64,000 nucleotides of DNA, from the NCBI GenBank assembly GCA_964035545.1, contig OZ037766.1, positions 10,530,722 through 10,594,721 on the forward strand. Direction: 5' to 3'. Under the pieces are notes generated by a model. It searched no databases and was not told where the DNA came from. It worked only from the letters and a program-made list of their open reading frames with translations. This DNA is from Bugula neritina (Eukaryota > Animalia > Bryozoa). Below, piece after piece: positions 1-64,000 of the stretch. Position 1 is the first letter of the stretch. Every line of letters starts with the position of its first letter. The position numbers and the translations under genes are program-made.

Positions 1-417
1 TGTATTTTTAAAATGTTATTCTGGTAGTTTATAAAGGTTGGCCCACGATCTCATAATGTAGTTACAAAAACCCTGTCAGTAAGATATCAATAAAATCAAC
101 CAGTCTGAATTCACAAGCCTAAAAATAGTCAGTTATAGCCGGATTCTAGAGTTCAACGGGGTTTTGTGTTTTGTATTGATTATTATCAATCACTTTTGGC
201 AAATTAAGTGTCAAAATCCTACAAAAATATGAAACATGCCAATTCAATAACTGCAACAATTTTAATTTTGAAGAAGTTATCTATCCCTATGCTATGAACT
301 AGTTTCAAAGACAAATAGTAATTTGCAAACAAAAGTGTCCTCTTTTTCATAATACACGCGTTTACAACATCAGCTATGTTCATTTGAGTTAGTTGCTAGT
401 CTTTTCTTCTCGCTTAC

Positions 418-3400
418 CCATGCAGACTTTCATCATGACATGAGATTCATATCCTTCTTTACAGTTGCACTCAAAGCTACCAGCCGTGTTCACACATTCA
501 CCTGGACCACATGTTTGGGGGTTCAGCTGACATTCATTTATATCTGTACAGTTGGTTCCTAGCAATAAAGTGCAAAACAAGACATTATTTCAACAAATTA
601 GATTTATGGGAAAATTTTAGTTGTCGTAGCTACTAAAAACTAGCAATAAATAAATAAATGTATTTTATACTGTTTAAATAAATGATTATAATTTATGAGA
701 AAAATATTAGAAATTTATTGTCATAAATGATTGTAAAAGACTTATTTTTCAATAATAGTAAGTCATTCGTATCTATAGAGATAATAATGCAACAAAACTC
801 TTTGAACTTTAGTGAGACCATCCAACACTACAATATTGTAATACTTGTTTGTTTAAAGTATATAGAATGGTGGTCTGCCATACCTCTAGAGTTTACATAA
901 AAACCCTGTGAGCATTCACATACGAAGCCAGTGGGCAACTTTCTACACAATCCATTATTACACAACTCAGGCCATGCTGAGCACTCATTGAATGCCTTGT
1001 CAGGAGTTGTTTTCTCGTCACATAACTCCATGTATTCAGCTGCAAATTACAAGACTTTTTAACTAAAATTCTTCCCTTTGACTAGAATCATTAAGCATTT
1101 TGCTTTAATAGACAAACTATATACCTACTCACAACATCTGAATCAAAACTAATCCATTAGCAATTTGTTTTAATAATTACCAACCAAACACAAACTACAC
1201 CTTTGGGTAAGGAAGTAACCATTCTAACATGTACCTAATATGTTATATTTTTAAACTGTAGCTCTATTATAACCTGCTAAATCCCCATAATTTAAATATT
1301 TATATCCCTATTTTTCTTAAAACACACAATTATTCAGTCTCATTGAAGAATATTCTACTAAGTTTGATGCATTTTCAAGCTTGGGCTGCATGAGTTATTA
1401 AAACCTACCTGTTCCTCTGTGAGGACACACTTCACAGTCATCCCCCCATGCCTTGCCAACAGAACAACAGCATTGATCTCTCTTAGTAACTCTGCTTAAT
1501 GCAGAAGAACAAATACCCTCTTTTGAACTCAGGTAGCAATTCTGTTGGCGTAAATCTGAAACAGGCAGCAATTTATGCATTCAGCTCAATATTTAAAGGT
1601 ATAAGTTATGCCTATATTATGTTTATATGTCTATATGAATAGAAATAGTTGACAGGAAAATATGTTTCTAAGACAGCCAGATGATCATATCAAACTCACC
1701 AACACATCGGCTGCCTACGAGTTGTAGTCCTTCCTTACATTGGCAGGAAAAAGAACCTTCTGTGTTTACACACCTGCCATTAACACATATATCTGGAAAA
1801 GCCTGGCATTCATCAATATCTGCAACAGAATGTTCTATTTTAGAGTATCACCCCAAGTGGGAATGCAAAAATATTGTATAGAAGGTGCTGTAGTCAGTAA
1901 TTATTACATATAATTACTGATAATCCTAACTATTATAGGGTTTATCTAGTTTATTAACTATACTCAATTACTAATGCAGCTCTACATTTCAGTTGTCCCA
2001 TATGGTCTAGGGGTTAGGATTCCTGGTTTTCACCCAGGCGGCCCGGGTTCGATTCCCGGTGTGGGAACTACATTTTTTTCGTGAAAATGCATATTATAGC
2101 AACCTAACTTGTCAACATTTTTTAAGATATGATGATGTAAATTGTAAATCATGAACACCTAAACATACTAGATATTTCTAAGTCTGCAAAATTGTAATAA
2201 ATTTCAAATAAAGTGGACTATCTTTCACATCAATGTATCCATACCAATGCACCGTGTCCCAGAATTCAAATGATATCCTTTAGGGCAGTAAGGAGTGTAG
2301 TCACTGCATGGTTGACAAGGGCTTCCCCAAGCCACCCCTACGGTTGAACAGCATTCGTCTCTTGTAATTCCATAAGGGAGCAAATTTCCCTCACATCCAG
2401 CATCCGAATATTTAGACCAGCATGTGTATTTTCTATTGTCTACAATGAACAGGTGACAATTAGATATTAATAAATTAATTAATTAATATACACACATTTT
2501 ACAGTAAGCTGTTTTCAAAACAAATAGCATGCATGTTACATAGCATAGCGCAAACTGCTGTTCAGTTTTAAAAAATAGTAGTTAAATTATGCTAAAACCA
2601 CTTACTTATACATAGTCCATGAGTAGAGTTCATCAACAAGCTGTGGTAAGGCAGGCAAACACACTCAAATCCACCAATAGAATTTCTACATTCTCCGTTG
2701 ATACAAGGGTGGTGTTCACATTCATTAATGTCTTCACAGTGAGACGTAAGGGGGTTCAGCTGGTAGCTAGAATCAATACATGTGTGCAGTGTGAATACTT
2801 TCAACTATTTTGTGATCAGTGCAATATTATTATTACACCAAATGCTTGCTAGTTTAGTAAAGAGATTTATATATCACTGTATTATTATATATAACATTAA
2901 AATGCTAAATTATATCAAAGTAACAATTTAATAGCAATTTTATCTAAGAGTATATGGGTTTATTCTGTTATGGGGCTTTTATATAAGACTATATTCACTT
3001 CTTAGCGTTATAGTATCATTGGTTTCAAATTCAAATTTTACTTCTGCTTTTTCAACTTTCTTGCAATTTTATAACAACTTTTAATTATAAATTTCGTAAT
3101 AAAGTTATTTTGGGCAGAATTGTTGTGAAAGATACATGTTATGGTAGCGCAATTGTTTGTATTGTTTGACTCTAACTTACTATCTCTTAGTCAGCACAGA
3201 AACAATACCTTGAAAAAATCTGCAATCAAGATTATAGTTAGCATTCCAAACACTACCCAGACAATGACAATTGTTGGACGATGACATCCAGCTTAGAATA
3301 CTGATATTAGAAGTCATGGTAGAACAGTTTTATGGTGTGCTGTCTAACACCAACTTAAATCAGCTTTGATGCAAGGTATGCTCATATGCACTATCATATG

Positions 3401-6400
3401 CGTGAATATAATTGAAGTAGCCTCTCAATATTGTTTTTTTTATATTCAGATATCAGATTTGTAACATACATATTATATTCTTTTAGACAGTTTATTTTGG
3501 GTTTGAGCTAATATTTTAATCAACACTATATAGTTTCCCCAGTCAACCACATTAAACACTCACGCAAGTTTATAGTCACCATCCCTATGAGAAAACCCCT
3601 GATGGAAGGGTTTTTTGTTAAATTGAACTAAGGACTTATTCAGATGAGGCACAAGAGCAATTATGACTAGATGCTCTTCCTAGCATCACCAATGGCCTTT
3701 GTTTGGGGCTCGAACCCATGACTTCGTGCTTACTAGGCAAACGCTCAAACCTCTAGACCACGGCTGCTCCCTAACCACATTAAACTTATTGTAAAATCAA
3801 CACCAAAGTACTTTGAATTTATAATGCATTTTTATGATGAACTATATAGTTGTTTTATTATATAGGATATGAAACATTGGTGTATGTTTGAGTATCTTCC
3901 CTATTTCACACAAGCTCTATACTCACCCAGTAGGACAAGTACACGTAAAGCTTCCAGCTACGTTCTTACAAACCCCATTTGAACATTTATTCCCTGATTC
4001 ACATTCATCTATATCTGTAACAGCATAACAAGTTTATCTATTGCAGACGTGTGTCTATATAATATACAATATAAATGTCTATAAGCAAATACAGCACTTC
4101 ACAGATCAAGACAGTTCTAGCAAGGCACTTTGAAAATAATTTTTAAGTAAACTCCTTTGCTATTTGTATTATTTTTGTTGATAAGCAGTCTAATCAGTGA
4201 TACATCTATATAATCTTTCACCGCATATATTCAACATATCATACAGAGGGCTGCAATATACTCTATATTTTTACTTATATATTCGTATAGTGGATTCTAA
4301 CCGACACAGAGAGATTCCTTGCCAGGGGGGTTTCTATATCCCCGGTCACATATACATCTGTATCCAGTCCTTTGAAGGTTTTGGCAAATACCGTTGGAAC
4401 ACAAGTTGGAAAATAGAAGGCATTCATTGATGTCTAAAAGTTCAGTACATACACAGTAAACAAACTGACATTTTAAATAAAAAGGTAAATGTAATGATTT
4501 CAAATAATATGTTATCAATAACTATGGTAATGATTCAAAACATAAAATCATCATATTGAAAATGATATTTGCAAATATGAAGAATAAGCTAATTGATATT
4601 ATAATTATTTTAGTGTTCATAGCTGAAGGATCTTAATTTAAAGCATTGGCAATCTGCCAAAGAGTAATAATATACAAAAAGCTTATAATATAATGATGAC
4701 TCATTGAATTGGTGAGAAAACGTTCAGAAGATTATTCTACTAAAATATTTTCTTTTATACATGAAAATGCTTTTGTTTTTCAATTCTAGAATGATAGCTG
4801 TAGCTGCATAAGTGTTTTGAAAATTTATAAATCGTTGTTAATGGAAATCAATTTTTGTAACATTACTTTTCGCAAATCTATTTTCTAATAAAAACTTCAA
4901 TATATTGGTACTAAATTAGTATTAAACTTTAAAATTCCACGAAGTCGGCATCTAACAATGAAATCTAAAATTTACGTTGTATGTATAGCTTATAACACCT
5001 CCACCTTGCAGTTGGAGGTCATAACATCACAATGTATTGTATTATGTACATATATATAGTCTATGCTACCTTCTCCATTGCTGTCAACTCCAGCATCGTT
5101 ATAGCACAGTTTCCGGTAATCTGCAGTACCTCTTGCAGGACACAGAGAGTGAGATCGCCCCCAACACATCTGCGCAGTTGCAACAGCAGTTACAGAGTCT
5201 ATGACATAGGAGCAACAACACTGTGACCTCAGGACGCTCTGAAATAAAATGTATTATAAAGATCTTTAGATAATTGATTTGAATTGTATTCAACAGTTTC
5301 TAAGAACAACATAGAAAATCTAATTATCAGCTACCTTCACAATTCCACATAAATTTATCCAAACTCCATTCTGTATGCCCAGCAAATAATATATTCTGTA
5401 GTCATTTTAGGAAGAAAAAAGAATATAAAGTTGCCTTGGAACTAGGGTCAGTGCAGGTGTTGTCTGATAGAATGGTTTTAAAACACAAGTCTCGTCTTGT
5501 TTCCTGGCACCTGGTACCATCAGCGTGCAGGACGAAGCCATCGTCACAGGAGCACTGAAATGAGCCTATTGTGTTGATACACTCTCCGAGCTCGCATAGA
5601 GGGTCACTTGAGTCCAAGCATTCATTTATATCTGTGCAGAATATTCAACATCTTCAATTATGGTTTTGAGATTTATGACTTTTTCCTTCAAGTGGAAGAT
5701 CATGTATGAAAGTAATTAAATAACGTATTTGATGAGCAATCTAAAATTATTAAATATGAATGCTTACCAACACAAGCTTTCTCATCTCTCGTTAGTCTAT
5801 ACCCAGGATTACACGCACATCTATATGTTCCGTCCATGTTGAAGCACTGTCCGTTTTGGCATTTAGATGCTTGGTAGCATTCATTAGAATCTAAATTTAC
5901 AATTTGACACACTTTACATCGATGGAAATTGTATTATTCTGTTGAACTGAACTCTATTTTCTTTTCTCATAGTTTTCAACTGATTAGGATTGAAAGAACT
6001 TCCAACAATTTGCACATCTGCACAAGTTGAAGGAGATCTTCATTAAGAAATACAGCTTATTAAACCATTTCTAATCAACTTTATATTACCATAAAAACTG
6101 ATTTAATCATATTATAGCTATTCATACTATAGAAAAATACTAAAAATTATTATTATTAATATCAAACCGATGCAAAAAGTTCCATCAGGTGAAAGTTCAT
6201 AGCCCGGGTTACATGTACACTTGTAAGAACCAGGGCTGTTCTCACACTTTCCATTAGCACAGATACTGTTCCCACTTTCTCTACATTCATCTATGTCTAA
6301 AAGTGAACGAAATATACTCACTACTTCATGAGTATGCAAAAACACAATTGGAGATCGTTCACAGCTGCAAATATAAATATAGAAGGAGCAATCAAACTCA

Positions 6401-9400
6401 TCTTTTTTTTCTTATTCTATGAGACAATATATTATTTTCATCTAAAATTTAAAATTTCATCGGTGCCAATAGCAAATAACATAATGTTTTGATACTAACC
6501 ATAACAAATCTGCTGATTGGCTGATTGCTTGTAGCCATCATTACATAGACACTTGTAAGCTCCTGCCATGTTTTGGCATTTGCCATTAGGACACATTCCA
6601 GATTCCATGCACTCATTCATATCTGAACAGCACAAACACATGACCCCAAGTTACAAATATATTATGTAATTTGCATGTGAATTTTCACCTTAAAGTGTAA
6701 ATCCCAAAGACTCTCTATTTATTTACAAATTACTACCCAATGGAAATGTTAGAGTTTTCATAATTTTATCATGATAAAATAGTGTAGCAAATGCTATAAT
6801 TATTTGTTGAATTAGTAGAAACCAGTTGATAACAAATTGGTATAAAGAGAAGGCAACTTTAAGGTAAGTTAATTGAAAATATAGTTTATACAATCGCACA
6901 TCTACAAAATAATACCATGTATCCAATGGTAAAAACATGAATTAATGATAAAATTGTGATATAAATATGAACAGCTCTATGTTATATAATATGTTGATGT
7001 TGATGGTAACATATACACTAAAATATTTTGAGTCATGTTTTGAATTAGAAAATAATATTATAGCAGAATTTCAAAAAAGTGTTTTTGTAATGTTATAGTG
7101 TTGTAACTATTTCAGTAATTGTAACAACACATTGTTTAGAAAACTGATGAAAATTTTATGAAACTAGTGCAAGCTGCAACACTTAGTGAATATACCTGTA
7201 CAGGTTCGGCCATTGGAGGTTAGTGCATATCCATCATTGCACACACAAGTAAACGATCCTTCAGAATTGGTACAGACCCCATTCGCACACACATCTAGTT
7301 GTGTGCATTCATTGTCATCTACCAAAATACGCCAATTTTATTTTATCAATTTTAATAAAATGTCTATAAAAATTTATGTAGCCGTAAGTATCAAGCAATT
7401 GTTACTGTTGCCATTGTCATTGCATAGTTCGTAGAGAAATGGTCAGCGGGCGTTAACACATTAGCATAATGAAAGAAATAAATATCTGACAGTCTAAGCT
7501 CCATGTACCATTTGCTAAAAAAGTAATGCAGCATATTTTTTGACAATTTTAATTATATTAATTAGCTTCTCAAAGCAACTATGTTATGTGAATTGCATGT
7601 GTGGAGTAACTTTATGTTATAAATTGGTAATTACTTTGTCTGTAAACACACTCGACCTGTTGCAACAATTCACATAACAACTGATTAGTTGTGCAAAAAT
7701 AAACATACCAACGCATTTGTTCTGACTATTTAGAATGTATCCAGTATTGCAAACACAGCGATAGGATAAATTGGTGTCTACACATCGTCCATTCTGGCAT
7801 ATATTAGGACCCAACTGCTTGCACAAAGAGGTGGAAGTGGTAGGACTCACTTGCCCACACAATGCTACATACTCAGCTAAAACATATTATTACATATTTG
7901 TCATAAGAATAGTTTTGAAATCACAACCATCTTAACATTTTTGGCCATCTGTGAATTTATAACTAAGCATATGAAAGAATAAATTATTTTTAAATACTTG
8001 TAGCAGTAACTAACGTATAGTTTTAAATACTGTTGAAAAAAATTCATTTTTCATATATATGTATATCTATGTTATATTAGAAAGATTAAACAAATATTAA
8101 ACTAAGCAAGATCAATGTACTTATAAGACCTATCAACACAACAACCTATTGTGTATTACAGACTCTTTTGGATGTAAGCAGGGTACACATGCAGGTCACA
8201 ACACCACCACTTCTGTCATTATGAATATAACATAAAGATGCATGCACAAGCATTGAACCGTTCCAGAGTTTCTTTTCCGATATTTTTTGCACAGCTGTGT
8301 TATAAAATTTTATTCTATTGATCCAGTATTATAGAAAGCTAACAGTATTTACATATGAAGTTGGCAAAATCACTTATTTTTATATTCACTAAATACAATT
8401 AAATTGAAGCTACATATAAATTGCAATGATATATAAAAAATAAAGAATAATGATTTTTCTTACCTGAATCTAAGGTAGGGCAGCGCTGGCAGGAGTAGCC
8501 TAGTGCAGGCCCCCAACCTGCACCTTGGTGGTGACAGCAACAAAGCTGGTAGCTAAGTTGACCCTGCATGGGTTTAGTGCACTGTTGAGATATAACAGTG
8601 GAAAAACAGTAGTTGGAGGCCTCTACAAATATTTCATACTGGTTACTTTCCCACATGTATATAATTCACAACCATAATCTTTGTGTCACCGTCACATAAA
8701 AGTACAAGGTGTCAGGTAAAAATGGCACAGGTAAAAAAATAGCATGACAGCAAGGGAAAATTTGCAAGTAATTACTTTTATGGCAAAAATGACTTTACTT
8801 TGTCTCTGATGCAGGTTTAAAAGCAGTGCAAAAGCAAATGGCAAACAGGTTGGGAAAGAAAGAGCAAAAGAAAGAAATAAGAGAAGTTATCTCAACTACC
8901 GCAGAGAGTTGCTAACTACAAGCTATACAATATACAATACCTGGAGTAACTATCTCTGATGACAAATAGAAATATATTAATTGCATCTAAACACAGCTTA
9001 ATATGCTATTTTTGCTTTAACTAACAAATTTGTTTAATTAAATTAAATTATGATAGAAAACAATACCACAAAATACTATATGTGAAAGCTCAACGAAGCC
9101 AATTAGACTACTAAGATTTTTGTAAGAGGTTACATCTTGTAGGTGTAGTAACATCCAAAAATACTCAGGCAGCAAATAATACAGTTATTATAAATCATGC
9201 TCATCAGTAAATTTTTACAAGAATAATATTCAAACTAGATTTTTTATCAAACTGACTCCATTCAAAAACGTTACTATAATATGGTTTTTATTATGTTGCA
9301 ACTAATATAATATATAAACCTACCAATACAGTCTTCACCATCCTCAGAAGGTTTGTATCCTTGATAACAGCGGCAATAAAACCCATCAGCGCTATCCATA

Positions 9401-9613
9401 CAAACACCATTTCTACCACAAGCTTCGGGCACCATGGAGCAAGTCCGAACAGCTTATAAATAGTGTATGTATAGCTTATCATTTAGAGTAAAAATAAACA
9501 GTGAGTACAGCTAATAGGTTATATATTAGTAATTAGCATATAAAGCAAAAACACGAAGCATATAAAGTATTTACTTACAGTTTAATTTATTATACAATGC
9601 CTTCAAAGACAAA

Positions 9614-9694
<81 letters not shown>

Positions 9695-12600
9695 GTATAT
9701 ATATAGGCAGCTACATAACTTTCATATTCAGCGTCATGATTCTTTAAGGGAAGCACAAAGTGTTTTATATAAATTTCAAGGCATTATAATCATAGGTCAT
9801 ATTAAATAAATTTTTTAACTTTTAGAATTCTAGCTAGTAATTTAATGTATATTACATGGCTTTCAAATTTCTTCTACTTTGTACCATCCCAAAGTAGAAT
9901 TTTCAGTTCTTTGATCTTTTAGAATCCAACAAATTAATGCAGCATCAAAATTTAAGTGCAAAACTGTTCTAAGCTTTTTTATGTACTAAAGTACACATTA
10001 TTATATTAATTATCTGTCTCTAATATATAAAGATATAGAGGTATATAACTACAGTACAGAAAAGATCAATTACTAATTATTTGACAATGGTTAACCCTAG
10101 TGAAATGTGAACTCCACAAGTGTTGTGCCGTGGAGCTTAAAACTTAGTTTACACATGATTAACTGGACACCTTATAATAAATACTTGCTATATAACATAT
10201 CTGTTTCTCACAGCTAGACTGGCATTCTTTGAGTTTACAGTTGCCATAACAACACATAACATTATAGGGCTAATCTCAGCGGGGCCCATATATCCGACAC
10301 ATGCATACATACGCGTGAAGTGCTCTCATTTACACAGTATTGATTTTAATCTCTTGAGTAAATTAGGGCCCAAAATACAATTCTATAGAGTTTTGGGCCT
10401 CAGCATAGCTTTAAGCTGTTATGTGAACATTCTTGAGTGGATCAGGCTGTACATAGAGTTACCCAAATGCTATGGTGTGCTCATTGGATTATCTTGTGTT
10501 ATGACTTGAAGCACTATTACATTACAGCTTGCTGTTTACTCAAATCTTCCAATGTTTTATTTACATAGGGCCCAAATTACAGCAGGAAACTAGGTGAACA
10601 TTTAAAACCGTGGTCATACAGAATGTAACTAATAATTTATATAAGTTCTTACATAGTTATATTATTTAGTTATATATGCTGATATTGAAGTCTGAGGCAT
10701 TAGAGCAAAATTTAGTGCAGTTGGAGCAAACCTATAACTACTTCAGATATAGGCAAGTTGCTATAGAATTGTCGCTGTAAGAGTAAATCAAACTCCAATA
10801 TTTTATTTTCTATACTCACAAGTTACACAGGCATTTGTTAGGGGGTCCTTAACTGTTCCAGGTGCACATTCGCATATGTAGGAGCCAATTGTGTTGGTAC
10901 AGGTCCCTCCAATACACAAGCCAGCAATAGCTGAGCACTCATCAATGTCTATGCAAGTGAACAAGGTGAGAGTAAAAATTATGGCATTGGTTCAACAATA
11001 GCACTATATTGCATTAGTGAAAGAGAATAATATTGATCTTGCTACCGAAAAAAAATTAGGTTCCACCGAGACTTGAACTCGGATCGCAGGATTCAGAGTC
11101 CTGAGTGCTAACCATTACACCATGGAACCACGTTGCTTTCAGTGCTGTAATTAGCTATTCAATTCTTACAACTAAAATGCTTTTGTCTTACCTATAATAG
11201 TTATATACAATAATTTTGGACAAGACATAGATTGTCATTTTTTTATAATATCATCTACTGACTACCATTACAATAATCACATTTAAGCATCGGATAAAAA
11301 ATATGAATCACTTATATGATATATTAATACTTAATACAAATTCATTCAAATAATACCATTTTATTTAAAAAACGATCAAAAATGGCATTATCCTATACAT
11401 ATAAGAAGTGCAATGATTTTAATACTCTCTGTTAGCAAAGTTATAGGTAATGTCATTATAACACAATGTATACATGTATAATGAATAGCCTACAAAGTTT
11501 TGAAAATAAGATATTGTATTTATTATATGCATAGTAAAAAAAACATGAAGTAAGGTGCAAATTTCAAGTTTACGGAAAGTTCCAACTTCTCTGTTATTTT
11601 CAAAACTGACATGCATGATTAATCTCACACCAAACCAATAATTAAGTTTGAAATGTATTTGAACTAGAATTATTTGTGAAAAATTTTCTATGCCTGATAT
11701 TCTATAGTCTATACTTTGCACTGTCAAAAGGCTCAGTATAAACATAATGCCTCAACAAATATGTAAGTAAAAGTTTGACGGACAATTTCAAAGGTATCAA
11801 ACATGACTTTTTAATGGAATACATAGGAGCAACATTGTCACATTTTTAAATGAAATTGGCAATACATTTGTCATAACCTAAAAACAACTTCTAGCAGAAA
11901 AAGTAATATTTCTTTCAGCTTTATAAATTTAGCAATAATTATGGTTTTCATACATACCTTGACAATTGTCTTCTTTGGCAACAAAGATGTAGCCTCTTCT
12001 ACAAGGATGAGGATTATCTGGACAGCGGGAGCATGGTATACCCCACCCTACCCCCAGAGTAGCACAGCACAGAGACCTGGTGCATTTTATTCCAGTCAGA
12101 GCACCTAAACACTGATTACCATTTATCTCAGTGAAACATGGGCCCACCTTGAGAACTCCTAATAGAAGAACAGAACTGTCGAAATAACAAAAACCGAAAC
12201 TTATATGAATGTCCAGCAACACGTCATATATTACATTTTGTTTAATAAAATGTGGCAATTTATTGCAACAGACATATATTATAATTATAAAAATTATACA
12301 CAAATTGTTATAAAAATGTACATAGTTTGAAAATATAATAAATATTTTTGATGCATTTAACAACTGTAATATTAGTTGTCTCATATATATGTTCTCTTTT
12401 AGTTACTTAATTTACTTACTTTATTTACTCTATTCACTGAAAAATAATTTAGTAAACTGAAACAAATTGAATGCAAGACATTATATAACATACTGAGCTA
12501 TTACCTGTAAAAAATTATATAACATACAGAGCTACTACCTGTAAAAAATTATATAACATACAGAGCTACTACCTGTAAGACATTATATAACATACAGAGC

Positions 12601-25227: not shown

Positions 25228-28200
25228 ATGGATTCCAAGTCAAAAATGGGGTAATTATTGTTTAATCACAATATTTGAAACTGAATTTGCCAAAATAACA
25301 AGCAATTAATCATAAGTTGGAAATTATTCTTACACAGCTTGTTTCAAATTAATATATTATTATATTATGTATATGTACCAAGTTTATAATTTAGAATTAT
25401 TATATTACTTCATAGTCTTTTAGATTGATCAGCTTTAGCTAATACTAATTGTAATGAAAGCAAGGAGGTGTTGATGTTTGCCTTACAGTTGTGTAAATAA
25501 AGCTTTACCTTGCAGTATGTAAACATATCTGTTTAGTTTGAGACAATATTATAGTAGGAGGGTGTACCATGCAGTTTGTTCTGTTACGATAACACTAGTA
25601 AAAAGAAGTTGCTTGACTGCTTCTCTTTTTTTAAGTTATCTAATTATGCAAACTTTCATTTTTGTTTCACTCTGCTATTATTTTCAATACATTTTACTCA
25701 TTTTAAATGTTTTATGATTTTCATTAACTTTGGAGTTATCTCATCTTCCTATATTTTTTGAGCAGGTATACAGATAATCCCCATTTTGAAACGATGTCTT
25801 CAGACTTTTTGTATCATATCAACATATCTACCTCCTCTCATGATCTGAAGAAACTGTTTTCAGATGTGAAGGTATTATGACATGCTTGTTACTTGAGTTA
25901 CTAATCCACTCAAATTAAGTGCAGTGATGAAGAAATTGGCAAAAGCTTATATTCTAGATAAGACATATTATGCAAAATTAAGTTATGTTCTCCTGATGTT
26001 TTCAGCCCACACCCAAACCAAACTCCAGAAAGATCATTAAGTAGCTATTGGAATTTCTCTATTACTGCACCTCTAAGTTATTTTATTGCTATTTTTAGCT
26101 CCAATATATGTTTGATCCTGTAAAAAAATAAAACTGTATAGATGCACAAGTTTGTAACATTTAGATAGCTCTTAGTGGTAAGCTATCACATGCAGTTTTA
26201 CCTTACAGTTTTAAACCCGCAGAATTTTGGCCATTTTTCCATCTTCAAACCACAATTTGACTTAATTTGTAGATAATAATGAATTATATAGTGAATATAT
26301 GTTATTTGTATAGTTAAAAACCACTGACTTGCATTATACTATTATTACCATTATTATAAGCTAAAGAGCAATATTGTCCATTTAGATTTATCAGGAGTTG
26401 TCTCTTCTCAACATCTTGAATTATATTTTGATAGTTAATGCTTATGTTTTGTATTTTTGAAAAAATACGTAATTGCAGCATTTGTGAGATCCCTGAAGTT
26501 TATCATGCAGTCTTTTGAAATGCTTTGTTAGAGATTTAGGCTAAGATACAAAGTCAAGCACTTATTTGTGTGTAATATGTTTCAATTCATTGTAGTTTGT
26601 GTGCATTGGTGGCTCCAATGGCCGGATGTTAAATGTAGCCAAGTATTTAGCTAAGGAGCTCTCCTCTTATATGCCTGAGACAGTAGATTTCACAGACCTC
26701 ACTGGCTCATCCGACAGATTTGTGATGTACAAAGTTGGTCCAGTATTGTCAGCCAGTGTAAGTGTTTTTACTAGGTGCATCATTTTATAGGTACTTAGCA
26801 TTGTAGTTTTCTATATTAAAGGTATTTTGCATTTGATCTGTATGTGATTTGGTATTTTGTATTGCTATCAGTTTGGTATACTCAAAATGTTTGCTAACAA
26901 TTAGTTTTATTTCAAAACACTATTTTGCAAAACTAATGTAAAAATTTTAATTAGCAGCGTTTTTATTATTAATATTTATGCAATGACAACTCAAAAAAGT
27001 ACCTAATCAATATTGTTAAAACTTTTTTGATTTATGGTATTGGTTTTAGTAAGAAATGTTTTTTTTAGTTAAAGCAAATCAACAATTAATTTGTGTAATA
27101 TTTTCATATTACTCTCATCTATGTGTAAATCTTCTGAAGGTAAGGGCTTTTAAGTGAATAAAATACTGTGCCTTTCACTATGTTGACAACACGGTTTGAG
27201 AGATGAGGTTTGTAGCATAGAGGTAATTAGAATTCTTCCTGACATCACTAATGGCTTTGTCAGGATTGCATCAAAAGGCTCAACAGTAGGCCAACACTCT
27301 AGCCACTAAATCATGGCTGTGTTAATATAGATTTTATATACTAAAATGTTATCAAAAATATTACCCTGTGCACATTGTTTGTATAGCATGGTATGGGAGT
27401 GCCATCTATGTCAATCCTTCTCAATGAAATCTTCAAACTATTAACTCACGCTGGTGCTAAAGATGTTACGATAATCCGTTTGGGAAGCAGTGGAGGTCTT
27501 GGAATCGAACCTGGCACTGTTGTTGTGACAACGGAAGCTGTGAATGGCGAGATCAAACCAGTGTATGAACAGGTAGGCAGCCATATTAATGATCAAATTT
27601 GTAGCTTTTGCTTGATTTCGACAGAGAACTATTATTGGATACTATATTTTCTGTGAATCTATTAATGCTTTATGCAGCTACACTTTGAAATCTTCTTCCT
27701 ATTTTACTTTAATATTTTGCTCCTATTTAATTGATCATAAATTGTTTTCTCAAACTTTGAAGTTGTTTACACTAGTGGTGTTTTTCACTTCACAGGTGCA
27801 GGACTTGCATTGGTGTATGAAGTTGCAACTTGAATGTTTATTGGAAAACATCTAAACCCATGCAATATTGCAACCTGGCACTGTCAGCATTGTTTCCCTA
27901 CATAACTGGCCGTATCATTACACTCATCACATGCACTGTGACATATTTTAATGTTTTAGTTCATTTTGGGAAAGCGTTGTGAGCGAGCATCAGTGCTAGA
28001 TCAAAGAATAGCTGAAGATGTAAAGAGCTGTGGAACAAGTGAAGATGACTTCGAAGTTGTGCTTGGCAAGACCATGTGTGGTGGTGGCTTTTATGAAGGT
28101 TTATTTACATAAATTTAGTATTTCTTCAGTGTTTGTATTTATTCTATATATAAAATTATATACTCATTTAATATAAGCCTATAATATACTTATTTAATAT

Positions 28201-31200
28201 AAGCTTATACAGTATAGAGACTTTTATACACCTGCAGTGTGTAGACACATCATGATGGGAAATATACAGAGAGGTAGGAGTAAGGTTAACAGAGCCTTAG
28301 GTCTTTCGTTAGGTAGTTAGTGCCACTTTTATGGAAGTCTATGCATTTTAAGGCTAAAAGGTGAAAGGATTAGTACTAACCTCAACTAATATGAGCTAGT
28401 GTAAATGCTCAGTGAGGAAGGATTGGATCGTAAAGATCAGATCAATATTTAATTGAATTCAATTATTGGTGTTCCTGTTTTCTATAAGCTGAAAGATAAA
28501 TGATATTTGTGAACATTTCTTTAATATATTTGTCTTTATAGGAAATCAAAAATATTATTTTTCTTTTTTCAGCTCATTCCAATTAGAATAAGCAATTTGA
28601 AAGAGTTGAGGGCAACAATTTTTATGTTTCAGATTGTTGAATGTAATTTCTTGGAGCTTTCACAATTGTTGCGCAAATAGTTCTTAATGTTTTGATTTAA
28701 TTTTTAATAATTAGACAATATTAGCTAAATTTCTCCTCCAACATGTTAGAAAGACATAATTTGTTAACCAAAAATAATTGGCATTAAGTATTGGTACCAT
28801 TTCAAGAATAACTATAGAAATATAATTTTATTTATAGTAATTGCTGGATATTTGATTTAAAGTATAAAGTGTCATTTCATAGTAAATCATGACCAATTAA
28901 AGGCAAAGTAAAATTTGCCAAATCAGTATTTTTACATTCAGTGTGTACTTACCAATAAATATCTTAGACATTACATGCTCTGTTTTTTTATATCTGAAAG
29001 CTAGACCCTTGCAATAAATCTAGGTTAAAATATTAAACAACCAACTCTAAAACTCATAATAATATAGTTTTAATGTGTAATGAGAGCTCATAATGAGCGC
29101 TTGTTTAACCTTCTATTTTTCAAGAAGAACTCATTTTTTAATTTTACCTCCAGAGGTTTAATTACAGCTACCCTTAAATAATTTTAATTTAAAATTTTAT
29201 CTAAACATTAAATGTGTACTCATCATCATACCTGTCAACTATTACACACATTCAGGCGGATGAAGATTATTTTTATAATATTGTCACTCCTATGCTCTAT
29301 GGAGTTGCCTCATCTTTTTTAATCAGATTGGAATTGTGTAAACAAAAATGATTATTCATAAAATTTCTGTTTTTGCTTAGCCAGCAAGTGCATTTAGTAA
29401 TTTTAAAAATTTGCATGAATTCTTTTAGTTCCGTGAACTTTAAACATTTAGTTTGCTTTGCAATGTTTACACATTTATGCACCGTATAACATTCTATTTT
29501 TGATGATGCTGTTTTAGCATTATCTCCAGATTTAATTGCAGATTTAGTTGCCTTAAATCAGCAGATAGTTATGATTACCGTGGTAACAAGTATTTTAAAC
29601 TTCTGTACTAGCCAATATAAAAGGAGCTGCGTGCTTTTTCTATCTGCCAACACCATTGGCCCAACTACCCTGCATATAAACCAGATTCCCTAGCTTTATA
29701 ATAGAATGGTTAGGTAGATATCTACCAACCATTTTTGTATATAAGAATCTACTATATAAATGGCTAGCCGTGTCCAAGGCTCTGAAACTGCTAAATTCAA
29801 ATTCAACAAAGCAGATATTCTGATTCTGTATAATCATGGTGTGTTTTTAGTAAATGTTGGTAAGAAACTTCGTTTTGGCGGACCTGTTTGATACTGTTTT
29901 AATCGAAAATGAGAATTTTATGCTAACCTGTGAAAACAAATAGTACAAGTTGCCATTGTTTCTAGGCAAGAAAGCTTTACAAGAGTTTGGGGACATTCAT
30001 ACCTTTATCATTACACCAATTGCTTTACGGCATCAAACTTTGGGTTACTTTAAACTAGTTTCACAAAAATAGAGAAAATGAATTGAAGAATAAATTACGA
30101 AACAGTTTTATTATTGAAACCCAACAGCACCCAGATAATCAAAAGTGGTTCATATTTATGTTTTGTTAAAACTTCCATCTTATCTAGTTTAGACTCTGGT
30201 AAACTCCGTAACAGCAAATTAGCTTATATAGTTATCATTAAAGCCAGAAAATTATGTTCTATAGAAATCTATATGCATAATGTCAACAGATTACAATTTA
30301 AAACTTTTATAATATATTTTAGAACAAGGAAGGTTAGATGGGGCAATCTGCCACTATACAGCTGAAGACAAGTTCGCATTTCTCCAGAAACTGTACGATT
30401 CAGGAGTTAGAAACATTGAAATGGAGTGCACTGGTTTGGCTGCATTAACAAACCAAGTGAGCATGAAAGGTTAGTATGTTCTAGCAGACACTCAAATTGC
30501 ATTTGGTGGGACAATTTTAAATTGATCAATTATTTTGTTACTGATAATTTCGTATTATATACACTCTTCAGGATAAGTGTTATACAATCAAGAAATAAAT
30601 AAAAGTTTATAGAATACATACACACATGTATGTATGTATTATGCAACATATAATGTTGATAAAAGCAATTTTGTTTCAATTTTAAATATAATTAAAAAAG
30701 AATTTTAATTTACAAGGTTAGAACTGAGCTTGCAAGACTGATTACAATAGAGCCATAATTGTGGAAGATTTTTAGTTCAGAGATGATTGCAATCACTAAT
30801 ATCTTTCCCTCACCTATATTGCTTTCACTCCATTACTCCTTGTGCAGATTTTAGATGAATACATATAATTTGTATAAAAGCTAACTTTGGTTCGCATTAT
30901 ACTCAACTGAGAAATTAGTAGATCATACAGTATAATGTAGCAGATTGTGTAGTGTGGTATTACACTTTAGGGTAAAGTCATCAGTTTCTCGTGATGTGGT
31001 GTAATATATATGGTATAACAGGAAGTGTTGTATACGATGTAGTGTCAAGTACTAAATTGTGTTGGTTGAGTGGTATGTTGTAGTATAATGGTGTGGAACG
31101 TCTTATATAAAAGACATGCTGTTTATGCCTTTTAGAGTGATAAAATAACTCTTTAAAATCGTGAAAATATGGCTCTAAATAGAGTAACACCTTCTCCAAA

Positions 31201-32580
31201 ATGCCAAACTATCTCCAGATTGTCATGAGACTAAGACTATTATTTGCATCCAATACTATTCTATGAATTCGGTATTGTAGGTTATAAAAGGTTTATATTA
31301 GCTGGTTTTGCATTCAAGTTATAATTGAAACTATAAAAGTCCTTTTCAATGCAAATGATTTACAGTATAAATTTGTTGTACTCTTTTTCACATCTCTTTT
31401 TTTAAACTCATTGAGCTTCTCAGACATATTCAGTGCTTCTTATGGTTTAGTTAGTGCAGTTTTTTTCTCACCCTGTTGATTCATTTTGGTTTGCTTTAAT
31501 TTAAACTGCTGTCTTTTGTCTACCTGAGATAGCCAGTGCTAACTCTTCAGGCAGCAAGTATTCATCACCCAGTAATACATATATTCTGTCTAGAGATATT
31601 GTTTCAATTTAAGTTGACTTTACTGGTTGACCAGGCTTATAGAGTTCATATTCTATTAGATAAATATTTTTTGCACAAATTTGTAAATACACTAAGAAAA
31701 TACGAGAATGTTTAATTTGAAAGTTATGAAATTACAGTTTACCCAAGGGTTTGAAAGTTTTGCTAGATTAAGGTATGTGGACTGTTGCACACACATGACT
31801 TATTACTCATCACATGGCATCTTAGTAAAACAACAACTTAAACTTCATATGAACTTCATGGAACACTATGTTTTTCAGTGTCCAATGTTGTTTGTTAATT
31901 AAATTAACCAGGCAGCACAAAGACATATTTGTTTTTTTCCATATAGCAGTTGACTTCTGCATCAAGTAAACCTCTGTCCTGGCAGAGTTAGTAAAAAGTC
32001 ATCTGTTTCTATCAGCAGTATTTTTCCCTCTCCTTCATACATTCTTCACATATTTTACGCTCATATCCGTGATCTTATAAAATGCTAATAAATTATGTGT
32101 TACATATTTACAGTTGTTTACTGTTACGTTTGGTAACAAATTAGTTACACATGTGAGAGGTTTCGCAACTCTGTGTACAGATCGTTTAAGATTATTTTTA
32201 TCTAATGATGATGTCATTAGTTTTGTGAGCAGATGCAGTAAACTTTGATGAAGTGTGTTCTCAAGTGGTTACGATCGTCAGTTGTACAATGCTATGTGCC
32301 AAAAAAAAACTGATAAAAAATTACCTTGCATTAAGATGAAAAGATCTTTTCTGAACGTTTTAACTTCACTTTTAAGCTAATTTGAAGTACGTATTGATAT
32401 ACGCCGAAAGTTTAATGCGTTTTTATTTGTACTTTAGCCGCAATTGTTTGTGTTGGTCTCCTTAATCGCTTGGAAAATGATCAAGTCACAACTCCTGAGG
32501 AGAAGTTGCACGAGTTTGAGATGAGACCAGCCAAGATTGTTGGGAGATATATCAAGAAGAAGTTGGATGAAGCCAAGTAA
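25228..32580 (+). CDS. UPP1: Uridine phosphorylase (UPP1/UPP2 family), complete, 7 coding exons
   Basis: Exons 25228-25250 (gccATG MDSKSKMG), 25766-25871 (NPHF..DFLYH..LFSDVK), 26596-26757 (FVCIGGS..R..DRFVMYKVGPVLSAS), 27387-27572 (HGMGVPS..RLGSSGG), 27960-28098 (GKTMC..FYE), 30323-30469 (QGRLDGA..GVRNIEME), 32438-32580 (CVGLLNRL..DQ..TAA). All GT-AG with consistent phases. Confidence 0.96.
27200..27320 (-). mobile_element. Old, diverged partial copy of the same SINE family in a UPP intron
   Basis: agatgagg...ttcttcctgacatcactaatggctttgt...ctctagccactaaatcatggctg is collinear with copy 1 (cagatgagg...ctcttcctagcatcaccaatggcctttgt...ctctagaccacggctg). Confidence 0.6.
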
Positions 32581-32855
32581 CTCTTAATTAGTAGGATAAA
32601 TAATTTCCCGTAATTCCCTATAGTTACACATAAATCAGCAACCTTATAAAACACTTTCTTTGTTCTCATTTTCACTAGGCTAATTTTTTGCCAATTCTTT
32701 TCAAGAATAAGCAATTGATGATTTAGTGAGTCAGATTTTCACCTATGCTGTCAACAGCAGTATTGCTATGCCACTTAATATTACATAATTATTTAAACCT
32801 TACACATTGTTGATAGGGCATCAACAGTATCATGAATGATGTATTTGTTCATGTG

Positions 32856-32865
32856 AATAAATAAA
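32856..32865 (+). terminator. Likely polyadenylation signal of UPP
   Basis: Overlapping AATAAATAAA about 275 nt after the stop codon; common in AT-rich DNA, so tentative. Confidence 0.45.
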
Positions 32866-35157
32866 CAAAGATATTACATTATAATATGTACTAAATGATC
32901 TTGAGTTCTTAACCGATTTTACTGATATGTCAAATTCTGTTTTCAATTATGCTCAGTTCTTTGAACTTGCCTTTGAATAAATAATATTTTATTCATACTT
33001 GGCATTCATTCAGGTTGAGTTTTACAGTGAAATCCCAAAGTTATAGGATCCTGTGAAGCACGTGTGTACAATACTGCAAGTGCTTTAATTTATTGAATCT
33101 AAGCTCGTAGGAAAGTGGTTTTAGTTTAAAGTGTTTCTTGTTCTCCTTGGCTCATTACATATAACTGTTTCTAAAATAGCCCTTGCTTACAGCAGCTTTA
33201 ATGCATTTTCTCTGTTTTTACAAAGCCTGAGTAAATTTCGTAGTAAGCACTCCTTTCACAGTTATACTTCAACATTCACCATCAACATATTATACCTGTT
33301 AGCTTCATGAACCCTCATATCTAAAATATAGGTCCAATTTATTTTATTCTCTTCAACTATTGACAGATTTTGTACTGTAACTTGTATTTTTATTACCACG
33401 CCTAAACTGTAATATATTTTGCCTGCTTTGTCCTCTAGTCTAAAATGAATATTTCACTATTTTCAATTTTGGTTAGTCTGCTCCGAAGAGATTAACATTT
33501 GTGGAATAAGTGCTACAATTGCACTTTTGATTTTATGAATCTTAGTCTACACTATGCAGATGCTAAACTTAAAAATGTGGTGACTTGTGAAATATTTTAT
33601 TGAAATGGCTCATTTCCAATAGCCACTTATATTATTCTTGCGCTATTGCAAAACTAGGGCTTATTTGGGTTGTTGTTACTAGTTTCTCAAGAGAATGCTA
33701 TACCCAAAGGCAATAGTTTTCTTATTATACAGTTGGTTGTCTTTCCTTTGATATGAGACTCTCTAGAATTTGTTCACCACAACTTGTCTGCTCTCCTCCA
33801 ATGCTATACAAATATCAGATTTAAAAAGTTATTGATGTTGAAGCCAAATCTATAGGTTCTACTTAAGACCTTTTTATACGCAACTGTTTATCGTGTTGCC
33901 CTCATTCGAAAATGTATAATTGTGTACATTTACTGTAATTAGGTTAACGGCATCAAGCTATAGGTTTTCCTCTTTAAACTATTCACTATTTGTCTAGTGT
34001 TTTTGTAAGGCCAAAATTTTAAACTGTTTTTTTAAACATTCATGTAATTTGGTAACCAGACATTACAAGCTGTTCTCAAAATACTATAAACATCAATATG
34101 AAAAATTTTAATCTCAGAGAAAATTAAATGTTTATAAAAGCCAATGACTGAAGTAGTTTAAAACTAGTTTTTAAAATCTAAGCATGGAAGTGGATGCAAA
34201 CATAGGCTAAATTAAAGTTGTCTAGTTAGTTTCACAGGCTGCTTTCAGAAATAAACAGCATCAGCCATTTTTTATAGCTTATAAAATACTTTTAATTTGT
34301 GTTTTTATTCATTTAAAAATAGATGTACTCAAGTGTGAAAATATGTTTTATGGCGTTACTAGTAATTTATAATCTTTAATATTATAATATTTTCAAATAT
34401 ATTTTGAAAAATGCTTGGGTTGCTTTTCAAAACATTTTAATTAATTAATATAGTGTGTGGGTGATGCTTAACACAAGGTGAAGGCCATGTTTACTGGAAA
34501 CACTTTTCCTTTACCCATAGAAAATTGTGCTAATATTATATAAAGATATTGCTATCTGCATGGGGAAAATGTTATCCCAGCAGTAATTGCTAATTAGTAC
34601 TTTCTAAAATCAGCTAATTTGAGCAATCTCATGACACTTGTAATGTTTATTTGTTACATTTGTAGTGAATTTATAGCTAGACTCCATAGTTCACACTTCA
34701 GAAGTATGATGAAAAAAGTTTTTAGAGGTCCTAAGTGATGATTTAAATTGATGTTGAAAAATTGTATACTTCATCGGAAACCCTTGTTTTAATTCAAGCT
34801 AGTGGAAGCTAATGATATTGCTGTAACACTGGTTACATATATATAGACTTGTGCCTTACTTAACCTAATCTCTCTATTAGTGGGAACTGAGAATTTAAAA
34901 ATGAAAATACGAAAAGTAAAAATAGGATTAATGCAAATGTATGGATATCAGAAAATATCTTCCAGTAGCAGCAATAGTATTTATTCATAGCTTATCACAT
35001 AGCTTTGCCAATGAAGTTATCACCACCTGAGCCTCTGACTGCAGTTGAGAGTGCAAATAATTTCAGGAGTTGACTGTAAATTTTTGCTTTTTCTCGGTGC
35101 ACATTATGTTTACGTTAGGCAGCGCAATAAATAAACTTCATCAAGTGTGTAAAAAAC

Positions 35158-35215
35158 CACGTGTTCACAAATAAGAGATATAAAAGACCCTTCAAGCAAT
35201 GCATCGTACATTGTT
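35158..35215 (+). promoter_or_regulatory. Candidate TATA promoter of the astacin gene
   Basis: CACGTG at about 35158 and TATAAAAG at 35179-35186, about 260 bp upstream of the ATG. Confidence 0.45.
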
Positions 35216-35443
35216 TGACTTTATTTCTATCAGATATAAATGCAGTAATTGGCATTTTAATCTACGCTATACATTTCAACTATAAGTATCCTTCTCTCTT
35301 ATCATTTTGCTAATTCAACCACTTTGCATCAGCTGGACTTTGAGTAAAATTTGTTGCCATAGTAGTTCAGATTATTATTCACTACTGACAAGGACAGAGC
35401 AATACTGACACCAAAGGTAGAACTACACTACACGCTGGAAAGA

Positions 35444-38400
35444 ATGGATCTGAAAATACTTACTCAGAGCTTATTCTTGTGCCATTTACTGTACTACCCT
35501 GTAAATGTGAGTAACCCACTGTTTATAATATAAGTTTAAAATATTTTTGTAATGTATGACTAATATATTTCAAAGTTATGTTTGAAATAAACCTAAGAAG
35601 TCATGTGAGTTTTAATTGAATAAACTTTTGGTAAACTTGAATTTCTAGGCGAAATTGGTGTTAGAAGTTTTTCAGCAGTATAGTTTTGCAATATGAAAGA
35701 AATTACTATCAGCATTCCATGGGGAAGGGGGAGGAGGTACAAAAATGCAGAAAAGAGGATAACTCAAAGATGTTCATCAAATAAACTTGGCATTATCACA
35801 TGTTTATTTAGACGGCAATGTTTTCAAGTAGTTGCACTAATCACTGATGTTTGCAGTCATTAGAGTATGTTTCTGTCTAGATGAGTCCAAACTAATAAGA
35901 ATGGATGCATATATGCAAGAAACTCTAAGCTGTTTTGTCAATATTGACAGAAAACATTAAACTTTCTTTTGTAATTTTAGCTGATGCTTCAGCTGCCAGT
36001 GTAAATAATTATTTCTAGGATTTGCTTTTTGCTTTTCTATTCTCAACTGCCAATTGCCGGTACTGGTGGAAGTTAGTGGTTGCAGAAACAACTTGTCCTA
36101 TTTATAAACAAATTATAACTGTTATATTTAGCTACTTCATGTTTCTATTCAAAATATTATGCTTTTAGTATTCCATAATCATTTAGTATTTATTCATTTA
36201 CTTGAATAGGTTGTGGTTATATCTCTGGAGCTAGCTTTTATTGTTGGCATATCATATTTTATTTTTAAAGATTTTTTATTTAACCGCATAAGTTATGCCA
36301 TATGTCATCAAGGTTATTGCTGTTAGCTACATGTTGACGCTGCAAAAGTTCAAAATCCAATATCTTATCTATATCAAAAATTACTTTTCTTAAAATTTTG
36401 GAATTGTTGGTGATTATTATTGTCGCCAAAGTAATGGGTTTTCGATGAATAAAAGATAACAATGCTCTTGAAAGTTATCTATTTTTCAAGTTATTAAACC
36501 TATTTATTTGCTTTATAAGTTACAACATAATATAATAAAATTAATATTTTTGACACAATTAATTTTCTTTGGACTTTTAGACTCACAGATCAAGTGGACG
36601 CCTCATTATTGATGCTGCAAAGAAGGCCTACGAGAGTAAGTTACACTATAGTACAGCCTATCATGTTTTATGACGTAAAAGTAAGTACAATTCTCTAAAA
36701 CACAAAGTTGATGCTACTGAATACACAACTTGACAAACGTTTATATTGCCCAACAACAATATAGTTTATTTCATACTAAAGCATCTCCTTCAATCTTATC
36801 TGCTGACAATTTAGTAGCCAATGCCAATTAATTTGATAGTTTGCCAAAAGAAAGACAATAATAACAATACTTGACCATCTCATTTATCTGATAAAGATTG
36901 ATAAACTAAAATAGTATCCAAATATATTTTGTAACTCGTATAATGCTTTGTAATACTAGGCTACTGAGATCTATTAGTAAGTTATAATTCCTTCACATCT
37001 TATTTCTTAGTAGTGTAGTTTACTAATACTATAGTCAACTTACCAACATTCTCACCCCAGCCACCCTGTAGCAATAATATTTGTTACTTAAAAGTTAAAG
37101 TTGCTCTGTTTCTCACTTTTTAGAGTCAGTAGTGCCAAACCGCCATCGTAGAGATGCTTCATCTCCCATAAACGATGGTGAAACAAAACTAGAATCTCTT
37201 CTTCTGTCGGACCCATCAAATGCTCATGTGGTAGAATTTGATCTCATCTTGGATGATGATCAATATGGTACTTTAAAAACAATTGGCGAAAACTACAATA
37301 AATACAGTAAGCCATCTCACAGACAGAAAAGAAAAGCTATTCGACACTCGATTTACCACTGGCCTGGTGCTGAAGTTCCTTATAAAATTCACTCTAGTGT
37401 TGGTATGTTATTCTATTTGATAAAAAATACTATACTTTTTTTAGTATATGCTATATCTAGCTTTGTGACGGTGTGCTAGGGTAACCATATCTCTATAATA
37501 TTACCAGACTCATCTGGGGAAAGTTATTATACTAGTTTAATATTTGTTTTATAAAAACTAATTTCATGACAAATGAATGACTATTATTAGTTCATGTGAT
37601 ATTATTCATCACTGTTATTGCAATTTAAACCTTCGGGATCATTGCATTAGATCAGGTGAATCGAACATTCACCTCGAACATCCACCTCGGTGCATTCTCC
37701 ACATGCCTAACCATGCTATGACGCATAGTTTTTACACAGCTGAGCTCCTAAGCTGTGTTTGTTTTAGCCCAATTTTACTATATTGTTGTGATACTAAAAC
37801 ACACCAGATTTTATCTTCCTTTTTATTTGTCAGCAAGGCACATATTTTATTGACCAGTTATTTAATATTTTGTGTGTCTATAAAAATTCATTAAAGTCAT
37901 TAAACAAGTTGTATTCACAATTGATTGTGATTACGCAGAAGAAAGTTTTGGGTTACTTTCATTATTGGGGTATAATTTGAAAAGCTTTTATAAGTATAGT
38001 ATATACTAAGATTCAAAAGGCAGTCAGATGGCAATACTGGCTTTGTAAAATATTTCCAATCAAATTTGGGCCATTGATAAAATCAGCTATTAGGAGCTCA
38101 CTGTTGAAATACTTTCATTAAGACACAAAAGCAAATCGTAAGATAAAAACGGAGGCTCATTTACCTTATGCAGATAAAATTGACACTTCACCACTAAAGC
38201 AACTTATGTTATCACTGGTTTTGATAACTAAAAGCGTGCTATGAAATTGAATGAGTGTAAAAATATCTATCAACATTCTCATCTTTACAAGTCTTAAACA
38301 CAAAAGAATGGCTGGTGAAGTTTTTTCTAAAAATATATCTCATGACACCGGCTATTGGAGCAAAGTTTTCTTAACGTGCCGTTTCTTCAAGAGATTGATA

Positions 38401-41400
38401 TTGTATTGTTTGAACAATAGTTTTATCAACAGTTAATTACTTGTTTTCTAATTGCATACAATTGATGTCAATTGAAATTTTAACAACCAACTGTATACTA
38501 ATAGATTCCATTCTTTCACTCCTCTGTAAATAGTCTTTGTACAGTAGTGGCACTTGACATATGACTGTGTACATCAGCTTCTATATTGTGATTTAGAGTT
38601 GTCCTATCTTAGTAACCATAAACCTTGTAATCATTATACAGCTATTATTATTTCTACAGCTACTGTAATATTATGGTTGAATGAACCAGTGCATCATAGT
38701 TCCGGCTATTTGTAGATGCCATTTCATCACAGGCAAGATATCGTATAAAGAAAGCATTTACTCACTGGGAAAAATACACTTGTGTAAAATTCGTGGAATA
38801 TAATCCAATTGAGCATAGAAATTACGTGATTATACAGAAAGGTCAATGGTGTGCTTCAAAGCTTGGCATGGCTGGTGGACCTCAACCACTTTATCTCGCT
38901 TTAGGATGTTTGGTGAGTAACAAACTGTAGAGATAAAACAACTAATCTGTAAGCTTTTATTTGCAAGTTAAAGTTGGCTAAAATTCAAGATATTGTTTGG
39001 TGTGAATCACTGTAATGAGTCTAGTATGTATGTTAGTGATACTAAAACTAAAGCTTATGTAGCATAGCTATGCTCATGGTATAACGTACCACTTAAGTGA
39101 TGACAACTCCATTAACTTAGTTCTTATCAGTATAATTATAAATTTATAACCAATTAATATTCATTCATAATTAGTTTTGGTTTCAATTTGCAACATTATG
39201 TAATAACTAAAAGGTTGTTGTGTATACTATTAGTTACTTGATCCTGTTGATATTTGCCAAATGTTTATAGTGCACTGGGGACATTTGTTGACTGAAGGAT
39301 AGTGTCAATATATAGTCCTGCAACTAGTTTAGTAAATTCTTTTCTTACAAGGCACAATATCGATTCACTATAAATTAACTTTTTAAATAAGCTACATGAT
39401 GTCTTGGATATCTATCTAAAGGCATTATGTAACAAAGAAAAATCAAACTATTGTTAAAAATATTACTTGGCAATATCTCTCCTGAACAATATAGAATTTT
39501 CCTAATAAATATTTCTTATGTTTTAAGGCTCTTACTGATGGTATGGGTTACCATCACTGCCTGCCAGCTCATCATCTACACTTTCATTATTTATTTTCTG
39601 GTACTTCTATTTAGGATACTGGTACTATTATCCATGAGTTGGGACACAGTTTGGGCTGGGTGCATGAACAAGCTAGACCTGATAGAGACGAATACGTGAG
39701 GTAAACAATGATACAGCTTGTATATATTTATTTTCGTTGTTGAAAGGTTTCAAGTGTTCTGTTCAATCAAAAATATTATTTGAAATATTAGAACTTAAAG
39801 TATGACAACTGATCTCAATGATGATTGAAGACTTTGCTCTCCATATTTTAGCAATTCAGTTTTTCAGCCAATAACCTTAAGTTGTGTTATTGGATTATTT
39901 GTAAGTAAGCTGCATTGGATCAATGCCAAAGAATATTTATAGAACTTATTGAATGGTGGCTTACAAAATATAACTACATTATAGCCAATTTGTTGTCTTC
40001 ATTAACTTATGTTTTGTTGTACTGGTGTATATATGCTTATAATGTATCTATTATGAATAGGGTTGGCCATGCTCACTAGAAAAGCCAAACATCCATTAAC
40101 ATTGCACAAACTCAAAAATATATATTGCAATTCTTTTATACAGTCCTGCAAAACATTAAAATAATTTATCATTAAATTGGAACTGTGTTATTATCATCAA
40201 TAATAATTATTGAACAAAATTTCTATTTATGTTTATAGCATAAAATGGAGTCTAATCTCACCCAATTACAAGTCTCAGTATGTTAAACACGACAATGACT
40301 ACATCAATACATACGGTGTACCATATGACTATGGCAGCATTATGCACTACCCCAGCTATGGTGAGCTGATTACTAACGATCCGTCTCAACAAAGCAAAAT
40401 CGGGCAAAGAAATAGACTGAGTTTCAATGACATAAAACTCGCTAACGTCATGTATAATTGTGCAGGTAAGTTTAACTTTATCTATAAACATTTTTGTAGC
40501 ATTTTAGTAGTAGAAGCTAATTAGGTTTAGGTGACAAGAGGCTAAGTGATTGTGTTGAGCTCTCATGTAGGGAAATTTGTGTGAAATTAACACAGCTGGT
40601 CAAAGCAGCTGTCAATGTGACATTGTGATGTGACTCTCTCAAACTATAAGTTTTGCATGCAGTGTTGAATTACTACGTTTACAATAAGTCATATAATGAA
40701 ATTGGCTCGATTGCTTGTAAATACGTAATTTTAAACCTGGCCAACCAATCAGAGTTTGCCAGTTTTAAAAATGTCTAATTATTCAAGAGCTTTGTATATT
40801 TAAATATGTGCTGTGTTGAGTGATGGTCGTTATGCTGCTCATGCAGGTGTTTTCAACCATCTTAGGTTAGAGAAATACAGATTTTATGAGTAAACCAGGA
40901 CCATAATTTTTAAGTTAAAGGCGGTAAGCTTCCAGGTTATTTATTACATTTGAGCAAAAGTTTGCATGCTTTTCAACTGTTTTATCAGCATTTTACCCAA
41001 TTTCTTATACGAAAACACTACAAAAATGTAAGTAAAAGTGGTCATATTAGGTGTCTTAGACTTGCCCAGACTTGCCCGCGAGCGTGCCCTCCGTGACGTG
41101 GGGATGGCAAAATAGCCCAATTGTAGCGTGAGTTTATATCGCGTAAAGTTATTAAGAAGCGGGTTTGTCACAGATTCTCGTTATTCGTAGCTCAAATCAC
41201 ATGAATGTTACTCTTCGGGCGGCTACTAATAACTAACGTTAGCTACGCAACATCAAGAAAGGTAACTAATTTAACTGTTTTCAAATGGACTATTCCATTT
41301 CGCTAGTTTGTAACTTGCTGTAAATCACAAAATAATTATTTTCCCTATTTTAATTTCAATTATCATGTCGACCACACTACCAGAAAATTACTCTTAAATA

Positions 41401-44400
41401 TGCAGTAAATGATGATTTTCAACCGTTTTGTGATGAATTATAGGTTAGTAGTTGTCTACGTAAAACCAAGTTTTGAAATTTGTAACTGAATCAGTGAATC
41501 ACAGTATCAGTATGAGTGTCACTAGTCTAACTCTATTTCTATGACATTGACTCTCACTCTAAGTCTATGACTATCGCCTATTGGTGAACTATTATTAATA
41601 ATATTCAATGGTTATATTTATTAATACAGTAATACTATTATTAGTCATAATGATAATCATATGACAGTATCAGTATGTTAATGTTACGGAGCAGGATCAG
41701 TTTCGAAACTAATACTTATACTTATAGTTATAATATTAGTTATAACTATAAGTATAACTATAACTATAAGTTATACCGATAGCTATATTAATATAAATAT
41801 TTATATTCATAGTAATACTAATAGCAAATGTAATATTAATATTATTATGTTAATAGTTATACTTGTAAGTTATAATATAAAGCAAACGACACAAGTATTA
41901 ATTTCAATTTGAACTGCTGGTCTTGAAATGAAAAGTGAAATAAATATAAATAATAAAATATAAATTATAATAATTTAATTATACTAATACTTATACAGAA
42001 ATATAATTATAATAAATTTATAAAACTTAAACAACTTTTAATTTAAGGAACAACTTTAAATACAAACATAAAGATAATATTAAATGATTATAATCATAAT
42101 GATCATAACAATAAATATAATTATGATTCCAATAATTATCAATATATTATATAATATTTATTGCAAGTGAAAGTTAGTTATTCTCCGCCAGCTGCATGAA
42201 TGTGACTGGTAAATTTTGTAACCTTTGGCAGTAATAACTTTGTAGCATAAATTAGACACATTTTTATGAAAATACATAATTTTAATGCTATAGCTGCTAG
42301 TAATTCTAATGGGTGTAATAATATTACTTTCACCAGCATTAATTTTTACTTTGTTCATCTCTTCATAAAGCATTTTCTAAATCCTTTTTTGAATAAATAT
42401 ACATATAATGTGCTAAATAGATTACATATGTTGGGGTTCTTCCTATACTGCAGCTCAGCCTACACTCCCCCCCCCACAAATGTTCCTAAACTACTAGCTT
42501 CATCAGGATACAGATTGATGGAGCTGTATTGATAAAAACTTCTCTTTTTAGCAGTAGAGGCATCATGAAAAAAAAGGCAAGTATTTTACTAAATATGAAT
42601 GCGGTTTTTTACTTCTACAAATTTGATAGCCTACACTATTCTATTTAAATGGAAACTGGTCTGACATAATGTGTCTGCAATTTATTAGTTATAATATAGT
42701 AAATACTATGCGGGCCTATAGATCAAATGGCTCAAAAAAAAATTAAATAAAACATTACACAATGCTGTATTTATTAGCAATGTGATACTTAGCAACTAAT
42801 TTCACATTATTTTTTGCAAAGTTTCATATATCTACATATGTTTGTTCAATTCAGTGTTCTGAAGTAGAAGGTTCCAACAGCAGGGAAAAGCCTTGAACAA
42901 GATATTATGTTCTACATCTCCAACTCATTTTAACTTTGCTGGTCAGTGCATTGTGTATCTGGAGCATAGTTTTGTGTTTTTAAGTAGTCCATCAGATACC
43001 TTTGTAGATAGTAAAGATTAAAATGTTTGTGCAATGATGTCCATAATGTTGAACTGATTTATTGAAACTAAAACTGTTCTTAATTATAACAAAACTTGAC
43101 AATCTTTACATAAAGAATAATGTCCTATAATCTATCTTCATTGTAAACAAAATTAGAAAGTTCCACACCAGCAAATTGTTAATCATCATCTGTAGGTGGA
43201 AGACGCGTGCACTCAGTTATAAAGGCAAGCTGACAGTGGTTTTCTTTGCCTTCTATGAAGATTTGGAAAGAGCCAGAAAATTAATACTCTATAACTGCAA
43301 AACCATGTTGTAGTGTCTTATGTTATTGATTGAATCACCTAAAAGAAAAATTGTTGTATCATTATAATTTTACTGTTAATGAATTAGATAATCTACTTAT
43401 CTTGGTAAATATATTCAAGAACAAATACTATAGTGTAACTCAGTTTTGGTTATGTGTATGCTCCTTAAGCGATTTTACAGCAGATATCAAACTATATATT
43501 AGAGACTGATATAGGAATTACATTTAAGCTAACCATGATGATGTAAATAGCTGTTGTATGTGACTTCGAGAACTCTGCTGGCCATGTCAGTTCAATTACA
43601 CCAGGGTGATCTGTTACGAATTTCATGTCATTATTGAAATTCAGCTTTTTCAAGTGCCTCTTCACAACTCTGGCAGCATTCTGACTGCTCCTTAGCTTTC
43701 TGCACCTGAAATTTCTTCTACTTGCACCATTCTTCTATTGGTGGAATGTTAGCCTATAACAAACAGGTGTACCAAAGCTAAAAAAAATATCTAATTCAAT
43801 GCACTAGGATATTATTCAACTCATTTAAATTTAATATATAGCAGTAAAACAATCACATAATTGTATTTATTTTATCAGCTTTACTTTACAAAGCTGAACC
43901 ATATAATTTAGTAACTTGTCACCATAATAAACTTTGTACAACATACAAATTGAAAACCTGATGTGATCGCTTTTTTAATAGAATATACATCAAAAACATG
44001 TTACTTTGATAAGCGTGTTTATAATAAAAGTATTAAACCAGTTAAAAAAAAATTATTTTGTTGTGTAATGGATCACAAAACTAAATCATTTTAAACCTGT
44101 AGCTCAATGTTCCTCAAGCAACGGGCTGCTATGACTAATTAATTTTCTATCATTGCATTTGACTGTTCTACTTATAGTGTATTGGCGAGTTAAAATTATT
44201 GGTAATTTAATGTATATTTTAGCTACCTCTGTACAATCAATGTCATAGTAATATCAATTAGGTTTTAAATTTCACTGAGTTTATAGTAAATTATTGCAAT
44301 CGGTACATAACATTTGGCTAGTTGTCTAGTTCATTAAATAACCATACGAACTTAAATTTACAACATGAAAAAACACACAAAGCAAAATTAAAATAATCAT

Positions 44401-47400
44401 ATTATGAACCAATGTAATTGATAAGCGATAATGCTGTTGTAAAACATAAATTATCAAATTGAAATAGTTATTATTACTATTAGTATTACTATCATTATAA
44501 CAACTATAATTATTATTAGTATTACTATTACTATTAGTATTAGCACTAGTAGTAAAAAATGAGTAGAGTTCAACATATACAATCTAGCTCACAGTTACTA
44601 TAAAAGTAGAAGTAGAACTTTTAAAACTATTAGTATTATCTCCATCATTATCAGAACTATGAGTAATACTAGTACAGTACTAGTAGTTGTACTAATAGTA
44701 ATACTAGTTATCAATACTAATAGACAATAGTAATAGTATCACTATGAGTATGAGACTTGGGCTGGCAGTGATTATCACTATCAGCATCATCATAGTGATA
44801 GTCAAAAGTTACAAGAATTAGAAGCCATATTCATATGGATATTCTCATTGAGTTATGCACAGTCATATTCATAGTAATAGTCAATCACTGATTGAGTTAA
44901 TGTCATAGTGATACTCATACTCATAATTAATTTGTACGATACTCATACTCATAGTGATAGTGATACGTCACCGTGAATTTCAATTTAATAATAATTTTAA
45001 TTTAATATTAAAGTGATATTAATTATTATCATTGAATCATTCATTGTATTTGTTGCTAATATTATGTCTTACTCTTAGTCTAACAGCAGCTCTATGAAGA
45101 AGTTAAACATAACTGATAACAAAACACATTTAAAAAATAATACTGTAACAATCAATATAATGCATATCAATATGAATATGCTAGCAACCTAATTTTCAGC
45201 CCACTTCATTAACTTTCTGTGCAGTATTGTGAATTGTGATAAAATGAATTTATTAATGGTGACCTTGACATCTTCGTCCAAATGCCTTTCACGTCAAGCC
45301 CCGAACCAATTTGTAAAAATTTTGGATTTTTTACTTTTGATTATTTTTTACGAAAAGAGCTTCAAAATAAATTTAAAAAAAAGTGAGCTGTTGTCCACAT
45401 GAAAAGAAATATATGAGTTAATTTTCTAAATTCAGAAAGTTACCAGAGGATCACAATATTTTTTTTAAAAAATCTTCATTTTCACGACAAGCTCTATATA
45501 TTAATATAGAAAAATAGAAGACAACTCTACTTTCAGATTTTTCATGTGCCACGGTCACGTCAATCTCAGTGCTATTAACACATATATTTTAATTCATTTT
45601 TTCTGGTATATTGAGTTGAGATTTTTTGTATATATTTTGTGAATGCAACTAAAAAAGTATGATCTTTTAATTAACAGTAATTGATTTTATCAAAATAACC
45701 TGGATGCCTACGATGTTTAAAGTATAGATTTTGTTGAGTATTTGTTCCTTTGGTTTGTTCATATAAATATCAACTAATTTGACTTATGCTATCTATGAGT
45801 CAACAGATGTGGTAATAGTAAAACAAGCTAATTTCTGTACTCAAAGAGATTTATTTGTTCATAATTGCTCGAAAAAAGGAAAACTTCGTGAAGTGCTTTT
45901 AGAAATGCCATTGTCACATTCTGAGTACTCTTTTCTTTATTTTAGTCTAACCAAGATAAATATTTTTTTTATAACTGCATGTGTCATTTTTTATCAGGTG
46001 CAAAAAATTGTTACTAAATTAGCTTTAACCTTTGTTCACCGAGAGCTTATCCAGGTGAAGATGTATATAAGTGTCTTGAGTCTAGTAGTTGTGAGATAGA
46101 CATTTAGCCTGAAGAATTCATCTCTCTGTTATAATTATTATAATTGCTTAGTGTGATGAAGCTTGGGGGAGTGATATCACGGTGCTATTTTGAAACATGG
46201 CATTTATGAACTTTGTTGACTGTGCACTAACACTTTCAATTAAAGTTTGAGTTGAAATACATTTTTTCTTTAATGAAAACCTGAGATTAATGGATTTTCA
46301 CATCTAGGTCATTGAAATGTTTTTCTGGGAATCAGTCAATCAACAGAGTAAACCTTTATTTAGGCAATACATGTTCACATTCCCATGGTGTTCAATGTTT
46401 GTGCTAAATCTTTACATGTGTGCTCAACATGTATGAATAACTAATTTTTTTCACCCGTTCCAACAGGATATTTTGCTATTTCTAACCGAAAAGATCTGTT
46501 CTAAATGTATTTTGCTCTCAGATTATTTGGTATGGCAAAAAATTGAAATTATATGCAATCCATAAGTTGTACACAAGACGTATGCGTATTATCTGCCTGT
46601 TTAACAACAAAACTTATTCTGTCATTTCAAGCATATGATAATTGATAAAGGTCACATGATTCCTAGAGATGTGCAGGATGCATGCTTACTTAAGTCATTA
46701 CATAATTAAAGCTTATTAGTTGTAATATTTAAAATTATTTTATTTTATTCTAATTTAAACTAAATATCTAACTTAGTGTAATAGTTGTATAGAATATATA
46801 TTGCATCTGTTTATAATTTAATATAAACACTTATAGTTGTTATTGTTGTGTTGCAGCAAGATCGGAATGTGATACAAAGAAGTTCAAATGTATAAATGGA
46901 GGTTTTGTTGATCATACATGCAAGTGTGTGTGTCCAGATGGAAATAGCAGGTCATGTACAGTATCAAGTACTGGGTACAAGTACACACCCAATATTATAG
47001 ATGAGAAAACGACTCCTAAATCTGAAGGTAAACATGGCGATTTGCCAACATACAGTTTTACCGATATACATAGCAATATATGTAGTGAATGCTTGTTTAC
47101 TGTTTGTATATATTGATTTACTGATGACATGTTTCACTCTAAAGTTCAGTCACATGTCTTTTCTTGTGTTTTACAAATATTTGAATTAATCCTGTGAACC
47201 GAACTAAGATAATCAACATGCATGCGTATAATATGTAAAACATATATTAATAATTACATTATACTAACCGTTTGAATTGCCTACTAACCTACTCTTGCAT
47301 GCGTATATTTACAGTGTGTAGCCCTTGGGTTGTGTACGATAATGCTTACATTCCCGGATATAATGAAGACGTTGGGTTTTCTTTATCCATTGAAGAATGT

Positions 47401-48910
47401 CAAACTCGTTGCATGCATGAGACATCATTTAAATGCAGATCGTTTGATTACTGGAAAAACAGGCGTCAATGCTATTTGAGTTCAACATCAGCTACAGGTC
47501 TAGGAATAAAATTGAGGCATGACTCCAGAATGGTTCATTATATGCTTACCGAATGTCCGTCTACCACAACCAAACTAACCACAATAACCCCATCTACACC
47601 AGGTAGTCCCCATGTAATTTTACTATGATTTTTGCATAGATTTGGCTGAAGTTTTGATTGTACTTTGAAACATTGCATATCATTTTATAATGTCCACAGA
47701 ACATTTTGTAAATACATAGCTGTTATATATTATATAATGTCAAAAAATGAGTGGGTAACTATTTCAGAGAAAAAAGATAGTGATGATCTTGTTATGTTTA
47801 CAGCAGCATCAATAAAGTATATGGCCATTGACTATTTTAAATTAGTTATAATTGCATTCAAATTTTCATTTTTCAGTATAATAGGTCACAATTTTTTAAA
47901 AATAATAGTACAATATTGTGTTATGCAATCAGTTTCAGCCAGTTTTATAGTAAATGTGCTTCATGCTTTTACCTTTAATGTACATAAATTTAGTAACTAA
48001 TTGTCAAACTTCATTAACAACATATGGATGTGCATGTATATTAACTCCAAAGCATAATGGGCCTATGTGATTAGCATACTTTTTATACATGGGCTAGTTA
48101 TCTGTGCAAACAAATTAAAAAGCATCCATGCCGAAATTATATATCAAACTTTATTACTTAACAAAAATTAACCTCGTCTAGTAAGGACAAAGCTGCATAA
48201 ATAAGTTTCTATATATTTTTAGATGCCGAATTAGTCAAGAAGACCCCACTTTATAGGAAGACAACTTCTAACCCATTCGTTGTATCTCCTAGACCTAAAA
48301 GGAACAGCTGTCCATTTGAATATACTAATACTGGAATGAGCTGTGTTTGGGCTGTAGAATTTCCAGCTAGACCAGTACATATAGCTGAAATTGAGTGCCA
48401 GGTTTGTGAAATGAATATATTCATGTTCTTTAATACACACACTTGTATATAAAAAATATTTGCACCTAACAAAAACTCTAAACATACATTTATATCAGTT
48501 TATGCATTTCAAATCTACTTAATTTAACATGGTGAATTTGTAGGTATATTTGTAATTAGTTTTCAACTAAAAATGTATGTGGCAATAAAGAGGGGAATTA
48601 TCTTATCGCTATAGTCTGTGTAATACTAAATGTGAGTATTGATTTATATTGCATCATTTATCCATTTCAGAACCGATTAGGTGCTAAATTGTGGGAGCCG
48701 AGCAAGCAAGAACTCAAGTCTCCATCTTTACACACAGTCATCAATGAAGGTGAAGAATACTGGGTCAAGGTTGATCAATACAAATCTACAAATGTCATGG
48801 CTTCATTTTTTGAATTCTGTCCTTTTATAACAAGGGTGCATGGAAGGTTATTGATAAAAGACACTCTTTGCTATAAATCAAAAGGTTACTTTTGCCAACT
48901 AAAAAAGTAG
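35444..48910 (+). CDS. Secreted astacin-family (M12A) zinc metalloprotease with EGF-like, PAN/apple and degenerate C-type-lectin-like domains; complete, 10 exons
   Basis: Exons 35444-35506 (signal), 36581-36635, 37124-37402 (RHRR, EFDLIL pro-motif, RQKR/KAI..HWP), 38716-38912 (WEKYTCVKF..WCASKLG..LALGCL), 39615-39700 (HELGHSLGWVHEQARPDRD = HExxHxxGxxHExxRxDRD), 40239-40465 (PYDYGSIMHY Met-turn, IGQRNRLSFNDI), 46857-47027 (EGF), 47315-47602 (PAN: CQTRC..FKCRSFDY..CYLS), 48223-48401, 48671-48910 (stop). Phases consistent. Confidence 0.94.
41480..42150. repeat. Degenerate 6-bp-periodic (ANTNNN)n tract B
   Basis: e.g. AGT ATC AGT ATG AGT GTC ACT; ACT TAT ACT TAT AGT TAT; ACT ATA AGT ATA ACT ATA ACT ATA AGT. 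Confidence 0.8.
43150..43753 (-). pseudogene. KolX / P2X7 cytoplasmic ballast (nanor-like) pseudogene, two exons (43534-43753, about 43150-43338)
   Basis: Translation across stops and frameshifts: EEWCK*KKFQVQKAKEQSECCQS / DMKFVTDHPGV / RVLEVTYNSYLHHHG | WFCSYRVLIFWLFPNLHRRQRKPLSACLYN*VHA / LPPTDDD*QFAG. This matches in order the family motifs WCxCxxC..CC, CxTxHPG, VL..Y, YR..W..L..RxxLPxC..FP..(Y/F)xG (recalled motifs, no database search). AG/GT splice sites are intact. Confidence 0.7.
44450..45080. repeat. Degenerate 6-bp-periodic (ANTNNN)n tract C
   Basis: e.g. AGT AAT AGT ATC ACT ATG AGT ATG; ACT CAT ACT CAT AGT GAT AGT GAT. Confidence 0.8.
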
Positions 48911-51289
48911 GTTTTTTAATGTTTGTTACTTCATCTTCAAGGTTTGCTCATATTAAAAGCTCTGTGCATCATCAATACTGCTGGAATGGTTTTTACTATC
49001 GACAATGGGCAGACAAACCCTGCAATTTTGTGTTGTTTCTAAAAATAAATGTACACAATAGCAATGCACAGTATACACAAAAATAGGTATTTGGATAATA
49101 ACTTAATACTCTTTATGTAATTTTATAAATACATGCAGCTGAAAGTTTACTTATAGTAATGATACTACTCAAACCTAAAATAATATTATGAATAGCCGAC
49201 CGTGGTTTTAATAAACTAAAACTTTGTAAACTCATTGTTTGTACTGCATTTAGTGTAAAATGATTATTTTTCAACAATTCCTTTACACAAAAAATTATGT
49301 CTCATTGTAGTTTTTTTTTCATTATAGATTTGAGAATTGTTTTAATATTTGTAAAAGCCAAAAATAACGGTTTTACTATACTTTTATTTTTCAATCATTT
49401 CAGTAACATTTGTTTTTACATTATAGTGGAAATGTTTTTTAATCAATCTAAATACTTTTTAATCAGCAGCATGCACACCAGCTCTCTATTCTCATATTCT
49501 CCGCAGATTTACCTCTCATAAGAATAGTTTTGAGTTGTAGTTTGCATACCTGTATAGCTCATTACTAGCCATGTACTACGATCTCCAGAATAAATGGATA
49601 TCTTATGTAATTTTCTCTTTACTCAGTTTTAATTTTTTCCAAGTTATGTTGTCTTTGTACCTTTTTAGTTTGTATATACTTGTGACATTACTAAGTAATA
49701 GTATTGAAAGTTGATATTATTTACTAATGAAAACCTTTAATCATATAAATACTTTATTGTATTACATCAATCATATATTTATATATATTATATAATTTTA
49801 ATACAACTCCCATTAATTGCCTTAGTTTAATGTTTTATATAAATTAAGGGGCAAAATTGATGGATATTTTTAGTTTTTGTACATAATTGTATTCAGCCAA
49901 CTTACAAAGTTCTTGGTATCCTCATTAAACTGCAATTTTTTGCACACACTATACATAACTTCACTGCAGTGTGCCTATGGATTGGCAATACTTATTGATG
50001 TAAAACATATTTTTAAAGTTCTTGTAAAGGCTGACATTGTATAATTTATACAGTGCATGTATATAGCCATGTTAATACTCATTGGTCTAATTTTGTTACC
50101 CCTTCCGGAATATTCCGTTATGAATTAATACACAAATGTTTATTATAGAAATCAATGTTTTATTACACATATAAGTATTTTACTTGGACATATCTAATTG
50201 AATAGATAAAAATGTTCGAAGTATATTATACTGGACAAAAAATAATTACCATAGTTGCCCAAAATGAAGATAGTGATAGCTAATTTGTTGCAGTGCCACA
50301 AGAGAGCAGCATTATAGAAGATATGCTTTTTTTTACAAAGCACTATATATAACATGATTTTTTAAATTATGGCTATCTATAGCATTACAGTGTATGTACA
50401 GTTATTTTGCTATCAATGGCAAAATGTTGGATTGTAAATTCAAATATTCATTCACAAGCTATTAAAGTATCAGTTGTTTGAGCATAAAAGTTACTGTGCA
50501 TAAATGTCATGAAAGGATAAAGGATAAATTAGTGTGAGATCGCAGTTTCTTCCTAAATTATGACATAATTCTGTAAAACTACTAATATGTATAATATAAT
50601 AACATATTTTATACAAAAACTACATATTATATATGAATTAAAGGCAGAATAAGCTTTCATGTAAACTATAGTAGCCAAATTAGAAATTAAATTGTCATAA
50701 CATGCTGTGCAAACTTACATGTAGCATTATTTTGTTCGCTTGATGAGCAAGTATAATTGAAAGATAAAAAATTTATACCAACATTATTCTAGAAATATAA
50801 TGTCAATATATATTACTATGAGTGCTGTTGTGTTATTGTACAAGGCGAGTACGTATTGTTCACTTTGATTGAAAGTAATTAGGGAATTAAGTGATTCAAA
50901 TATTAGCACGTTAAAATTTGTGTGAACTGTAACTAAAGCCTTTTGAATAAAACAAGTTTGAACAGTTCTAAACTAAATATATTAGTGTGAGCACCGTACC
51001 AGTTTTGCACAAAAACTTTAATAAAAAAAATATTTTCTTTTGTAATTTGAAGTTGTCTTTTTACAATGCAAATTTTTTGTGAAAAGACAATCCCTTTTTA
51101 TAATAACACTATCGGTTTTAAAGGTATTTTCCTTTTTGCTTTTCATTTAGCATTTGTGAGTCTTGTTTGCAATTCATATTTTATCAATTAATTTTAGAAT
51201 TGAAATGCACCATATTATTAAATTGGTGGAGTATTTCAAGTCATAGTAAACCATTCCAATATAACTTGTATGTGGGTAACAAAGAAAGT

Positions 51290-51431
51290 AACACCGTGAT
51301 GTTCACTGTGCGCAAATTAGGTCACGTGATCGGCAAATTAATAACGGTTCAATGGTATTCTCTACGGTCAAGTGCCAGTGGTTACGGTCGCAACACGAGC
51401 GATAATTACAATAGTATTTATAATCATTAGC
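51290..51431 (+). promoter_or_regulatory. Candidate DNAJC14 promoter and non-coding first exon
   Basis: CpG-dense island, GTCACGTGAT (USF/MiT-type E-box) at 51321-51330, donor AGC|GTGAGT at 51431/51432. The coding exon begins with an acceptor at 56849, upstream of the ATG. Confidence 0.6.
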
Positions 51432-51589
51432 GTGAGTCCGTATCTACAGAATGCATTGATTCATGATTGTCATTGTATTACAGTTTACAACTACACAATT
51501 AGTATTACATGGTCAAATGGAAACTACTTGTTTAACCGTATTCTAAACAAAGCGCATGGCTTTTCAATGTTTAACATATAATAATTAGT

Positions 51590-53640
51590 GAATTATATGT
51601 GAACTGTGAAGTTGCATAGTGATAGTGATACTGATACTGATAGCTACAACTACAAGTACAATAACAATCACAATCAGTGAATCACAATGCAGATGCTCCT
51701 ATAAATGGTAATGTTGAGTTTCAATATATAGTTCTACTTAGTCTTAGGTATACTTATACTTATAGTTATAGGCTACAACATTAGGATTAATATGAATTTT
51801 AATTTTGATTAACTTCAACTTCAAGTGGTTTCAGTTTGATTAAAAACATGATGATCAAGTTCAAGTTATCCTTACGAAGTTTAAGTTGTACTCAGTCATA
51901 CTTATACTTATACTTATAGTTATAGCTATACTCATAGTCATACTCATACTGATGGTTATAGTGATTTGATACAAGTTTAGCTATAAGTTTAAGTTAAAGT
52001 TATACTTTTACTTAATCTAGATCTTATACTATTACTATTAGTATTACTATTAGTATAGTTATAGTTATACTTAATCTTATGTCTTATAGTGATGACTGGT
52101 GTAGTCATATTCAGAGTCATATGCAGTTAGTGTTCATCAAAAGTCAAAGTTGATTATTAACTCTAAGTTCAAGTTTAACGGTTAAACCTAAGGCCAAGCT
52201 AAGGCCAAGGGTGATACTGATAGTAATACTCACCAATCACTTTTACTTAACCTGAGTTTAACTTCAAGTTTAATTCGATGTTACTGCTAGTTATAAGCCT
52301 GAGGATTATGGTATTGGTTATCATCATTATTACTATTAGTATTAGGTTAATTTTCATTTTTAAGCAACCTCAGCATGCTCTAGATGATAATTTATAAATA
52401 TAGCAGTTATGAATTATAATTTGGGTAGTTGAAATAGTAGTTGTACTTGTATTCTCTGTCATAATCATAATGATGATATAAAATGAATAATAGAGTAATA
52501 ACACTAATAGAGTAATGCTTATACTATTACTATTAGTATTAATATTACTATTTGTAATACTAATAGAGTAATAGTTATAGTATTAGTAATATTAATAGCC
52601 ACAATCATACTCATACTCATAGTGATACTGATAACCCTAGTGTTAGTTACTATCACTATGACTATGTCTATAGGTATGACCTTGACTATAATCTTGAGTT
52701 GATGTTGTTTAATTATTTAAAAAAAACATCATTATCATGAAATCTCTCACAAGAAGTAGAAGTAGGACTATTACTTTATTTAGGATGTTGTTACACTCAC
52801 ACTTATTATTATTATACCCTTATAATGTAGTTAAAAGATTGTTATTAAGTCTAACAAATCAATATTACATTCAACACACTTTTACTTTACCTGATCTTGA
52901 GCATCTAGTTAATATTTCTATTTCTAAATATTGTAACTTAATCAGTAAAGCTATGACTAATGACTATCAACATCAGATTTATATTTGATAAAGCATAATA
53001 AATTTAGCCTTCATCATTAGGATTATGGTTAGGGAGCAGCCATGGTCTAGGGAGTAGGGGTTAGAGCGTTTGCTTAGTGAACATGAAGTCATGGGTTTGA
53101 ACCCAGACAAAGGCCATTGGTAATGTTAGGAAGAGCATCTAGTCATAATTGCTCCTGTGCCTCATCTGAACAAGTCCTTAGCCCGATCTAATAAAAACCC
53201 TTTCCATCAGAGGTTTCTCACAGGGATTATGGTTAGCACTATGTGACTGTGTGTATATCAGCATGATTATCATTATGATAATATTTATTGTATTTCATAT
53301 TGTGAGTATTACATATTGATAATTATTAAATTTAATGATCAAGCTTATACTTACTAGTACTAATACAGTTATAGTAATGTACTTTATAGTACTACGATTA
53401 AAAGTAAGACTAAGTATTCAGCTGACAACTAATTACTAAGGAAGTAGTCTACTAACTATAAGTAATCAGTGATTACCAACATTAAGCATAATCACGATGA
53501 TGACTACTTGCAACCCTTATGATGATTACTTTATTTGTAGTATTATCTATATAATGGATTATTTGATAGAAAGTTATAGTTACAGTTATAACATTTGAAA
53601 CTGATGAAGTAGTAGTAAAAAGTATTAGAATTAGCATTGT
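51590..53640. repeat. Degenerate 6-bp-periodic (ANTNNN)n tract D (longest; interrupted by SINE copy 2)
   Basis: e.g. AGT GAT AGT GAT ACT GAT ACT GAT; AGT CAT ACT TAT ACT TAT ACT TAT AGT TAT AGC TAT ACT CAT AGT CAT ACT CAT ACT GAT; ACT TCA ACT TCA AGT. Confidence 0.85.
53032..53226 (+). mobile_element. tRNA-derived SINE, copy 2 (same family), in DNAJC14 intron 1
   Basis: Aligns over about 190 bp with the reverse complement of 3582-3772 (e.g. GGAAGAGCATCTAGTCATAATTGCTC is identical). GGATTATGGTTAG is repeated at 53020-53032 and 53224-53236. Confidence 0.88.
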
Positions 53641-56600
53641 GAATGTGACTCTTACTTCCTGGCTTTAGCTGATAGGGTTTGTAATGAGTAAAAGCAGCAC
53701 TCAAATGAATGATTGGATTCAAATTAACTCAGATTTGAGGAAATGAAATAAAAATGAAAAATAGATGTGTTCAAAACTTTTAGAAGCCCTGCAAAGTTGA
53801 ATACCTCTTAATTATTACATTTCTTAATGCAAATGATGAGTGTATATATAAGAATATAGGGTTTTGTTTGTTTCAACCAAGATCTCAGTCGTCTGCTACT
53901 ATTGAGCTGAGTATTATGACTTTTCATTTTTGAAATTTCAAAATTGTAATTTTCCTAGTATTGTTATGTTGTCTTATATTCAGATTGTTTGCAACAATCA
54001 AAGTTATTTGAAATAAATAATTTTCCTAAATTTTATAGCATTTTATTTTAATATGAGGTTAGTATTTCTATCTTTGTGCCATGCTTTGCGCTTCATCAAA
54101 TTTAACAATTACTAAATTTGTAAACTTGGGCTCAAATTCATGCTGTTGGATGCATTAAATTCTTTTTTTTGCTGCGAAAAAGTGTTTGTTATACTTGGAA
54201 GGTTATAAATGTTAAGATACTATTTTCTTTAAAAGTAAGTTTACATTACTATGTTATTCTACATACTCAGCCATACAAACATATTATCTGTGCATCGTAA
54301 GTATTACTTTTTATTAAATCTAAGCAACACTATGACTTTGTAGTTTATAAGAAATCTGTGTTATTAGAGTTTGAAGAAACTAATAAGTTGTTTGTCAGGC
54401 TGCAGGTTTTGAAATAGCTTTTACTAAATTTGCCTTTTTTTGCCTTGAAAATACTCATAAAAATGCATTTTAGTTATAGACATATAAAGCGTCAAACCTT
54501 GAAATGAATTATCACAAGGATAGCCCAATTCACTTATTTTCATTTATGTTCAGTTTTTAACTTAGTAACTGAACTTTGTTTGATAAAATCTATAAAATGC
54601 AAATACCTCGAACAAATGGACTGAACAAATATTCTAGAAACATTGTTCAATTTTGCTTTGGTTATTTTGAAAACTAAGGAGACAGTTATTAGCACTGGCT
54701 CAACTTGATTTTATCATTTTTTCAGTTGATCATCGTATAATAAAATAATGGGGCATTCAACAGTAAAATATATTAATATTTATTCCACAATCAATGTTTT
54801 GATATCAAGTTCTAGAAAAAAAAGTGCAGAGCAATGAGTATTCTACATGATGGTGTAGCCACCTCATCCAAGTTATCATCTAAAGATAGCAAAGTATTGT
54901 TGACTAAGAAGTTTAATGACATTCCCCACATTGTCTCTTATAGTTCCTGTATCCTGGTTGCTTTATAATCTCTGAGTCAGTATTTGCATTACATTGAGGG
55001 TGGTTGATGGCATGACTTGTTTGCCCTGCAATTCAAAATCGTACAGACTTGTTTTAAAACCACACATTGAATGCCGTTTATTTGTTTTTCTATTACTGTT
55101 AGTTTTAACTATGGTCATGCAATATACACGCCAGATACTGAAAAGTAGTATCTTAGCTTTTCGTACTTGCATGCTTCAGTGTAGTAGACTGTAATATATA
55201 ATACTACGGCAGTTTTCTTGTAGCTATATCAAAGGTGCCCTAGCCATTCTACTTACAGCTGAGCCCACACAATATCTATTGGCAATACAAATTAGAAATT
55301 ATGGTTCTATTCATGCAATGCTTTAATTTAGCTTGCACCGAAGCTATTTTTTGTTTCATTCTGTTCTACAAACTATGAATACAAAGTTTTAGCTTGAGCA
55401 GCAATTATGTTGCTGATGGTATGATTTCATTCAAATCATTCAATCAATGTAGGTAGTTAGTGTTAATACAAAACACTACTCCAAGTAGATTTGCAATTGT
55501 ACTGCTGCCTTATGCTGCTGCCTGTTTTATACTCCTGGGAGTTGTTGTAGCTGCAGTCCTAACTCAGTAATAGGTAGGCCATTGATTTTTCCTTTTCAAC
55601 TTTAGAGCGTTTACCTTCCAAGGTGATGATGGTGTTAGCATTGTGTAATAGTGCACAGGGCTCAACTGCATATACAAACATCCACTAGAGTACGCTAACC
55701 TTTTTCCATGCATTTTTAGAGCCTATAAACAAACTTATGAGGAATACAAGTCCTTACTGTATGGAGTTGATTGCTCTGTAAGGGCAATTTTTAGTATTAT
55801 ATGGTTGGATTTGTTAATTAAGCCTATTTGGTCATAGTGTATGGTGATAAAAGCTGGCATATTCACCTACAGCATTCAATGGCTGATCAGATAATGCTAC
55901 AGCACTCTGGAAGCTCCAGTTCTAACTACTCACTCAATATCGCCACTCCTCAACCTTGAATTTATTCGACTTGGTTTTTCATGTCCCGCCTTACTAATAT
56001 GAGTTGTTCTACATATATGTGTCAAGTTGAATAATTTCAAAGTTGCAGTTTTAATTTCATATTTACTATTTCACTTGACATGTGAATAAATTATTTAGAT
56101 TAAAAACTCAAAAGGTTGTTCATTGGGAGGTGATCATTGGGAGGTGTAGTCATGGGTGATTGATGTCTGCTGCATACATATTAAATAGAATTAAAATCTC
56201 TATGTACTTGTGCAACCAGGCTTACTCCTTACACACTGAACTGCCATGGGACTTGAATTGTATCTCCAAATATCCTGTAATACATTTACTTTCCTCTGCT
56301 ATTCAACTACTATAATAAACGGAATATGGGTTTCATCTTACCTTTTGTATTCATGTTCTAATATGTGTTATACACATCTCCCATTTCGAGGTCGTTCTAT
56401 TGTCAATGTTTGAAACTAGCAATACAATGCAGCAGTGAGTGGTCTAGTAATAAATTCAGACCAACTATTGATCAATGTGTTTACCAGAACAGTCAGCAAT
56501 AAAAAATACTGTTTATATCTTTATGTTGCAACTTGTATATATGTGCAACAATGGTGCTGTTTTATTTTTTGTATTTATGTATCTCTTGGTTTAGAGCTTG

Positions 56601-56873
56601 ACTGAACAAGTGGCACTTTCTGAAAACCATGGCATACCTTTAAACTGGCCAGATTTAACTTAACCACAATTGAATATATTTTTTAATCATAATAACTTGA
56701 AGATATTGGCTAGTTGATAGCCTGCAATGTTCTACTTACAATTAAGTTGAATAGACACACCTTTGGTGAAAATTCAAGTATAACTTTGGTAGCTATTGTG
56801 CTCTGTACTAACATATTGTCTTATGCATATTATTGTTCATCTCTTACAGGTATTAAGCCGTTAGCACGGAGTG

Positions 56874-59800
56874 ATGTCCGAACCAATGACAGAAGAGGAT
56901 CTGCTGCTTAGTCAGCATTCTTTTGATATTGATAACTTTTTAAAGGATTGTGACGTTGCTAATGAGTTCCCTATTAATGTCAGTGGGCATTCAGGTTTGC
57001 TGGGACCAACCAACATATGGTCCTCAACATCCAGCTCCACCGCTTGTAATGGATTTTCTTCTTTCCCTGGCCTCAGTGGCAGATACCCTGCTGAATGTAA
57101 TAATACTCAGTGGTCTACTTACACCCAGTCCCTGCAGGGCAAGGGGTCCCCCTTGAAGGACGGCTCCTTCACACCCCTGAGTCAGCCTGGGTCTGAGACG
57201 GAGAGTGACAACAGCTGGAGGTTTGACTCTGTCAGCTCTTTGGATTTTGGCAAATCCTCAGCTGATTGTGGCCACTATTACCCTGATGCAGCTAGCCAGT
57301 GGGGCAGGAAGGACGAAGATAGCAATGGCATATATGATCCGTTTAGAGGAAGCTCAGTGATAGATGACCTTGGCAGCATGCACATGATGGGTGCCGGAGA
57401 TCGAGAGAAATCACCTCTGAAGCGTAGTCAGTCAGCCAATGTTAGACCCACGTTTGCTGACGTGATGAAGAAGCCATCGTCACCAGGCAGCGAGCCACCA
57501 CCAACTCCAAGTCTGAGCAGCGAGGACCCCGTCTATGGCAGTCAAGACTCCCTCAACAGTCTGCAGGAGAAGAAGATAAAGCCGAAAGTGTTCAGACCGG
57601 CTCAACGCCGCCACGGTGGTTACCATGTACCACTTCCCATTAACCCGGACTCTAAGTACGGGCTTGATGATTTTGAGGTACATGAGGTTGGAGCTCAGCG
57701 GCCTGAGAGAAGTTTCAGTTGTGGTGATTCTATTGGGTGCTCACCGTCGCCAACCACAACGGTAGGCTCTGCAGGCGAGGAAGCTAGGGCTAAGCTCTGT
57801 GTGAATGGCAAGATCTTAACTGGGCAGTCTGGCTCAGCATCAAACTCGAGAGGGAAAGCCAACTGGTTTGATCCTAAGAGAATCTTTCAAAATGGTGGAT
57901 CCAGAGCGAGATCAGAGAGTGTGCCATGTGACACCATCCTCAACAACAACGTCTCGGCCAGGTTTGCTATGAATAGTTATTTATGGTATGAAATACTTGA
58001 GTTGTAGCAGGTGTGGCCGCAAATGCATTCACTGTATTGTTGGTTGCTCTCCTGTAAAATGGTTATTTGGAGTTGGTGGTCTCAGCCATAGGAAAGATAA
58101 CAACTAGTATGCAGTTTAGTAGGCAGGCAGCCTATTTGATAAATCACAATTTTATTTAAATTAACATCAGTAAGTGAAGGGGTTTGTACAGCTTGGCTGG
58201 TGTATTGTGGTGGAGTATGGTTATAATAATTGATCTCTCGAGTAGTTTTTGGTGAAACTAAGTGGGTATTGAATACAGTATTTTTTACTCTTTGTATTCA
58301 GAGCAACTTAGATTATAAAACAAATGTGTTCCACTTAACAGTCAAAGGATAGATTTTCAAGTTTTGCTTCAAATAAACAGTTTCCCCAGTCCAGTCTGTA
58401 CGAACCTGCAAAACATTCATGCCAATGTAGCTCTTACTACTTCTTAGCTAGTAGAATAATCAATTGTCATGATGTCATTGCTGCTTACATCCATGATGCA
58501 TGTATAGTTTGTATGTACATATACAATTATATAATACATAATCTTAGAGCTAATTACAAGCATATTCATATTGCTATTCGCGTTCAGAACTGCATGTAGT
58601 GTGGTAAGATTGACTACTAGTCGCAAGTATTCAATGTTGGAGTTTGTCACTTTTCAGGTCTTCTGGAGTCAAGACTGGAAGTACTAGGAACGAGCCTTCC
58701 TATATAAATAATCTGCACGCAGGAAATAACCCCAAGTCAGCCAAGCAAACCAACACAGATAGAGCTAAGCCATGTAAGTGAAATTGAGGTCAACTGATGA
58801 TTTTTTAGTTTTAAAATGCTTCATTTATGCTTTATTTGTTTTGGGTGATAATAGTCTTAGATATTAATATATTATCCCTCCATCCTCTGTCAGTTGCGTC
58901 CAACGGTACGGTTAGCATAGCGTTCATTTCACAATTTTTGAAGTGCAAAGTTATAACTTATTGTAATAGTTATGATATTGTTCTGGAGAAACCCTTGGTT
59001 TCTTGAGGGATTCAGTATGCTGAGCCAGTTTCTGCAACAAGGTAATATTTGTACTAACTTATAGGTTCTTGGAAATTTATAAAATAACATTTATGAGCAG
59101 TAGTGGAGAAACTGAGATAGCCTAAGTTCCTTAATTTTATTATAAAATAAACGAATTTGTTTCTAGGTATGATTTATAGAATCTCTCTTAGGCCATCTGT
59201 CTAATATCTAAGTTATCTGCTGACTACTAAGTTTCTTCTTAAACTGCCAACTATTTACTCATACTGGCTGAACATTTTAGTCATCCTCATATACTGGCAT
59301 TTTGCTCAGCAGCTAAACTGTAAACTAAGTTAAAATTGATAATTTGTTGCTGAGCAGCATGATGGGCGATACATGTGCAAGTTAAAATGCTAATGGTACA
59401 TAGAATTACTGTTTTTTACATAACCATTGGTAAATCAATTGCCTTGACTGATCTATCTAAGGGTCACTGCTATGTTTCAATGAAATATATTAATATAATT
59501 GCACATAATATTGTTCCTATTTTGGTCTATGAATCTCATTACATTTCAAAATGGTCGGTTAGTTAAATTCCAAATAAATCACCGTGAGTCAGGCTAAGGG
59601 AAAATTGTGTCAGCTTAAAGAGTTGGTCACTGCTGTTGCTGCCTTTTATTGAAAGTCTAGTGAAAACATGTAATCATGACTCCAACTTCAACTCTTTCCA
59701 AAGTTTACTATTTGAATTCGCACTCACTAAGCTCATGATGGCTAGCTAAACAGACATCTAGTTTGACAGCCACTGCCTATAATTTAAACTTTGTTAAGAT

Positions 59801-62800
59801 TTCAATGTTACACAGTTAGGTTTTAGTGAATTGTCTGTCTATATATTTCTATAGTTAGTCGACTAGTGAAAGCTTCTACTACTTGATATAGTTTATATTT
59901 GCTTTGTTTACAGCCATGAATGGTTCATCAGCAAATGTCAATGGAGAGAGCACTTCTGCATGTAATGGAAAACATGTCCCACCACCACCACCTATGTCTA
60001 AAGGTCAGCAATAATATAATATTAGTTATCATATAGTTAGAGTGGATAAGCTTGACTTGGTCCATCTCTTGTCCTGGAAAATAGTTTCAACTAATTCTGT
60101 CTCTTGACTAGACAGAATTATTTGAATAAGTAACTACGTTAGAAGAGTAAATGTAATGTAGCCAGATGAGACATGGGCTATAACAGGCCGTTTTTTAGTG
60201 AAAAGAAAACTAGAAAAACTTGAACAGCTACACATATGGATTCTTAGATTGAGTGGTGATGGCTCACGGCTTGACACTGACTAGCTCAAAAACTGACTTT
60301 GTTAATAGTAAATTCTGTCATAAGCTACCCAAAGATAGCGTTAAACCTTACAATTTGTAAGTCCGGCACCCACAACTCCCCCACTCTGGACTCAATCCAC
60401 TCTATCAGTCCTTGAATGCCCAACTAATACTGTGATCTGGTGTACTCAACATAAAGCAGTATCGACTGTTATGACTTTCTCAACACCTTTACAGCTTACA
60501 GTTTATATAACCACGGCTTAGACCCACACACTATTAGCCTGCCATCTCACACCTCACTGAACTTCTCTGTTAATGTGACACATTCAGTGCACAAACTCTG
60601 CCCTGTACAGTAGTTACAGTGAGATGTCTACTAGCAGCTGCTAGTGTGAACTAAGTGATGTAATGCTTGTATTGGATCTGCAAGGTTGTGATGTTTGGAG
60701 GAGTACAGGATTTGAGTTTGTGGTGTAAATAACTAACCGTGTCTGTGTCGGTTTCTGCAAGGAGTGCGTGCTCATGATGTAGAGTATAGACACTGTAGTG
60801 TGTAGACAGTATTGTAGATGTTGTACAATGTAGACAGTATAGAATGTAGACAGTATAGAATGTAGACAGTGTAGAATGTAGACAGTGTAGAATGTAGACA
60901 ATGTAGAATGTAGAAAGTGTAGAATGTAGACAGCATTGTAGAGAGTGCTATATATAGTAAGCCTATGGGATTGTTACCAGCGTTGCATTATATTTTATGA
61001 TTTCCAGGTCCATGGCAGATGCCTGGCTGTGTGAAGCTGGCTAAGATTATGGCGGTGGAGTTGTTAAAGTATATACTTTTGGCTATCATGTTTATTATGG
61101 GAGTAATTGGACAAGCGTAAGTACCTTAAACACATTAATTCCTTCCCCAACTAAACTAACTATTCTTTACAGTCTAATTAAGTTACTGACTAGTTTCTAG
61201 TAGCTTCGTCTTGATGGGCTGATTTGGTTATTTTGATTGCAGTAGCTTGGGGTTAATAGAGTAATAAAATGCTAACTTATTCTAAACAAAATATTCTCAC
61301 ATATCACGCACTCTGGGGAATAGTCTACTTTTATCATCACTTCCTGGCGTTTCATCGAATGTTTGCGTTGCTCCGGGAGCATAGTTACGAGGTGAATAAC
61401 GCTGCAGCATTCCTTGCACTCTGCTCATTTGTCTTTGTTAAATATGCAAATCATTTTCTATAGTACCCTTGCTGTTCTTTGATACTCTACTCTACGCCTT
61501 ACTTGAGAATTATTACCTGCAGCGTGTATGCCATACTCCAGAATTTACCTGCAGATTGTATGTTGTACTGAAAGCTGCAATAATCATGCTCAGAATTATT
61601 ACACACCTTGTTATATTGGGGTCATTTTGTGAACTTTAATACATCTCTATTTATTGATATACTGAAGTTTTTGAGCTTGGGTTGTAAATTGACATCTTTG
61701 GCCGAACCTAGAATTTTACTCTTGTTTAATATTGGATAGTGAATGTAAAATTTTAATCAGAGCTTTAAAAAAGCTCAAAACCACTCATATGCAGAATGGG
61801 CTGTGAATGTAAACTGTAGCCTTTACCCTAACTAACCTATTTGATTAAAGTAGTAGAGTATAGATTAGATATGAACACAAGTACAATACTCTAATAGATA
61901 CAGAAGAGATAAGACTGACGAGTAGGTCTGCATATAATATGATATAACATGTACATAACTGTAATATGATAATGTGGCATTACATGTACACATACTACAC
62001 AATGCGTAATATGATATGCTGTCTCATGTAGTAAGAGTATATAGCAGTTTCAACACACATTGTATAATGCACTCTGTTTATTTTACAGGTTATACTACAT
62101 CTTCTACCATGCTTATGTAGCATTCGCCACTGGCTTCACATATCTAGCTGTCAAAGTTGGACTCAATAGCAAATCTGAAAATGAAAATGACTTCAATTCT
62201 TTTACACAAAATGTTGAACAATTTACTGTTGGTTTGAAAGAAAATATAAAACTACCTGAAACAAGTGAGTAGTGGTTTATACGTTACTTTCTACTGCATG
62301 CACTAAGTGATATATAGATTAAGTATATTGTTCCTTCCACTATGGTATTTCTATGACATTGTCTAAGGTTAGAGTGACATGATATATCAGGTGTTATCCC
62401 TTCTCTAAACTAGTAAAACCTGTGGCTGTGATTACCACCATAAATAAACAAACATTTAGATGAGTCTGACAATAACTAGTCGAGGAACTAGCTGCTGGTG
62501 GCCTTATTTACCATCTGGTAAATTCTTTTGTAATGGTGATATTCATATTTCCTTATGTTTTATCAAATAGATTTTTATTAGTTGGGTAATCTGTAAAGAT
62601 AATATTATATAGTTTCTCATCAAAAAAGATTGCATACTTTCACGACAGGGGTTTTTCCCAACCTTAGTTGTAAGCTCGTAGGCTATCAAAGACAACTTTG
62701 TGCATACATGCAAGTAAGTAGAACAGCTGCTCCTTTACCAAGTAAAAGTTTGGTGAACTCAACTGTTTGAACTGACTGCAGGTGAAGAAGCCATGAGGCG

Positions 62801-63548
62801 CCTGCTCACTTGTCAGGGTAAAGATGCTTATAGTATACTGGGACTCCGCTTTGATGCTTCGGAAGAGGAAATAAAACGCTACTATAGGCGCCAAGCTGTG
62901 CTCGTTCACCCAGATAAGGTAGGTCCAGGCTTTGCACTTGTTGCAAGGAGTGGGGACAGTTATGCTAGGCAAGCATCTGTATTAATTGTTGTAAGTTGTC
63001 GTTTGCATTAGCCAAAAATCGTACTTGGCTGATTTCTCCCAATATTTTTGTACTGATATTTGTTTATACATGCTTAATTCACAGTTTTATATTGTTACAA
63101 AGGCCACCGAAATGTAACTCTGGTTATATAGTTATAGCTTTCCGCATGATATATTACGTAGGTGACCAGTATTTTGCATATAATGTCTCCATGGAATTTG
63201 GCTGCAAGCCTAGTTTGTAAAGCTGCTTGCAGGGTATTGCTTGTTTTTTTCAGCTACTCTAGTTTAGGATTTCATTTTGTCGCAACTTCTTGCCGTGGCT
63301 TAGCCTAGTGTTCACATGATGTTCACTGTTAAAATTAAGCTCAGGTTTTTTAATGAGAAGACAACTTTTATTAGCAGTTATAGACATATAACCCACAGTG
63401 CAAACTTCAGTGTTGCAGTTTCCTAAATAAACTCTCTATATATATGTATGTATGTATGCATACTACTCTGTGTTTACAGAATCAGCAGGCTGGTGCTGAG
63501 GAGGCTTTTAAGATCCTCGGGCAGGCCGTGGAGTATATAGGAACCCAG
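56874..63548 (+). CDS. DNAJC14: DnaJ homolog subfamily C member 14, 5' part (continues off right edge)
   Basis: Exons 56874-57961 (Ser-rich disordered N-terminus), 58658-58773, 59914-60003, 61008-61116 (hydrophobic segment), 62089-62264 ([11 protein letters not shown]), 62782-62918 ([33 protein letters not shown]), 63480-63548 ([10 protein letters not shown]). A J-domain with HPD preceded by hydrophobic segments and the LPxxxEEAMxRLL motif is typical of DNAJC14. Confidence 0.9.
60827..60933. repeat. 16-bp minisatellite (AATGTAGACAGTRTAG)n, about 6.5 units, with degenerate flank from about 60778
   Basis: Direct tandem repeat visible in a DNAJC14 intron. Confidence 0.93.
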
Positions 63549-64000
63549 GTAAGGGTTACAAGTTACAGTTGTAGTAGTAGAATGTCTGGTGATATATTAA
63601 AATGCTTAGCTAGCATGAGTGAAACCAACTAGTGAGCTTGTACAACTCTAACTGCCCGTAGACAAAAGGCTACACAACTGCAGCTTTGTCATTATTGCTA
63701 GCAATTAATGATTGAATGTTTCTTAGAAACAAAGGACTAGCTAATAAAAGGAATAATCCATAATGTTATTTATATGATATCTAACTAGACTAATATAAGT
63801 ACATTAGTCGTAGCTAGGGTGTAATTAATGCTAGTACTAGTAGGTTAGTAACTGATCAGCCAAGCGTAGCAGATGCAGGAGTTGTTCAACCTTTACTGTT
63901 GATCACATCATTCTTGAGAGATGTGAAAGTTATAAAGGGCTTCATCAGTACTACTTAGTATTTGTGATGTACGCTTGTTAAGTATGTATTGACAAGATAT

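Follow-up and report, generated by a model that had tools for sequence, protein, structure and literature searches.

The window, a 64,000-nucleotide stretch of the Bugula neritina genome, holds a fibrillin-like gene (minus strand, to ~15 kb), a uridine phosphorylase gene, an astacin-PAN protease gene, and DNAJC14 (Table 1). Two tRNA genes lie inside fibrillin introns (1996-2067 and 11058-11129), and a 159-bp tandem duplication of 99% identity was found at 20346-20667. The 5' part of DNAJC14 was mapped with RNA contigs from two runs, which do not fix the exact transcription start. Its CpG-rich core promoter contains an E-box at 51322-51329. Because the pieces of one RNA contig map to 51466-51690 and then resume at 56849, exon 1 was taken to end at ~51707; the donor (51707/GTAATG, with GT at 51708) is inferred from these mapped pieces, the joint itself not being listed. 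The tract of interest, a lattice in which ACT or AGT recurs every 6 bp, therefore begins inside exon 1. The lattice makes up the last ~120 nt of this exon, and the most 5' position covered by RNA lies ~150 nt from the tract start. The original prediction had placed the start ~160 bp past the first-exon donor, which does not hold, as a donor at 51431 was unsupported in both RNA runs. The tract is interrupted by a SINE that is common to both lineages compared below and is covered by RNA contigs at very high depth. A further copy of this abundant SINE type lies near 3581-3777.

An astacin intron carries a young transposon, flanked by TTAA target duplications at 40915-40918 and 45717-45720; the empty site has a single TTAA. 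The genome holds at least 30 near-complete copies, and of the 30 scored, 21 were full-length at 97-100% identity and nine were split or older. No long ORF, no transposase (DDD/E or accompanying KolX), and no Pfam or Atlas match was found in the element, which may be non-autonomous. It shares the TTAA target duplication with Kolobok (PMC9587614). Of the 5'-RR/YY-3' termini of Kolobok, the left AG of this copy fits and the right GT does not. An older subfamily (90-94%) has ~550 bp extra near 42155.

Table 1. Coordinates of the features in the window
Feature	Position	Strand	Remarks
Weaker tract	21590-22360	.	After CpG patch 21200-21500, the putative start of uridine phosphorylase
TIR DNA transposon, young, 4.8 kb	40919-45716	.	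In astacin intron; absent from sibling assembly L200
Tract in transposon	41480-42150	.	Inward of left CpG-rich promoter-like patch 41040-41260
Tract in transposon	44450-45080	.	Inward of right, weaker CpG patch 45280-45550
DNAJC14 CpG-rich core promoter	51300-51440	+	CpG o/e 1.2-1.4 vs 0.37 in the window; inter-lineage divergence 1.2% vs 7.5% elsewhere
DNAJC14 non-coding exon 1	51443-51707	+	RNA contigs X12 record 1 and X2 record 23; 5' end at or before 51443
6-bp tract	51590-53640	.	Stacked short duplications with complemented junctions; peak at 51600-52800
6-nt indel vs sibling lineage	51687-51692	+	Fits hairpin footprint AATGC-AG-ATGCT, not an exact duplication
SINE with tRNA-like head	53033-53223	+	Interrupts tract; 53020-53032 and 53224-53236 are its 13-bp target duplication
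DNAJC14 exon 2	56850-57998	+	ATG at 56874; RNA; clusters with KAF6039217.1 (Bugula neritina); DnaJ domain downstream

Periodicity of the tract and its position behind promoters

With the SINE removed, 63 AST pairs at lag 6 were counted in 51590-53640, compared to 6.8 +/- 2.6 (maximum 17) in 500 dinucleotide shuffles, and the signal had harmonics at 12, 18, and 24. This bears out the predicted recurrence of ACT/AGT. The varying spacers and phase slips that had been described were also confirmed, since the 63 pairs are spread over 25 phase segments, as was the strand symmetry (ACT 254, AGT 308). The tract is indeed no ordinary tandem repeat: TRF reported short arrays only, among them short exact hexamer runs, exact triplets were in the minority, and head-to-tail copies of one consensus unit, which define a tandem repeat or satellite, were not found, neighboring units avoiding identity. 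In contrast, ANT is not a privileged motif. The periodicity of TNA (125 vs 30) matched it and that of T[C/G]A (32 vs 2.2) exceeded it, which indicates a general 6-nt rhythm centered on odd palindromes. Inverted repeats with a 1-nt loop numbered 121 vs 33, and the dyad counts (64, 55, 44, and 64) showed none to be dominant. A coding repeat (Ile-Thr or Ser-Tyr-like frames) was ruled out by the stops and phase slips throughout this mostly intronic tract, an RNA family by the two tRNAs being the only RNA genes in the window, and an RNA-level motif by the absence of sense-strand bias.

The same texture had been described for three other places in the window (Table 1) and noticed nowhere else in it. 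In the window, the signal is confined to these four places, and two of the tracts, 41480-42150 and 44450-45080, lie inside the multi-copy transposon. The DNAJC14 tract lies outside this element and has no termini. Across the 216-Mb genome, the 6xAST pattern had 49,008 matches per strand vs 5,918 for the reversed control, with simple (AGT)n repeats counted in. MANF and HSPA14 share one bidirectional promoter with a tract on either side; these tracts, like those of ClpP, TMEM38, and NAA50/ODF3L, lie on the gene-facing flank of CpG-rich patches (these five loci were named from translations or Pfam). At least 6 CpG per 150 bp were found in a flank of 10/13 tracts, compared to 11% of random places. 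HSCB, which closely follows DNAJC14 (L071:10780-11900), has a tract and no clear CpG patch; it may use a promoter of its own or be co-transcribed.

No tract was found in the fibrillin and astacin 5' regions, nor near four Ras-family 5' coding regions, the true gene starts of which may lie elsewhere. A preference for housekeeping genes is suggestive, because the sample of ~8 genes with tracts and 2 without is small and was partly chosen by pattern. The possible marking of germline or broadly expressed genes has this same sample as its basis. Neither the donor-to-tract direction (399 vs 329, weak) nor the E-box count (58 vs 24, un-normalized and partly repeat-derived) was taken as support. At least two further multi-copy families show an E-box followed by a tract (C6:11441569, C8:1736554, and C9:1566290; C1:28590791, C4:9095368, and C9:3467108), and these are probably transposon promoters. 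A later intron of NAA50 carries, at ~1.7 kb from the promoter, an array mixing (AGT) and (ACT) triplets that shows the C/G flips as well (L019; C1:189357-189554).

Beyond B. neritina, a full 6-bp tract lies beside a CpG-rich patch in a distant species (L194), the DNAJC14 exon of which is 43% identical and which has 42% GC. Another tract follows a donor in this species (L127), and DNAJC14 intron 1 contains a weak patch (L065). The species is probably a bryozoan. In two other relatives (L068 and L197), DNAJC14 intron 1 lacked a tract. The pattern scan of metagenomes returned mostly unrelated simple or coding repeats, and a human gut metagenome sequence (L108) was excluded from all analyses.

Junction rule, divergence, and ongoing indels

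Tract units follow a scheme in which a 5-nt core is followed by a junction base and the same core again, the junction usually being the complement of the neighboring base. Such units at lag 6 reached 52 per kb in tracts vs ~2 in the background. For X-core5-j-core5-X with X = C/G, j was the complement in 44 cases, the same base in 11, and another base in eight (p=9e-6 vs coin). This lean toward the complement was seen in 11/12 tracts; the DNAJC14 tract taken alone gave 6:4. For the core TATTA, genome-wide counts were 11,410 for the alternating forms (C-G-C 5,659, G-C-G 5,751) and 3,468 for the exact forms (C-C-C 1,603, G-G-G 1,865), a ratio of 3.3:1. C/G swaps made up 38-54% of the mismatches between neighboring hexamers, compared to 5% expected by composition and 4% of ordinary substitutions. 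Runs at lag 6 ended in complementary mismatches in 64% of cases vs 39% in the background, with a sharp drop above 5 nt. Simulated 7-bp hairpin footprints gave complementary ends at 0.47-0.68 and the same drop in run length, whereas exact slippage gave 0.24-0.34. The AST density of the simulated footprints was half of that observed (15 vs 29 per kb). Simulated slippage yielded 0-1 complement junctions vs 50-194 same-base junctions. As slippage predicts the opposite of what was observed and independent flips reach 1:1 at most, duplication and flip must be one event. The junction rule thus rejects both slippage and a free C/G centre.

Public B. neritina assemblies (L200, L061, L071, and L205) contain a lineage ~7.5% diverged from the window, which made evolutionary tests possible. 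Divergence was 7.5% in tracts and in other non-coding DNA alike, compared to 1.2% for the core promoter and 3.7% for exons. Transitions at AST centers were not reduced (6/144 vs 70/1294, p=0.69), and 590 bp of the DNAJC14 tract could not be aligned between the sibling lineages.

Among tract indels of at least 3 nt, 11/23 were multiples of 6 vs 17/133 (p=3e-4). Some of them are exact duplications or 6n deletions. Eight tract indels were cleanly resolved; six of these were non-exact, and all six fit a 7-bp hairpin footprint (joint chance ~2e-4), with 7 bp as the sole target length to do so, in a test that is small and post hoc, includes one polarized case, and leaves ~15/21 inter-lineage tract indels unclassifiable. 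L071 and L072 carry the +7 indel beside HSCB (target CTCTAGG), whereas L205, a haplotype that differs by only 6 substitutions over 18 kb, and the outgroup lineage both lack it. It is therefore a derived, very recent insertion. The +8 indel in MANF intron 1 (CATTTA-GTG-ATTTAC), in which both border bases are complemented and one P-nucleotide is added, segregates within the lineage. A third haplotype of this lineage (L201) left two 6-nt HSCB indels unpolarized. Indels of these sizes were observed at ~1.3 per kb per 1% divergence, and the simulations need 1.5-2.5; the rate is thus of the order required and is consistent with a steady state. The tracts are being generated now. A mutational process coupled to transcription starts, one of the options first put forward, is supported by this ongoing generation and by the CpG-rich promoter patches that adjoin the tracts.

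Origin of the tracts

The first 0.2-2 kb behind the inspected gene starts consists of hundreds of tiny duplications in which one base is switched to its complement, a scar of the type left by hairpin-cutting transposons. This promoter-proximal DNA thus appears to document repeated cutting at promoters and not to be a regulatory code. From its position, the junction rule, the lack of constraint, and the ongoing insertion, we infer that the tracts are probably stacked footprints of a putative hairpin transposase with a predicted preference for promoters and a predicted 7-bp target. In this mechanism, the transposase would be of the cut-and-paste type, leave hairpins on the flanking DNA as in hAT-like chemistry, duplicate a 7-bp target, and prefer roughly S-W-N-N-N-W-S. 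Its element would land at distances of 0.15-2 kb past active Pol II promoters and be excised later. Repair would then join u1..u6 to u2..u7 with the complement of a border base in between, usually adding 6 nt and sometimes 7-8. Each scar would be a fresh target, so that scars would accumulate in register, while point mutation and deletions would erode them.

Ac/Ds footprints are palindromic insertions centered on the complement of the border base, and hAT footprints (Ac/Ds, TcBuster) resemble the tracts in the retained target duplication, the complemented border base, the odd palindromes, and the microhomology joins (PMC5873905). The hAT element TcBuster also favors TSSs (PMC3499496), a preference that the Bugula tracts share. 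Consistent with footprints of this type, the tract indels duplicate adjacent sequence, and complementary junctions with P-nucleotide palindromes prevail (44:11 and 11,410:3,468, and 6/6 non-exact indels). There are two differences. hAT targets are usually 8 bp, whereas the canonical 8-bp TSD was not found here, only 7 bp fitting all the indels; hAT families with a 7-bp target are known (PMC12730594), and there are hAT5, 6, and 7 groups. Furthermore, hAT footprints are known as single scars, whereas in Bugula hundreds would have accumulated at many promoters, forming periodic tracts of kb length. Intact-looking hAT ORFs are present in the genome, and three hAT ORFs (C1:30462367, C3:28905230, and C5:1593917) are identical. 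The ~150 kb of sequence examined contained no TIR element with a duplication of 6 or 7 bp. Deletions from a pre-existing tract can imitate footprints. P-type excision leaves element-end remnants, not hairpin scars, and only 4 P-type matches were obtained in the genome. The palindromic target of Galileo (P superfamily, 7-bp TSD, GTANTAC) resembles the reconstructed S-W-W-W-W-W-S (PMC4168063).

The scars could also have formed without a mobile passenger, through a host or domesticated nuclease making staggered, hairpin-capped cuts near active promoters, or through polymerase fold-back, a possibility that we regard as doubtful. In the fold-back variant, a polymerase would fold back for 1-2 nt and, within the same coupled event, re-anneal at a point 6 nt upstream (a Pol theta-like template switch). 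Such a route explains the junction rule equally well and accounts for the failure to find an element in ~150 kb. It also accounts for the similar tracts in the distant relative (L194 7180-7680, L127, and weakly L065), which imply long persistence. The fixed 6-7-nt step and the palindromic S-W..W-S target, however, are those of transposase target cutting, and we know of no host repair route with such a step. In a more specific form, which appears improbable, a domesticated hairpin-forming nuclease with no mobile passenger would act across bryozoans, and the tracts would mark active 'self' genes and be acquired by transposons.

That the tracts are selected arrays, serving either as a landing pad for a dimeric or polymerizing protein or, like PATCs, to license expression in the germline or of housekeeping genes, is in our judgment quite improbable. 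This idea draws on the consistent position behind promoters, including transposon promoters and both sides of bidirectional ones, and on the same position in the distant relative; moreover, weak aggregate selection would escape the divergence test. In contrast, substitution equals that of other non-coding DNA, the AST centers are unprotected, part of the DNAJC14 tract is unalignable, no dyad dominates, two relatives (L068 and L197) lack the tract in DNAJC14 intron 1, and the complemented junctions of new insertions are left unexplained. No 10-bp A/T periodicity was found in the tract either, with an AA/TT autocorrelation of -0.01 at lag 10 and 0.17 at lag 6. The protein-landing or PATC-like code offered as an option in the original prediction is therefore unsupported. 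Cryptic simplicity, i.e., hexamer slippage with point mutation and with or without independent palindrome flips, fits the short exact hexamer runs and the exact or 6n indels, but is largely refuted by the alternation excess, the near-absence of complement junctions in simulated slippage, the 1:1 ceiling of independent flips, and the share of C/G swaps, and is very improbable.

Comparison with known sequence classes

The tracts resemble C. elegans PATCs in that both evolve fast, do not code for protein, show a periodicity, and lie close to the 5' regions of genes. PATCs have been traced to Helitron minisatellites remodeled by transcription-coupled bias (2026 preprint, 10.64898/2026.08.08.743475) and have an anti-silencing function (PMC4947018). 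However, the period of PATCs is 10, whereas that of the Bugula tract is 6 with no lag-10 signal, and A/T runs are depleted in the Bugula tract (10.9 vs 21.7 per kb). Short-period, low-complexity DNA near TSSs also includes promoter microsatellites and cryptic simplicity, from which the Bugula tracts differ by the lack of a consensus unit and the avoidance of identity between neighbors.

No description of such tracts was found in a literature search of incomplete coverage. They are a real promoter-proximal sequence class, undescribed in the literature searched, and the best reading is that a known process operates here on a new scale. Transposon footprints are familiar as isolated events; in Bugula they apparently are the main builder of the DNA just inside many gene starts, at a pace that lets them segregate even between haplotypes <0.2% apart. 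If the transposase reading is true, the tracts are a readable record of the promoters that are open in gamete-making cells, a promoter-targeting transposase with a 7-bp target is predicted, and no selection is needed for a periodic promoter signature to arise. Such DNA would also be a test case for later co-option, as proposed for PATCs.

Three observations concern other sequences. In the ACT/AGT patches of the distant relative (L065:7690-7800 and L127:600-1250), the 6-bp rhythm is accompanied by a 4-bp component, which may reflect a second target length. Several small contigs of the assembly (C33, C66, C101, C110, C160, C204, C230, and others) gave best Ras-family matches with in-frame TAA/TAG, as in the ciliate code, and are likely ciliate contigs. 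A short 6-bp ACT/AGT patch was seen in an early CCDC93 intron of another animal (L081:430-900), a lead that possibly takes the pattern outside bryozoans.
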